A stretch of 64,000 nucleotides of DNA from an uncultured Planctomycetia bacterium (GTDB taxonomy: Bacteria; Omnitrophota; Gorgyraeia; Tantalellales; Tantalellaceae): contig CAYVIW010000076.1 in NCBI GenBank assembly GCA_964451815.1, positions 6,210-70,209 of the forward strand, given 5' to 3'. A program made the translations under genes and the position numbers. The stretch's first letter is position 1. Each line of letters begins with the position of its first letter. Of this stretch, positions 1 through 64,000 are shown one piece after another. The notes under the pieces were generated by a model. That model saw only the letters and a program-made list of their open reading frames with translations. It searched no databases and had not been told where the DNA came from.

Positions 1-323
1 ATATACACGTCGGTCTGAGGCACATACGCCTCAGGCTGATAATAATCATAATAGCTGACAAAATATTCGACCGCGTTATCCGGGAAGAACGAACGGAACT
101 CGGCGTAAAGCTGGGCCGCCAGGGTCTTATTATGAGATATCACCAGGGTGGGCCGGTTGAGCTTAGTTATTATGTTAGCCATCGTGAAGGTCTTACCGCT
201 GCCTGTAACTCCCAGAAGGGTCTGCATCCTGTTGCCGGAACTTATTGAGGAGACCATTTGCGCGATAGCCTCGGCCTGGTCGCCCGCGGGCTTTAGATCC
301 GTTATCAGATCGAACCGTTCCAT
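1..323 (-). CDS. uvrB: Excinuclease ABC subunit B, N-terminal fragment; the rest of the gene lies outside the window.
   Basis: The minus-strand translation from the ATG at 323 reads [22 protein letters not shown]...[15 protein letters not shown]...[41 protein letters not shown]. This is the canonical UvrB N-terminus with its Walker A motif. Its start overlaps the nadC stop in a TGATG arrangement. Confidence 0.85.
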
Positions 324-1219
324 CAAATGTCCTTGTATATTATCTCCATACTGAAGTCCACGGGCTTAACCGCGGCTGTCATATATCCGCTAGAAATGAT
401 GTCCACTCCCGTTGAGGCGTATTCCGCGACATTGCGCGGCGTTATGCCTCCCGAAACCTCCAGAAGCACGCTTTCTTTCTTACCGGCAGTATCCCTGCGC
501 TCAACCGCCTGCTTTATTGTCGAGGGCGTCATATTGTCCAGCATTATTACGTCCGGCTTCTCCGAAAGAGCGGAGTCGAATTCCGCGAGGGTCTCTACCT
601 CTATCTCTACCTTTACGTTCTTCTGCACAGAGGCCCTGGCGCGCCTGATCAATTCTTTTACCACCACAGAGGTGTCCGTGGTCTTCATCTGCATAGCCGC
701 GGCCCTTATGTGGTTATCCTTTATGAGCACCATATCCCACAGGCCTTTCCTGTGGTTGTAGCCGCCCCCTACCGTCACGGCATATTTCTGAAGATACCGG
801 TATAACGGTATGGTCTTTCTTGTGTCGTATATCATGACCCCCGTACCCGCAACGGAATCGACCATCTTTTTTGTCGCGGTGGCCACACCGCTCAAGAACC
901 CGAGAAAATTAAGAGCCGTCCTTTCGGCTTTGAGTATCGCCTGGGCATTACCTTCCACAAAGGCTATCTCCTGAGACGGGGCTATAGTATCACCATCCTT
1001 AACAGCCGGCCTGAATTTTAGCGCGCAGTCTACCGCGGCGAACACCCTCTCCACAATGTCTATTCCGCAGACCGATCCTTCCTGTCTGGATATTATAACG
1101 CCGTCGGCGTCGAGAAACCTGTCCAGCACGGACTGGCCCGTTATGTCACCCGTCCAGACATCCTCTCTAAGAGCGAAACGTATGATTCTATCCACACGCC
1201 TTTTGTCTATTTCCGTCAT
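323..1219 (-). CDS. nadC: Nicotinate-nucleotide (quinolinate) phosphoribosyltransferase.
   Basis: 298-aa ORF resembling QPRTase over its full length (…[19 protein letters not shown]…[16 protein letters not shown]…). Confidence 0.85.
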
Positions 1220-1220
1220 G

Positions 1221-1943
1221 TCAGTCCGCCCTCCCGCGTTCGATCTTTTTCTTAAGCGACTTTACCTCCGAGCGCGTAAGCCTGCGGTATTCCCCTCTCT
1301 TTATTCTCCCTATTGAAAGCCCGGCGTATCCCGTCCGTTCGAGCTCCACGACCCTGCTTCCCGCAAGATCGAACATCCTTCTTATCTGCCTTTTCCTGCC
1401 TTCATGCAGACTGATCCGGTAAACCAGCTTCCCCAAACGCTCTATCCCGCAAGGCGAGGTCTTCTTGCCGTCGATCTCGACACCGGAAGCTATCATTTTC
1501 AGAGCTTTTTCCTCCAGAGGATATTCGGTTCTCGCGATATACTCTTTTTCTATCTCAAAAGAGGGATGAGAAAGCCCGTGCGCGAGATCACCGTCGTTGG
1601 TCAGAATAATAAGGCCGGTGGTGTCCTTATCGAGCCTCCCCACCGGGTAAAGTCTTTCCTTGACGCCGCGGAACATATCGGTTATTTTTTTTCTGCCGTG
1701 GGTATCTTTTGCCGTCGATATGACGCCCCCGGGCTTATTTAAAAGAAAATACATCTTTTCTTCCTCGCTCTTAAGAGAAACCCCGTTAAGCGATATTTCG
1801 TGAAGTGAAGGATCCAGCTTAAGGCCTTTTTCCCTTACCACCCGGCCATCGACCTTTACCTTGCCTTTTTCTATAAGAGAGGCGGCGCTTCTTCTTGATG
1901 CCGCTCCTGCGTGGGCTAATATGGTCTGGAGACGTTTTTCCAT
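1221..1943 (-). CDS. Pseudouridine synthase of the RsuA/RluB family, with an S4 RNA-binding domain.
   Basis: N-terminal S4-like segment followed by the catalytic motif PVGRLDKDTTGLIILTNDGDLAHGL. Confidence 0.8.
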   Translation of the reverse strand: MEKRLQTILAHAGAASRRSAASLIEKGKVKVDGRVVREKGLKLDPSLHEISLNGVSLKSEEEKMYFLLNKPGGVISTAKDTHGRKKITDMFRGVKERLYPVGRLDKDTTGLIILTNDGDLAHGLSHPSFEIEKEYIARTEYPLEEKALKMIASGVEIDGKKTSPCGIERLGKLVYRISLHEGRKRQIRRMFDLAGSRVVELERTGYAGLSIGRIKRGEYRRLTRSEVKSLKKKIERGRAD

Positions 1944-1977
1944 CTTTTCCAGGGCCGGCCTGATCCGAAGGTCCGAC

Positions 1978-4668
1978 TCAAACCAGAGCGGCCAGGTTAT
2001 CTTTGAGGTTATCTATCTCGTTGCGGAACTTTTCCCGTTTGGACATTTCCTTTTCTATGACATCGCGGGGAGCTTTATCGAGAAAAGTTTTGTTGGAAAG
2101 TTTATTTTCAAGCCCCGAAAGGAATTTCTCTATCTGTTGTATCTTGATATCGACCCTTTTCCTTTCGACCTCTATGTCCACGGCGTTCCCAAGGGGTATA
2201 TAGAGTTTTATATTATCCACGAGCGCCGCGACAGACCTCTGCGGCCTTTCAACATCCGCCCCCGCGCCCGCGATCCTGCAAAGAGCGAGTTTTTCAAGAT
2301 AAACCGCGTTATTCTCTATAAGGGCCGGGTCCCCGACGTCCGGCGAGGAGAAAAAAACATCCAGTACTGCCTTGGGCCCTACGTTCCAGAACGCCCTTAT
2401 ATTCCTTATGGCCGTTATCATGCGGATGAGTTTCTCCATACCCTGGTAAGCTGCTTCGTCCGTATACTCCTTCTCCACAAGCGGCCATTCCGACATCATT
2501 ATCCATTCACACCCGGCTCCCGGGACCATCTGCCATATCTCTTCGGTGATAAACGGCATTATGGGATGCAGTAATTGCAGGGCTTTTTTAAGAACAGCGA
2601 TGAGCACCTTCTGCGTGGCGTTCTTATCGGAAGAAAGCTTTGATACCTCAAGATACCAGTCGCAATACTTATGCCAAATGAAGTCATAAAGATGCCCGGC
2701 CGCGTCGCTGAAACGGTACTTCTCAAGACTTTCGGTCACGTCCCCGGCGGTTTTGTTCAGATTATGCAGTATCCACCTTTCGGCAAGGCCCAATGAACTG
2801 TAGTCCAGTTCCTCATCCAGAACATTCTCATCAAGGTTCATCAGAACATACCTGGAAGCGTTCCATATCTTGTTGGCGAAATTCCTGCCGATATCGAATT
2901 TATCTTTAGAAAGAAAAACGTCCTGCCCCTGGCTCGTTATAGAAATTACGCTGAACCTCAGGGCATCACTGCCCACTTCGGCTATTATTTCCAGCGGATC
3001 TATCACGTTACCGAGTGATTTTGACATCTTAGTACCAGTAGCGTCCCTTACCGTACCGTGTATATAAACATCCCTGAACGGTATGCCGCCGATGAACTTG
3101 AGACCGGCCATTATCATGCGGGCCACCCAGAAGAATATTATTTCCTGGGCCGTAACAAGCGCCTTTGTCGGGTAAAAAACATCGAGCGTTCTGCTCTTTT
3201 CAGGCCATCCCATGGTCGAAAAAGGCCATAGCCATGAACTGAACCAGGTATCCAGAACGTCAGGGTCCTGCTCTAGATCGCTCCCGCCGCACGAAGGACA
3301 TTTTTCGGGCTTTTCCCTTCCCACAAAGACGCCTTCTTGCCCGGGCCGGGTTATATCAACTTCTCTAACATCCTTGTGTCCCAGACACTGCCTGCAATAC
3401 CACACAGGTATACGATGCCCCCACCATATCTGACGTGAAATACACCAGTCCCTGATATTATTCATCCAGTTAAGGTACACTTTGGTCCATCGCCCCGGAT
3501 AGAACTTTATATCGCCCTTTTCCACCGCTTCTATGGCCTCTCGCGCCAACGGCTTCATCCTAACGAACCATTGCTTTGAAAGGCGCGGCTCCACAATCAC
3601 GTGGCATCTGTAACAATGTCCAACGGCATGGGAATGGTCCTCCGACTTTACAAAAAGCTTACGCTGTTTTAGGTCTTCGATTATCACTTCACGGCATTCC
3701 AGCCTGTCCATGCCTTCGTAATCCTGGCCCAACGCGTTTATGGTCCCGTCGGGGTTCATGACATTGACATTTTCAAGCCCGTGTTTGAGCCCAAGCTCGA
3801 AATCTACGGGATCATGCGCCGGCGTGACCTTGAGGGCGCCTGTGCCGAACTGGGGTTCTACACTTTCATCGAAAATAAGTTTGAGCTCTCTTTTTATTAT
3901 GGGAAGTATAAGTGTCTTACCTTTTAGATGGGCGTATCTCGGGTCTTTCGGGTTAACCGCTACGGCAACATCACCCAGCATTGTCTCAGGCCTGGTGGTA
4001 GCGACCACCACATAATCCTCGTTCTCCGTCTCCAGCTTTTCTCTGCCCTTTACGGGATATTTTATGTAGTAGAGCATACCCTCAAGGTTCCTGTGTTCGG
4101 CCTCCTCGTCACTCAGGGCTGTCTCGCATCTGGGACACCAGTTAATTATGTAGTCCCCTTTGTAGATCAGGCCTTCCCCGTAAAGCCTGATAAAGACCTC
4201 CTTAACCGCTTCCGACAGGCCTTCATCCATAGTAAAGCGCGTGCGGTCCCAGTCGCAGGAACATCCCAGCCTCTTGAGCTGACGTATAATAGTGTTGCCG
4301 TATTCCTCTTTCCACTGCCACACTTTTTCCGTAAACTTTTCGCGCCCGATGTCGTGTCTCTTGAGCCCGCTTTTGGTCAGTTCTCTCTCCACTACATTCT
4401 GTGTAGCGATCCCGGCATGGTCCGTTCCGGGCATCCAGAGAGCCTCAAATCCCTGCATCCTTTTCCATCTTACCAGTATGTCCTGGATAGTATTGTTGAG
4501 CGCATGGCCCATATGGAGGATACCGGTGATATTCGGTGGAGGTATGACTATCGAATAGGGCGCTTTGCCGGAACTCTCATCGGCCCTGAAAAAGCCCTTT
4601 TCGGACCATGCGGAATATATTTTCTCTTCGGCCGAACTGGGATCGTATCTTGTGGGGATATCTTTCAT
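1978..4668 (-). CDS. valS: Valyl-tRNA synthetase.
   Basis: 896 aa carrying the class I HIGH motif (LHMGHALN) and KMSKS, with a typical ValRS N-terminus and C-terminal coiled coil. Confidence 0.95.
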   Translation of the reverse strand: MKDIPTRYDPSSAEEKIYSAWSEKGFFRADESSGKAPYSIVIPPPNITGILHMGHALNNTIQDILVRWKRMQGFEALWMPGTDHAGIATQNVVERELTKSGLKRHDIGREKFTEKVWQWKEEYGNTIIRQLKRLGCSCDWDRTRFTMDEGLSEAVKEVFIRLYGEGLIYKGDYIINWCPRCETALSDEEAEHRNLEGMLYYIKYPVKGREKLETENEDYVVVATTRPETMLGDVAVAVNPKDPRYAHLKGKTLILPIIKRELKLIFDESVEPQFGTGALKVTPAHDPVDFELGLKHGLENVNVMNPDGTINALGQDYEGMDRLECREVIIEDLKQRKLFVKSEDHSHAVGHCYRCHVIVEPRLSKQWFVRMKPLAREAIEAVEKGDIKFYPGRWTKVYLNWMNNIRDWCISRQIWWGHRIPVWYCRQCLGHKDVREVDITRPGQEGVFVGREKPEKCPSCGGSDLEQDPDVLDTWFSSWLWPFSTMGWPEKSRTLDVFYPTKALVTAQEIIFFWVARMIMAGLKFIGGIPFRDVYIHGTVRDATGTKMSKSLGNVIDPLEIIAEVGSDALRFSVISITSQGQDVFLSKDKFDIGRNFANKIWNASRYVLMNLDENVLDEELDYSSLGLAERWILHNLNKTAGDVTESLEKYRFSDAAGHLYDFIWHKYCDWYLEVSKLSSDKNATQKVLIAVLKKALQLLHPIMPFITEEIWQMVPGAGCEWIMMSEWPLVEKEYTDEAAYQGMEKLIRMITAIRNIRAFWNVGPKAVLDVFFSSPDVGDPALIENNAVYLEKLALCRIAGAGADVERPQRSVAALVDNIKLYIPLGNAVDIEVERKRVDIKIQQIEKFLSGLENKLSNKTFLDKAPRDVIEKEMSKREKFRNEIDNLKDNLAALV

Positions 4669-6257
4669 TTTTTCTTTTTTCTTGCCTCGTCCTTAACGAA
4701 CTTGTATTCTATCGAATCCTTAAGTGCCCGCCAGCTCGCTTCAATTATATTCTCCGAAACCCCTACAGTCCACCATGAATCGGTCTTATCCTGAGACTGT
4801 ATAAGCACCCTGACCTTCGCCGCGGTGCCCGCTTTTTCGTCCAGCACTCTCACCCTGAAATCGGAAAGATGCATCTCCTTAAGGGAGGGATAGAATTCTA
4901 TAAGGGATTTCCTTATGGCCTGGTCCATGGCATGAACCGGGCCATCGCCCAGTGATACGGTATGCCTGAACTCTTTATTTATTCTCATTTTGACCGTGGC
5001 TTCAGATATTATGGGACCATCCTGACGCCTTTCCACTATGACCCTGAAATCCTCCATCTGAAAATGTTCTACGAGCTTTTCCGAAGCGCGCCTCATCATC
5101 AGCAGCAGAGACGCCTCGGCCAATTCGAACTGGTAACCTTCCTTTTCCAGGTCCTGCACATTGCTCAGCACCTTCCTGGCCTCGTCAGAGGTTTTATCCA
5201 TCTTTATGCCCATCTCGCAGGCTTTGTCCACGATGCCCGATTTGCCCGAAAGCTCGGAGATCAACATCCTTCTCTGATTGCCCACACTCAGCGGATCTAT
5301 ATGCTCGTAGCTCCTGGGCGTCTTGAGCATGGCGTTAACATGTACCCCGGCCTTATGCGCGAAAGCGCTTTTGCCCACATATGGCTGGTTATCCTGCTGT
5401 TTCACGTTGCAGATGTCGGCTACATACATTGACGCCTCTGTAAGGTCCTTGAACTCGAATTCGGACAGGCAGTCCAGCCCCAGTTTAAACTTAAGTGCCG
5501 GAAGTATGGAGACGAGGTTGGCGTTGCCGCATCTTTCCCCGTACCCATTGAAAGTCCCCTGCACCTGCGCGCATCCAGCCTGTACAGCCGCAACGGAATT
5601 CGCCACCGCCATATCGGCATCGTTATGCACATGTATCCCCAGAGGCACTTTTATTTTCGCCGCTACTTCTTCCACTATCTCGAAAACCTGGCTCGTAAGA
5701 CTACCTCCGTTAGTATCGCAAAGCACCAGAACTTCAGATCCTCCTTCAGCCGCCGCCTTCAGGGTATCTATCGCGTATGCCGGATTTTCCCTGTACCCGT
5801 CAAAAAAGTGCTCCGCGTCGAAAAAAACATGCCGCCCTTTTTTCTTAAGATATCTGACCGACCCCTCGATCATATTAAGATTCTCTTTTAAGGTAGTCTT
5901 TAATACAAACCTCACATGCAAGTCCCAGCTCTTGCCGAATATAGTGACATGCTCCGTACCCGCTTTAAGAAGTTCCTTTATGACAAAATCTTCTGACTCT
6001 TTCCCTCCGGCTCTTCGGGTGCTCCCGAAAGCCGTAAGCTTGGAATTTTTGAGCTTAAGCTCCTTCTTTGCCAGTTTGAAAAATTCGTTGTCTTTGGGAT
6101 TCGAGCCGGGCCATCCTCCCTCAATATAATCAACTCCAAGCTCATCAAGTTTCTGGGCGATCCTAATCTTATCTTTTACCGTAAAAGAGATGCCCTCGAA
6201 CTGGGACCCATCCCTCAGGGTCGTATCATATACGAATATCTTCCGCTTTTTCTTCAT
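4665..6257 (-). CDS. 2-isopropylmalate / (R)-citramalate synthase (LeuA/CimA family).
   Basis: Catalytic domain of the HMGL-like (DRE-TIM) family (FVYDTTLRDGSQ…HVHNDADMAV) plus a C-terminal LeuA-dimer regulatory domain. I place the start at MKKKRK (ATG at 6257); the ORF-track extension upstream would overlap lysC. Confidence 0.8.
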   Translation of the reverse strand: MKKKRKIFVYDTTLRDGSQFEGISFTVKDKIRIAQKLDELGVDYIEGGWPGSNPKDNEFFKLAKKELKLKNSKLTAFGSTRRAGGKESEDFVIKELLKAGTEHVTIFGKSWDLHVRFVLKTTLKENLNMIEGSVRYLKKKGRHVFFDAEHFFDGYRENPAYAIDTLKAAAEGGSEVLVLCDTNGGSLTSQVFEIVEEVAAKIKVPLGIHVHNDADMAVANSVAAVQAGCAQVQGTFNGYGERCGNANLVSILPALKFKLGLDCLSEFEFKDLTEASMYVADICNVKQQDNQPYVGKSAFAHKAGVHVNAMLKTPRSYEHIDPLSVGNQRRMLISELSGKSGIVDKACEMGIKMDKTSDEARKVLSNVQDLEKEGYQFELAEASLLLMMRRASEKLVEHFQMEDFRVIVERRQDGPIISEATVKMRINKEFRHTVSLGDGPVHAMDQAIRKSLIEFYPSLKEMHLSDFRVRVLDEKAGTAAKVRVLIQSQDKTDSWWTVGVSENIIEASWRALKDSIEYKFVKDEARKKKK

Positions 6258-6270
6258 CTCATTCCCGCCT

Positions 6271-7524
6271 TCAGCCTTTTCCTGCCCGCTTTTTTCCGCT
6301 TTTCTTGCCGAGATCAAATGCTTTATGCACAGCGTTAACGGCTTTACTGGCAACCTTATCCTCTATTACACATGATATCTTGATCTCACTGGTAGAGATC
6401 ATCTCTATGTTGATCTTTTTGGAAGCGAGTGCCTTGAACATCCTGGCCGCTACACCTGAATGACTACGCATGCCTATTCCGACGACCGAAAGCTTGGCCA
6501 CTTTCCTGTTTACCTTAACCCCCTTAGCACCTATGCGACGGGCTATCGCTCTAACAACTTCCTCGGTCTTGACAAGGTCCTTTTTAGGCACGGTGAAAGA
6601 TATATCCGTGGCTCCGGTCCTTGAGATGTTCTGTACTATCATGTCTACATTTATATCGGCGCCCGCGAGATTCTCGAACAGCCTACTGGCCTCACCGGGC
6701 TTATCGGGAACATCGCACACGGTAATCTTGGCTTCGTCCTTGTTCACGGCGACTCCTCTCACCAGAACATCCTCCATACCCCTGACCTCCTTTGTGATGA
6801 CCGTCCCTTCTTCTCTGGAAATACTCGACCTTACATGCATTGGTACATTGAATTTGCTCGCTACTTCCATGCTTCTGGCCTGCATCACCTGCGCTCCTAA
6901 AGAGGCAAGCTCGAGCATCTCATCATAACTTATGGTCTGCAATTTTCGCGCTTCCTTGACAATACGCGGATCAGCCGTGTAAACGCCTTTTACGTCGGTA
7001 TATATCTCGCACAGCCCGGCTTTAAGTACCTTTGCCAGGGCCACCGCGGTCATATCAGAACCTCCCCGCCCAAGAGTGGTTATATCCTGGTCAAGATTGA
7101 CCCCCTGGAACCCGGCGACTATTACCACCTTGCCGGCATCAAGCTGCCGGCGTATTTTGCCGGTAGATATTTCTACTATCCTGGCTTTTGTATGGGAGGA
7201 ATCGGTCTTTATTCCGACCTGCGCGCCGGTAAGAGATATCGCCCCGACACCCAACCCGTTGAGCGCCATCGCCAGAAGGGCCACCGACATCTGTTCTCCC
7301 GTGGAAAGAAGCATGTCCAGTTCTCTTGCCGGGGGGTCCTTGCTTATTTTCATAGCCAGGTCCATAAGCTCGTCCGTAGTATCCCCCAGAGCCGAGACCA
7401 CCACCACAAGTTCATAGCCTTTTTTTCTGGTTTCAGCCACCCTGCGGGCAACACCCATTATGCGCCCGGTGTCAGCTACGCTGCTTCCGCCATATTTCTG
7501 GACTATTATACCTTTTTTCTTCAT
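6271..7524 (-). CDS. lysC: Aspartate kinase.
   Basis: KYGGSSV nucleotide-binding motif, amino-acid kinase fold and two C-terminal ACT domains. I place the start at the MKKKG ATG ending at 7524. Confidence 0.9.
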   Translation of the reverse strand: MKKKGIIVQKYGGSSVADTGRIMGVARRVAETRKKGYELVVVVSALGDTTDELMDLAMKISKDPPARELDMLLSTGEQMSVALLAMALNGLGVGAISLTGAQVGIKTDSSHTKARIVEISTGKIRRQLDAGKVVIVAGFQGVNLDQDITTLGRGGSDMTAVALAKVLKAGLCEIYTDVKGVYTADPRIVKEARKLQTISYDEMLELASLGAQVMQARSMEVASKFNVPMHVRSSISREEGTVITKEVRGMEDVLVRGVAVNKDEAKITVCDVPDKPGEASRLFENLAGADINVDMIVQNISRTGATDISFTVPKKDLVKTEEVVRAIARRIGAKGVKVNRKVAKLSVVGIGMRSHSGVAARMFKALASKKINIEMISTSEIKISCVIEDKVASKAVNAVHKAFDLGKKSGKKRAGKG

Positions 7525-7567
7525 ATATTCCTTTTTTAGCGGGCTTTTCACTTCCCCCGATTCAACT

Positions 7568-8773
7568 CTATTCCCCGTAATGTATAAGCATGCCCATAAG
7601 ATCGGAACCAGTCTTGATCCCCAGACTGCCTGCCTTAGCGGAAACTTCCGAAAAAACCGTGACCTCATCGGGAAGTATACCCTCGCCCGCCATGGCTACC
7701 GGTACCGGTTCTCCCGTATGGGTCCTTTTCTTTACGGGAGTCGGGTGGTCCGGTAATACCATTACCCTGTAGTCTGTGCCGGAATCGGTAAGCTCTTTGA
7801 TTATCTTACCGGCTATCTTACCGTCAAAATTCTCTATAGCCCTTATTTTTTCACGTATATCCCCGTTATGCCCCGCCTCGTCAGGAGCCTCAACATGCAC
7901 AAAGACCATATCGTCCTTTTCGAGAATATCAAGCGCGGCCTGAGCCTTGCCCTCGTAGTTGGTATCATAATATCCGGTCGCGCCGCGGACATCAGGCACC
8001 TGAAGACCCAGAATGCGGCCCAGGCCTTTTAAAAGATCCACGGCGGATATGATCCCCCCACTCACGCTATAGGCGTCCTCGAACTTCGGCATATCGGGCC
8101 GCTTCCCCTGGCCCCATAACCATATCATATTTGCCGGATTCTGTTTGAGATCTATGCGCACTTTATTTATATCGTTGTTCTCGAGGATGTCTTTTGACCT
8201 CTCCATTATCTGCACCAGTTCCGGAGACTTGGGAAAATGTTTTGATATGGATTTGTCAAGTAAATCGTGCGGAGGAAAACATTTTACATTGCTGAGATCG
8301 TCGGCTTCAGATCTGTCGGCGCATCGCACAACAAGAAGGTTCCGGTAACTTTTCCCGGCATAAAAATTGAATTTTTCACTCTCCAGCTCGCTCGACAAAA
8401 CGTCAACGAGAAAGGAACTCTCTTTTGTGGAAATATGTCCGGCGCTGTAGTCGACCATCTTGTCGTCGTGGCAGGTTATGGTATTGAACCTGAAGGCCAC
8501 ATCATTTTCACCCAGCTCCACTCCAAGATTAGCGGCTTCCAAGGGTCCCCGACCACAATAGTATTTCCTTGGGTCGTACCCCAGTATGGACAGATTAGCT
8601 ACATCGCTTGCCGGGGTCATTCCCTTTGGAACGTTCCTGGACAGACCCGTCACGCCTTTTCTGGCAATGGTATCCATGTTGGGAGTGTGAGCGACCTCCA
8701 TGCAAGTCCTGTCGTTAAGCTCTTCCAGCGGCAATCCCGCCATTCCGTCCGGAACAAGTACGATATACTTCAT
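7568..8773 (-). CDS. Cofactor-independent phosphoglycerate mutase (ApgM-type metalloenzyme) homologue; in this genomic context it is more likely a non-canonical homoserine kinase.
   Basis: 401 aa resembling the ApgM family (MKYIVLVPDGMAGLP…). It lies between lysC and thrC-hom, and no thrB is present in the window. Confidence 0.75.
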   Translation of the reverse strand: MKYIVLVPDGMAGLPLEELNDRTCMEVAHTPNMDTIARKGVTGLSRNVPKGMTPASDVANLSILGYDPRKYYCGRGPLEAANLGVELGENDVAFRFNTITCHDDKMVDYSAGHISTKESSFLVDVLSSELESEKFNFYAGKSYRNLLVVRCADRSEADDLSNVKCFPPHDLLDKSISKHFPKSPELVQIMERSKDILENNDINKVRIDLKQNPANMIWLWGQGKRPDMPKFEDAYSVSGGIISAVDLLKGLGRILGLQVPDVRGATGYYDTNYEGKAQAALDILEKDDMVFVHVEAPDEAGHNGDIREKIRAIENFDGKIAGKIIKELTDSGTDYRVMVLPDHPTPVKKRTHTGEPVPVAMAGEGILPDEVTVFSEVSAKAGSLGIKTGSDLMGMLIHYGE

Positions 8774-8790
8774 ATTAGTTGTCCTTGTTT

Positions 8791-9858
8791 TTATTCTAAG
8801 GCTGCTTCGTTCACCACCGCTTCGAGATCCGCGTCAACCACTACCGGAGGATCCAGGGTTTTTATGGCCCTGTCAGGATCCTTCAGTCCGTGACCGGTGA
8901 GCACACATACTATGTCGGTCTTTTGTTTGCTGTCCTTGACATCGTCAAAAAAACCTTCTCCCGATTTTTTAAGTATTCCAGCCACACTGGCCGCAGAAGC
9001 CGGTTCGGCGAATACCCCGCAGCCGGAAGCGAGAAGCCTGTACGCGTCTATTATCTCGTCGTCTGTAACCTTTTCGATTATACCTCCGGAGGTGTTCCTG
9101 GCCTCTTCCGCCTGTACCCAGCTGGCCGGATTACCTATTTTTATCGCGGTCGCAAGCGTCCGGGGGTCTTTGATGGGCCTGCCGTCAACGATCGGAGCGG
9201 AACCGGCGGCCTGAAAACCCAGCATTCTGGGAAGACCAGAGATCTTACCGGCATCTTTGTATTCCCGATACCCTTTCCAGTATGCCGTTATGTTACCCGC
9301 GTTCCCAACCGGCAGGGCGTGAAAAGCCGGCGCGTGAGACAGCCTGTCGCATATTTCAAAAGCCCCGGTCTTCTGACCCTCTATTCTGTAAGGGTTGATA
9401 GAGTTGACAAGCGTAACAGGATATTTGTCTGTTATACTTCTTACTATCTCCAAGGCCTGATCGAAATTGCCCCTTATCGCTATAACCTTAGCTCCATGCA
9501 TCAGGGCCTGTGCGAGCTTGCCCAGAGCTATCGCCCCCTCGGGTATCACTACCAAGCACTTTATCCCGGCTATTGAGGCGTAGGCCGCCGCGGAAGCCGA
9601 AGTGTTGCCGGTTGAAGCACAGGCTATTGCCCTGGAACCCTTTTCAACGGCCTTGGAAACGGCCATCGTCATACCCCTGTCCTTGAAACTGCCGGTAGGG
9701 TTGAGCCCCTCGAACTTCAGCCAAACGTTCACTCCCGGCCCGATCTTCTCCGCGATACGGTCCGCTTTTATAAGGGGCGTATCCCCTTCCTCCAGAGAAA
9801 TAACCGGAGTATTGTCTCCCACAGGAAGGTATTCTCTATATCTTTCTATTACACCCAT
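8791..9858 (-). CDS. thrC: Threonine synthase.
   Basis: PLP-lysine motif GSFKDRG and an overall ThrC-like sequence. Confidence 0.9.
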
Positions 9859-9862
9859 ACCA

Positions 9863-11164
9863 CTATCCTTCTATTCGTATTGCCGCGGTCTTAGCGGTCA
9901 CCCATTCCATAGCGTCTATTTCGGATATCGCTTTTCTCATATCGCCTTCTTTGACCTTATGGGTCATTATTACCACGGGTACTGTTTCTCCCTCGTTCCT
10001 TTCCTCCTGTGATACATTGGCTATACTGATGTTGTTGGTGGAAAGAACAGTAGATATACCCGCAAGTACCCCCGGCTTGTCTATTACAGAGAACCTCAGA
10101 TAATAAGCCAGGCTTATCTCTTCCATGCTCCGTATGCCATTGCCGGAAGAAGCGTAATTCATCCTGTACGGCAGGGGGTTGTCGCTGCCGGAATAAGCCA
10201 CATGCTCCGCTATCTCAACTATATCGCCTATGATCGAGCTTGCAGTAGGTTCTTTTCCCGCTCCCTTCCCAAAAAGAAGCGATTCTCCGATAAGATCGCC
10301 CCTAACGTATATTGCGTTATCAGCTCCGCGTACGTCAGAAAGAAGATGTGAAGATCTCAGAAGCGTCGGGTGCACTCTCAGCTCTATGCCTTTGTCGGAC
10401 TCTTTGGCGACACCCAGAAGCTTGACGCCGTATCCCCATTTTTTAGCGTTCGCTATATCCTGAGGCTCTATCGAGGAAATACCCTCGGTATGAACATCGC
10501 TGGCGTATACTTCCTGTCCGAAACACAGAAGCGCCAGTATCGCCAGTTTGTGGGCACTGTCAGCGCCGCTTATATCAAGCTCCGGATCTTTTTCGGCTAT
10601 CCCTTTCTCCTGGGCTATTTTTAACGCCTCGTCAAAAGAAAGCCCCTTTTCCTCCATCATGGTCAGGATAAAATTAGTGGTACCGTTAAGTATGCCATAG
10701 ACAGTGCTTATCCTGTTGGCCACAAAACTCTCTCTCAGCGTACGGATTATGGGTACAGCCCCGCAGACACTGGCCTCGAAGTTGACAAAAAGTCCCTTCT
10801 CCGACGCGGAACCGAATATCTCCTTCCAGCTTTCCGAAAGCAGGGCCTTATTTGCTGTAACAACATGCTTGCCGCTTTCAATAGCTTCGAGTATCATGCT
10901 CCTGGCGGGCTCTATGCCCCCCGCAAGCTCGACTATGATATCTATCCCGTCGTCAAGAATAAGATCTTTATAGGACATTGTCTTGACCGTTCCGTCGCCG
11001 GCACATGTCCTTTCTAAAGCGTTCTTATCCTTGTCGCACAGCGCCCTGATAACAAGCGAAACCCCGGTTCTCTCAGCTATAAGCGCCCCATTGCGGTTTA
11101 TGGACTCAACCACTCCGCTGCCGACGGTACCCAGGCCTATTATACCGATACTAACGCTCTTCAT
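9863..11164 (-). CDS. hom: Homoserine dehydrogenase.
   Basis: NAD-binding GLGTVGSGV, a catalytic domain and a C-terminal ACT domain. The start is trimmed to MKSVSIG because the extended ORF would run through the tRNA. Confidence 0.9.
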
Positions 11165-11232
11165 GATGTCCTCTCCCGGTCTGTCTCTGTCCTTCCTGCC
11201 CATGCCACGAATAGGACTCGTATTGAATAAAA

Positions 11233-11311
11233 TGGTCGGGACGGTGGGATTTGAACCCACGACCCCTAGTCCCCCAGACTAGTACGCTAAACCAGGCTGC
11301 GCCACGTCCCG
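11233..11311 (-). tRNA. tRNA-Pro with anticodon GGG and an encoded CCA tail.
   Basis: Folded by hand as a cloverleaf. The acceptor stem is CGGGACG/CGTCCCG and positions 8-9 are U8 and G9. The D stem is GCGC/GCGU and the anticodon stem CUAGU/ACUAG carries the loop CU-GGG-GG. The T arm is GUGGG-UUCAAAU-CCCAC, followed by discriminator A and CCA. Confidence 0.8.
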
Positions 11312-11316
11312 ACCGT

Positions 11317-12303
11317 TCATTCGTGATCCTCTTCTTTAGCTTCCCGCGTCATGAGTTCCTCTACCGCCAGCGCGGGCTCCTTACCCTCATATATGACCTC
11401 ATAGACTTTCCTGGTTATCGGCATTTCTACCGAATATTTCTTTGAAAGCTCAAACCCGGACATGGACGTAGCCATCCCTTCTACTACCATCTCCATCCCG
11501 GACATTATCTTTTCAATGCCGATGCCCCTGCCTACCTGTTCTCCGAACCACCTGTTTCGGCTATGGGAGCTTATGCATGTCGTAGCCAGGTCTCCCAGAC
11601 CGCTGAGACCCCGGAAAGTAGAGCTTTCGGCTCCCATCTTTACTCCCAGCCTCGTTATCTCCGCCAGTCCCCTGGTCAAAAGCCCGGCTTTGGAGTTGGT
11701 GCCGAATCCCATTCCGTCAGATATTCCAGCGGCTATAGCCACCACGTTCTTGAGTGCGCCGCCGATTTCCACGCCCTTAACGTCGGAAGACGTGTAAACA
11801 CGGAACGAACCAGTCATCAGCAGCCTTTGTATATCGTTCCTCACTCCCGTTGCCGAAGCTACAACAACAGTCGTAGGCATTCCCCTGGCTACTTCCCATG
11901 CTATACTTGGTCCCGAGAGCACGCTTATCTCATTTTGAGGGAAATGCTCCGCTAATATCTCGGACGGCCTTTTAAGGGATATTTTAGCAATGCCTTTTGT
12001 AGCGCTTATTATGTTCCCAAGATCGACATCTTTGAACCTTTGAGCCACACCGTTAAGATGTTCGCAGGGAACAACAAAAAATGTATGATCTGCCCCGTCA
12101 ATGTCGGAAACCTTTGAGGTAATAACAAGATCCGCCGGCAGAGATACACCCTTCAAAAACTTGATGTTTTCTCTTTGCTCTCTGATCTGATCGGCGTACT
12201 CCGGAAAAGCGCTCCACAAGATAACGTCTAACCCTTTTGAACGCATAAGGATAGACAATGCTGTGCCCCAACCGCCGTCGCCTATTACACATATCTTTCC
12301 CAT
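11317..12303 (-). CDS. gpsA: NAD(P)H-dependent glycerol-3-phosphate dehydrogenase.
   Basis: Starts MGKICVIGDGGWGTALS and resembles GpsA over its full length. Confidence 0.9.
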   Translation of the reverse strand: MGKICVIGDGGWGTALSILMRSKGLDVILWSAFPEYADQIREQRENIKFLKGVSLPADLVITSKVSDIDGADHTFFVVPCEHLNGVAQRFKDVDLGNIISATKGIAKISLKRPSEILAEHFPQNEISVLSGPSIAWEVARGMPTTVVVASATGVRNDIQRLLMTGSFRVYTSSDVKGVEIGGALKNVVAIAAGISDGMGFGTNSKAGLLTRGLAEITRLGVKMGAESSTFRGLSGLGDLATTCISSHSRNRWFGEQVGRGIGIEKIMSGMEMVVEGMATSMSGFELSKKYSVEMPITRKVYEVIYEGKEPALAVEELMTREAKEEDHE

Positions 12304-12320
12304 AACAGTTTAGGAGAGTT

Positions 12321-12334
12321 TATCATATATGATA
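12321..12334. promoter_or_regulatory. Perfect 14-bp palindrome TATCATATATGATA lying 18 nt upstream of the gpsA start codon.
   Basis: Read directly from the sequence. It overlaps the only -10-like hexamers ahead of gpsA, and no Shine-Dalgarno sequence is present. Confidence 0.4.
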
Positions 12335-12402
12335 TTTATAGTCAATCAATATGAACGTGGAGTGTGTAACATATTGTAGGCACTTTCTTGATAATTTCAC
12401 CG

Positions 12403-12488
12403 CTTGGGTAGGATCAAGTTGACAAGGACAGGTGTGGGATCAAAATCGGGACAGTTGTGGGACTAGCACAGGGACAGGTGTAGGATCA
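12403..12488. repeat. About 3.5 tandem copies of a 23-bp unit (GGACAG[G/T]TGT[G/A]GGA[T/C][C/T]A…), followed by an inverted partial copy at 12495-12506.
   Basis: Unit starts at 12426, 12449 and 12472 give a 23-bp period, with a partial unit at 12403-12416. The segment GAACCGTCCCTG at 12495-12506 is the reverse complement of the start of a unit. Confidence 0.6.
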
Positions 12489-12506
12489 TTTTCAGAACCG
12501 TCCCTG

Positions 12507-12554
12507 TTTCCAAAAAGAAAAAGAGAGGACCAGCTACGCGCCGATCCTCTCTTT
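12507..12554 (-). terminator. Rho-independent terminator candidate on the minus strand, downstream of the orphan ORF.
   Basis: A 10-bp stem (AAAGAGAGGA/TCCTCTCTTT) with a 15-nt loop at 12520-12554. On the minus strand it is followed by a UUUUUCUUUUU tract. Confidence 0.45.
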
Positions 12555-12702
12555 TGGAGGTAAGGACTGCATAATCATGCAGCCTTCGGGAGTTATCGTC
12601 TGACAGCCAGCTCCATCAGAGCCAGCTGGAATCTTATCATACTTATCTTTAAAAGAACCGCAAAGAACGTTATACAGTGGGGTGATCTGGTTTGCTTTTG
12701 TT

Positions 12703-13089
12703 TCATCGCTCTATCCCCCTGTCAGAAAGATCCATAACATTACCTTCAAGCTCTACCCTGAGCTCGTTCACATAAAATACACGGTAAGCCGCGTTTCCCC
12801 ACACCGCGAAGAATTCTCCCAGGACCTTGCATACTATCTTATTGGCCCCGGTCCGGGTGTCTATATTCCTGAGAACATGGCAATCTTTTTTTAAACCAGA
12901 CTTCTTTTGCCGCTCTATCCATTGTTTTAACTCTTTTACGTCTTCTGAGATGAATTTTTCACGGATATAATATTTACACACTCGCTTTTTATTTATCCGT
13001 GATTCCGTACGGTATACCGTCTCTTCCACGGATACCTCACGCTTTCTGGGGTTATGCCCGAGTATGTCGCGATGCACTATTCTTTTCAT
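12703..13089 (-). CDS. Hypothetical protein; an orphan ORF in the insertion between plsY and gpsA.
   Basis: 128-aa ORF that I could not assign to any family. It sits in AT-rich DNA with its own downstream terminator. The start is uncertain because the ORF track accepts GTG and TTG. Confidence 0.4.
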   Translation of the reverse strand: MKRIVHRDILGHNPRKREVSVEETVYRTESRINKKRVCKYYIREKFISEDVKELKQWIERQKKSGLKKDCHVLRNIDTRTGANKIVCKVLGEFFAVWGNAAYRVFYVNELRVELEGNVMDLSDRGIER

Positions 13090-13198
13090 CGTCCCCTACT
13101 TTTTAAATTGATTTAATAAGTTGCAATAAAAAAATTCCTTTCGGAACGACTAACACCTTTAGTATACTATATTGATGTGGATTTGCAAGTAAATTTTT

Positions 13199-13825
13199 TT
13201 AACTTTTTTTTACCTTAACTATCCTTTTCTCTTCGCCCTGAATAAGACGCTTTATATTCGACCTGTGCGAATATAGGCCAATGACGCACAAAATTGACAT
13301 AAATATAATATCAGTAAGGCTTTTTTGAAAAACAAGAGCCAAAACCGGTAAGGATGCCGCGGCAATTATGGACGCGAGAGAGACATACTTACCGATCATA
13401 AAGACCGCTACCCATATTATGAGTCCGGCAAGGAATATTCCGGGATATAAACCCGTCATAACTCCCGCGGTCGTAGCCACACCCTTGCCTCCCTTGAATC
13501 CCAGAAAACATGTCCATATATGTCCCGCTATCGCGGCCGAGGCGATAGCTATTATAAGTATGCCGCTTTCCGCCACAGGATCATCTGTCAGCATGCGTAC
13601 CACCTGAGGGAAGAGGGTCACCGGGATAAATCCCTTGATATAATCCAGCACAAGAACGATAATACCGGGTAATTTTCCAACGGTCCTGAAAACATTAGTG
13701 GCCCCAACGTTGCCGCTGCCATACTTTCTTATGTCTATGCCCTTCAGCATTTTTCCGAAAATATAAGCCGTTGGAATGGAACCTACTATGTATGCCGCGG
13801 CCACGGCCGCCAAAGCGAAGAACAT
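13199..13825 (-). CDS. plsY: Glycerol-3-phosphate acyltransferase PlsY.
   Basis: Starts MFFALAAVAAAYIVGSIPTAYIFGK…GSGNVGATN and is a multi-TM protein. Confidence 0.9.
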   Translation of the reverse strand: MFFALAAVAAAYIVGSIPTAYIFGKMLKGIDIRKYGSGNVGATNVFRTVGKLPGIIVLVLDYIKGFIPVTLFPQVVRMLTDDPVAESGILIIAIASAAIAGHIWTCFLGFKGGKGVATTAGVMTGLYPGIFLAGLIIWVAVFMIGKYVSLASIIAAASLPVLALVFQKSLTDIIFMSILCVIGLYSHRSNIKRLIQGEEKRIVKVKKS

Positions 13826-13844
13826 CTATTGATCCCCCTGTTTG

Positions 13845-15200
13845 CTATTTCTTTACCTTTCTATCTTTTCGGGACTTTGATAGGATCACCTTTATCGGTA
13901 TACCCGCAAGAGGCAGGTGCGCCCGAAGCTGGTTCTCTATAAAACTCATATGGGACGGCAACACATTTGACGGCTCCGACACAAAATATTTAAATTCTAC
14001 CGGTCTGGTACGGTGCTGGACCACATAAAGAAAATTAGGCCTCCTGGCACGTCTCGGCACCGGAACATCCGACGGATCGGACTTCTCGAATATCCTGTTC
14101 AGAAAAGGAGTGGATGCCTTTACATCAAGATTCGCGTCCAATACCTTAGCCATCTGCAGGCAGTCCATGACGTTACCTCCCGTGAGGGAAGAGATAAAAG
14201 ACAAGGGATATCTAACAAGACGGCTCGAAGCGTAAAACAGGTTCTTGCGGTATTCCTCAACCGATATACCCCCCACCTCTTCCGCCAGGTCCCATTTATT
14301 GACCGCGATAAGACAGGCTTTGCCGGAGTCCTCCACAAAGGAAAGTATACCTAAGTCATCCCTGGTCACACCGTCCTGGGCGTCAAGGAGCAATATTACC
14401 ACATCACTCCTTTTTATGGACTCTCTGGACCTCATCATGCTGAAAGAATCCACCACGGCCTTTACTTTTCTGTCGTGCCGGATACCGGCGGTGTCGATCA
14501 GCACATACTCATCATCCTGGTATGAAAAATTCGTATCGATGGAATCTCTTGTCGTACCCGGTATATCGCTCACTATAACCCTGTCACGCGAGAGCATGGT
14601 GTTTATGAACGAGGATTTCCCAACATTGGGCCGCCCTATGACCGCTATTTTCAAACGGCGCGCGTCAGAGCGCTCTTCCCTCAGGTCGGTCTCTTTGACC
14701 TTCTCCAGGAGATGGTTCTTGAGCTTTCGTATGCCTCTCCGGTGCGCGCATGAAACGTTCTTTGGATCACCGAACCCGAGTTGATAGAACTCGCAGGCGT
14801 CCTGTCCCAAAGTGTCGTTATCGGTCTTATTGGCTACTACCATTACCTCTTCGCTGAACTTTCTGAGCAGGGAAGCCATCTCGATGTCCGCGCCGGTGAC
14901 ACCTTGTATGGAATCTACGACCATCAGAACAATGTCGGCCTCTTCCATGGCACCGTATATCTGATCCTTGACCTTCATCGAGATATCGTCCTTGTCGGCC
15001 GCGGCATACCCACCCGTGTCCACTATCTTAACAGACCGGCCTCCTATTTTTATTACGGCCTCAAGGCGATCCCTTGTAGTACCTGATTGTTCCACCACTA
15101 CAGCACGCCGTTCACCCACAAGACAGTTAAAAAGTGAAGACTTCCCGACATTGGGCCTGCCAACTATACATATCGCGGGTAACTTGTTATGCTTTTCCAT
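13845..15200 (-). CDS. der: Ribosome-associated GTPase Der (EngA).
   Basis: Two tandem GTPase domains (GRPNVGKSS appears twice) followed by a KH-like C-terminal domain. Confidence 0.9.
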   Translation of the reverse strand: MEKHNKLPAICIVGRPNVGKSSLFNCLVGERRAVVVEQSGTTRDRLEAVIKIGGRSVKIVDTGGYAAADKDDISMKVKDQIYGAMEEADIVLMVVDSIQGVTGADIEMASLLRKFSEEVMVVANKTDNDTLGQDACEFYQLGFGDPKNVSCAHRRGIRKLKNHLLEKVKETDLREERSDARRLKIAVIGRPNVGKSSFINTMLSRDRVIVSDIPGTTRDSIDTNFSYQDDEYVLIDTAGIRHDRKVKAVVDSFSMMRSRESIKRSDVVILLLDAQDGVTRDDLGILSFVEDSGKACLIAVNKWDLAEEVGGISVEEYRKNLFYASSRLVRYPLSFISSLTGGNVMDCLQMAKVLDANLDVKASTPFLNRIFEKSDPSDVPVPRRARRPNFLYVVQHRTRPVEFKYFVSEPSNVLPSHMSFIENQLRAHLPLAGIPIKVILSKSRKDRKVKK

Positions 15201-15720
15201 TTATCTGAGACGATCCTATCCTTATGTAGTCAATGCCCGATACAATGGTAAGAACAACCGCTGTGTTCCATATCCACTCGGAATGAACAAATTCTAAAAG
15301 CACCGCTACAATGGTGCACATCTGGAAGAACGTGGTGATCTTGCTGACAGCGGTAGGCTTTATCTTTATCCCGCCGTTATTCAGATAGATAATAAGCGCC
15401 CCTAACACTATTATCACGTCCCTTGATATTATAATTACCGGGACATAAGCCGGCATTCTCAAGTGGTCCGGAAGCCCCGCGACAAGACTGAGGCTGACAA
15501 AGGCACTGAGGATAAGGATCTTGTCCGCTATCGGATCCATGATGGCGCCCAGTCTTGTCCTTTCGTTCCGAACCCTCGCAATGTAACCGTCAAGCGCGTC
15601 AGTTAAGGCCGCTACTACAAAAACGGCAAGCGCTATGTCCAGTTTATAATACAGTACGCTCGCCACAAAAACGGGCACAAGAATTATACGGATCACTGTT
15701 AGCCTATTCGCCCAATTCAT
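15187..15720 (-). CDS. pgsA: CDP-diacylglycerol-glycerol-3-phosphate 3-phosphatidyltransferase.
   Basis: CDP-alcohol phosphatidyltransferase motif DALDGYIAR…GAIMDPIADK. Confidence 0.85.
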   Translation of the reverse strand: MNWANRLTVIRIILVPVFVASVLYYKLDIALAVFVVAALTDALDGYIARVRNERTRLGAIMDPIADKILILSAFVSLSLVAGLPDHLRMPAYVPVIIISRDVIIVLGALIIYLNNGGIKIKPTAVSKITTFFQMCTIVAVLLEFVHSEWIWNTAVVLTIVSGIDYIRIGSSQINGKA

Positions 15721-16310
15721 GTCTGATCCCCTATTAATTTTATCCGGCTCGGGGGCCAGTGTATAACAAAGGCCCGACCGACCAGATTGCTGTCAGGGAC
15801 AAAGCCCCAGTACCTGGAATCCATGGAATTGGCGCTATTATCACCAAGCGCGTAAAAGCTGCCTTCCGGGACATACACCACGCTATCCTCCGCCCCGTAT
15901 TCCCCCCTGTTGTAATAGAAAAATTTACGTACCGGGCCTTCTTCGACCGGTCTTCCGTCTATGAATATATCTCCGTCGGATATCTCCACCGAAGAGCCTC
16001 CGCCTGCCACAAAACGCTTTACAAGATATTTTTTCTTCTCCGTGGGCGAAAGGAACACAACGATATCTCCTGTTCTGGGCTCTCTAAGATCGGGGAGCCT
16101 GATGCCGGTAAATGGTATTTTGGCCCCATAAACGAATTTATTGACGAATATCCTGTCCCCCGGTTTGAACGTAGGGTACATCGAGTTAGATGGTATCTTG
16201 AACGGCTGCGCGATAAAGGTGCGGATGAACATGGCCAGTACGGCAGCTATCAATATGGGTTTTATCCATTCTTCCCACCAGTATTTCCAGCTGGTCATAT
16301 GAGACTTCAT
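15717..16310 (-). CDS. lepB: Signal peptidase I.
   Basis: S26 family motifs (IPSNSMYPTF, GDNSANSMDSRYWG). I chose the MKSHMTS start because it abuts the lepA stop; the ORF track extends further to 16403. Confidence 0.85.
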   Translation of the reverse strand: MKSHMTSWKYWWEEWIKPILIAAVLAMFIRTFIAQPFKIPSNSMYPTFKPGDRIFVNKFVYGAKIPFTGIRLPDLREPRTGDIVVFLSPTEKKKYLVKRFVAGGGSSVEISDGDIFIDGRPVEEGPVRKFFYYNRGEYGAEDSVVYVPEGSFYALGDNSANSMDSRYWGFVPDSNLVGRAFVIHWPPSRIKLIGDQT

Positions 16311-18103
16311 GAAACCCTCATCGCTTTTAGAAAAGCCTCTTTCGGCACGTCCACCTTGCCTATTCTTCTCATCTTCTTTTTCCCTTCTTTTTGTTTTTCC
16401 CAAAGTTTTCTCTTACGCGTTATATCTCCTCCATAACACTTGCCGGTAACATGTTTTTTTAGAGCTGTTACGTTCTCCCTCGCGATAATATCGCCTCCGA
16501 CCGCGGCCTGTATAGCTATTTTGAACATATGCTTGGGTATAGTCTCCTTGAGCTTCTGCACAAGCTCTATACCTATCCTCCGGGCCTTGTCCCTGTGAAC
16601 TATCGTAGAGAGCGCGTCGCAAGAAACCCCGTTTATGAGTATATCCAGTTTGACGATACTGGACTTCCTGTAGCCTGTTATTTCATAATCCAGGGAACCG
16701 TACCCCTGTGTGGATGATTTTATCTTATCGTAAAAATCCACGATTATTTCGGAAAGAGGGATGTTGTAAGTAAGCTGCACTTTTTTAGGATCAAGATATT
16801 TGGTGCTAACAAAATCTCCCCGTTTCTCCTCGCATAACTTCATCAACGCGCCTATGTTATCTGAAGGGGCAAAGATGTAGCACCTTACAAAAGGCTCCTC
16901 GACACTCTCTATCCTCTCTTTTTCGGGATATTTTGTGGGATTATCCACCTCTATAACCTCGCCGGCGGACAAAGTCACCTTATAATTTACGCTGGGCGAC
17001 GAAGCGATGAGATCCAGAGAAAATTCCCTCTCAAGGCGCTCCTGCACTATTTCCATGTGAAGAAGGCCCAGAAAGCCGCACCTGAAACCGAATCCCAGTG
17101 CGGCGGACGTCTCCGCCTCATACATAAAGGAAGAGTCCGACAGCCTGAGCTTTTCCATGGCGCTTTTAAGGTCTTCATAATCCTCATTACTTACAGGATA
17201 TATCCCACTGAAGACCATCGGTTTTACCTGTTTATACCCGGGCAGGGGTTTCGTCGCGGGGCGTTCCACTTCCGTTACGGTGTCCCCCACAACGACCTCC
17301 CTGGCTTCCTTTATGTTACAGACCATATACCCTACCTGCCCGCACTCGAGGCTATCCATAGTAAACTCCCGAGGAGTAAAAACACCTACTTCCTTGACAT
17401 CATATCTGGCGTGCTTATTCATCATTTCTATCTGCATCCCGGAACTTATGCGCCCGTTCATTATCCTTATGTAAACTATGACTCCCCTGTATATATCGTA
17501 AGATGAATCAAAGATAAGGGCCTGAAGCGGAGAATCGGCGCTGCCTACGGGAGGATCTATCTCTCTGACTATCCTTTCAAGAAGTCCCGGAATACCCGTT
17601 CCGGCCTTGGCGCTTATGAGAGCTATGTCGTCATCACCGCTTCCCAGCATATCGTGTATCTGTCCCTTTACCTCATCGACACGGGAGCTCTTGAGATCTA
17701 TTTTGTTTATCACAGGTATTATTTTAAGATCGTGTTCCATGGCCAGGTAAAGGTTCGCCATGGTCTGCGCCTCAACGCCCTGTACCGCATCAACAACAAG
17801 AAGAGCGCCTTCACAGGCGGCTATGGACTTGGAGACTTCATATGAAAAATCCACATGCCCGGGTGTATCTATCAAGTTCAAAAGATATGTCTGACCGTCA
17901 TCGGCCGGGTACATTATGCGTATGGCGCTGGATTTTATGGTTATACCACGCTCCCGCTCCAGGTCCATGGAATCGAGAAGCTGATCCCTGAAAGCCCTGC
18001 CATCAACGGTTCCGGTGAGCTGTATCATTCTGTCGGCCAGAGTTGACTTTCCGTGGTCTATATGAGCTATTATGCAAAAGTTGCGTATTTTGGACTGGTC
18101 CAT
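16307..18103 (-). CDS. lepA: Elongation factor 4 (LepA).
   Basis: 598 aa with a translational GTPase G-domain (AHIDHGKSTL, DTPGHVDF) and a LepA C-terminal domain. Confidence 0.95.
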   Translation of the reverse strand: MDQSKIRNFCIIAHIDHGKSTLADRMIQLTGTVDGRAFRDQLLDSMDLERERGITIKSSAIRIMYPADDGQTYLLNLIDTPGHVDFSYEVSKSIAACEGALLVVDAVQGVEAQTMANLYLAMEHDLKIIPVINKIDLKSSRVDEVKGQIHDMLGSGDDDIALISAKAGTGIPGLLERIVREIDPPVGSADSPLQALIFDSSYDIYRGVIVYIRIMNGRISSGMQIEMMNKHARYDVKEVGVFTPREFTMDSLECGQVGYMVCNIKEAREVVVGDTVTEVERPATKPLPGYKQVKPMVFSGIYPVSNEDYEDLKSAMEKLRLSDSSFMYEAETSAALGFGFRCGFLGLLHMEIVQERLEREFSLDLIASSPSVNYKVTLSAGEVIEVDNPTKYPEKERIESVEEPFVRCYIFAPSDNIGALMKLCEEKRGDFVSTKYLDPKKVQLTYNIPLSEIIVDFYDKIKSSTQGYGSLDYEITGYRKSSIVKLDILINGVSCDALSTIVHRDKARRIGIELVQKLKETIPKHMFKIAIQAAVGGDIIARENVTALKKHVTGKCYGGDITRKRKLWEKQKEGKKKMRRIGKVDVPKEAFLKAMRVS

Positions 18104-18128
18104 TATATCACGTTCCCCGAACTTGGTT

Positions 18129-19562
18129 TCACGCTTTTCCCATCAGCCTGGAAGCGTATTTTTTGCCGAATTCTATATATTCCAGGGACCTCTTTCTGGA
18201 AGAGGTCTCACTGTATATCCTGAGCTTGGGCTCTGTACCCGACAGTCTCACCAGGAGCCAGCTGCCGTCCTCACATATAAACTTGGTCCCATCAGCGTCA
18301 TTTATACTGACCACTTCTTTATCCAGCACTTTTTTAAGAGGCTCTTTTTTGAGACCGCTGAGCAGCTTCTTCCGCTTGGATCCATCGAACAGCATATCGT
18401 TCCTCTCATAGACGAATTTACCGTACTTTCTGTCCAGCTCTTTTATTATCTCAGAAAGTTTATTTTTCCCGGCCGCCAGCAGCTCCATCACAAGAACAGC
18501 CGACATAAAACCGTCCCGGTCAGGAATATATCCTTTGAAAGTTATTCCCCCGGTCTCCTCACCACCGATCAATATGTCCTTTTCTCTCATAATATCGCAG
18601 ATATACTTGAACCCGACCGGGGTCTCGTAGGTATCAAGCCCGTATTCTTCGGCCATCTTTGTTATGAGGCCCGTACCGCATATGGTCTGGACTACCCCTC
18701 CCCGCATCTTCCTGTTACTGAAAAGATGCAGCAGCAGTATCGCCATAAGTTTGTGACCTGTAAGGACCTCTCCCTTCTCATCTACCACCGCTAGCCTGTC
18801 CGAATCCCCATCGGTAGCTATCCCGAGATCGTATTTTCCTTTCTTGACCTTATCCCTGAGCTGGGCAAGATTTTTCTCGTTGGGTTCGGGGGCTCTTCCG
18901 TTGAAACCCGGGTTGATATCGTCATAAATAAAATCCAGTTTAATTCCCGTTCCCTTAAGTATCTCTTCAAGGTGCCTCTGACCTGTTCCGTTCATCGAGT
19001 CCACAAGCACCTTGAGTCTGGCCTTTTTAAGGAGTTCTTTATCGGCGTACTTTTTGATGACCGCGATCTGATCCTTTACGAGATCCGCCTTAACTACAAG
19101 CTTCTTTTTAACAGCTTCGTCGAACGGCATCTTTTTTACGGGAGACCTTTCAAGTCCTTCCTCTATCTTGTCGATAATATCATTATTGGCGGATCCGGCG
19201 AAAAAACCCTTGTACTTTATACCATTATAGGCATAGGGATTGTGACTGGAAGTTATTATTACGCCGCCGGTAAGTTTTTTTTGATCGATGTATATACACA
19301 CCGAAGGGGTAGTGCTGTATCCGTCCCCAAAAACCACCTTTAGGCCGTTAGCGGCAAGTACCCCGGCGACGGTCTGGGCGTATTCCTTTGAAAGGAACCT
19401 GGTATCGTAACCTACCACAAGTTTCTTTTTCTTGTATATGGAACCTTTCTGGGATTTTACGAAATCAGCAATTGACTGCGCCACTATCTCAACATTTTTG
19501 AAAGTGAATTCCTTGCTTATTATCGCTCTCCACCCATCTGTACCGAACTTTATCTCAGACAT
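18129..19562 (-). CDS. Phosphoglucomutase/phosphomannomutase of the alpha-D-phosphohexomutase family.
   Basis: Active-site phosphoserine loop TSSHNP and the metal-binding loop DGDSDR. Confidence 0.85.
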   Translation of the reverse strand: MSEIKFGTDGWRAIISKEFTFKNVEIVAQSIADFVKSQKGSIYKKKKLVVGYDTRFLSKEYAQTVAGVLAANGLKVVFGDGYSTTPSVCIYIDQKKLTGGVIITSSHNPYAYNGIKYKGFFAGSANNDIIDKIEEGLERSPVKKMPFDEAVKKKLVVKADLVKDQIAVIKKYADKELLKKARLKVLVDSMNGTGQRHLEEILKGTGIKLDFIYDDINPGFNGRAPEPNEKNLAQLRDKVKKGKYDLGIATDGDSDRLAVVDEKGEVLTGHKLMAILLLHLFSNRKMRGGVVQTICGTGLITKMAEEYGLDTYETPVGFKYICDIMREKDILIGGEETGGITFKGYIPDRDGFMSAVLVMELLAAGKNKLSEIIKELDRKYGKFVYERNDMLFDGSKRKKLLSGLKKEPLKKVLDKEVVSINDADGTKFICEDGSWLLVRLSGTEPKLRIYSETSSRKRSLEYIEFGKKYASRLMGKA

Positions 19563-19580
19563 AAAACACCCTCCTGTTCA

Positions 19581-20243
19581 TTATCGTTTGTCTTGCTGCC
19601 GCGCCCCGCGAAGAGCGTTTATCGCTTCGGTATAGTCTTTCTCGCCAAAGACCGCTGTGCCCGCCACAAGAACATCAGCTCCCGCGTCCAGAACCCCACC
19701 AGCCGTCTTAGCGCTTATACCCCCATCTACCTGGATATGCCCTTTGAATTTCTTCCTTAACATCTCTATTTTGGGTATAATATGCGCCATAAATGACTGC
19801 CCACCGAAACCGGGTTCAACAGTCATCACAAGCACCATGTCTACCTGGTCCAGGACAGCCTCGAGCGCCGAAATATCCGTACCGGGTTTTATCGATACAC
19901 CTGCTTTTTTACCTCTGGTCTTTATTCTTTTTATTGTCTCAAGCGGCCTGTCACAGGCCTCGATATGAAATGTGATCATATCGCCACCGGCTATAGCAAA
20001 GCTATCGATATAACGCAAAGGATCGGTTATCATAAGATGCACGTCCACAAAAAGAGAGGTCACCGGCCGTATGGCCCTGACCACAAGAGGCCCTATTGTT
20101 ATATTGGGGACAAAAACACCGTCCATTACGTCCACATGGACCCAATCGGCCCCGGCCTTTTCCACCGCTTTTATTTCCTCTCCCAAACAACTGAAATCAG
20201 CGGACAATATACTCGGGGCGATAAGGACCTTATTTCCTCTCAT
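19581..20243 (-). CDS. rpe: Ribulose-phosphate 3-epimerase.
   Basis: Starts MRGNKVLIAPSILSADF…HVDVMDG; start trimmed to that methionine. Confidence 0.9.
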   Translation of the reverse strand: MRGNKVLIAPSILSADFSCLGEEIKAVEKAGADWVHVDVMDGVFVPNITIGPLVVRAIRPVTSLFVDVHLMITDPLRYIDSFAIAGGDMITFHIEACDRPLETIKRIKTRGKKAGVSIKPGTDISALEAVLDQVDMVLVMTVEPGFGGQSFMAHIIPKIEMLRKKFKGHIQVDGGISAKTAGGVLDAGADVLVAGTAVFGEKDYTEAINALRGARQQDKR

Positions 20244-20294
20244 ACCTGTCTCCTTATATTCCTGTTTTTCCTTTTGCCGGATCCGCGCCGGCAC

Positions 20295-21365
20295 TTATTC
20301 CGATACCATCATGAAAACCCTGTTTATATCATCCATTGTAACTAAGCCTACTACCCTTTCCTTGTTGATAACAGGCAGAGCGTGGCTGTTGTACCTCTGC
20401 ATGAGTTTCCGCGCGACCTCTAGAGTAGCCGTAGCCTTAACAGGAGGAATATCCGCGCGCATAACGTTCTTTACCGGGGCCTCCTGCCCCACTGAATGCA
20501 TGCCCCTCATAACTTCTTTACGGGTTATTATTCCCTTGAGAAGTCCGTTATCCATAACCGCGAAATCCTCCCGGTGGCTGTGGAATATAAGTTCCAGCAC
20601 TTTTTTTATGGGGGTTTCAGGCGTTACATGAACAAAATCCCTTGAAAGAACATCTTCGACCCTGTATCTTTTTATCGTTTCCTGCACCATTACCTGCATG
20701 CCTTCTCCTGACGCGGACATATAAATAAAGACCGCTATGATAAGCAGGAAAATATGCCCGTGAACGATACCGAAGTAAGCGAAAAGCAGAGCGAAAATAT
20801 GCCCCAACCTTACAGCCACCCTGGTAGCTTCTTTTCTTCCCAGCCTGTACGAGAGAGCGGCTCTCAACACCCTTCCCCCGTCCATGGGAAAAGCGGGTAT
20901 CATATTGAAAACGGCAAGCACAAGATTTATCCAGTATATGTGGGCCAGAACATTGAACTGCCCCGTGTATTCTGCCTGCCCGCTCATAACGCGCAGAGGG
21001 TACATCAGCGCTTCGGCCCCCAGAACAGCCCTGAGAGGATAATAGAACAAGATAACCACTATAACGTTCGAAAGAGGTCCTGCCAGGGATATAATAAGCT
21101 CCTGATACGGCTTGGTGGGCATCTCGGGCATGGCAGCCACACCCCCTATGGGAAGAAGCGTTATGGTCTTCACTTTTATGCCGAAATACGCGGCTGCCAG
21201 GCTGTGACATATCTCATGCACTGTTACAAAAAAGAACACGCCCACCACCAGAAAAAGACCGCTGGGCCCAAGCAGAAAAAAGAACAGGGCCAGAAGCAGA
21301 AGGAACGTTACGTGTATATTTATGTCTATGCCCATTACGCGGGCAAGGCGGTAAGAATTCCTCAT
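20295..21365 (-). CDS. Site-2 (M50) family membrane metalloprotease with C-terminal tandem CBS domains.
   Basis: HEICH zinc motif within transmembrane segments, followed by two CBS-like repeats. Confidence 0.8.
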   Translation of the reverse strand: MRNSYRLARVMGIDINIHVTFLLLLALFFFLLGPSGLFLVVGVFFFVTVHEICHSLAAAYFGIKVKTITLLPIGGVAAMPEMPTKPYQELIISLAGPLSNVIVVILFYYPLRAVLGAEALMYPLRVMSGQAEYTGQFNVLAHIYWINLVLAVFNMIPAFPMDGGRVLRAALSYRLGRKEATRVAVRLGHIFALLFAYFGIVHGHIFLLIIAVFIYMSASGEGMQVMVQETIKRYRVEDVLSRDFVHVTPETPIKKVLELIFHSHREDFAVMDNGLLKGIITRKEVMRGMHSVGQEAPVKNVMRADIPPVKATATLEVARKLMQRYNSHALPVINKERVVGLVTMDDINRVFMMVSE

Positions 21366-22654
21366 ATCTTACGCAGTTCCTTTTTTATGCGCGTTTTATA
21401 TTTATCCTCTATTCTGGATATCATCGCCAGGTTCACCCCTGAAGATCGGAATATCGATCCTGCCGCGTCCTTCACGTCCTCGCATGTTACAGCGTCTATC
21501 TTTTTAAGGATGCCATCAACTTCCGGTATGTCCCCGTGCACCATGAATCTGTCTCCGAGCCACATCATACGCGTGGAAGTTCCTTCTATTGCCAGCAGAA
21601 ACTGGCCTTTCATGTATTTTTTAGCCCTGTCCAGCTCATCTTCGGTGACCCCCAGATCTTTCATCTTTTTGATCTCGTCAAGTATCGCCATCACGGACTT
21701 CACGGCTTTCATATTATCGACACCCGCGTGAATATGTATCTCCCCGACATCACTGTGCCTTTTATAAGAGGAGGCCACGTCGTAACAAAGTCCGTACTTC
21801 TCTCTGAGCTCCTCGAACAGACGGGACGACATGTTGCCGCCGAGTATGACGTTCATGAGTTTTATAGCGAACCTTTGGGCCTCGGTCTTCCCCAGCGAGT
21901 GGAACCCCATTGCTATGTGTGCCTGCTCAGACCTGGCGCTTACAAACCTGGTCTTTGGCTCCCTCTGAAGGACCGAGGGTGTGGCAAAGGAAAAAGACCT
22001 GCCCTTCTTACGGTCAGAGAATCTCTCGAACGATATCCGCTGAAGTCGCTTGAAATCAAGCTTTCCCGCCGCTATCACCGATATGTTGCCCGGATGGTAC
22101 ATACTGTCCCTGAAACCCGCGAGGCGGGAGCGGTTCATAGCCTTTACTGTGGTCTCGGTACCGGTGAGGACCCTTCCCAAAGGGTCACCCGGCCACATCA
22201 GCCTTGCCAGTATCTCAATAGCATACTCGGCCGGCTGGTCGCGGTACATCTTTATCTCCTCACATATAACTAATTTTTCCTTTTTGATATCCTCGGGGTC
22301 GAACCTGGCGTTCATTACCATATCAGAGATAACGTCAATACCCAGTTCAATATGTTCAGCCGGGACTTTGACCATATAGCAGGTGACCTCATCGGAAGTG
22401 AACCCATTAAACGCGCCCCCGACACCTTCTATGGCCCATTTTAACTGTTTACAGCCTCTTTTTTCGGTACCCTTGAAAAGCATATGCTCAACGAAATGGC
22501 TTATTCCGCTATCTTTCTCGGATTCGTATCGTCCTCCCGCGCCTATCCAGACTCCCAGGGATACCGACGACATCCCCGGCATAGGCGAAGCTATTACGTC
22601 AAGACCGTTATCAGAAGTAATTCTTTTGTACATGTTATTTTCCTTTTTGATCAA
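21362..22654 (-). CDS. M16 (pitrilysin/insulinase) family zinc peptidase.
   Basis: Inverted zinc motif HFVEHMLFKGT…E, about 430 aa in total. Confidence 0.8.
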   Translation of the reverse strand: MIKKENNMYKRITSDNGLDVIASPMPGMSSVSLGVWIGAGGRYESEKDSGISHFVEHMLFKGTEKRGCKQLKWAIEGVGGAFNGFTSDEVTCYMVKVPAEHIELGIDVISDMVMNARFDPEDIKKEKLVICEEIKMYRDQPAEYAIEILARLMWPGDPLGRVLTGTETTVKAMNRSRLAGFRDSMYHPGNISVIAAGKLDFKRLQRISFERFSDRKKGRSFSFATPSVLQREPKTRFVSARSEQAHIAMGFHSLGKTEAQRFAIKLMNVILGGNMSSRLFEELREKYGLCYDVASSYKRHSDVGEIHIHAGVDNMKAVKSVMAILDEIKKMKDLGVTEDELDRAKKYMKGQFLLAIEGTSTRMMWLGDRFMVHGDIPEVDGILKKIDAVTCEDVKDAAGSIFRSSGVNLAMISRIEDKYKTRIKKELRKI

Positions 22655-22684
22655 GGACAGCCCTTAATTGTACCAGATATGTCT

Positions 22685-23095
22685 CTATCTTATGCTGTCC
22701 AGGTAATTCTGCAAAATGACCTGCGCGGCCATCTTATCTATGACCTTTCTGCGTTTATTCCTTCTGACAGAGGCCTTTATAAGTATGTCTTCGGCTTCTT
22801 TAGTACTGAGCCGTTCATCCCACAGAACCACGGTAAAAGCGCCGCGGCGTTCTATCTTTTCGGCGAACCTTCTTGAGGCAAGCGCCCGTTCTCCCTCGGT
22901 GCCGTCCATGTTCACCGGCAGACCGATCACTATCGTCTTCACTTCGGAGCCGCGCGCCATATCCTCTATTAGGTCTATCGCCTTATCGTCGCTTATCCTC
23001 TTTATTGTATCTCTTGGATGAGCAAAAAAACACATCTCGTCGCTTACGGCGACGCCTATATTCCTGGTTCCCAGATCAAGGCCCATTATTCTCAT
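22685..23095 (-). CDS. ruvX: Holliday junction resolvase-like nuclease YqgF/RuvX.
   Basis: Starts MRIMGLDLGTRNIGVAVSD, an RNase H-like fold. Confidence 0.85.
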   Translation of the reverse strand: MRIMGLDLGTRNIGVAVSDEMCFFAHPRDTIKRISDDKAIDLIEDMARGSEVKTIVIGLPVNMDGTEGERALASRRFAEKIERRGAFTVVLWDERLSTKEAEDILIKASVRRNKRRKVIDKMAAQVILQNYLDSIR

Positions 23096-23098
23096 GAT

Positions 23099-23902
23099 CT
23101 ACACACCGTGCACTGCCCTCGAGATAGAGTCGGCAAACTTACCTATCTTGCCGGGAATGGCCTTTTTGTTCCGGAGACCTCCTTCTATTATCTTTATTAT
23201 CGCGCTGCCGATTATAACACCGGCGGAAGATCCCGCGACGCTTCTGGCCTGTTCCGGGGTGGAAACGCCAAAACCCGCGCACACGGGCTTACTCGTAGCC
23301 TTAGCCAGTTTTTTAAGGTCTTTTTCAAGCCCCCCGGCCAGAGAGCTCCTGGCACCCGTAACACCCGTTAGAGAAACATGATATATGAACCCTTTCGATA
23401 TTGCCGCTATTTTTCTGAACCTGGCCATGGAGGTGGTAGGAGAGGTGAGCATTATTAGATGAAAACCCTCTTTCGCCGACGCCTCGGCCAGCGGAGCCGA
23501 TTCTTCCATGGGAAGATCCGGCACTATTATACCATCAGCTCCCGCTTTCTTAGCTTCCCGGGAAAACTTCGCCAGGCCATATGTGTTAACAATATTGTAA
23601 TAGGTCATGAACACCAGAGGCGTATCAATGACTTTCCTCAAAGACCTTACCAGATCAAAGGTCTTTTTTACGTTACAGCCCGCCTTAAGCGAACGTTCGA
23701 CCGCTTTCTGTATGGTCGGTCCGTCCGCCAGAGGATCGGAAAATGGTATGCCAAGCTCTATTATATCGGCTCCGTTCTCGGAAAGAGCCCTGGCTATTCT
23801 GCCGCTGGTAGACATATCCGGATCGCCCGCCGTAATGTAAGCGATAAAGGCCTTTCTATTACTTTTCCTCAGCTCCCGGAATTTCTCGTCGATCCTGTTC
23901 AT
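23099..23902 (-). CDS. trpA: Tryptophan synthase alpha chain.
   Basis: Resembles TrpA over its full length (…[17 protein letters not shown]…). Confidence 0.9.
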
Positions 23903-25116
23903 CTTCCCTCTCTTCGCCCTTTCCCCTCAAGGTTCTCCCTTATTATACCTATATCTTTATCCCCTCTTCCCGAGAGGCACACCACTATTATGTCCTTTTT
24001 TGATGTCTTTTTGGCAAGTTTGGGCAGATACGCTATGGCATGCGCCGACTCAAGCGCCGGAATTATGCCTTCTTCTTCTGAAAGCAGTTTCACTCCATAC
24101 ATGGCCGCGCTGTCATCCACCGATACGTAACTGGCCCTCTTGGTCTTTTTGTAAAAAGCGTGTTCGGGGCCCACACCCGGATAATCGAGACCGGCTGATA
24201 TCGAATGAGCCAGTTTTATCTGCCCGTCACTGTCCTGCAGGACCAGGCTCCTGCTTCCATGAAGAATGCCAGGTTTTCCCTTCAAAAGAGCCGCGCCGTG
24301 ATGTCCGCTGTTTATTCCCAGTCCGCCCGCCTCGACTCCAAGGAACTTCACTTTTTTGTCGTTATAGAACGGATGAAAAAGACCCAGGGCATTGCTGCCC
24401 CCTCCCACACAGGCCACAAGGAACGAAGGCAGCTTTCCTTCTTTTCGCGTTATCTGCACCCGGGCCTCTCTGCCTATGACCGATTGAAGATCCCTTACCA
24501 TTACCGGGTAGGGATGTGGTCCGGCAACCGACCCGATAACATAGAAAGTATCGCGCACATTGGTCACCCAGTCCCTTATGGCTTCGTTCATAGCGTCCTT
24601 AAGCGTACAGGACCCTGACTTCACGGGTATCACCCGAGCCCCCAGAAGCTCCATACGAAAGACATTGAGGCTCTGCCGCTCTATATCTTCGGTGCCCATG
24701 TATACATCGCACTTGAGCCCGAACAAGGCCGCCACGGTGGCTGTGGCTACCCCATGCTGGCCCGCCCCTGTTTCTGCTATCAGGCGCTTCTTGCCCATCT
24801 CGACAGCTATCAGGGCCTGCCCGATGGTATTGTTTATCTTGTGCGCCCCTGTGTGCAAAAGATCCTCTCTCTTAAGATATATCCTGCCACCTCCGAATTT
24901 TCGGGTGAGCTTTTCGGCGAAATACAGTGGAGTGGGCCTGCCGGCGTATTCTTTCAGATAATAAGCGAACCTTTTCCTGAAAGAAGATGACCGGCTTATC
25001 CTTTTATACGCCGCCTTGAGCTCTATCAAAGCGGGTATTAAGGTCTCGGGCACATATTCTCCGCCGAACTGGCCGAAATATCCCTTGTTATCGGGATAAC
25101 TACGCTTGTTTGGCAT
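23899..25116 (-). CDS. trpB: Tryptophan synthase beta chain (TrpB1 type).
   Basis: PLP-dependent fold with HTGAHKINN and GGGSNA motifs. Confidence 0.9.
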
Positions 25117-25762
25117 TTTTTATGAACTCCTTGATAAGCCCCGCGTCTTTATTGCCGGGGAATTTTTCAACACCACTCGAGACATCCACGCCGTAAGGCC
25201 GTATGGACTTTACGGCCTCGGCTACATTCGAAGCGTCAAGACCTCCTGCCAGAAAGAAAGGCCGGGACAACCGAGTCTTTTCTTTTACTATCACGTCCCA
25301 GTCAAACCTGAGCCCGGTTCCTCCCGGCATATAAGGATGGAACGTATCAAACACAAAATAATCCACGGCATCGTAATCTCCCGGCATGCAGGCCCCGTTC
25401 GGGATTATACTGTCGTAGACCTTGAAAACTTTCATTATGCTCGCGCCGGTCCTCTTTTTAATTAGGTCGCAATACTCGGGACTTTCCTCCCCCTGAAGCT
25501 GAATATGGTCCACCCCGCAGGTGGAAACTACAGATATCACCCTTTCTGGATCCTCGTCCTTGAAAAGCACCGTAGTACCCGCTGATCCGTCCATGCCGGG
25601 GGGCATACCCTTAAGTATGCGGGAGACATCATCTGGATGCACACATCTGGGAGTTCCCTTAACAAAGATGAACCCCAGATTGTCGGCCCCGTTCTCCCTG
25701 GCGCTTATGGCGTCCTCGAGACAGGTTATGCCGCAGATCTTTACTTTGACCATATCATTCAC
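25100..25762 (-). CDS. trpF: Phosphoribosylanthranilate isomerase.
   Basis: Starts VKICGIT…, a TIM-barrel enzyme. Confidence 0.85.
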
Positions 25763-25771
25763 CTTTTCCCC

Positions 25772-27127
25772 TCACCCCACGCGCGGTACGTCTTTCAGGG
25801 CATCCTGTATATATTCATCGGACAGCTCAAAATCCTTGAGCTCTCCGCTGAGATAGGCGTTATAAGAAGCGAGGTCGAAATGACCGTGTCCGCTGAACAT
25901 AAGGACTATACACTTTTCTTCTCCCGTCTCGCGGCACTTTACGGCCTCATCTATTACCGCTTTTATGGCGTGCGCTGTCTCCGGAGCCGGTACCGTGCCT
26001 TCTGTGCCGGCAAAAAGCACCGCGGCCTCGAAAACCGAGTTCTGATGATAAGACCTTGCCTCCATAATCCCCTGGTCCACCAGAAGGCTTACAAGCGGGG
26101 CCATACCGTGATACCTCAAGCCTCCGGAATGTATGTTCGGTGGAACGAAACCGTGCCCGAGCGTATGCATTAATATCAGGGGCGTAGTACGGGCCGTATC
26201 TCCAAAATCATACCTGTAGGGAGCTTTTGTAAGCGTCGGACAGGCGGTGGGTTCCGTGCCTATTATCTGTATATCGGCGCCGCCTAATTTATCCTTAACA
26301 AATGGGAAGGAGAACCCGGCAAAGTTACTGCCTCCTCCGCAGCACCCTATAAGGATGTCCGGGCTTTCACCGGCTATCTTAAGCTGTTTTTTTACTTCCT
26401 GCCCGACTATGGTCTGATGCAGAAGAACATGGTTAAGAACGCTCCCCAGAGAATATTTAACATCTTCGTTGCTTGACGCCATCTCGATCGCTTCGGAAAT
26501 GGCTATGCCCAGGCTGCCGGGAGTATCGGGCATCCTGGCCAGGATCTTTTTACCGGTTTCGGTCCTGTCGCTCGGAGACGGGTAAACCTTGCCGTTCCAT
26601 AAGTGCATAAGGAACTTCCTGTAGGGTTTCTGGTCATAACTGCATCTTACCATGTACACTTCACACTCTATGTCGAAAATATTGCAGGCAAAAGAAAGCG
26701 CGCTTCCCCACTGGCCCGCGCCTGTTTCGGTGGTTATTTTTCTCACGCCCTCTTTCTTGTTGTAATAGGCCTGGGCTACGGCCGTGTTGGGTTTGTGGCT
26801 GCCCGGAGGCGAAACACTTTCGTCCTTAAAATATATTCTCGCGGGGGTCTTAAGAGCCTTTTCGAGCCTCACGGCCCTTCTGAGCGGAGTGGGTCTCCAT
26901 ATACGGTATACGTCGATCAATTCGTCCGGTATATCTATATATCTTTCCTGGGACATTTCCTGTTCTATAAGTGACATGGGAAATATCGGAGCAAGATCTC
27001 CGGGACCGATAGGCTTCCCCGTGGCAGGGTTAAGCGGCGGTTTGAGCGGGACAGGTAGATCGGGCTGTATGTTATACCACGCCCTGGGCATATCTTTTTC
27101 GCTCAGCAATATCTTGGTATCTTCCAT
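25772..27127 (-). CDS. trpB2: TrpB2-type tryptophan synthase beta-like PLP enzyme, present as a second beta subunit.
   Basis: 451 aa with the extended N-terminus characteristic of the TrpB2 family (…[14 protein letters not shown]…[15 protein letters not shown]…). Confidence 0.8.
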
Positions 27128-27151
27128 TTTCCGTTCTCCCTTCTTTTTTGT

Positions 27152-27928
27152 CTATTCCCTTATGAGTTCCCTGACCTTGTCGACTATGTTATCAGCCCTC
27201 ATGAATGTCTCCCCGATGAGAACCGCGTTAACTCCCAGACTTTTAAGGAACATCACCTGCTCATATGTCTCTATACCGCTCTCTGAAACTATGACCTTGT
27301 TCTCCGGTATCAGACGTATCAGATGCTGGGTAACGGACACGTCAACGTTAAAATCATTAAGGTCCCTGTTGTTTATCCCGATGATGGACGCGGGTGTAGA
27401 CAAAACTTTTTCAACTTCTTCGACATTGTGTACCTCCATAAGCACATCCATCCCCAGGGTCTTGGCGAGCGAATAATAACGGTTCAGCTCTTCCGGCGTA
27501 AGGATATTAGCTATAAGCAGGATAGCGTCCGCGCCCGCGACAGCCGATTGGTATATCTGGTATTCGTCTATGATAAAATCCTTCCTGAGAACAGGTATGG
27601 TCACCCTTTCGGCTACCGTCTTCAGATATTCGAGTCTCCCGTCAAAGAATCTCTCGTCAGTAAGGATGCTGATCGCCGCCGCGCCGGCCGCGTTATAAGC
27701 CAGAGCTATCCTCAGCGGGTCGAAATCAACCCTCATGACCCCTTTTGACGGGGAGCTGCGTTTTATCTCCGCGATAAGGTTTATGTGGCCTTTTCTTGAG
27801 ATATTCTTCTTGAAAGAGCTTTTAATACAGAGGGATTCCGCTTTCTGTTTAAGATCGCTCAGGGACACGCCGGCCTGTGCCTTTTCGATCTCTTTTTTCT
27901 TTTCCTCTATTATTCTCGACAATATCAT
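27152..27928 (-). CDS. trpC: Indole-3-glycerol-phosphate synthase.
   Basis: Resembles TrpC (…EIKRSSPSKG…RKDFIIDEYQI…). Confidence 0.9.
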   Translation of the reverse strand: MILSRIIEEKKKEIEKAQAGVSLSDLKQKAESLCIKSSFKKNISRKGHINLIAEIKRSSPSKGVMRVDFDPLRIALAYNAAGAAAISILTDERFFDGRLEYLKTVAERVTIPVLRKDFIIDEYQIYQSAVAGADAILLIANILTPEELNRYYSLAKTLGMDVLMEVHNVEEVEKVLSTPASIIGINNRDLNDFNVDVSVTQHLIRLIPENKVIVSESGIETYEQVMFLKSLGVNAVLIGETFMRADNIVDKVRELIRE

Positions 27929-28971
27929 TTTCCCCCTTTTGCCCCTGATAGCGAAGCGCTTGTGATCTCGATTAACGCATTGAGTTTATTTAGCGCTTGC
28001 CCCGAATCTATTGAGGCGGCGGCTATTCTCATACCTTCTTTAAACCCGCGGGCCTTCCCCGCGGCCACAAGGGCCACACTTGAGTTCATCAGAACAATGT
28101 CCCGGCAGGCCCCTTTCTTCCCCGAAAGCACTCCGCGCAGTATGGAAGCGTTGGCTTTGGCCCCTCTGCCTTTTACACAGTCCATACTTCTCTTCTTCAC
28201 GCCAAAATCCGAAGGCCGAACGTTATATGTCCTGACCTTTCCGAGATTGAGCTCGCTTATTCTGGTACTGCCGGATATAGACACCTCGTCTATAGGGCCG
28301 TGGCCGTTGACCACAAAAGCTCTTCTGGAGCCGAGATGTTTGAGAACGTTAGCCATATCTTCAGTAAGGGAGGGGTTATATACTCCTATAACATGAAGAC
28401 GAGCCGAGGCCGGATTTGAAAGAGGCCCGAGTATATTGAACACAGTTCGTATGGCTATCTCCTTTCTAACGTGAACGGCGTGTTTCATCGCGGTGTGATA
28501 GATCGGAGCGAAAATGAACCCGACGTTTATATCCTTTATGGCCTTTTCGGTTATTTTTACGGGCGCGTCGATCCTGACCCCGAGCTCCTCCAGAACATCC
28601 GCGCTGCCGCAATGGCTTGAGGCGGAACGATTGCCATGTTTAGCGACCTTGACCCCGCAGGCGGCAACAACGAACGCTGACGCGGTGGATATATTGAACG
28701 TGTTCGATCCCGAGCCGCCTGTTCCACAGGTATCCAGAACATTCGAAGCGACGCCGTCCAATTTTACTTTTAACGCTTTTTGTCTCATTACGCGAGCGGC
28801 GCCGGCTATTTCATCCACTGTCTCGCCTTTTATCGCAAGGGCGGTTATAAAAGAACCTATCTGGGCCGGTGTGGCCTTGCCGCTCATGATAACGCTGAAA
28901 ACCGACCGCATTTCTTTCTCGGAAAGATCTTTCCCGCCAACTATTTTCTTTATAGCTTTTTTAATATCCAT
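27925..28971 (-). CDS. trpD: Anthranilate phosphoribosyltransferase.
   Basis: Motifs DTCGTGGSGSNTFNIST and KHGNRSASS. Confidence 0.9.
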   Translation of the reverse strand: MDIKKAIKKIVGGKDLSEKEMRSVFSVIMSGKATPAQIGSFITALAIKGETVDEIAGAARVMRQKALKVKLDGVASNVLDTCGTGGSGSNTFNISTASAFVVAACGVKVAKHGNRSASSHCGSADVLEELGVRIDAPVKITEKAIKDINVGFIFAPIYHTAMKHAVHVRKEIAIRTVFNILGPLSNPASARLHVIGVYNPSLTEDMANVLKHLGSRRAFVVNGHGPIDEVSISGSTRISELNLGKVRTYNVRPSDFGVKKRSMDCVKGRGAKANASILRGVLSGKKGACRDIVLMNSSVALVAAGKARGFKEGMRIAAASIDSGQALNKLNALIEITSASLSGAKGGK

Positions 28972-29031
28972 TCTCTCGCGCCTTGTCGATAGGGACGTTT
29001 AATATCGCTGTATTCTAAAACGAGCCGTATC

Positions 29032-29601
29032 TTATTTTTCAATATCCACGAAGTTCCGGAGGAGATTTTTCCCCTCAAGTGTCAATATGGACTCCGGATG
29101 GAACTGTACGCCCCACACAGAAAGTGCGGTGTGCCTCAGACCCATTATTTCACCGTCATCCGTCCAGGCAATTACCCGGAGTGGTTCTTTGACGGTGTCC
29201 GGTTTTACCACTAGTGAATGGTATCTTGTGGCCTCGAACGGCGAAGGCAGACCCCGGAAGATACCCTCTCCGTTATGGTGTATGCCACTGACCTTGCCGT
29301 GCATGATCTTGCTTCCCCTTACGATCTCGGCACCATGCGCCTCGGCTATGGCCTGATGTCCGAGACATACCCCCAATATAGGCACCCTGCCGGCGAACGA
29401 GCTTATTACATCCTTTGATATCCCGGCTCCGGAGGGACGTCCCGGCCCCGGAGATATTATGATCTTTTCGGGCGTCAGTGCCTCAATTTCCTCGAGCGTT
29501 ATCTTATCATTCCTTGAGACCTGAACTTTAAGCCCCATCTCGCCTATATACTGGACAAGGTTATATGTAAAAGAATCGTAATTATCGATCACCAGGATCA
29601 T
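29032..29601 (-). CDS. trpG: Anthranilate synthase component II (glutamine amidotransferase).
   Basis: Class I GATase with GVCLGHQ and the HPES catalytic triad region. Confidence 0.9.
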
Positions 29602-31076
29602 TTCAGACCTCTCTCGGCCGAATCTATCGCTTTCATCATGGCCATCGCTTTGTTAACTGTTTCCTGATACTCATTTTCCGCGACGGAATCGAGCACTATA
29701 CCCGCCCCTGCCTGGACATAAGCGGTATCGCCGCTTGTGACTATGGTACGGATGGTTATACACATATCGGTATTACCCGAAAAACTTATGTATCCCACGC
29801 ACCCGGCGTACGGGCCTCTGGTAACTTTTTCCAGCTCATCTATTATCTCCATGGCCCTCACCTTTGGCGCTCCGGTCACCGTCCCCGCGGGGAAGGTCGC
29901 TCTTATCAGGTCAAAAACGTCCTTATCTTCCATTAGCTTTCCGGAAACACCGCTGACTATATGCATAACGTGAGAGTACCTCTCTATGCTCATTATGTCG
30001 TGCGTTACCACGCTGGAATACTCGCATACCCTGCCTATATCGTTGCGGCCCAGGTCCACAAGCATTATATGCTCGGCCCTTTCCTTTGGATCGGCCAGCA
30101 GTTCCTTCTCGAGAAGAGCGTCGTCTTCCTCGGTGGCCCCCCTCTTTCTGGTGCCCGCGATAGGCCTGACCTCGACCACGCCGTCTTCACCTCTGACGAG
30201 TATCTCGGGAGAGGCTCCTATCATAGTGTCTTTTCCCATCTTAAGATAGAACATGTATGGTGAAGGATTTATTGATCTCAGCGCCCTGTATATCGAGAAT
30301 GTCGAGGCTTTTGTCCTGCGGGTGAACCGCTGGGAAAGCACCACCTGGATGACATCCCCGGATTTTATGTATTCTTTGGCTCGTTCCACTATCGAGCAGA
30401 ACTCCTCCCTGGTAAGATTGGACCCGGCCTCTTCCGACGGAGGATGGGTCTCATTTTCCTTATGCCCGGTCAGGGTGCGCTCCAGTTTTTGCGCTATCTT
30501 CTCTATCTTTACGCAGGCCTTATCATAAGTATCGGCCGGGGAGTCCTTCTCTACAAGCGAATTGGAAACTATCTTTATTTTATGGTCCACATGGTCAAAT
30601 ATAAGTATAGTGTCCGTGAGCATAAGAAGCATATCCGGCATATCAGTATCGTCAGCCTTGCGGCCGGGCAGATCCTCTATGAACCTGACCATGTCGTACC
30701 CGAGATACCCCACCAGACCGCCAGTGAACCGGGGAAGCCCTTTTACCGGAACAAACCTGAAGTGTGACATGTAGCGCCTGACTTCTTCCATCGGATCGCA
30801 TTCGGCCTTATGGGTGTCGACCCTGTCGCCGCGCGTGAATGTTATTGTCTCGCCCTTACTTTTTATTACCAGCGAAGGGCGGCTCCCGAGAAAAGAATAT
30901 CTCGCCGCGTTCTCTCCCCCCTCAACGGATTCCAGGAGGTAAGAATACTCTCCCTCCTCTATCTTCAAAAAGGCCGAAATAGGCGTCTCGAAATCGGCAA
31001 GGATCTCCTTGTAAACGGGAATAACGTTACCTTTTTGCGCCAGAGCTAAAAATTCTTCTTTAGAAGGGTAATACAT
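29598..31076 (-). CDS. trpE: Anthranilate synthase component I.
   Basis: Chorismate-binding domain with the LLES allosteric motif at the N-terminus. Confidence 0.9.
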
Positions 31077-31081
31077 TCTCT

Positions 31082-31489
31082 TTACTTTTTATCCTGTGGG
31101 TTTACATTTTCACGATATACCTGGTCCGGGTCGAACAATCTCTCGGCGTCTATCCGGATATCGCCTTGAGCATCCACCCGCCTGAAATAACAGCTGAAAT
31201 ATCCTTTGTGGCACGCGGCCCTCTCCTGGTCTACCTTGAAAAGAACAGAGTTATCCGCGCAGTCCACATAGACCTCTCTGACAGTCTGGACACATCCGGA
31301 AGTTTCGCCTTTTATCATTACACGGCCCTTTGAACGCCTGAAAACATGTACCTTTTTTTCTTTCATTGTCTTCTCCAGGGCTTCGCGGTCCATATAACAC
31401 AGTGTAAGGACCTCCAGCGTCCTGTGGTCTTGTATGACCGCGGGTATGAGCCCTTTGCTGTCAAAATTCAGTTTATCTATAAGAGCCAT
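31082..31489 (-). CDS. hisI: Phosphoribosyl-AMP cyclohydrolase.
   Basis: 135 aa resembling HisI (…[10 protein letters not shown]…SGCVQ…). Confidence 0.85.
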
Positions 31490-32288
31490 TACTTCCTCCT
31501 TTTTCTTTCCCGCCCGGGAAAAGGCCGTCCTGATCCCTTACCGCCACACCCTTCGCCCTTAGATATTTCTTTACATCTCCTATAGAGAACTCCTTGAAAT
31601 GGAACACTGATGCCGCCAGAGCCGCGTCGGCCTTACCCCGCACAAGGACCTCGGCGAAATGATCGAGTGAACCGCATCCGCCCGAAGCTATGACCGGTAT
31701 GTTAACCGCTTCGCTTATGGCTTTTGTCAGATCTATATCATAACCGTCTTTGGTGCCGTCCCGGTCCATGCTGGTGAGAAGTATTTCTCCCGCTCCAAGT
31801 TTCTCTACCTCGCGCGCCCATTTCACGGCTTCTATCCCCGCGCTTTCGCGGCCGCCGTTTATGTATACCTCCCAGCCGCCGCCCGCGGACGCCTTGGCGT
31901 CAATAGCCACTACCACACACTGCCTGCCGAATCTGGAACTCGCCTGGCTTATGAATTCCGGCCTTTTGACGGCGGAGGTGTTCATCGAGACCTTGTCGCA
32001 CCCCGCGTTCAGAAGCTCCCTTATATCTTCGTTGGTCGAGATCCCGCCGCCCACGGTAAAAGGCATGAACACCTCTTCGGCCACGCGCCTGACGACATCT
32101 ACCATGGTCTTTCTTTTTTCATGGCTTGCGGTTATATCAAGAAACACCAGTTCGTCGGCACCTTCGTCATTGTATATCCTGGCGTTCTCCACCGGATCGC
32201 CCGCGTCGCGAAGGTCCACAAAATTAACGCCCTTTACCACTCTGCCGTCCTTTACATCAAGACACGGGATTATCCGTTTTGCCAGCAT
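31473..32288 (-). CDS. hisF: Imidazole glycerol phosphate synthase, cyclase subunit.
   Basis: Begins [20 protein letters not shown]. Confidence 0.9.
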
Positions 32289-32997
32289 CTATTGCCTCCC
32301 TCAGGTCTATGGTGCCCTCGTAAAGGGCCCTGCCGATAATGACGCCCGAAAGCCCCTTCGCTTCCAGGGTTTTAAGCTTGATAACGTGGTCTTTTGTCTT
32401 GACCCCTCCCGCCGAGATTATCTTTATCCGGGAAATGTCGAGTATACTTTCGATACTTTCCATATTCGGACCGGCCAGCATGCCGTCACTTTTAATATCT
32501 GTATATATCATCTCCTTTACCCCGAAACCGGCAAACCACCCGAGAACGGTGGGAACGTCTATATCCACCGAGTCTTCCCAGCCCCCGACGCTTGGTCTGA
32601 AGTTTTTGACATCAAGGCTGAATATTATCTTTTCGCCGAAATCATCAACACAGTTATGCGCGAAGTTTATGTCTGTAAAGGCCTTGGACCCAAGGACCAC
32701 CCTGCTTACCCCTTTGTCGATAGCGCCGCATATATCTTCACGGGTTCTGTAGCCGCCTCCGGTCTCAACGGGTATATCGACAGCCTTAACTATAGACTCT
32801 ACCACTCCCAGATTTACCGGCCTTCCCTCTTTTGCCCCGTCAAGGTCCACTATGTGAAGAAGGGAGGCACCCATCTCCTGCCATTTTAACGCGGCCTCAA
32901 CGGGAGATATATTGTAGACCATTTTGCGGTCATACTCACCCTGCTTAAGCCTGACCGTCTTTCCGCCTATAAGGTCTATCGCTGGTATTATTTTCAT
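32257..32997 (-). CDS. hisA: ProFAR isomerase.
   Basis: Begins [17 protein letters not shown]. Confidence 0.9.
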
Positions 32998-33602
32998 ATT
33001 CTTGAAAAATTCTCCAATATTTTAAGCCCTTTATTCTGAGACCTCTCAGGATGGAACTGTACGGCGAACACATTGTCTTTCCACAATACCGACGTATAAT
33101 CAACCCCGTAAGATGTAAAGCCAGACACATACCTTTCTTCCGCCGACCGGCAGTAGTAAGAATGAACAAAATAAAAATATGCCCCGTCATTTATGCCCTT
33201 GAACAGGGGGCACTCCCGATTAAGCAAGGTAACGGTGTTCCACCCTATCTGCGGGACCTTCAACCCTTTCACCGGAGGGAAGATCTTAACTTCCCCCGGG
33301 ACAAGTTTCAGACACTCACATCCTCCTGATTCCTCGCTGGTATCAAAAAGAAGCTGAAGCCCCAGACATATACCCAGAAAAGGCTTGCCGGCGGATATGC
33401 TACGCTTTATGCTCTCTGTATACCCTCTGAGGTTAAGGGCCTCCATGGCGTCTTTGGATGACCCTACCCCGGGTAGGACCACCCTGTCGGCTTTGTCAAG
33501 ATCCTCCGGGCTCGTACACACCTTGACTTCCTCGCCTATATATCTAAAAGCATTATATACGCTTCTCAAATTCCCCCCGCCATAATCTATTATCGCTATC
33601 AT
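32994..33602 (-). CDS. hisH: Imidazole glycerol phosphate synthase, glutaminase subunit.
   Basis: Begins MIAIIDYGGGNLRSV…GICLGLQ. Confidence 0.9.
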   Translation of the reverse strand: MIAIIDYGGGNLRSVYNAFRYIGEEVKVCTSPEDLDKADRVVLPGVGSSKDAMEALNLRGYTESIKRSISAGKPFLGICLGLQLLFDTSEESGGCECLKLVPGEVKIFPPVKGLKVPQIGWNTVTLLNRECPLFKGINDGAYFYFVHSYYCRSAEERYVSGFTSYGVDYTSVLWKDNVFAVQFHPERSQNKGLKILENFSRI

Positions 33603-33614
33603 CCGTCCTCCAAC

Positions 33615-34250
33615 CTACAGTATGCCCTTGCTCGACGGTATCTCACCGGCGCGGCGAGGGTCTATGCCGGTGGCTTTATCCATAGCCATGCCGAAGGCTT
33701 TAAAAACGGCCTCAAAATAATGGTGCATGTCGCCTTTGCCCGAAACTTCCACATGCAGATTTATGGCCATCTTCTTCGAGAAACTTTCAAGAAAGTCCTG
33801 TCCGTAATGCACAGAATACCCCTCTTCGTCCTTTATCGGTGTCTCGACCCCCGAAATATCAAAAACGAACGCCGGGCGGTTGGAGATATCCACAGAGACC
33901 CTGGCCATGGCAGCGTCCATGGGCGCGTCAGCCGAAGCGGTCCTGGCTATACCTCTGCAGTCCCCGAGAGCCTCCCTGAAAGCCTCTCCCAAAGCTATGC
34001 CGATATCCTCGTTAAGATGGTGATTGTCCACATGCGTATCGCCTTTGGCGGTAAGCTCAATGTCAAAATAACCGTGATACGCGAAAAGAGTAAGCATATG
34101 GTCCAGAAATCCTATGGTAGTTGAGATCGAACTTTCACCTTTACCGTCAACATTCAGAAGACCTATCCCTATCTGGGTCTCTTTGGACTTCCTGGCGTAC
34201 CCTTTGATCTTTCTTTCTTTCCTCGCTTTTTCCCTACCGAAGATACCCAT
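33615..34250 (-). CDS. hisB: Imidazoleglycerol-phosphate dehydratase.
   Basis: FLDHML and HH…E motifs. The start may be shorter than the ORF-track call. Confidence 0.85.
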   Translation of the reverse strand: MGIFGREKARKERKIKGYARKSKETQIGIGLLNVDGKGESSISTTIGFLDHMLTLFAYHGYFDIELTAKGDTHVDNHHLNEDIGIALGEAFREALGDCRGIARTASADAPMDAAMARVSVDISNRPAFVFDISGVETPIKDEEGYSVHYGQDFLESFSKKMAINLHVEVSGKGDMHHYFEAVFKAFGMAMDKATGIDPRRAGEIPSSKGIL

Positions 34251-34313
34251 ATGTTCTTCCTCCCCAATTATCTACAGATCGGGACTCTTTGACCCCCTCT
34301 GCGACAAAGTCCT

Positions 34314-35537
34314 TTATTCGCACCTTACATTGACCGAATTCCAGTGCTCTTCCAGCTTTTCCAACTCCGTAAGCTCTCTTATCCAGCCTGACGATCCCGT
34401 AAGCGCCTTTCTGGAATAAGATATTATGTGTGAGCTTTTCATGAAACTCCTGAGATTGAGCCCCGAAAAATATCTGGCCGTCCCTCCGGTCGGCAGAACA
34501 TGGCTCGGACCGGCTATATAATCGCCTACAGCGACGGGCGAGTACTGCCCCAGAAATATGGCGCCGGCGTTAGTTATTCTTTTGAGCAGCCTTTTTGGGG
34601 ACCTCAGCATAAGCTGCAAGTGTTCCGGAGCTATCAGATTGGATACCTCGGCGGCGTCCTCAAGGTTCCTGACTTTTATTATATATCCTCTCAGGTTCTT
34701 ATCCCCGCGAAGCGCTTCGAATATTTTTTTCGATGGTGTAACAAGTATGGAAAGCCCCCTGTGATGCTCCGCCTGCGCCATTATATCGCTTTTCAGATAC
34801 TCGATATTAGCGTAGTTATTAGCTATTATAAGCACCTCGCTCGGCCCGGCAAGCATGTCTATGTCACAGCGGCCGAACACCTGACGCTTTGCCTCGGTAA
34901 CATATTCGTTGCCCGGGCCCACTATCTTGTCAACTCTCGGAACGGTCTTTGTCCCGAAGGCGAGGGCTCCTATCGCCTGGGCTCCTCCTATTTTGTATAT
35001 CTCATCCACGTTCAGGAGATTGGCCACGACCAATATATGCGGGTCTATGCTGTTGTATTCATTGGGCGGCGATACCATTATTATCTTTTTTACTCCAGCT
35101 ATCTTGGCCGGGAGCACAGTCATATATACGCTGGATACAAGAGGCACGGTCCCGCTCGGAACATAGACCCCGACCTTCTCGATGGGCGCGAACTTCTCGC
35201 CGAGCTCTATACCATTTTCATGCCTTATGGTCCATGACTTGGGAAGCTGGTTCCGGTAGAACTTGTTTATATTCTGTATTATCTCTTTCAGTGTGTTAAC
35301 CATCTCGGGCCTTATATCCTGATAAGCCCCGCTTATCTCTCTTTCTGTTACGCGCAATTCCTTTCGGAGCATGTCCACCCGGTCGAATCTTCGTGTATAC
35401 TTTATAAGAGCTTTGTCCCCTTCTTCTCTTACGTCTTCAAGTATCCTTGCCACTTTTTTCTCCAGACGCGCTCTGCCCTGGTCGGACCTCGAAACTATCC
35501 CATGGAATGCTCTACTTCCCAACTTGACACTTTTCAT
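34314..35537 (-). CDS. hisD: Histidinol dehydrogenase.
   Basis: 407 aa resembling HisD; its start lies 1 nt after the alaS stop. Confidence 0.85.
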   Translation of the reverse strand: MKSVKLGSRAFHGIVSRSDQGRARLEKKVARILEDVREEGDKALIKYTRRFDRVDMLRKELRVTEREISGAYQDIRPEMVNTLKEIIQNINKFYRNQLPKSWTIRHENGIELGEKFAPIEKVGVYVPSGTVPLVSSVYMTVLPAKIAGVKKIIMVSPPNEYNSIDPHILVVANLLNVDEIYKIGGAQAIGALAFGTKTVPRVDKIVGPGNEYVTEAKRQVFGRCDIDMLAGPSEVLIIANNYANIEYLKSDIMAQAEHHRGLSILVTPSKKIFEALRGDKNLRGYIIKVRNLEDAAEVSNLIAPEHLQLMLRSPKRLLKRITNAGAIFLGQYSPVAVGDYIAGPSHVLPTGGTARYFSGLNLRSFMKSSHIISYSRKALTGSSGWIRELTELEKLEEHWNSVNVRCE

Positions 35538-35538
35538 T

Positions 35539-38238
35539 TTATCCTCTTTTTTCTATGTATCCCCTGGCTTCTTCTATGGCTTTCGCCAGAGACCCGGGTG
35601 ATCTTCCCCCGGCCTGGGCGAAATTATCTTTTCCTCCGCCTGAGCCCTCAATGCTTGACGCGGCCGAACACACTATCTCCCTGGCGCTTATGCCCCGCTC
35701 GACCAGTTCAGCCGGCACAGCACACACAAGATAAGCTTTTTCTCCGTCTTCGGCTCCGATAACCACCACCGCGTCAGGCGCGGCTTTTTCCAAATAGGAA
35801 GCGGCTTTCCTCAAAACCTGCATATCCGAGTGCTCAAAAAGACAAGAAACGAACTTTATACCGCCCACTGATCCGCCGGCGGCGAGGGCATCATCCATCC
35901 TGAGCTTAAGCTGCCGGAAGTCATCCGATCGTTTCTCTTTCCGCGCTCTTTTTGCGGCTTTTTCTGTTTTTTCCTTTATCTCAGCGAGACGGGGCTTGAG
36001 ATCGGACCTGAAAGAAGCTATAACACGCCTGTCCACAGAGACCCTGCCGTCTATAATATTCTGGGCGGCGCTCATTATATCTTCTTCTCCCGGGTCCGGA
36101 ACATAATACTCTCCGTTCTTTATTTCCGTCGTGAGGGCTTTGAGCTCTTCTCTTATCCATAACTCGGCGGCCTCGCCCGTCGCGGCCTCTATACGCCTTA
36201 TGCCGCTGGCGACCGAGCTCTCCGAGGTTATAACGCAAAGCCTTATCTCTGATGTGTTGTCGACATGCGTACCCCCGCAAAGCTCTTTTGACCTTTCCCC
36301 TACCGTTATGACCCTTACCATATCGTCGTATTTATCACCGAAAAAAGAAAGCGCGCCTTCCTCTTTGGCCTGGTTTATGCTTTTGACCTCTTTGCACACC
36401 TCCAGGCATTCTTCTATCCAACCGTTGACGAGCTCCTCTATTTTTGACATCTCCCTTTCAGAAAGTTTCTTCATATGGGTAAAGTCAAACCTGAGATGCC
36501 TGTGATCGACCAGGGAGCCCGACTGTTTTACGTGGCTGCCCAGAACCTTCCTCAGCGCGGCCTGAAGCAGATGTGTGGCCGTGTGGTTCATCGCTGTCCG
36601 GGATTTTTTTTCGTCGTCAAGATCGATCCGCGCTTTATCGCCTCTTGTGAACCTGCCCTCATCGACCCGGACCTGATAGACCTTTCTTCCATCGGACTCA
36701 AAAGTGTTAAGTATGGACATGCGTCCGCCGGGTCCGGCGATACTCCCTTTATCTCCCACCTGCCCTCCGGCCTCCGGATAGAACACCCCACTCTGGGGAG
36801 ACGTGACAACTTCCCCTTCTTCCCCCTCTTCCAACATCTCGGCTGGTTTACCGTCTTTGACCACAAACACGATCTCGGCATCGAGGGGTAGATCTTCGGA
36901 ATACGCGGGCCTGGGCGAATGCGTGAAAAGATCGGGTCGAAAAATGAACTCTCCCGCCATATCGCTTCCCTTGCGCGACTGTTCTCTTCTTTTTTTCATG
37001 AAGGCCTCGAACTCTTTCAGGTCCGCTTTCGCGCCCTTTTCCCCGCACATTTCGGTAATAACATCCACAGGCATGCCGTAGGTATCGACCAACATGAATA
37101 CCTGCTCCCCGCTGAGCGACCTGGCTCCGGATGAGAGCATCTCTTCCAGTACCGGCATCGCGCCTCGCAGGGTGTAGTTAAAACGTCTTTCTTCCTCCTC
37201 CACTATCGCGGCTATATGCTCCCGTTTTTCCTGGACCTCCGGAAATATGCCGCTGAATATTCCGGCGACCACCGGCACTATATTGTACAGGAAAGCTTCT
37301 CCCCCCGTATTCCCTTTGAGCCAGGCCCGTCTTATGAGCTTCCTGACCACATATCCTCTTTTCTCGTTGGACGGTGAAACCCCGTCGGCAATAGCCATTG
37401 TGGCAGCCCTTATATGATCGGCTATCAGGTTCAACTCAAAAGCGGGACGCTCCCCGGTGGTCTTTTTTATTCCCTCTATTATCGGAACAAAGAGATCTGT
37501 CTCGAAATTGGTCTTTACGCCCTGCACTACCGAACACATCCTCTCAAGCCCCATACCGGTATCTATGTTCCTGGCGGGCAGAGGGGTGAGATGCCCGTCG
37601 GGCTGTCTTTCGTACTGGGTGAAAACCAGGTTCCAGACCTCCACGAATCTCCCGCAATCACAAGCTGGTCCACAATCCGGTCTTCCGCATCCCGCATCCT
37701 TCCCCCAGTCATAGAATATCTCCGAACATGGTCCGCAAGGACCGTTAGGGCCTTTTTCGGGAGCGTCGGCCGGCCAGAAATTATCGTGATCCCCCAGCTT
37801 TACCACCCTTTCGGCGGGCACACCCACCCCGCTGACCCATATTTCAAAAGATTCATCATCTTTGTCATGCACCGATACCCATAGCTTTTCGGCAGGGATG
37901 TTCATTACCCCGGTCATGAACTCCCACCCCCACATTATGGCCTCTTTTTTGAAATAATCACCAAAAGAAAAATTGCCGAGCATCTCAAAAAAGGTATGGT
38001 GCCTGGGGGTCCTGCCCACATTCTCAAGGTCGCCTGTACGCAGACATTTCTGACTGGACACGGCACGGGTATAGGTTATGTTCCTTCCCATGAACTGTTC
38101 TTTGAACTGGTTCATCCCCGCACCTGTGAAAAGAAGCGTAGGATCTTTAGCGGGCACAAGAAGATCACTGGGCACTATGGTATGGCCCTTGTTCCCGAAA
38201 AACTGGAGAAACTTCTCTCTTATCTCTTTTGAGGTCAT
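35539..38238 (-). CDS. alaS: Alanyl-tRNA synthetase.
   Basis: 899 aa with class II AlaRS catalytic, editing (HxxxH…CGGTH) and C-Ala domains. Confidence 0.95.
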   Translation of the reverse strand: MTSKEIREKFLQFFGNKGHTIVPSDLLVPAKDPTLLFTGAGMNQFKEQFMGRNITYTRAVSSQKCLRTGDLENVGRTPRHHTFFEMLGNFSFGDYFKKEAIMWGWEFMTGVMNIPAEKLWVSVHDKDDESFEIWVSGVGVPAERVVKLGDHDNFWPADAPEKGPNGPCGPCSEIFYDWGKDAGCGRPDCGPACDCGRFVEVWNLVFTQYERQPDGHLTPLPARNIDTGMGLERMCSVVQGVKTNFETDLFVPIIEGIKKTTGERPAFELNLIADHIRAATMAIADGVSPSNEKRGYVVRKLIRRAWLKGNTGGEAFLYNIVPVVAGIFSGIFPEVQEKREHIAAIVEEEERRFNYTLRGAMPVLEEMLSSGARSLSGEQVFMLVDTYGMPVDVITEMCGEKGAKADLKEFEAFMKKRREQSRKGSDMAGEFIFRPDLFTHSPRPAYSEDLPLDAEIVFVVKDGKPAEMLEEGEEGEVVTSPQSGVFYPEAGGQVGDKGSIAGPGGRMSILNTFESDGRKVYQVRVDEGRFTRGDKARIDLDDEKKSRTAMNHTATHLLQAALRKVLGSHVKQSGSLVDHRHLRFDFTHMKKLSEREMSKIEELVNGWIEECLEVCKEVKSINQAKEEGALSFFGDKYDDMVRVITVGERSKELCGGTHVDNTSEIRLCVITSESSVASGIRRIEAATGEAAELWIREELKALTTEIKNGEYYVPDPGEEDIMSAAQNIIDGRVSVDRRVIASFRSDLKPRLAEIKEKTEKAAKRARKEKRSDDFRQLKLRMDDALAAGGSVGGIKFVSCLFEHSDMQVLRKAASYLEKAAPDAVVVIGAEDGEKAYLVCAVPAELVERGISAREIVCSAASSIEGSGGGKDNFAQAGGRSPGSLAKAIEEARGYIEKRG

Positions 38239-38266
38239 ATCGCTTTCACTTTCTGTTATCAGCCGT

Positions 38267-39322
<1,056 letters not shown>

Positions 39323-39363
39323 AGCGTTCCTCCTGTGGATTTTCCTCTTAATATTACTGACTT

Positions 39364-39392
39364 ATTATACTTACGCAGCCTCACGATTGCAA
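39364..39392 (-). promoter_or_regulatory. Consensus sigma70-type promoter candidate for recA.
   Basis: Read on the minus strand as TTGCAA-17 nt-TATAAT, with the -10 at 39364-39369 and the -35 at 39387-39392, about 40 nt upstream of the recA start codon. Confidence 0.5.
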
Positions 39393-39472
39393 AGAAAATA
39401 TACCCGCGCACTGCCCCCTACTACTATAGACACATTTTCGGGGAAAAACCTTTCACTTTTTTATGGATATTT

Positions 39473-40057
39473 TTATCCGGAAAGCTCAAAAGACGCCAAA
39501 GGGGTGTGTACAGCGCCTGCCGAGGTGAGTTCAGATCTGAATATAACTATTTTATCGACGGTGCTTTTTGCCGGCTCCACTTTTACTTTCAAGGCCGCAT
39601 TTTTGAGATCTCTTCTTCCTTTCCCGCTTCTCACTCTGCCCAGCGTAAGATGCGGCCGGAACTTTCTTCCCTCCGCGGGAAAACCTTCCCCTGCCAGACG
39701 ATCATCAACCGCTTTAGCGAGGTTTTCCGCCTCACGCCCCCCTGCGCCAATATCCGCCCATACCACTTTTACGCGGTCCCAGTCGGGAAAAACCCCTACC
39801 CCGCTCAGAACCATATCGAAAGGCGCTGTACGTGAGGCTATCTCTCCGAGATGCCGTCCGATATTTTCAGTTTCTTTCCCGGAAATATCCCCAAGGAATT
39901 TAAGGGTAAGGTGCATCGCGCGGGAGCGTATCCACTTCACGTCCGCTCCGGACCTTTTCAGGTCCCGGGCCACGCGGGAAAGCTCCTCTTTGACTTCCTC
40001 CGAGAGTTCTATCGCTATAAAAACACGTATTTTACGATCTTTCCCGCCTGTGACCAT
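39473..40057 (-). CDS. thpR: RNA 2',3'-cyclic phosphodiesterase (ThpR/LigT, 2H family).
   Basis: Two H-x-T-x motifs (HLTLKF and HLTLGR). Confidence 0.8.
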   Translation of the reverse strand: MVTGGKDRKIRVFIAIELSEEVKEELSRVARDLKRSGADVKWIRSRAMHLTLKFLGDISGKETENIGRHLGEIASRTAPFDMVLSGVGVFPDWDRVKVVWADIGAGGREAENLAKAVDDRLAGEGFPAEGRKFRPHLTLGRVRSGKGRRDLKNAALKVKVEPAKSTVDKIVIFRSELTSAGAVHTPLASFELSG

Positions 40058-40072
40058 ACATTTCCGTCAGGA

Positions 40073-40546
40073 CTATATTCTATCCGCCAGAAGCCTAAAT
40101 ACAGCCTCGGCGAACTTCTCCTTGTTCCGACGCCTTCCGCCCTTGTAAAGAACCTTTTCCGAATAACACTCTCCCTCTGTTACAACGGCTATATAGGCAA
40201 GGCCTACGGGCTTTTTCAGGCTACCCCCGGAAGGACCGGCTATGCCGGTCACGGCGGCTGAAAAGTCGCTGTCCATAAGGGCCTTAACGCCTTTTGCCAT
40301 CTCTTCAGCGGTCTGTCGGCTTACCGCCCCGTGCTTTTTTATTATATCGCCAGGCACTCTCAAAAGTGAGATCTTTATATCGTTGGAATAAGCTATTACC
40401 CCTCCCCTGAAATACACGGAGCTCCCGGCGGCATCGGTTATCCGGCTGGAAATTAGCCCACCGGTGCATGATTCTGCCAGGGCCAGGGTTTTACGCTTCT
40501 TTTTCAGAGCAGCGGCTATCTTTTTTTCGGGAGGTCGGACGCTCAT
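40073..40546 (-). CDS. pncC: CinA C-terminal-domain protein / NMN amidohydrolase PncC.
   Basis: LALAESCTGGL motif; 157 aa. Confidence 0.8.
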   Translation of the reverse strand: MSVRPPEKKIAAALKKKRKTLALAESCTGGLISSRITDAAGSSVYFRGGVIAYSNDIKISLLRVPGDIIKKHGAVSRQTAEEMAKGVKALMDSDFSAAVTGIAGPSGGSLKKPVGLAYIAVVTEGECYSEKVLYKGGRRRNKEKFAEAVFRLLADRI

Positions 40547-40559
40547 AGGGGATGCCCGC

Positions 40560-40602
40560 TTAACCTGGTTAGATCAACCTGCTCGGTCTAACCGGGTTGA
40601 TC
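40560..40602. repeat. Degenerate copy of the palindromic element TTAACCTGGTTA[A/G]ATCAACC… that also occurs at 53053.
   Basis: 20 of its first 21 nt are identical to 53053-53073, and the remainder is a diverged AACC(A/G)GGTT(A/G)A arm. It lies in the 80-bp gap between the smc stop and the pncC start. Confidence 0.55.
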
Positions 40603-40625
40603 TTATGATCCGTTTAAAAAAGGGA

Positions 40626-43600
40626 CTATACGGCCGCGCCTACGGTCGCTTTTTCTTTTATCTCGTTCTCTTCGGCGAACTTAACGGAAACCATTTTGGA
40701 CACGCCCTTCTCTTCCATGGTTATACCGTAAAGTACGTCCGCGAGTTGTATGGTCATTCTGTTATGCGTAATTATTACGAACTGGGAAAGCTTCAGAAAT
40801 TCCTGGAGCACGCGGCAGAACCTAACAACATTGGACTCGTCAAGCGGAGCGTCGATCTCGTCCAGCACGCAAAAGGGGCTGGGGTTCACCTTGAATATGG
40901 CGAATATAAGGGCTATAGCCGTCATCGCCTTTTCGCCTCCGGAAAGCTGCATTATGTTGTGAAGTTTTTTGCCGGGAGGGCGCACTACTATATCTATGCC
41001 GCACTCGAGAACGTTGTTCTCGTCTTCAAGGACAAGATCGGCCTTGCCCCCGTTGAAAAGCATGCGGAAATAATCGTTGAACTCTTTCTTGATAGCCTCG
41101 AACGATTCCATGAACTTCTTCTTTGTGGTCCTGTTTATTTTCTGTATGGCCTGCATAAGCTGCTCTCTGGCCGATTCCAGGTCTTCCCGCTGTTTTGAAA
41201 GGAACCCGAACCTCTCTTCTAACTGTTTATGTTCTTCCATCGCCCCCAGGCTCACGTCGCCCATGCGCTCCAGCTGTTCCTTTATGTCCTTTATCTGGGA
41301 TAAAACACCGTCCCAGTCGGCCCCGGGATCTATCTCGACCTCTACGGACGATATGTCGACCTTGTAAGAATCCATCATCTTTTCGACGATCGAAGCCCTC
41401 TTGAACTCTATCTCTTTCTTCATTATGTCAACATCCCGCGCTTTGTCCCTGGCTGATTCCAGCTCCTGCTCGCATGATCTCAACTCTTCCTGCGCGCGGT
41501 TTATCCGAACAGCGAGGGCATCTTTTCTCTCTTTCTTCTCGAATATCTCCGCATTACGCTCCTCGAGAGCGGAGTTCAACTCCACATTATGTCCTTCCAG
41601 ACAAACCGTCTCTTCTTCAAGGTCTCTTATCCTCTGGCCGCTTTCGTTGATCCGCGCTCTCCTTTCTTCCACATCGCTGTCCACCCTCTGGAAAGACCTT
41701 CTTTCTCTTTCGAGATTGTCCGCGAGGTTCTCCTCTTCTTTTCTCATGGCGGAAAGTTCGGCCTTAAGGTCCGACATGCAGAAAAGCGTCTCTTCTCTCC
41801 TTACGGAATTTTCTCTTATCTCCTCCTGGGCCCTGTCTATAGATTCCTGGAGCTCTCTCTGCCGTTTTTCTACCTCCACAAAGGTCTGTTCATACCTTTC
41901 CTTATCCTCGTTGAGCTGGCGAAGTACGTCCCGTTCCTCCTCTATCTCGGCCTCAAGGATAAGTACCTCTTCGTTTATGGAATCCATCTTTTCTTTGACC
42001 GACGATTTTCTGGAAGATACCTCCGCCAGCCGCATCTCCCTTTCTCTAAGCTCCGCCTCGAGACGTTCCTTTTTAGATAACGATGCCTTGAACCACTCTT
42101 CGAGCTGATCTATCGATACCGTCAGTTCTCTTACAGCCTCTTCCACTGAACTCTCTTCCTGTTTCATCTGCTCGAGTTTTTCGCGCCTTCCGAAAAGAGG
42201 GATCGTCTCCTTGGACGAAAAATTCCTGCTTCTGAAAATACCTTTCTGATACACTTCACCACGCTCTCCTATTATCCTGCCCCCGAAAGAAGGCTGGCTG
42301 TCAAGAAAAGAACGCGCGGTCTCGAAGGAGACCGTGACAAGGATATCGCTGAAAAACTCTCTGATGGCTGTATCATAAGGCTCCCGCGCCGTTATTACCT
42401 CGGATATGCCGCCGAGCGGGCTGTTGCCGCTGACAACGGGCGAATCTCCCCCGGAAAGGAATTTTTGTATATCGCCGAGTATTATAAGGTTTACGCTTTC
42501 CATGGCGTTTTCGGCCAGATACCCTATAACCCTGTCGGCGGTGTCCCGGCTGTCCACAACAAGAGCGTGAGACGCGTCTCCCAGTACTGATTTAACTGAC
42601 TCCTCATAACTCTCACGTACGTTTATGATCTCCGAAAGTATCCCCTTGACCCCGGAAAACCGGGGGTCTCCGGACTCAGCCCTTTTCATTATATCCTTTA
42701 CGCTTTCTCCCATGCCTTCCCGCTCGGATATAAGTTTCTCTAGAAACTCCCGGCGTGGTTTTATGCGGTTCAGATGCTTTTCCTTCTCAGCTCTGTCGGA
42801 AACAAGCAGAGCCTGCCTCTGTTGTCTTGCGACATACTCATCGCTGAAAACCCTGTATTCATCTTTTTTCTCCCCAAACCCGGCCGTGGCCAGAACCAGT
42901 TCCTCTTCTATCCCGCGCATCTTTTCGGCGACGTTATCCTTCTCGGCCTGGACATTGTTCCTCTCAAGTTTTAGACGCCTTTCTCTGGAAAGAGCGTTCT
43001 GTATATCCGCGCCGTTCTTTATCAAGGCGTTCTTGGTCCGGGTCTCTTCAGATACTATGTCCACTATCTTTTCCCTGTTCATTTTGAGCTCATGCCTGTG
43101 CGTCTCAAGACTTGAAGTAACGGCCTTTATGTTGTCTTCGGCCGCGGACAGCGCCTCTTCTTTGTTCTGACGCCTTCCCGAAACATCCCGGAACCTCTCT
43201 TCCAGTTCATCAAGACGCGTTTTCATGCTGTCTTTCCGCTCGGTGGCCTGCTCTATCTCCCAGTCGAACCTCTCCACCTGCTTGCGGAGCTCTTCAACCC
43301 TTTCTCTGTTAACCTCTATTGTGTGCCTGTTCTTATCTATATCGGTAGAAAGCCTCATTACCTCGTTCTGTGAATTGTTGAGGTCTTCCGAGAGAGAATT
43401 GAACTCACCCCGGGCATTAAGAAGCATCGCCGACATCTCCTCTACTTTTCGTGCCAGTTCTTCCGAGGTTTCCCTTATCTGCCTGTTCTTGTCTACGAGC
43501 GAAGTATCATCGGTGCTTAGCTCTCTGTATTTTTTTACAGACAGCTTTACCTCGAGCGTTTTGAGCTGCTCAAAACGTGCTTTGTACCTTTCCGCTTTTC

Positions 43601-44228
43601 GGGCCTTTCTTTCTATGGAGTTTATCTGCCTCTCGACTTCGCGGATAATATCGTTTATCCTGAGAAGATTGTCCCGGGTCTTCTCAAGTTTCATAAGAGC
43701 TTCGCGTTTTTTTGTTTTATATCTTGTTATGCCGCTGGCCTCCTCAAAAACATAACGCCTGTCTTCGGGCTTTGAGGAAAGTATCATATCCATACGGCCC
43801 TGCTCCACTATAGAGTAGGAACTTGTGCCTATACCGGTACCCATGAGAATATTCTTTATATCCATAAGACGTACCGGGGTCTTGTTGAGAATATACTCGC
43901 TTTCACCGGAGCGATAAAGCCGGCGGCTTATCGTGACTTCGTCAAAATCCACCGGGAGGGATCTGTCCTCGTTGGAAAAAGTAAGCGCTACCTCGGCAAA
44001 ATTAACTGGCTCATATTTATCGGTCCCGTTGAATATGACGTCCTGCATGGACGAAGACCTCATGCTTTTTGTCGACTGCTCCCCGAGCACCCACTTTATG
44101 GCATCAACAATATTGCTTTTACCGCATCCGTTGGGGCCGACGACCGCGGTGACGCCCGGCTCGAACTTGAGTTTTGTCTTGTTAAGAAAAGACTTGAACC
44201 CTACTATCTCAAGCTTCTTGAAATACAT
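40626..44228 (-). CDS. smc: Chromosome segregation protein SMC.
   Basis: 1200 aa with an N-terminal Walker A (GPNGCGKSN), long coiled coils, a hinge region, and a C-terminal signature motif and Walker B. Confidence 0.95.
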   Translation of the reverse strand: MYFKKLEIVGFKSFLNKTKLKFEPGVTAVVGPNGCGKSNIVDAIKWVLGEQSTKSMRSSSMQDVIFNGTDKYEPVNFAEVALTFSNEDRSLPVDFDEVTISRRLYRSGESEYILNKTPVRLMDIKNILMGTGIGTSSYSIVEQGRMDMILSSKPEDRRYVFEEASGITRYKTKKREALMKLEKTRDNLLRINDIIREVERQINSIERKARKAERYKARFEQLKTLEVKLSVKKYRELSTDDTSLVDKNRQIRETSEELARKVEEMSAMLLNARGEFNSLSEDLNNSQNEVMRLSTDIDKNRHTIEVNRERVEELRKQVERFDWEIEQATERKDSMKTRLDELEERFRDVSGRRQNKEEALSAAEDNIKAVTSSLETHRHELKMNREKIVDIVSEETRTKNALIKNGADIQNALSRERRLKLERNNVQAEKDNVAEKMRGIEEELVLATAGFGEKKDEYRVFSDEYVARQQRQALLVSDRAEKEKHLNRIKPRREFLEKLISEREGMGESVKDIMKRAESGDPRFSGVKGILSEIINVRESYEESVKSVLGDASHALVVDSRDTADRVIGYLAENAMESVNLIILGDIQKFLSGGDSPVVSGNSPLGGISEVITAREPYDTAIREFFSDILVTVSFETARSFLDSQPSFGGRIIGERGEVYQKGIFRSRNFSSKETIPLFGRREKLEQMKQEESSVEEAVRELTVSIDQLEEWFKASLSKKERLEAELREREMRLAEVSSRKSSVKEKMDSINEEVLILEAEIEEERDVLRQLNEDKERYEQTFVEVEKRQRELQESIDRAQEEIRENSVRREETLFCMSDLKAELSAMRKEEENLADNLERERRSFQRVDSDVEERRARINESGQRIRDLEEETVCLEGHNVELNSALEERNAEIFEKKERKDALAVRINRAQEELRSCEQELESARDKARDVDIMKKEIEFKRASIVEKMMDSYKVDISSVEVEIDPGADWDGVLSQIKDIKEQLERMGDVSLGAMEEHKQLEERFGFLSKQREDLESAREQLMQAIQKINRTTKKKFMESFEAIKKEFNDYFRMLFNGGKADLVLEDENNVLECGIDIVVRPPGKKLHNIMQLSGGEKAMTAIALIFAIFKVNPSPFCVLDEIDAPLDESNVVRFCRVLQEFLKLSQFVIITHNRMTIQLADVLYGITMEEKGVSKMVSVKFAEENEIKEKATVGAAV

Positions 44229-44239
44229 TTTTCCTCCCC

Positions 44240-44446
44240 CTATTTTCCGGCCTGTGAATTGCCTTCTATTATGCTTTTAAGATGCTCTATCTCTTCTTCA
44301 GTATATTCCCTGTAGCTGTTTATCGGATTGCGCCGAGGCTCAGGGAAGATGCCTTTCTTTTCATAGTTTATTACCGTACCCCGGTATATCCCGAGTATAT
44401 CGGCAACTTCCTGAACAGTATATTTTCTTGTTCCGTTAGCTATCAT
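44240..44446 (-). CDS. Small MerR-family helix-turn-helix DNA-binding protein.
   Basis: 68 aa; the segment YTVQEVADILGIYRGTVINYEKKGIFPEP…YTEEEIEHLKSI matches the MerR HTH pattern. It ends 11 nt before smc. Confidence 0.6.
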   Translation of the reverse strand: MIANGTRKYTVQEVADILGIYRGTVINYEKKGIFPEPRRNPINSYREYTEEEIEHLKSIIEGNSQAGK

Positions 44447-44833
44447 GATCCGGATTATAGTTTGATGACCTTTGTATATGTTTGAATGCCTTTGATTAAG
44501 TTTGTTAGAGTATATATGGCTTTGGTGTTCTTGTCAAGGTCTTAAGAAAAAAATATCACCGCTTTGGGATCCTCGCTAAGATCACTAAGACTAAAATCCT
44601 CTAATATAAGGGTATTCGGGTAAACAGCGGTATATTTTCGAGAGGCACCGTGAAGAGAGCAAGCATGGTCCCGCCCTGCGATATTATGACAATGGCGGGT
44701 TGCGGGCGGAACGTTGAGGACGATTTCCTCGCAAAATCGTACATCCCCTCGAGAATATACTGCTGTTTACCCTTGTTCTTTAGATAAGTAGTAAAATACC
44801 AAGGGACACTCATGGATCAAAGGGATAGTATCG

Positions 44834-46057
44834 CTACTTCTTGAGGACTTTTTTGAATTCCTGCGTGAGCATCGGGATGACCTTGAAGATATCGCCAACT
44901 ATGCCATATGTGGCTATTTTGAATATAGGAGCTTCGGGATCTTTGTTTATGGCGACTATCGTACCGGAAGACTGCATTCCTATAAGATGCTGTATCTGCC
45001 CGCTTATGCCGCACGCTATGTAAAGTTTGGGACACACTGTCTTTCCGGTCTGCCCGACCTGATGGGAATAGGGTATCCAGTCCGCGTCAACAGCCGCGCG
45101 CGAAGCCCCCAGTGCGCCGTTAAGAGTGAGAGCGAGGTCTTTTATCATGCCGAAGTTCTCCGCCCCGCCAACTCCCCTGCCGCCGGAAACTATTATATCG
45201 GCCTCGGCCAAATTAACCGTCTCCTCTATCTCCTCCACTATATCCATAAGCCGGGTACGCGAAACGAAAGCGTCTTCGGGGAACTCTTCCTTTATGATCT
45301 CGCCTTTGCGGGCGGGGTCAGGGTCTGATTCTTTCATTACCTTGTGCCGGACTGTGGCCATCTGAGGTCTGTGATTGGGTGATATTATGGTCGCCATGAT
45401 ATTCCCGCCGAAAGCCGGACGGGTCTGAAGCAGTATCTTCTCTTTCTCGTCAATGTCAAGACCGGTACAGTCGGCGGTAAGACCGGCCCCCAAAGTCACG
45501 GCAACGCGCGATATAAGGCTTCTACCTATAACGGTGGCGCCGCAGAGAACTATCTCGGGCTTGTATTTAGAAACAAGCCCTGTAAGGACTTTTGTGTAAG
45601 GATCGTCCAGATACCCCTTGAGCTTCGGCGAATCCACAAGATAGACCTTGTCGGCTCCCCTGGCGATAAGCTCAGCGCACTCTCCCTCTACATTCTCACC
45701 CAGCAATACAGCGCAAAGGTTCGAGCCTAGCCGGTCGGCGAGTTCTCTGCCTTTTCCCAGAAGCTCAAAAACCACCGACTGGACTTTTCCCTTTTTTTGT
45801 TCGGCGAAAACCCAAACATCTTTGTAAAGTGAAAAATCTACCTTACTCTCCGGTTCTTTCTTTTCGATCACTATAGCCTGGAACTTGCACGCTTCCGCAC
45901 ATGCCCCGCAAAGCGTACATTTTGTAAGGTCTATTACGGCCTTCCTATCTTTCATCTCTATGGCGCCGAAAGGACAAACCTTTACACAAAGCGTACAACC
46001 CGTGCATTTATCTATCAAAACTTTTATCGCGTCACTTCCCACTCTATCTCCTGTCAC
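44834..46057 (-). CDS. etfA: Electron transfer flavoprotein alpha subunit with an N-terminal 2x[4Fe-4S] ferredoxin domain.
   Basis: Two CxxCxxCxxxCP motifs at the N-terminus, followed by an EtfA FAD-binding region. Confidence 0.85.
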   Translation of the reverse strand: MTGDRVGSDAIKVLIDKCTGCTLCVKVCPFGAIEMKDRKAVIDLTKCTLCGACAEACKFQAIVIEKKEPESKVDFSLYKDVWVFAEQKKGKVQSVVFELLGKGRELADRLGSNLCAVLLGENVEGECAELIARGADKVYLVDSPKLKGYLDDPYTKVLTGLVSKYKPEIVLCGATVIGRSLISRVAVTLGAGLTADCTGLDIDEKEKILLQTRPAFGGNIMATIISPNHRPQMATVRHKVMKESDPDPARKGEIIKEEFPEDAFVSRTRLMDIVEEIEETVNLAEADIIVSGGRGVGGAENFGMIKDLALTLNGALGASRAAVDADWIPYSHQVGQTGKTVCPKLYIACGISGQIQHLIGMQSSGTIVAINKDPEAPIFKIATYGIVGDIFKVIPMLTQEFKKVLKK

Positions 46058-46093
46058 TGATCCGTCAACAAAGGTGGCAGACTATAAGCCCTG

Positions 46094-46885
46094 TCACCCG
46101 ATAATTACATCCTTCAATAAACCCGCGAGTTCTTTAGCTATCTCATCGGGCTCCCCTTCTATTATCTGTCCGCCTCCTCTGGGCGGGGGGGTAAAAACTT
46201 TCACAACGCGCGTGGGAGACCCGTCCAGCCCTATTTTATCATCATCACAGAGCAGGTCATCCGCCGTCCATACCGGTATTTCCGCTTTCTTGGCCCTCAT
46301 CTTGCCCTTCAGAGAAGGAAGGCGAGGCTCATTTATCTCTTTTACCACAGTGAACACGACCGGCAGGGGTGTTTCTATAATATCATATCCCTCCTCTGTC
46401 ATGCGTTCGACCAGGGCCTTTTGCGCGTCTATTTTCTCTATCTTTTTCACATATGTGACCTGGGGAATATCAAGATGCATCGATATCCCGGGGCCTACCT
46501 GCGCGGTATCTCCGTCGGATGCCTGTTTGCCGCAAAATACCACCCCATGATCACCTATTTTCCTGATAGCCTGAGCGAGAGTATAGCTGGTTGCCCAGGT
46601 ATCGCTTCCGGCGAACTTCCTGTCGCTTACAAGAACAGCGCTGTCACAGCCCATGGATATGGCTTCACGCAGAGCTTCAGATGCCTGCGGTGGACCCATG
46701 CTTATCGCTACCACCTCGGCCCCCTCTCCAAACCGCTCCTTAAGACGCAGAGCTTCCTCTATGGCGTACATATCGAAAGGATTTATTACCGACTCCACGC
46801 CTTCTCTTTTGAGCGTGTTGGTAACGGGATCTATCTTAACATCTGTGGTGTTGGGAACCTGTTTTATGAGTACAAGTATTTTCAT
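46094..46885 (-). CDS. etfB: Electron transfer flavoprotein beta subunit.
   Basis: Begins MKILVLIKQVPNTTDVKID…. Confidence 0.9.
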   Translation of the reverse strand: MKILVLIKQVPNTTDVKIDPVTNTLKREGVESVINPFDMYAIEEALRLKERFGEGAEVVAISMGPPQASEALREAISMGCDSAVLVSDRKFAGSDTWATSYTLAQAIRKIGDHGVVFCGKQASDGDTAQVGPGISMHLDIPQVTYVKKIEKIDAQKALVERMTEEGYDIIETPLPVVFTVVKEINEPRLPSLKGKMRAKKAEIPVWTADDLLCDDDKIGLDGSPTRVVKVFTPPPRGGGQIIEGEPDEIAKELAGLLKDVIIG

Positions 46886-46981
46886 GGCTTTTTGGTCTTA
46901 CCCCTGTGAACGCAAACTCATGGGCTATGCCGCAGCTTACGTTCCTACCAGAGCTTACTCCGCTTCCTTCAAAACTCCCGT

Positions 46982-48136
46982 TTACTTCGCCAGCCCTTGC
47001 TTTATAAGCGCCGACGCTATGACACTGCGCTGTATCTGGTTAGTCCCTTCATATATCTGGGTTATTTTGGCGTCTCTCATGAGCTTCTCGACAGGGTACT
47101 CCTTCATATAACCGTATCCCCCGAAAAGCTGAACGGCGTCGGTCGTAACTTTCATCGCCGTATCTGAGGCAAAAAGCTTGCACATTGCCGAAACTTTAGC
47201 TATGTTCTTAGCTCCAGAATCGACCATCCTCGCGGCCGAGTATATCATGGCTCTCGAGGCCTCGACCTGTGTCGCCATATCCGCCAGCATCCACTGTACT
47301 CCCTGGAAAGACGATATCGACGCTCCGAACTGTCTTCTTTCATGGGTATATTTCACAGCTTCGTCAACGGCCCTCTGAGCTATACCTACAGCCTGAGCCG
47401 CCACGCCGGGCCTTGAGTGGTCGAAAGTCTTCATGGCCACAATGAACCCGAGCCCTTCCTTGCCCAACAAATTCTCTTTAGGTATCTTACAATCGGTAAA
47501 AATTACCTCTCTTGTGGCCGACCCTCTTATGCCGAGCTTATCTTCTTTTTTACCGAAACTTACTCCCGGGGTATCCTTGTCCACAATAAAAGCGCTTGCG
47601 CCGCGGGCGCCTTTAGACCTGTCGCTCATAGCTATAACTGTATACACCTCGGCTTCCCCGCCATTGGTGATCCATTGCTTCGTACCGTTAAGTATGTAAT
47701 GGTCTCCATCTTTTTTAGCGGTGGTCTTTATCCCGCCGGCGTCCGAGCCGGCTTCGGCTTCGGTAATGCAGAACGCCGCCAGCTTTTTCCCCGACGCTAT
47801 GTCAGGCAGATATTTTGCTTTCTGCTCTTCGTTAGCGTACAAAAGTATCGGATATGTACCGAGACCCGTAGCCGCAAAAGCAAGAGCTATTCCCCCGCAT
47901 CCCCATGAAAGCTGCTCGGTCGCTATGGCCATCTCAAGAACCCCGCCGCCCATGCCGCCGTATTCCTCGGGTATATAAACTCCACATATGTCTGACTCGG
48001 CGAAGATCTTAACTATGTCCCAGGGGAACTCGTTCTTCTCATCGTACTCAGCGGCGACCGGCTTTATCTTTTCCTCCGCTATCTGGTGGCAAAGTTCCTT
48101 TATCATCTGTTGTTCTTCGGTCAAGAGATAATCCAT
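46982..48136 (-). CDS. Acyl-CoA dehydrogenase (short-chain/butyryl-CoA type).
   Basis: ACAD fold; I placed the start at MDYLLTEEQQ. Confidence 0.85.
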   Translation of the reverse strand: MDYLLTEEQQMIKELCHQIAEEKIKPVAAEYDEKNEFPWDIVKIFAESDICGVYIPEEYGGMGGGVLEMAIATEQLSWGCGGIALAFAATGLGTYPILLYANEEQKAKYLPDIASGKKLAAFCITEAEAGSDAGGIKTTAKKDGDHYILNGTKQWITNGGEAEVYTVIAMSDRSKGARGASAFIVDKDTPGVSFGKKEDKLGIRGSATREVIFTDCKIPKENLLGKEGLGFIVAMKTFDHSRPGVAAQAVGIAQRAVDEAVKYTHERRQFGASISSFQGVQWMLADMATQVEASRAMIYSAARMVDSGAKNIAKVSAMCKLFASDTAMKVTTDAVQLFGGYGYMKEYPVEKLMRDAKITQIYEGTNQIQRSVIASALIKQGLAK

Positions 48137-48235
48137 TTGGGTCTCCTTGTTTTTTCCTGAACCTGGTCCGCTCAAGGCGTTCAGCTTAAAATATTCGTTT
48201 TCCCGCGAGAAAGTCCGAAGCGTTTAAAGGGCAAA

Positions 48236-49495
48236 TTACTCTTTGAACTTTTTCAGGGTAAGAGTAACGTTATGCCCGCCAAACCCAAGAGAGTTACTTA
48301 TGGCGATATCAACCCCGGCTTCCCGCGCGACATTAGGCACGTAATCCAGATCGCAATCGGGATCGGGATTCTCGTAGTTTATGGTAGGAGGTATAACGCT
48401 ATGCTTTATCGCAAGCGCGCAAGCTATGAGCTCTGTAGCGCCTGTAGCTCCCAAAAGATGCCCGGTAACTCCCTTTGTGGAGCTTACCGGCATATCGTAA
48501 GCCCGCTGACCGAACACCTTCTTAATAGCGCCGGTTTCCATTTTATCGTTAAGTATTGTAGACGTTCCATGAGCGTTTATGTAGTCCACATCCGAGGGGT
48601 CTACGCCCGCGTCCTTAAGTGACCCTCTCATGCATCTTACAGCCCCGTCCCCTTCGGGGTCTGGGGCCGTCATGTGATAGGCGTCCCCGCTCATCCCGTA
48701 GCCGGCGATCTCACAGTATATTTCCGCGCCGCGCTTTCTGGCGTGCTCGAGTTCTTCCAGAACTACCACACCGGAGCCTTCGCCCATTACGAACCCGTCC
48801 CTGTCCCGGTCAAAAGGCCGCGAAGCATGCTGCGGATCATCGTTGCGCATGGAAAGAGCTTTTAACGCGCAAAACCCACCGAATCCCATTTTGGTTATGG
48901 CCGCTTCGGACCCGCCCGCCACCATTATATCGGCTTCGCACCTCTGTATTATTTTGAAAGCGTCCCCTATAGAATGGCTGCCGGTAGCACACGCGGTTAC
49001 AGCCGAAGAATTCGGCCCCTTGAACCCGAGCTCTATGGATACCATTCCCGAAGCCATATTGACTATCAGCATCGGGATAAGGAATGGCGATATCTTAGAG
49101 GCCGCTTTGGCTTCGTCGTCCGAACGAATATACTTCTCATGCTCGGCTTCAACCGTATGAAGGCCTCCTATTCCTGAACCTATATATACGCCCGCTTTTT
49201 CCTGGATGATTTTATCCCGATCAAGACCGCTATCCTCCACGGCCATCTTAGCGGCGGCTATGGCGAACTTAACGAACTTGTCGAGACGCCTTTCCTGTTT
49301 CGGGTTCATATACCGCTTAGCGTCGAAATCCTTTACCTCCGCGGCTATGCGGGAGTTAAAGGGGGAGGGATCAAAAACGGTAAGGCGTGTCACACCTGTC
49401 TTACCATTGATGAGGGAATCCCAGTAATCTTTGACGTTGTTCCCTACGGGAGTAACAGCGCCTACTCCCGTAAGGACTACTCTTCTTTTGGACAT
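48236..49495 (-). CDS. fabF: 3-oxoacyl-ACP synthase II.
   Basis: Cys-His-His ketoacyl synthase motifs. Confidence 0.9.
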   Translation of the reverse strand: MSKRRVVLTGVGAVTPVGNNVKDYWDSLINGKTGVTRLTVFDPSPFNSRIAAEVKDFDAKRYMNPKQERRLDKFVKFAIAAAKMAVEDSGLDRDKIIQEKAGVYIGSGIGGLHTVEAEHEKYIRSDDEAKAASKISPFLIPMLIVNMASGMVSIELGFKGPNSSAVTACATGSHSIGDAFKIIQRCEADIMVAGGSEAAITKMGFGGFCALKALSMRNDDPQHASRPFDRDRDGFVMGEGSGVVVLEELEHARKRGAEIYCEIAGYGMSGDAYHMTAPDPEGDGAVRCMRGSLKDAGVDPSDVDYINAHGTSTILNDKMETGAIKKVFGQRAYDMPVSSTKGVTGHLLGATGATELIACALAIKHSVIPPTINYENPDPDCDLDYVPNVAREAGVDIAISNSLGFGGHNVTLTLKKFKE

Positions 49496-49521
49496 CTTAA
49501 TTTTCGGAAGGTTGCTGACTC

Positions 49522-49764
49522 TTATTTACCGGCGGCTTTTTCTTCTATGTAAGCGATAGCTTCGCCTACCGTAGTAAGCTTTTCCGCGTCTTCATCAGGT
49601 ATCTCAGCACCAAACTCCTCTTCGAGAGCCATTACCAGCTCCACAGTATCGAGGGAATCCGCTCCAAGATCGTCGATGAATTTGGCGTCATCTTTAACTT
49701 CCTCGATCTTTACACCAAGCTGCTCAGCTACGATCGATTTTACCTTTTCAGCTATCTCTGACAT
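49522..49764 (-). CDS. acpP: Acyl carrier protein.
   Basis: [17 protein letters not shown] motif. Confidence 0.95.
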
Positions 49765-49869
49765 TTTTCCTCCTTTTATATTACAGTTAGGTAAAACTGC
49801 CTCTCAAATATCCGCTACCTGTATCAACTATTAACCTATGTCGCTTCGCTCCATAAGTTATGGTCTCGT

Positions 49870-50613
49870 TTACATTACCATCCCGCCGTCTATTTTTATG
49901 ACCTGCCCCGTTATATAAGAAGAGCTTTCGCTTGCCAGGAAAAGCGCCAGCCTGGCTACATCTCGAGTCTCTCCCATGCGCCCCAGCGGTATCAGGCTTA
50001 AAAGACTTTCCCGGGCTTCTTCTCCCAGCTTATCGGTCATATCTGTCTTTATAAAACCGGGCGCTATGGCATTAGCCGTTATATTACGCGACCCAAGTTC
50101 CTTGGCGACGGTCTTTGTCAAAGCTATAAGGCCGCCCTTGCTTGCCGAATAATTGGCCTGACCCGCATTGCCCATGACCCCTATTATAGAGGCCATGTTT
50201 ATTATTCTTCCCGACCTGGCTTTCATCATGGGGCGGGTAACGGCTTTTATGCAGTTGAAGGCGCCTTTAAGATTAACATTAATAACGGCGTCCCATTCGT
50301 CTTCCGACATCCTCATAATAAGATCATCTCTGGTGATGCCGGCATTGTTGACAAGTATATCCAATGTGTTGAAATTGTCAAGGGTTTTCTTGACAAAATC
50401 GTTCACTTCAACGGCGCTTGTTACATCTACCTTTCCCGTCATAACCTTGCGTCCGGTCGCCGACTCTATTTCACTTTTAGCGGCGGCAAGGTCCGACTCG
50501 TTTACGTCACATATGGCTATATCCGAACCGTTCTCGGCGAAAAGCATGGCGATATCTCTGCCTATGCCCCGTCCTCCTCCGGTTATAAATGAGACCTTAT
50601 CTTTAAGAAACAT
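49870..50613 (-). CDS. fabG: 3-oxoacyl-ACP reductase.
   Basis: SDR family protein with a GGGRGIG cofactor-binding motif. A GGAGGTG ribosome-binding site precedes the ATG at 50613. Confidence 0.9.
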   Translation of the reverse strand: MFLKDKVSFITGGGRGIGRDIAMLFAENGSDIAICDVNESDLAAAKSEIESATGRKVMTGKVDVTSAVEVNDFVKKTLDNFNTLDILVNNAGITRDDLIMRMSEDEWDAVINVNLKGAFNCIKAVTRPMMKARSGRIINMASIIGVMGNAGQANYSASKGGLIALTKTVAKELGSRNITANAIAPGFIKTDMTDKLGEEARESLLSLIPLGRMGETRDVARLALFLASESSSYITGQVIKIDGGMVM

Positions 50614-50728
50614 TAGCACCTCCGTATTTTCCGCACATAATTGTAACAGCATTGAATATTTTGTCAAGCGATTTTGCCGCGCAAGCTTCAAATAAAGGCT
50701 TTTTATATAAGCCGGGAAGTTATTATGT

Positions 50729-51217
50729 TCAGTAGAAGAGGTCTTCGTACGGGTCTATCCTGAGATAAAAGATCCTGTATTCGCCGTCCTCGTCCTCGGC
50801 AAAGATACACCTTATACCCGTTTCAGCATTCTCGGAAAATTCCGCTTTATAGGCAAGAAGCGGATAACGCCTGATCGGATCGGATCTTTCGAGTAAAAAT
50901 TGTTTGGAAACATAGTCCCCGTATTCCGCCTTATATCCATGGACCCATAACGCCCTGAAAGCTCTTTCAGACATCTTGCGCCTGCGGCTGGAAAAGTTTT
51001 TTATAAAGCCTTGATAGTCCTGTCTGTTATAGGCTTTTAATGCCATCTCAAGAAGGGGCTCATGATCCTGTCTGAAAACCATCCATTCCTCTTGGGTAAA
51101 ATTTTCCGAAGAATTCGCCCCGCTTTGCGCCACGCAAGTACGAGGAACGGCGGTTATCCAGCATACCGTTAATACAAAGCCCGCCAGGATCGACACGTAA
51201 ATACTCGTTCTTACCAT
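50729..51217 (-). CDS. Hypothetical secreted protein.
   Basis: N-terminal signal peptide; no confident family assignment. Confidence 0.5.
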   Translation of the reverse strand: MVRTSIYVSILAGFVLTVCWITAVPRTCVAQSGANSSENFTQEEWMVFRQDHEPLLEMALKAYNRQDYQGFIKNFSSRRRKMSERAFRALWVHGYKAEYGDYVSKQFLLERSDPIRRYPLLAYKAEFSENAETGIRCIFAEDEDGEYRIFYLRIDPYEDLFY

Positions 51218-51297
51218 ATCATTCCCTTTGAAAAAATTATGTTCTTATATGAGATCAACACATACAGCGCGCACCGCATATTCTACTACCGGGGCGA

Positions 51298-52860
51298 TCA
51301 GTTTTCAAGCATCTCGGAAAACCCACCTCCGGTATAAGCGTCTATATAAGCCGTAAGCTCTTCTATTCTGGAAAGTCTGGTCTTAAGGCCGGAACCATCC
51401 TCTTCAGTTAGGGACCGTGCCTCTTTTATCAGTTTTTTCCTCTCAAAATACAACCTGGTTACATCCTCAAGAATATTATTCCTGAGCTGGACCATGAGCT
51501 TGCTCCTGGTGTCGATCGACGTCTGAGAGGGATTCCAGATAATATTCCCCAGATCCCATACCATGGTAGCCTTCCAGTCGTTCCTCCTGTCGCGTGGACC
51601 ATCCACTATATATGTTCTGGTCGCGCTCTTGTATATTTCCAGATTGTCATTATAGACTTCCCCATAGGCAACAGTAAGCCTGGGGAGCACGGCGTTCCAC
51701 CTGGCGCCCCGCCTCCAACCTTTTATTTTGTCCGGGCTCACCTCGGCATACTCTATGGCCATCTTCTGTGTGGTTGTTATATCCGGACCGGCGGGCGGGA
51801 ATCGAAAACCGGAAGATGAGTTTCTGAATTCGGTGCCATAACCGAACGTGTTCAATTCCCGCGTATATACTTTCCTCTCGGTTGTTATCAGGATATTGCA
51901 GGCACCTTTTTCATCCATGTGAATATCAAGGCCCGTTATGTCCCCTTCCGCCGAAGCCTCGAATATCGAGGTCCACGCGCGGGATACGGGATCTCTCAAA
52001 AAAACCTTGTTCCGGACCGCCGCCATTATGCCCGCCCTCGTTCCGATAGCCATGTTGATCCCCGAAGATGACAACCCATCGACATTGATGTGTTCAGACT
52101 TTTCAGTAAGAGCGTCAAAAAGAACGATCCCCCTTTTGGTGGAAACAACAACCCCTGAAGGGTATCCCACCCCTACATACCTTATGGGCGGCAGGTCAGG
52201 CTCTTCATCTTCCGTTCTATCTTCAAACTCGGAACTATCTCCGTCTGAAACGATGAAATACCTTTTCCATTCCATGGCTCCATCACCTGAATACATAAGG
52301 TCTTCCCCACAAGCCGCGTAGATGACACCGGAGTCTGACACGACGCTTTCTATCTGCCCGGACCTGGGTCCCGTGAAGACAGGCCGTAGGTCCTTGCCCT
52401 CCACAATGAACATCTCATCCACAGTCCACACAATGATCTTGTCTCTGTTCGCGACGAATTCCACCCCCCTGAGACCTTTTTTACCCGGTATATGCCGCCA
52501 TGCCTTACGGGAATGCCCCGCGTTGCCGGGAATAGTATTTATGAACAACCCTTCCATGGTCGCGGCGAGCACTCTTTCCCCCGCGAAAACTATCCCTGTA
52601 ACATGGACATTCCCCGCGGGTAAAGCGGCTTTCTCCCAGTTCTTTCCCCGGTCAATAGTATAGTAAAGCCCGTCTTGTGTTCCTATGTATACCATATCAC
52701 TGCCACTGACGCCTTTTACGCATGTAAGAACAGAGCCTCTTCCTATATTAGCGGTAATATCCTCGAACCCATAAACATTAATGGCACCCGCGAACAATAT
52801 AAAAAACAATAAAAACCGTCCCACGAGCGCCTTGGCCTTTTTCCTTCCCGTCTTTTCCAT
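51298..52860 (-). CDS. Hypothetical secreted protein with BNR/Ycf48-like beta-propeller repeats and a C-terminal coiled coil.
   Basis: Signal peptide followed by repeats resembling the BNR motif S-x-D-x-G-x-T-W (TIDRGKNWE, YSGDGAMEWK). Confidence 0.5.
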   Translation of the reverse strand: MEKTGRKKAKALVGRFLLFFILFAGAINVYGFEDITANIGRGSVLTCVKGVSGSDMVYIGTQDGLYYTIDRGKNWEKAALPAGNVHVTGIVFAGERVLAATMEGLFINTIPGNAGHSRKAWRHIPGKKGLRGVEFVANRDKIIVWTVDEMFIVEGKDLRPVFTGPRSGQIESVVSDSGVIYAACGEDLMYSGDGAMEWKRYFIVSDGDSSEFEDRTEDEEPDLPPIRYVGVGYPSGVVVSTKRGIVLFDALTEKSEHINVDGLSSSGINMAIGTRAGIMAAVRNKVFLRDPVSRAWTSIFEASAEGDITGLDIHMDEKGACNILITTERKVYTRELNTFGYGTEFRNSSSGFRFPPAGPDITTTQKMAIEYAEVSPDKIKGWRRGARWNAVLPRLTVAYGEVYNDNLEIYKSATRTYIVDGPRDRRNDWKATMVWDLGNIIWNPSQTSIDTRSKLMVQLRNNILEDVTRLYFERKKLIKEARSLTEEDGSGLKTRLSRIEELTAYIDAYTGGGFSEMLEN

Positions 52861-52921
52861 TTTTTCACTCCTTTTTTAGTTTTGACCTTGACATAAACAC
52901 TGCCTTTGATAGAATGTATCT

Positions 52922-53006
52922 ATCAATAAAAACGCGGGTCCGACTCCGGATCCTTCGCGTTACAAGGCGGGTGAATATCCCCTACCATCACCCGCCTTTG
53001 ATTTTA
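52922..53006 (+). ncRNA. Candidate small RNA, predicted from an orphan promoter and terminator with no ORF between them.
   Basis: On the plus strand, TTGACA (52888-52893), a 16-nt spacer, then TGATAGAAT (extended -10, 52907-52915). About 85 nt downstream is an 11-bp perfect stem (52964-52974 pairing with 52988-52998) followed by a T-tract. Confidence 0.3.
52964..53006 (+). terminator. Strong plus-strand intrinsic terminator: AAGGCGGGTGA, a 13-nt loop, TCACCCGCCTT, then TTTGATTTT.
   Basis: The 11-bp GC-rich perfect stem and U-tract are read directly from the sequence. Confidence 0.55.
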
Positions 53007-53052
53007 ATCATTTTTTAATTTTTTGTCAATATTTTTTTCATCTTTCATCAAG

Positions 53053-53093
53053 TTAACCTGGTTAAATCAACCAGGTTAAAATAACCAGGTTAA
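53053..53093. promoter_or_regulatory. Operator-like repeat array: an 11-bp perfect inverted repeat (TTAACCTGGTT, AAATC, AACCAGGTTAA) followed by a third direct AACCAGGTTAA copy at 14-bp phasing.
   Basis: Lies immediately upstream of the bgl -35 hexamer. The individual arms are themselves near-palindromic. Confidence 0.55.
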
Positions 53094-53104
53094 GATTGGG
53101 CGCT

Positions 53105-53132
53105 TGATAGTCCGCATAACTAAGTGTATAAT
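53105..53132 (+). promoter_or_regulatory. Promoter candidate (TTGATA, 16 nt, TATAAT) for the beta-glucosidase, implying a leaderless transcript.
   Basis: The -10 ends 6 nt before the ATG at 53139, and there is no room for a Shine-Dalgarno sequence. Confidence 0.45.
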
Positions 53133-53138
53133 CGTGTT

Positions 53139-54413
53139 ATGGGTGCTAATTCTGACAGGTTTCCAGGCGGGTTTTTATGGGGAGCGTCTACTTCGGCTTA
53201 CCAGGTGGAGGGCGGGAACACTTACTGCGACTGGTACGAGTGGGAGGCGGCCGGGAACTCCCAGATGTGCGGCGAGGCCTGCGGCCATTACCGCCTTTAC
53301 CCTGAAGACTTCGCCATGGCGAAAGAACTGGGCCACAATGCCCACCGCCTTGGTCTCGAATGGAGCCGGCTTGAAAAGACCGAAGGCGTGTGGGACAGCG
53401 CCGAATGGGACCATTACAAAAAGGCGCTGGATAAGCTTCTTGAATTCGGGATAGAACCTTTTCTGACCCTCAACCACTTTACTATGCCGCTCTGGCTGTC
53501 AAAAAAGGGAAGCTGGCTGAGCGATGAGTCGCCCTTTTTTTTCGCGCGTTTCGCCGAGAAGGCGTCACGCGAACTGGGCAGCCGCGTAAAATACTGGATA
53601 ACCATCAACGAACCCAACATACTTGCCACTCTCGCCTACTTCTGGGGGCAGTGGCCGCCCTGCCACAAGGATTTCAGCGAAACTCAAACCGTCCTCATTA
53701 ACATGCTGAAAGGCCATGCCCTGTCATACGCGGCTATAAAAGGATCCTCATCCGAAGGCGTAAAGCCTCTTGTGGGTGTGGCGAAAGCCGTGACAGCGTT
53801 CCACCCCTGCCGCCGTTCATCTCTTCAGGACCGTCTGGCGGCACATCGGAGAGACCGTTTCCATAACCATAGTTTCATATCGTCACTTCTCAGCGGACGC
53901 GTGGAACTGGCCGGAAGGAAAGAAAAACTGCCCGGCGCGGGAACGCTTGACTTTATCGGTCTCAATTACTATTTCAGGCAGTTCATACGCAATGACCGGC
54001 CTTTTTCTAAAGACCCCTTCGGCGAGGTTTGTTCCACCAGCCACCATCCGGGCTCGGGCGCAATAACCGATATGGGCTGGGAAATATATCCCCGCGGGCT
54101 CTATGAAGTAGTGAAAAGTTTCAGCAGATACCGCCTGCCTCTTTTTGTGACAGAGAACGGCATAGCCACAAGAGATGACGACACCAGAAAAGATTATATA
54201 AAAAACCATCTTCTAGCGCTTCTTAAAGCCATCAGCGAGGGCTCTCCAGTTAAAGGATATCTCCACTGGTCTCTTCTTGATAACTTTGAGTGGGATTCGG
54301 GATACAGCAAAAAGTTCGGGCTTGTAGAGGTGGACTTCGACACACAGAAACGAACTATCCGCGACTCGGCAAGATACTACAGCCAGGTTATCCGATCGGG
54401 AGAGGTGTTATAG
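53139..54413 (+). CDS. Glycoside hydrolase family 1 beta-glucosidase.
   Basis: GH1 signatures: FLWGASTSAYQVEG, the acid/base catalytic motif ITINEP and the nucleophile motif VTENG. There is no signal peptide. This is the only plus-strand gene in the window. Confidence 0.9.
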   Translation: MGANSDRFPGGFLWGASTSAYQVEGGNTYCDWYEWEAAGNSQMCGEACGHYRLYPEDFAMAKELGHNAHRLGLEWSRLEKTEGVWDSAEWDHYKKALDKLLEFGIEPFLTLNHFTMPLWLSKKGSWLSDESPFFFARFAEKASRELGSRVKYWITINEPNILATLAYFWGQWPPCHKDFSETQTVLINMLKGHALSYAAIKGSSSEGVKPLVGVAKAVTAFHPCRRSSLQDRLAAHRRDRFHNHSFISSLLSGRVELAGRKEKLPGAGTLDFIGLNYYFRQFIRNDRPFSKDPFGEVCSTSHHPGSGAITDMGWEIYPRGLYEVVKSFSRYRLPLFVTENGIATRDDDTRKDYIKNHLLALLKAISEGSPVKGYLHWSLLDNFEWDSGYSKKFGLVEVDFDTQKRTIRDSARYYSQVIRSGEVL

Positions 54414-54429
54414 TAGACTCTACTTCCTT

Positions 54430-55371
54430 TCAGGCGAATATTCTCTCGTATTCCGCCTGTATCAGATCAAGCTCCTGGGTGCTGAGCTCAAGTTCCACCG
54501 CGCTCACATTATCCTTGAGCTGATCCGAAGTACGGCAGCCCACTATGCAGGATGGCACTATCGCGCGTGCCAGGACCCACTTTATCGCGACATGCGATAC
54601 CTGCGCTCCGCGCTCATCGGCTATTTCCTTGAGCACCGATACCATCTTTTTCGCCTTGCTCCAGTTAGGCTCCTTGTAGAACTGATAGAAAAAATCCTTA
54701 ACGTCACCTTTTTTTATCTCGGGAGGGTCGTTATATTTACCGGTGAGTATGCCGCCCCCCAGCGGGCCATATGGCAGTATGGAGATGCCTTTTTCTTCGC
54801 AGAAAGGCATCAGCTCACTTTCTATCCGCCTGTCCAGAAGCGAGTACTGGACCTGGTTGGTCTCTATCTTAGCGTATTCCATAGCCTTGGCGGTTTGCTT
54901 TTTGTCAAAATTGGATACGCCTATATGCCGTATCTTACCTTCTCTAACGAATTTATTGAGTTCGTCAAAAGTTTCCTTATAAGGCGTGGTGTCACTGGGC
55001 CAGTGGCACTGGTAAAGATCTATTGTCTCCACACCAAGGCGCCTCAGGGAGTTTTCAAGGTCCTTCCTGATAAACGCCGGACTCAGATCGACAGCTAATG
55101 CCCCGTCTTTTATCTTGAGCCCGCATTTTGTCGCTATCACAAGTCCTTCTCTCTTGCCTTTAATGGCCCGGCCTATTACCTCCTCGGACCTTCCGCTACC
55201 GTAAATGGGAGCGGTGTCTATAAAGTTCACACCGCTCTCAACGGCTTCCTCCACAACCCTCTGGGAAACCTTGTCGTCTACCTCCCCCCAGCAATCGCCT
55301 CCGAACACCCATGTGCCCAGACATATCTCCGACACTTCAAATCCCGTATCACCAAGTTTTTTGTATTTCAT
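54430..55371 (-). CDS. Aldo/keto reductase.
   Basis: AKR fold; I placed the start at MKYKKLGDTGFEVSEICLGTW. Confidence 0.85.
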   Translation of the reverse strand: MKYKKLGDTGFEVSEICLGTWVFGGDCWGEVDDKVSQRVVEEAVESGVNFIDTAPIYGSGRSEEVIGRAIKGKREGLVIATKCGLKIKDGALAVDLSPAFIRKDLENSLRRLGVETIDLYQCHWPSDTTPYKETFDELNKFVREGKIRHIGVSNFDKKQTAKAMEYAKIETNQVQYSLLDRRIESELMPFCEEKGISILPYGPLGGGILTGKYNDPPEIKKGDVKDFFYQFYKEPNWSKAKKMVSVLKEIADERGAQVSHVAIKWVLARAIVPSCIVGCRTSDQLKDNVSAVELELSTQELDLIQAEYERIFA

Positions 55372-55494
55372 AGTTTGCCTCCCTGTGATCAATATTATAC
55401 ACCACATCCGCGGAGAATGTGAAAACCGCCATGAAAAAAGTAGCACTATACCACAGACGCTTTATCCAACTCACACAACTACAATAAGTTGCGA

Positions 55495-55561
55495 CCTAAA
55501 CATGGGTGAACGCTCCCACTGCCGATCTATGATAAAAATGACAGGAATACCCATGTTTAGG
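55495..55561. repeat. 13-bp perfect inverted repeat pair (CCTAAACATGGGT and ACCCATGTTTAGG) separated by 41 bp, with a third partial copy at 55581-55590.
   Basis: Read directly from the sequence. It lies in the 376-bp gap between the aldo/keto reductase start and the stop of the giant gene. Confidence 0.6.
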
Positions 55562-55747
55562 TCACAAGTCCTTCAAAATAGGATGTTTAGATAAAGCGTC
55601 CTTAGGTTCAAGTAACTAGTGCAACACCCGTAGTCTGTTATAATGGCAGATGAAAGGAGTTGCTTATGAATAAAAATGGGGGCACGTTAAAAGGTTAATT
55701 TTCCAGACGGCACAAGTAGACTCTGGTGTCTGCGGTGTTTTGTGATA

Positions 55748-58700
55748 TTACAGCGAGGTATAGACCGCTTCCATGGCGCTTATGTAGTCCCGTATCTCCT
55801 CGTAGTTTATAAGTGTTATCCTTACAACTAAAGCCCCGGTAAAAAGTTTTGCCAGAAGCTCAGCCGGATTTTCTCTATATTGCGAAACTACCCCCATATC
55901 CAGATAACCGGCTCTTCCGAAATGTTCTATCATCTCACTAGCAAGATAACGCATGAACGGATCGTCCTGTTCCATTCCGAAATGAACCTTCAACCTTGTG
56001 TAGTTAAGAGACTGGGTAGCAAAGTGAAGGAGCCTTGGAATATTCTCAAAATGGCTTGCCGAACCCTCGTTCTGGCTAAAAGACACTTTTATCCGAGACT
56101 TAAAATCTCTGAATTTTTCCGTGTCCAGTAGACTGTTAACTTGGTCCCTTGTTGCCTCATTAACACAGTTTATAAGCGCCGCAGGAAACTGCTTTTCGCT
56201 CTTTAACATCTCATCTATAACACGTTCAAGCATTTTCTCGACCAGTTTTCCGTCAAACGAATGATAAGAAGTGTTGATGCCTTCTCTTGTGTACTTACGC
56301 GACATTTTTCGACCGTATCTCTCGGTGGTACTTTCGGAATAATAGTTGTCATTCTCATTACAGACGATATTGCGCACTCCTTTCCTCACGTTGTCTTGCA
56401 TGAACCTTATTTCTGTAGTAAGGGCCAAGTTGCCAGCTGGATCCATGTGGTCCTGGAGGCCATACAGAAATATACTTGGCCCTATCCGCCCGGCAATGTT
56501 AAAATCAATTTTCTGGTCTCTGATCTTTTCGAAATTATGTTTTATCAGGTTTTCTTCATCTCTTGTAAGTTCGCGTAGCTCTATTTCCTTCTGCGTTTTA
56601 TTAAGTTCGTTGATAAACCCTTCATCCCCTATATTCAAGGCTCTGTCAAAGTCCATAACTCCTCTCTCTATCATGACCTCAAGCCCTATCCTGGGCTCCT
56701 CGCCTACACCTTTGGCAACTGTATGGGCGTTTATCCCGCTCACAGCAAGCCCAGGCGAACCATGTATCATCTCATGCGCCAGCGCCATAGCGTGGGCCTT
56801 CGCTTTGGGGCTTTTCATACCTAAAAGCTCCTGATTAAGATATATAACCCGTTCACCCTCGATGACCCCGAAGTGACCCATGACCCTTTCATCCATGGCT
56901 ATGGCCTTTACAGTTATTTTCTTGTCTGTTATTTCCTGGATGATCTTAAGTATCTCTTTTCTTTCGTCTTCGGTCAGAGTACTCGGAATACCGTCCTTCG
57001 GCTTCATAAGATCTTCCAAAGTCTCGGCCAAACCACTTAGGTCGGGGCTTTCAGGTGTTATACGCACCTTCACCTCGGTACTTACCTCTGCCCCTGGATC
57101 CTTGTGCGACACCACAAGAAAACCGTTTTCCTCTCTTGTGGTAAATCCTTCTGTTTTAAGTTGTCCATCCGACCCCATGAACTTTCCGATATTGCCGGCA
57201 ACTGGGGCTAAATCCGACGCGGCAGGGGACAACAACCTCTCATATTCTTTTCTTTCTAATCTCCCGGGCTTCTCAAAAACCTTAATGTATTTTGGTTCAA
57301 ATATCCAGTCTTCTCCATGATCCGCCAACAATCTCTTGAAATAATTTGCCTTTTGCATTGTTTCGATCAGTTGGTCCGCATGGGCCTCTTTATCCTCGAC
57401 TGTGGCCATGGTGTCCAACCCTGGCAATAAGTATGCACCCATTTCCAACCAAGTGAAAACAGTGCTCCACTCCCCCGGGGCCTTCATTTCCAATAACCCT
57501 GCTTGACCAGTGACGAATCTCCCTTTTTCTTCGGAAAGCTTCTTGTCGGAAAGCTCCTGGTCCAGCCTGTAATGCTCATTAAAAAGACGCATCAACTCTT
57601 CTCTCTGCTCATCTGGAACCTCCAACATATTTGTCGCAAAATGACCTTGTCCACTTAAAAGCACATGCAAAATAAGCTGACCAGTGTCCCTCACATCTAG
57701 CGCTTCTTCCACTCCCCCCTTTTCTACATAATTTTTTGCAAATCGGGCTGCTTTTGGCAGATCCATCTTCTGCTGCTCATGCTGCTGTAGAAATAAACTT
57801 ATATTATCGTGTGCTAGGAGTCCACCTTCTGCAGCTAAAGCCGGATTGATAAAATTGTCAGCGATACTATTCCACATATGACGCGGGTAAACTCCCTCTT
57901 GAGCCAACAGCTGGTAAAACATAGACCAGTCTCTAACTATAAGGCGTTTCTTTCCCTCTGCCTTCTTTTCCTCTGCCTTCTTTTCCTCTGCCAAAATGTG
58001 TTCCCTTAGATAATAAGCCTTCCGGAAAAGGTTATCTATGATCGTGAGCACTTGTTCCTCAGTCGCCTCTTCTCCCTGGGATATTAACTGAGCTACTATA
58101 TCGCCCGCTATATTACCTGCGAGATGGTCAGTTGCCATTTTTTTTATGACTTCTTCAACCCAACCGCCTTCGAATCCGGCCGTCAGAACTACCGCATTTA
58201 TGAGTTCAGGTGTTATTGGGTTTTCGGACGACAAGATCTCATCTATGTCTTCAACACTAGTAGCGCCTATAAATGCTGGTAACAAGCGTTTCTCGAAAGT
58301 ACCGAACAAAAGATCTATCTGTTGCTCAAAGGACAATTCCCCGTGATACCCGTTGTAAAGTAAATACATAAAGAGCTGGCTTACACTGTCTGGTCTTAAG
58401 TCCTCTTTCGGCTTTAACAATTGCTCCATATTGCCGGCATCGATCGGGTCGGACTCCAAAAGATTCAGCAAGTATTCGCTGTCTTCATCGCCTATCATGA
58501 TCCTGCCCGATTCCAACTCTACTGCAATAGCATTAATATATGCCGTCACCTTCTCGACATCTTCCAAACTGCCTATCCTCTCTCCGACCTTTTCCCTTAA
58601 TTGCCCCATGGCTTCTTTGTCTGCGAACCAGCCCCCCAGATAACTCCATGCTTCTTCAAGGTTTCTGCTTTTCAGTTTCTCGATCGTCTCATTTACCGAT

Positions 58701-61700
58701 TTCCTATTAAGTCCAAGTTCCCTAAAATCTGGACCCTCTGCAATATTTTTTAGTTCTTCTAACCACGAATTGATCCGTGTTTCTCCGGCTTCACCTACAA
58801 ACGCCGAATTAAGGTCATTGACCATCTCGGCGGTTACTTCTGGCTCTTCAACTTCTAACAGGTCTCTTAATTTTTTATTCCTCTGGACCTCGTTCATGTT
58901 TTCGCCCTCAGTTAAGGCAATGTACATCGCCCAAATAGCTATCTTACTATTTTTATCCAGACCCGAGATAAGAGCATCTGCCGTGCCCTGTCCAAGAAAT
59001 TTTCTGAACTCAACATTAGCTTTTGCAGAATCCCTTATGATGTCTTTTTCCGGGTCCTCATCAAGAAGAAGCGAAACAAACTTACCCAGGTCACTCAGAA
59101 AAGTATCGTCGCTGTCAGCGGGCGTTTCACCCTTGGAGAGATCTTTTACAGCATTCTTTACTCTGTTATGGTGATCTCCTTCATATTTCTTATCTTCGAG
59201 ATGTTCGCGGAGAGATTTTCCATATGCGATATCGAATATCGTGGTTGCCAGACCGTACAGATCTGTTTTTTGCCCATATATACGGCTCTCTGTAGCTTCT
59301 CTTGGCAACCTTCCCGGTGTCCCCTTCGTTGCCGCCATTTCTACTCCTTTGCCTTCGGGATCATAGAGAGCTATGCCGAAATCCCCCAGTTTAATTTTAG
59401 GGTTTCCCGCATCATCAAGCGTTACAAAAATATTATCAGGCTTGATATCCGCGTGTATAACCCCCTTCTCATGCAAAGATCGAACTATCTGAACAAGCTG
59501 GTGTATTATCTGCTCTTTTTGTCTGGGGTTGAGCTCTCGCCCCTGGGTTTTTAGTTCATCGAGAAAAGACCGAAGGGACTTACCCCCGTGTTCCATAACC
59601 AGATAATCATGCTTTCTGCCATCTGCTCCCTCAAAACTGCCTGACTCAATGATGCCTATTGTGCCTCTATTCCCTGAAAGATACCTCATCACCAATACTT
59701 CTCTTATCCTAGAGACATTGTTCATTAAAAAGTTATTCCCTGTCCCGGCAGGATCGACTACTGTAGCATCGGAATCATAATAATGCTGACGATCGAAGAT
59801 CTTGACCGCTACTTCTTTTTTTTCGTCTCCGATCTTAGCCCCATAAACGGACGCGAACCCGCCTTTGCCCAGAAACCTGTTTTGAAAACGGAACGGATTA
59901 CGGTAAAAATTAAAATCGATTTTATTCCCGGAATACCCCATTATCCATTTCCAGTTTTTAGGTATTTGGGATACTTCAAGGGTTAATTCAGAGCCGATCC
60001 TGGGAGGACTGTCTGACTGCTGGTTTATCAACACGTCTGATAAAACCTGTCCGATCTCCCGATCAGGGAAAAAACCTGTTTCGGAAGATTTTTCGGTTAC
60101 CTCCGGAAAAACTATGGCGCTGAGCAGCTCAAGTTCTGCCTGAAGTTGCTCGTTTGTCATTCTGGTTAGATCCCTGCTGAAAACAATACGGAAAAGGTCC
60201 TCCCATTGTTGAGGCGTAAGCTCGGGTGTTTTAGAGCTAATAACCTTTTTGAGCCATGGGGCCTTCTTCGCGATCGCTTCATCAAGCGTGAGATCTAACG
60301 GGTCCACCGGGGTCTCCACTGCCGGACGCCTAGCCAGATAATCTCTCCGGGCGGTCCGCCTCTCCTCATCGGTCATGGACCAGACAGGTTTGTCCAGAAG
60401 ATCCGGGACCCGGGAAAGATCAACTTCTGTCTCTCCTCTTAAAAAGGCCTCTTCCACTCTCTCCGCGAAAAAATGATCGCCGTATATGCCGGCTATTATT
60501 TCGTGCAGGATCACCGCATCACGCTCATCACCTGTAAGATCGGCATTGATCCTTATTCCTCTCCCACCTGCATGTCCGCGGAAAGAAATGCCCTCTACCG
60601 TCCTCGCCAGGCTTTCACCTTGGCTGTTTTTCCCCACTGCCAGTATATCTATTTCGTCGGCTACAGCACCTAACCCAGCTTCACCAAGCCAATTTTTGAG
60701 CTTCGCCATAATTCCCTCAATATCACCTATGTCATTGAAAGCCCCTTCCGGCAGTTTTTCCATCTCAGCGTCCACATACTGCTGATGTACGGCGTCCATG
60801 AGAGCTCTTCTTGATACCACAACAGGAGAGTCCTCCATGCCCTTTATTTTGACAGAAAGCTCAGTATCGCTTACATCTATGCCGGCTATCCCCGCCTGTA
60901 AAGCTTCAAGTCCCCGTTCCTTTAGTATGAAACTCCGAAGCACGACCGATGTTCTCCAATTATCAAGACCTTCGGCGCCCCAGACATCCTCTCCAAGATT
61001 ATTGAGCATGCTGGCTATCTGCATCATGGAGCTCTGTGCCAGGGCCGAGCTCAACATCTGCTGAATGTCTGCGGTCTGGCCGGCCAAAAGGTCAAAATAC
61101 GGGTTCACATAATCCTTCTCCATGGTGAACTTGGGCATTATGGATACATAAGAATAACCCTGTTCTTCGAAAAGCGCGCAGAGGTTCTCGGTATGGAACC
61201 CTCCTGTCATTATTATTGCCGCTTCCCCTCCCGCCGGGACCTCCGAAAAAAGCATGTTCTCCACAAAAGCCTCATCACGTGCGAACGAATACTCATAGAA
61301 CATCATTATCTCGGCAAGATAATTATCGAGCCGAGAAATCCCCGGGGAGGGTCGTGCGGTAATGCCGTATCTGGGACCTTCTCTCGCGATAAATTTCAGG
61401 AAACGTTCAGCACTAAAAGAATCTTTGTTAGATTTGTAATAGGCAAAATCATTCTTGGTAAGCATTATCTTGAATATATTGTCTGTTAACGCCAGGTTCC
61501 TTGAAAGGATGTCCAGCTCCCTCTCCGTATCGCTGCGGAACAAAGGCTCCTTAACTGCTCTTTCGAGATCATCGAGTTCCTCCATGACCTTGAACCGGTC
61601 CACCGCGTCAAAAAGCGAAACATAAACTATGTAACCCGAAAGGGCCGGATAACCCGAAATATCAAAGCCGCATTCCCGCGCCTTTCCTAGGAGATAGTTA

Positions 61701-62656
61701 TAGAACTCTTTCAGCGATATGCGCTTTGTCTTGAACTTCACCGTAGTTGAGACAAGCTCTCTCATCTCCGCCGATGAGAGGATGGACTTCATGCGGTCAA
61801 TAAGAACGGTCCTCTCGGCATTGGCCTTTCGGAAATCAACGCTATCTTCCTTCTCCATGGCCTGAGCTATCAGGTAGATATTCGGGAAGGTCTTAACCGA
61901 AATACCCCTTTCCCTGGCGTTCTTTATCATAAAAGACAGGTATTCCCTGAACTCCATGTTGCCGGCCTTGTAAGAGCTGTAAGCCATGTCCATTTTCAGA
62001 AGGTCCGGTGTAAATATGTGACGTTTGAGATTATTAAAGATATGGCGCAGCTCCTTAAGGTACCCTTCTACCTCTTCCTTATAACGCAAAGAGTCGCGGT
62101 ACACCGCCAGGTTTTTCAGGTAAAGCTCTCTGTCCTCTATGCCCCATAGAGACACCCTGTCGAGGTTGTTTATGGCGTAGAACTCGGCTCCGTTAACCTC
62201 GCCCCTTTTCAGGAAATACTCTGCCACCTCGCGCCGTATCTCACCGCCCGAGATATTAGTGAAAACCGTAAGATCGTACTCCCCGGCTCCGCCTTCGAGG
62301 TTCAGCATGCTAATGCCATATTCCTTGTTTAGATAATCTATTACTCCGGATACCTTCTGCTGCGCGAAATAGTTACAATGCGCGTCCTGGATATGTATAA
62401 CGGTTCTCGCGGCATCACCCCTTTGGGAATACCTGACCTCTCCGAGATGCGCGGGCATGGTAAAGGTCTCAACATCCAGCGAGGCGTACCCTCCTGGGGA
62501 ATGAAGATCTTCCAGATCAACGTCAAACATAGCGTCCGACGCACCGAGCATAGCCTCCGAATCAAGAGTCAGACAGGAGATAAAGAAAACCGCGGAGACC
62601 GCGATCGCCGTCATCCTCATAAATATCCCTGTCTTTTTTCCGAAGATCATCTTCAT
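55748..62656 (-). CDS. Giant predicted secreted multidomain protein of 2302 aa. It combines an N-terminal signal peptide, a TraB/GumN/Tiki-like domain, a eukaryotic-like Ser/Thr protein kinase domain, a long alpha-helical region, an HExxH (HEMIH) zincin-like motif and an unassigned C-terminal domain.
   Basis: A GGAG ribosome-binding site precedes the ATG at 62656, and the N-terminus is a hydrophobic signal sequence. TraB-like motifs include IIMTGGFH…GY. The kinase region (about 59100-59900) has the Gly-rich loop LGKGGFASVYG, the VAVK lysine, HADIKPDN and GDFG. ALAHEMIHG lies at about 56762-56790. Confidence 0.7.
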   Translation of the reverse strand: MKMIFGKKTGIFMRMTAIAVSAVFFISCLTLDSEAMLGASDAMFDVDLEDLHSPGGYASLDVETFTMPAHLGEVRYSQRGDAARTVIHIQDAHCNYFAQQKVSGVIDYLNKEYGISMLNLEGGAGEYDLTVFTNISGGEIRREVAEYFLKRGEVNGAEFYAINNLDRVSLWGIEDRELYLKNLAVYRDSLRYKEEVEGYLKELRHIFNNLKRHIFTPDLLKMDMAYSSYKAGNMEFREYLSFMIKNARERGISVKTFPNIYLIAQAMEKEDSVDFRKANAERTVLIDRMKSILSSAEMRELVSTTVKFKTKRISLKEFYNYLLGKARECGFDISGYPALSGYIVYVSLFDAVDRFKVMEELDDLERAVKEPLFRSDTERELDILSRNLALTDNIFKIMLTKNDFAYYKSNKDSFSAERFLKFIAREGPRYGITARPSPGISRLDNYLAEIMMFYEYSFARDEAFVENMLFSEVPAGGEAAIIMTGGFHTENLCALFEEQGYSYVSIMPKFTMEKDYVNPYFDLLAGQTADIQQMLSSALAQSSMMQIASMLNNLGEDVWGAEGLDNWRTSVVLRSFILKERGLEALQAGIAGIDVSDTELSVKIKGMEDSPVVVSRRALMDAVHQQYVDAEMEKLPEGAFNDIGDIEGIMAKLKNWLGEAGLGAVADEIDILAVGKNSQGESLARTVEGISFRGHAGGRGIRINADLTGDERDAVILHEIIAGIYGDHFFAERVEEAFLRGETEVDLSRVPDLLDKPVWSMTDEERRTARRDYLARRPAVETPVDPLDLTLDEAIAKKAPWLKKVISSKTPELTPQQWEDLFRIVFSRDLTRMTNEQLQAELELLSAIVFPEVTEKSSETGFFPDREIGQVLSDVLINQQSDSPPRIGSELTLEVSQIPKNWKWIMGYSGNKIDFNFYRNPFRFQNRFLGKGGFASVYGAKIGDEKKEVAVKIFDRQHYYDSDATVVDPAGTGNNFLMNNVSRIREVLVMRYLSGNRGTIGIIESGSFEGADGRKHDYLVMEHGGKSLRSFLDELKTQGRELNPRQKEQIIHQLVQIVRSLHEKGVIHADIKPDNIFVTLDDAGNPKIKLGDFGIALYDPEGKGVEMAATKGTPGRLPREATESRIYGQKTDLYGLATTIFDIAYGKSLREHLEDKKYEGDHHNRVKNAVKDLSKGETPADSDDTFLSDLGKFVSLLLDEDPEKDIIRDSAKANVEFRKFLGQGTADALISGLDKNSKIAIWAMYIALTEGENMNEVQRNKKLRDLLEVEEPEVTAEMVNDLNSAFVGEAGETRINSWLEELKNIAEGPDFRELGLNRKSVNETIEKLKSRNLEEAWSYLGGWFADKEAMGQLREKVGERIGSLEDVEKVTAYINAIAVELESGRIMIGDEDSEYLLNLLESDPIDAGNMEQLLKPKEDLRPDSVSQLFMYLLYNGYHGELSFEQQIDLLFGTFEKRLLPAFIGATSVEDIDEILSSENPITPELINAVVLTAGFEGGWVEEVIKKMATDHLAGNIAGDIVAQLISQGEEATEEQVLTIIDNLFRKAYYLREHILAEEKKAEEKKAEGKKRLIVRDWSMFYQLLAQEGVYPRHMWNSIADNFINPALAAEGGLLAHDNISLFLQQHEQQKMDLPKAARFAKNYVEKGGVEEALDVRDTGQLILHVLLSGQGHFATNMLEVPDEQREELMRLFNEHYRLDQELSDKKLSEEKGRFVTGQAGLLEMKAPGEWSTVFTWLEMGAYLLPGLDTMATVEDKEAHADQLIETMQKANYFKRLLADHGEDWIFEPKYIKVFEKPGRLERKEYERLLSPAASDLAPVAGNIGKFMGSDGQLKTEGFTTREENGFLVVSHKDPGAEVSTEVKVRITPESPDLSGLAETLEDLMKPKDGIPSTLTEDERKEILKIIQEITDKKITVKAIAMDERVMGHFGVIEGERVIYLNQELLGMKSPKAKAHAMALAHEMIHGSPGLAVSGINAHTVAKGVGEEPRIGLEVMIERGVMDFDRALNIGDEGFINELNKTQKEIELRELTRDEENLIKHNFEKIRDQKIDFNIAGRIGPSIFLYGLQDHMDPAGNLALTTEIRFMQDNVRKGVRNIVCNENDNYYSESTTERYGRKMSRKYTREGINTSYHSFDGKLVEKMLERVIDEMLKSEKQFPAALINCVNEATRDQVNSLLDTEKFRDFKSRIKVSFSQNEGSASHFENIPRLLHFATQSLNYTRLKVHFGMEQDDPFMRYLASEMIEHFGRAGYLDMGVVSQYRENPAELLAKLFTGALVVRITLINYEEIRDYISAMEAVYTSL

Positions 62657-62977
62657 ATCCTTCTCCGTTATCCTAAACTCTCCGCCATTTGCTCTTCCCC
62701 GCCGTTCTTCCCCCTAAACACTTTGTAAATGTCTTTAATAAGCCAGGATACAAAAACCCCTTGGCCTAACTTAATGTAAATCCGCGTTTTACGGCACCTG
62801 CCATAGTTTTCCCTGTCCATATATAGTTTATCTCCATATATTGAACTTGGCAAACTTTAATCCTTGCTTTTTTAAATGCTAACAAAAGACCTCTTTTCTC
62901 GCCAAATATTAGTTTCATGCCGCATCTTCTCCATTCTTTGTTTTTGCTCGTAACTATATGCCATGCCATCAAACATT

Positions 62978-64000
62978 TTATAGAGATCTCCTCACGGCCA
63001 GAAAAGTTTCATGTGTCTCCCTCCACCTCTCGAGGTTCTTTCTTTCCATTGCCGGCAAAGCAGTTATTCCTTTCAGAAAATTATTGACCACGACCATGGG
63101 CTCACCCTCAAATACGCTTGAGTTAGGGGCCATGGTCACCGACCTTATGTGTGAAACAATACGCCCGGCAACCGCCCTTGCACGCTCATGATCTATTTTG
63201 CCGTCAGGTCCGTCCAATAGCCTGTCATAGTTAAGGAGCTCCCTGCCGATATCAGCGTGATGCATTTCGTTCACCAGGCCGGTGGGATCCATTCCATCTA
63301 TTTTGACTATCCGCACTCTGTCTTTATATGGAAGATCCAGCCCCTCAAGCGCGCTTACACCTAGATCGTACTTATCGTGCGGTATAAAGACTATTGCCCG
63401 AGCATCCTTTTCGGGTGCTCTCGCCATAGCATTACCCATCTGAACCAATGTGGTCCTGAAAGTTTCTTTTAAGTTGTCTTCAAGCATATCTTCGTCATAA
63501 ACATATCCGTTTATACGGATGTCGCCTGTGTAGCCTTGAGACCTTCTATACTCCCTGGATATAGCGGAGGTCACAGCTGTTTTTTGATTGCTCGGCCTGG
63601 CCTTATCTCTGTGGGTCGGCGTTATTATCCAATCGGCAAACCCGTTATTGATGTCATCGGCAGCGTCGAGAGCCGCTCTCATCTGTACGATCATCTTCTG
63701 GTCCAACGGGTCAACTGGAATATCCCTGTAGGCAAGATCTTCTCCGACAGACGCGGGTATTTCCGTAATGGTTGCGACCATGTCCTCCCCGACCGGGGCG
63801 GCGATTTCCTGGGTAGTTATAGCGCCGGGAACTGACATTCCGGCATCTTGCGGGACCCCGGCCGGGGAAGCCACATCCTCTCTAATCTCTTCCAACACTT
63901 CATTGTTCAGCCTTTCTATGACATCGGCTTGAGGCCATCTTGTTGCCGACAAATACCCCTTCTCTTCAAAGTGAGATAATGCCGTGCCCTTCCCTTCCCT
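62978..64000 (-). CDS. Hypothetical protein, partial; the ORF remains open to the end of the window and its N-terminus lies outside.
   Basis: The reading frame contains no stop codon between 62978 and 64000, and the track's start at 63952 is a TTG. I could not assign a family. Confidence 0.5.
   Translation of the reverse strand, partial: REGKGTALSHFEEKGYLSATRWPQADVIERLNNEVLEEIREDVASPAGVPQDAGMSVPGAITTQEIAAPVGEDMVATITEIPASVGEDLAYRDIPVDPLDQKMIVQMRAALDAADDINNGFADWIITPTHRDKARPSNQKTAVTSAISREYRRSQGYTGDIRINGYVYDEDMLEDNLKETFRTTLVQMGNAMARAPEKDARAIVFIPHDKYDLGVSALEGLDLPYKDRVRIVKIDGMDPTGLVNEMHHADIGRELLNYDRLLDGPDGKIDHERARAVAGRIVSHIRSVTMAPNSSVFEGEPMVVVNNFLKGITALPAMERKNLERWRETHETFLAVRRSL

Follow-up and report, generated by a model that had tools for sequence, protein, structure and literature searches.

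A kinase-bearing protein with a predicted export signal belongs to an Omnitrophota family with conserved ends and a variable middle

The window, i.e. the whole stretch of 64,000 nucleotides analyzed here, carries a large gene on the reverse strand and, upstream of it, the 3' end of a second one. The following features were found (positions are those of the window, aa numbers those of the large gene product):

62978..64000, reverse strand: 3' end of a paralogue lying in tandem upstream, frame open to the window edge
55748..62656, reverse strand: ORF of 2302 aa, member of the Omnitrophota 'Tiki-N / conserved-CTD' modular family
62552..62656, reverse strand: predicted Sec-type signal peptide (aa 1-35), the sole hydrophobic segment of the protein
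60917..62491, reverse strand: N-core (aa ~56-580), an α/β domain resembling the Tiki/ChaN/erythromycin-esterase superfamily
62378..62398, reverse strand: IHIQDAH (aa 87-93), invariant in 21/21 sequences, with D91 and H93 as proposed first catalytic pair
62288..62302, reverse strand: NLEGG (aa 119-123), invariant, with E121 (H93 +28) as proposed catalytic Glu
61193..61207, reverse strand: TGGFH (aa 484-488), invariant, with H488 as proposed second catalytic His
60332..60889, reverse strand: N-extension (aa ~590-775), a small β+α domain
59045..59881, reverse strand: Hanks-type Ser/Thr protein kinase (aa 926-1204), Pfam PF00069
57212..59044, reverse strand: helical middle region (aa 1205-1815, ~600 aa), no Pfam match
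57948..57992, reverse strand: tandem repeat of 15 bp x 3 (aa ~1556-1570), found by TRF
56477..57211, reverse strand: HE-motif module, here named Czn (aa ~1816-2060), a mobile domain
55751..56476, reverse strand: C-terminal domain (CTD, aa ~2061-2302), a flavodoxin-like α/β sandwich
55489..55567, no strand assigned: inverted repeat with 19-nt arms, 95% complementary, and a 41-nt spacer

The large ORF was unbroken from its ATG start to the stop codon, and a GGAG was located 8-11 nt 5' of the ATG. An identical protein of 2302 aa was present on contigs of three separate metagenome samples (7 contigs read). Intact frame, start signals and recurrence confirm a single real gene, as a sequence-only reading of this DNA had proposed. 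A frameshifted fusion of ordinary genes is ruled out by the identity between the samples together with the collinearity of the family, in which the order of N-domain, middle and C-domain is repeated throughout. Additionally, all motifs quoted in that reading were recovered in the translation: IHIQDAH (aa 87), MTGGFH (483), GKGGFASV (930), VAVK (949), HADIKPDN (1068), GDFG (1091) and HEMIH (1961).

The gene had been described as AT-richer than its neighbours and as flanked by repeats. Its GC content (46.4%) is indeed lower than that of the rest of the window (49.6%), but the effect is small. It is limited to aa 831-2302 (43-47%), while the N-module has a GC content of 49-51%, so that the cargo half lies 3-6 GC points below the N-module. 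The flanking repeats did not hold up: two-copy matches were at chance level, and a single hairpin was found 3' of the stop codon. This is the inverted repeat at 55489..55567, which is located ~180 nt behind the stop codon, where no canonical terminator was called, and may be a transcript-end structure. Scans for promoters and terminators gave results at chance level. A mobile island was considered and rejected, since neither direct nor inverted repeats of any consequence enclose the gene and the AT-richness is weak evidence.

The upstream ORF and the 2302-aa gene are tandem paralogues. The product of the upstream ORF ends in …ETFLAVRRSL; on the source contigs it has 4478-4485 aa with matches to ABC1 and, weakly, to Peptidase_M48 and Hydrolase_2. 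The next gene downstream, about 300 nt off, encodes an aldo-keto reductase. Further neighbours were a GH1 hydrolase, FabG/FabF, an acyl-CoA dehydrogenase, ETF and SMC. Genes for a secretion system, for immunity or for host interaction do not adjoin the locus. A cluster of FabG-ACP-FabF-ACAD-ETF adjoins genes of the family in ~10 loci, in an order different from that in the window. A functional linkage or operon was rejected and the proximity was read as synteny of an insertion-tolerant region.

The amino terminus carries the features of an export signal, in agreement with the initial proposal. Positive charges are present in the n-region (K2, K7, K8 and R14), aa 15-31 form the h-region, and SPase I is predicted to cut at S-E-A|M. 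Among homologues the c-region is kept as [TV]-D-A-[WRS]-A (AxA-type), and we predict the signal peptide to be cleavable. A lipoprotein was rejected, since relatives do not keep Cys28 and the site which they do keep is of the AxA type. In the 2302-aa protein the search for TM-like segments returned one N-terminal hydrophobic segment and no internal one. Internal TM-like segments are present in 43/120 relatives, and thus membrane topology varies among the members; the payloads of certain TM-bearing members may face the producer's own cytoplasm.

These data bear on the reading of the protein as a membrane-tethered cytoplasmic signalling kinase, in which the N-terminal segment would stay uncleaved as an anchor and most of the protein would face the cytoplasm. 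The recognizable payloads of the family are all of a cytoplasmic signalling type (kinase, FHA, SpoIIE, cNMP-binding, HATPase), and the JGI label is serine/threonine protein kinase. However, four positive charges precede the hydrophobic segment and acidic residues follow it, an orientation which is that of an export signal and not of an N-out anchor. The AxA-type cleavage motif is kept in most relatives, and NCBI labels one relative (P0058) 'secreted' and another (P0075) 'twin-arginine translocation signal domain-containing'. We therefore regard a tethered cytoplasmic kinase as highly improbable.

The kinase domain gave a highly significant match to Pfam PF00069 (Pkinase; E 9.6e-27, 94.5 bits versus a cut-off of 31.7; aa 926-1204). 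In the PDB 553 kinase sequences matched at E<=1e-5, with Aurora C, ULK1 and CaMKI as the best. All catalytic residues are present: GKGGFASV at 930-937, K952, H1068-A-D1070, N1075 and D1092-F-G. The catalytic loop reads HAD with Ala in place of Arg, i.e. the kinase is of the non-RD type. The complete Hanks core noted earlier is hence well founded, and the non-RD kinase is apparently active, judged from its residues. A partial match to the NCBIfam model T4SS_LegK1 (E 2e-9, 36.5 bits) did not come near the equivalog cut-off of 550, and the models PknB, LanL and MAD6 scored at least as high. The domain is a generic Hanks kinase and no LegK orthologue.

The N-core is a domain of ~520 aa which is split by a helical insertion of ~300 aa (aa ~175-470). 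In the structure model it has an α/β fold with a parallel β-sheet core and flanking helices, and IHIQDAH is placed at the end of a strand (aa 84-89). The pattern H[IVL]QDAH was matched by 117/120 homologues. D91-x-H93, E121 (+28), R460 and H488 (+28) were invariant in 21/21 aligned sequences, the invariant R460 being located 28 residues before H488. This arrangement resembles the catalytic set of RRSP, namely E3900-x-H3902, E3930 (+28), R4001 and H4030 (+29) (PMC6254334). The spacing of 28 residues from H93 to E121 equals that from H3902 to E3930 in RRSP and that from H85 to E113 in Bcr135 (PMC6254334). By sequence spacing the superfamily set of two His, two acidic and one basic residue is therefore matched, with the first acid being Asp instead of Glu.

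Profile searches gave a different picture. The superfamily models PF01963, PF04187 and PF05139 had no significant match to the 2302-aa protein in Pfam and NCBIfam, and PF04187 (ChaN) matched a single one of 21 relatives weakly (Pfam, E 0.047). Members of a core-only alignment (A3, without the helical insertion) had no Pfam match, and PDB profile searches with A3 and with the N-core alignment A2 returned nothing at E<=10. The similarity to Tiki/TraB that had been proposed from the motifs is thus backed by the predicted fold and the spacing of the catalytic residues, but is invisible to sequence searches of Pfam, NCBIfam and PDB. From fold model and spacing we infer that the N-core belongs to the Tiki superfamily, to which it would add a divergent branch overlooked by current profile libraries.

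Two further domains carry HE motifs. The N-extension contains GHAGG (H695), HEIIAG (H718, E719) and DH (H728) and resembles a degenerate HE-motif domain without the second His. The Czn module contains H1961-E-M-I-H1965 and an invariant H1978; in alignment A1 H162, E163 and H179 are invariant. Proteins of up to 7727 aa contain one to three copies of the module, and its place in them varies. HEMIH (1961-1965), previously read as zincin-like, was confirmed as a motif and lies where a predicted helix ends, but the zincin reading was not established. Among 22 relatives the His-Glu pair is invariant, whereas the last position of the motif is occupied by Glu 16 times, by His five times and by Leu once. 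Two fold searches found neither a zincin fold nor any other significant fold match for the HEMIH module, and peptidase family profiles of Pfam and NCBIfam matched neither the 2302-aa protein nor 19 aligned C-modules. When both HE-motif domains were aligned to each other by hhalign the match was weak (E 0.0012, probability 19%) and hints at a possible internal duplication.

Between kinase and Czn lies the helical middle region, in which the 15-bp tandem repeat reported before was found again in three copies. It encodes AEEKKAEEKKAEGKK (TRF score 83, 96% matches). From aa ~1332 onward the sequence is common to the closest relative, here referred to as P0002 (blastp, query 1332-2302, 35% identity).

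The C-terminal part had been regarded as devoid of recognizable motifs. In contrast, we found a strongly conserved family tail, which in this protein ends in …NYEEIRDYISAMEAVYTSL-COOH. The family pattern is …EAV-x-x-S-L-COOH, a conserved amphipathic helix followed by a carboxy-terminus in …[SA]-L, and is kept in 103/120 homologues (about 86%). According to an exhaustive profile search the CTD is located at the C-terminus or at most ~45 residues from it in 42/42 full-length relatives. Fold searches matched a generic flavodoxin-like fold alone, and for this reason a sorting role of the CTD is a guess. Both end modules, N-core and CTD, are absent from Pfam and NCBIfam.

The 2302-aa protein is a member of a large, previously unnamed paralogous family specific to Omnitrophota. 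Its architecture, first taken as undescribed, is therefore not unique but one of hundreds. In total 311 homologues of 1272-3858 aa were collected, and the organism, where named, was Omnitrophota/Omnitrophica in every case. All records of relatives with a phylum-level name belonged to Omnitrophota, and other MAGs were labelled 'uncultured Planctomycetia'. Signal peptide and N-domain recur in species-representative genomes at no fewer than 553 loci. Tandem copies are frequent and occur as pairs in 12/76 loci. Minimal members (943-954 aa) consist of N-core and C-terminal region with no other recognizable domain, and the longest protein found here with an N-core at its head has 7727 aa.

The family plan consists of conserved ends (signal peptide, N-core and CTD) and a variable middle. 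In blastp maps the N-module was always N-terminal (36-80% identity) and the C-module at the extreme C-terminus, with middle regions that were unrelated from member to member. Kinases, phosphatases, PEP-utilising, cNMP-binding and ATPase domains were seen there; FHA, SpoIIE, HATPase, PPDK_N, GNAT, TPR and HD were other payload domains. P0002, for example, lacks a kinase and shares 80% identity with our protein in the N-module but only 35% in the C-part. This uneven identity, together with the GC content of the cargo half, is evidence for mosaic evolution. Given this plan, the family and not the single gene is the interesting unit. It is countable, alignable and traceable through the phylum, its members measure from ~0.9 kaa to no less than 7.7 kaa, and labels such as 'serine/threonine protein kinase' or 'hypothetical protein' conceal the common architecture. 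Candidate catalytic residues and a C-terminal motif can now be named for it.

Conserved ends, a hypervariable mosaic payload and tandem paralogue arrays are also what a classical polymorphic or MARTX-type toxin of inter-bacterial conflict would show, with trafficking ends, a central toxin and an immunity partner. Furthermore, Tiki-fold domains are known in RRSP of MARTX, in PMT and in HopBA1. However, the variable part is internal and the C-terminal tip is conserved. No small immunity-like ORF is located downstream, where the aldo-keto reductase is found instead, and the neighbours are housekeeping genes. RTX repeats, PAAR, Rhs, LXG and CPD domains were not found by Pfam, and the export signal is a Sec signal peptide at the N-terminus and not a C-terminal T1SS signal. 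Enzymes of a signalling type make up the payloads, as opposed to nucleases, deaminases or pore-formers. The polymorphic toxin suggested at first is accordingly not supported, and we consider a toxin of this type very unlikely.

We rather favour, as fairly probable, that the protein is a Sec-exported effector or surface enzyme in which a conserved chassis carries a kinase payload. The pre-protein would be exported via Sec. The end modules would serve functions common to all members, e.g. envelope anchoring or sorting, and the Tiki-like domain would possibly act in proteolytic maturation. The middle would be the payload, here made up of the degenerate HE-motif domain, the kinase, ~600 aa of helices and the HExxH mini-domain. 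Since a kinase needs ATP, this payload would act at or in a partner or prey cell, i.e. on its surface or inside. Where the protein goes, what its end modules do and that it acts as an effector are inferences, and delivery into another cell is conjecture. Omnitrophota are uncultivated, ultra-small bacteria which are thought to be predators or parasites, and long multidomain proteins are conspicuous in them, with a function that is not understood. A kinase acting in a partner cell would fit the proposal that the phylum lives host-dependently or as predators. Against the effector reading, it is not obvious what would supply ATP or nucleotides to such payloads once they have left the cytoplasm. 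The lack of secretion, immunity and host-interaction genes next to the locus, the varying topology of the relatives and the generic fold match of the CTD count against it as well. The family sharpens the paradox of ATP-dependent enzymes behind a signal peptide, which would be solved most easily if they acted in another cell.

Extended to the phylum, this would amount to a 'cassette' system, which we propose tentatively and consider doubtful. An exported chassis made up of a signal peptide, an active Tiki-like protease and a dedicated C-terminal sorting or docking domain with a fixed tail would accept dozens of cytoplasmic-type enzyme domains. By this means ultra-small, host-dependent bacteria would bring kinases, phosphatases and enzymes of nucleotide handling into partner cells or expose them on these cells, and the chassis would be the seed of giant proteins by serial domain insertion.

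Alternatively, the protein might be a resident of the producer's envelope and a small cousin of giant 'coat' proteins (Archaeovorin-like), staying in the periplasm or on the surface in a multi-enzyme layer, tethered or assembled by its end modules. The kinase would then be a scaffold pseudo-enzyme or use local nucleotides. The payloads overlap those of the giants (PPDK_N, HATPase_c, GNAT, TPR, HD), the sizes of N-core proteins, up to 7727 aa, grade toward them, and dedicated delivery machinery is absent nearby. Signal peptides or TM helices are present in 94% of long Omnitrophota proteins (10.64898/2026.06.07.730766). Nevertheless, the kinase kept all catalytic residues, which counts against a purely structural role, and the 2302-aa copy has no internal TM segment or adhesin-type domain. 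Additionally, the N-termini of the giants have been described as lacking identifiable domains or as carrying C39/S8 peptidases. We therefore regard envelope residence as possible but rather unlikely, and keep the exported effector or surface enzyme as the preferred reading.

Among known systems, Legionella LegK1 shares with our protein a Hanks-type kinase domain on an exported protein; in contrast, the score of the LegK1 model is far under the equivalog cut-off and the locus has no T3SS or T4SS context. MARTX and polymorphic toxins are likewise large, secreted proteins with conserved regions around exchangeable enzymatic domains, and their paralogues differ mainly in the payload. Compared with MARTX, however, RTX or glycine-rich repeats and a cysteine protease domain were not found by Pfam, and a Sec-type signal replaces the T1SS signal. 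Unlike in polymorphic toxins, the payload is internal instead of C-terminal, and the locus has no immunity gene.

For the N-core, the Tiki/TraB/PrgY/GumN-ChaN-erythromycin esterase superfamily, which includes RRSP (MARTX DUF5), PMT C1-C2 and HopBA1, is closest. The N-core differs from it by Asp as the first acid instead of Glu and by the helical insertion of ~300 aa. Furthermore, it heads modular proteins of 1-8 kaa, in which one particular C-terminal domain invariably accompanies it.

Long Omnitrophota multidomain proteins, mostly with signal peptide or TM helices, have been described with PPDK_N, HATPase_c, GNAT and TPR domains (10.1101/2023.11.21.568195; 10.64898/2026.06.07.730766; PMC10066038). 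The Archaeovorins among the giants have at least 30,000 aa, many TM helices and a content of glycosyl-transferases, hydrolases and methylases (West-Roberts et al. 2023, 10.1101/2023.11.21.568195). A Tiki-like N-domain and a conserved C-terminal tail are unmentioned in West-Roberts et al. 2023, Seymour et al. 2023 and the 2026 complete-genome preprint. In contrast to Archaeovorins our protein has 2302 aa, no internal TM-like segment and the kinase as sole recognizable domain, while the ORFs of the giants reach 10-30 kaa or more. Nevertheless, both belong to the same phylum, have a signal peptide or an association with the membrane, are multi-enzyme proteins with overlapping domains, and contain cytoplasmic-type enzymes that are predicted to be extracellular.

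The 2302-aa protein studied here (the query) is encoded by a single uninterrupted ORF with a ribosome-binding site, as the sequence-only reading had described. The gene and the surrounding features of the window were:

55748-62656, minus strand: query ORF, uninterrupted, 2302 aa, ATG start, GGAG 8-11 nt upstream
55489-55567: inverted repeat, 19-nt arms (95% complementary), 41-nt spacer, between the query stop codon and an aldo-keto reductase gene
62978-64000, minus strand, continuing past the window edge: 3' end of a tandem paralogue, frame open to the edge, product ending in …ETFLAVRRSL
51298-52860, minus strand: 520-aa protein without Pfam match, with a signal-peptide-like N-terminal segment
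44834-50691, minus strand: FabG-ACP-FabF-acyl-CoA dehydrogenase-ETFβ-ETFα (Fer4-fused) cluster

All protein motifs quoted in that reading were recovered in place, and the 15-bp tandem repeat is real (57948-57992, three copies, product AEEKKAEEKKAEGKK). The repeats said to flank the gene were not: the repeat search returned only two-copy chance matches and the hairpin at 55489-55567, which received no call in the terminator scan. The proposed AT-richness held in part. The gene has a GC content of 46.4% versus 49.6% in the rest of the window, but the effect is small and restricted to the part beyond aa 830, the N-terminal module being genome-like. Within the gene the GC content stepped from 49-51% on the N-module side (60167-62548) to 43-47% in the linker, kinase, middle and C-terminal domain (CTD; 55748-60166). 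The lower-GC half would fit a payload of separate origin or faster evolution, or just a Lys/Glu-rich composition.

A homologue search with the query retrieved 311 proteins of 1272-3858 aa, and all organism-bearing source names among them were Omnitrophota or Omnitrophica. In the local-alignment map the N-terminal ~575 aa (often ~775-810) aligned at 36-80% identity and in every hit to its N-terminus, and in a subset the very C-terminus matched the final ~480 aa at 23-35%. The middle region was unaligned between members except where both carry a kinase; the kinases of other members differed in position and were just 25-36% identical to that of the query. Scanning a single genome of each species by pattern located at least 553 family-encoding stretches in Omnitrophota MAGs/SAGs or in MAGs labelled 'uncultured Planctomycetia'. 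Ca. Omnitrophus magneticus and Ca. Tantalella remota were among the sources, as was a complete chromosome of 1.43 Mb that carries at least two copies. Complete members in 76 fetched loci spanned 943 to over 3900 aa (the upper figure is set by the locus end), with tandem pairs in 12 of the loci. In the shortest (943-954 aa) the N-module and a C-terminal region made up the protein, and no recognisable part lay between.

The order of the conserved parts thus recurs in hundreds of relatives, and the domain order is not, as had been supposed, unmatched by any family. Since, in addition, the identical 2302-aa protein was found with the same neighbours on contigs of three JGI metagenome samples (7 contigs read), the query is no frame-shifted fusion of ordinary genes. 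In two MAGs/SAGs two consecutive ORFs stand in place of one family gene, with the N-core on the first and the tail on the second (L039:541-7809 and L043:4587-10847), probably through a frameshift or an assembly error and not as a true two-gene version.

According to precomputed Pfam matches the middles carried Hanks and ABC1 kinases, M48 and M50 peptidases, a metallophosphatase, and PEP-utilising, cNMP-binding, HATPase_c, FHA, SpoIIE, GNAT, HD, TPR, glycosyltransferase and amidase domains. About half were without any recognisable domain. Identity in the N-module was uncoupled from identity elsewhere: the homologue P0002, which has no kinase, shared 80% with the query in the N-module and 35% elsewhere, and P0021 shared 39% and 33%, respectively. 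This points to paralogues that may exchange their middles, or to gene conversion of the heads.

The sole Pfam match of the query was PF00069 (aa 926-1204, E 9.6e-27, 94.5 bits versus a cut-off of 31.7). The kinase similarity was therefore significant, while the TraB/Tiki similarity was not matched by Pfam or NCBIfam, nor did the query match any peptidase model there. In NCBIfam many kinase equivalogs, among them PknB, LanL, MAD6 and LegK1, were matched partially and far under cut-off, so the domain is best read as a generic Hanks kinase; in a sequence search its closest PDB kin were ordinary Ser/Thr kinases. All catalytic elements are present (Gly loop 930-937; K952; H1068-A-D1070 and N1075; D1092-F-G), and the catalytic loop makes it a non-RD kinase.

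The Tiki likeness of the N-terminus emerged from predicted structure. An AF2 model of the N-core (aa ~56-580), built from a 21-sequence alignment, was confident in its core, with strands at aa 84-89, 117-120, 169-173, 478-483 and 502-508, intervening helices and an inserted helical stretch of ~300 aa. Listed with this model were:

Bcr136, 2rad, 6.6
Bcr135-like, 2qgm, 6.1
HopBA1, 5t09, 6.0
EreC, 6xcq, 5.9
TraB protein, 8bqs_DQ, 5.6

Invariant in the alignment were D91-x-H93 past the first strand, E121 past the second, R460, and H488 past the GGF turn. The Tiki-fold protease RRSP (MARTX DUF5 domain) has the catalytic set E3900-x-H3902, E3930, R4001 and H4030, and Bcr135 the His-Glu pair H85/E113 (PMC6254334). 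The His-to-Glu spacing is 28 in all three, and the Arg-to-His spacing is 28-29 in the N-core and RRSP. Sequence profiles missed the relationship, bar one weak ChaN match in one of 21 members, so we regard the N-core as probably a divergent new branch of the Tiki superfamily. Invariance of these catalytic residues speaks for an active hydrolase, whether protease or esterase.

The C-terminal domain had been described as free of recognisable motifs, but a common tail ends 103 of the 120 listed homologues, including members whose C-module was missed by blastp. Its consensus is …I-x-x-[IV]-[DN]-[FYW]-E-E-I-x-[DE]-[WYF]-x-x-[AS]-Q-E-A-V-x-x-[SA]-L-COOH, and the query ends in …NYEEIRDYISAMEAVYTSL. 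With the C-module alignment as profile, an exhaustive search of 1.84 billion representative proteins yielded only 192 at E<=0.001. With local HMMs the CTD, an α/β domain, was placed at the C-terminus or no more than ~45 residues from it in each of the 42 full-length relatives having it; 31 of these also carried the N-core, and several of the other 11 appear 5'-truncated. The second HE-motif module upstream of it occurred in 1-3 copies at variable internal positions, in proteins that likewise start with the N-core and reach 7727 aa. Since the CTD is fixed and the module is not, the universal chassis is signal peptide, N-core and CTD, with both HE-motif domains of the query as optional modules. 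Among the first 120 homologues the HMM of the first HE-motif domain (aa ~590-775) matched 57, with the HAGG motif in 43, and that of the second matched 20 (motif regex 22).

A zincin-like motif, HEMIH, had been proposed in the second. H1961, E1962 and H1978 are invariant in the C-module alignment, together with G-x-G and G-x-Q-D-x-L-D-P motifs, but no peptidase model matched and most relatives have Glu in place of the 'second His' of HExxH. A zincin is therefore possible but unproven; the region is at most a putative metal-binding H-E…[H/E]…H site.

The predicted signal peptide was upheld. Four basic residues, a ~17-residue hydrophobic core and S-E-A|M are followed by an acidic stretch, and a hydrophobicity check of all 2302 aa found no TM-like segment beyond aa ~11-30. 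The c-region of relatives is strikingly conserved ([TV]-D-A-[WRS]-A, then A, V or I) and resembles a signal peptidase I site, at which cleavage would occur. Two relatives carry the NCBI names 'secreted' and 'twin-arginine translocation signal domain-containing'. A lipobox at Cys 28 is unlikely, as this Cys is not conserved. With no membrane-spanning segment past the signal peptide, the kinase would lie outside the producer's cytoplasm; a membrane-tethered cytoplasmic kinase is the least probable reading considered.

The C-terminus of the upstream paralogue aligned with the CTD of family members. On the source contigs it measures 4478-4485 aa with ABC1, Peptidase_M48 (weak) and Hydrolase_2 (weak) matches, and N-core-bearing relatives, P0048 and P0085 among them, show the M48-ABC1 pairing too. 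From C-terminus and payload we infer a further family member. The other neighbours are housekeeping genes (aldo-keto reductase, GH1, FabG, ACP, FabF, acyl-CoA dehydrogenase, ETFβ/α, SMC). Neither a secretion system nor a mobile-element gene nor an immunity-like ORF was seen at about 40.6-64 kb, and the lack of the last speaks against a classical polymorphic toxin, which we consider very unlikely.

The FabG…ETFα cluster adjoined family genes in about 10 species (e.g. L038:4705-9210), directly upstream in the fetched loci and about 5 kb downstream in the window; it looks like a conserved neighbourhood rather than an operon. In two further species, full-length homologues of the 520-aa protein (34-36% identity; L016:16840-18429, L035:10625-12298) follow family genes downstream at a distance of a few kb. 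A second family of ~875 aa with an N-terminal signal peptide, absent from the window, directly preceded family genes in 7-9 species (L059:1816-4443, L008:6957-9581, L005:6580-9207, L019:6867-9509 and L018:6749-9496, among others). Its C-terminus (…PVNMEELIDAYEHARKTLIAA) resembles the family tail by eye; the tail HMM gave no match.

On balance we favour a chassis-plus-payload model. A conserved export signal, a probably active Tiki-like head and a CTD with fixed carboxy-terminus would form the chassis, and the interchangeable middle between these ends the payload. Sorting, tethering or maturation are guesses for the end modules. An ATP-dependent payload outside the cytoplasm would be most sensible for a protein acting on or in another cell; an envelope-resident coat component is rather unlikely.

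Neither end module is represented in Pfam (2025 copy) or NCBIfam. Long multidomain proteins are already known in Omnitrophota (10.1101/2023.11.21.568195; 10.64898/2026.06.07.730766; PMC10066038), and these three sources do not mention the head-and-tail family, its Tiki-like domain or the tail motif. The query gene is an ordinary family member; the new element is the family-level architecture. Action on or in another cell would suit a phylum inferred to live host-dependently or as predators (PMC10066038), and Omnitrophota giant proteins pose a similar puzzle with their cytoplasmic-type domains (10.1101/2023.11.21.568195; 10.64898/2026.06.07.730766).
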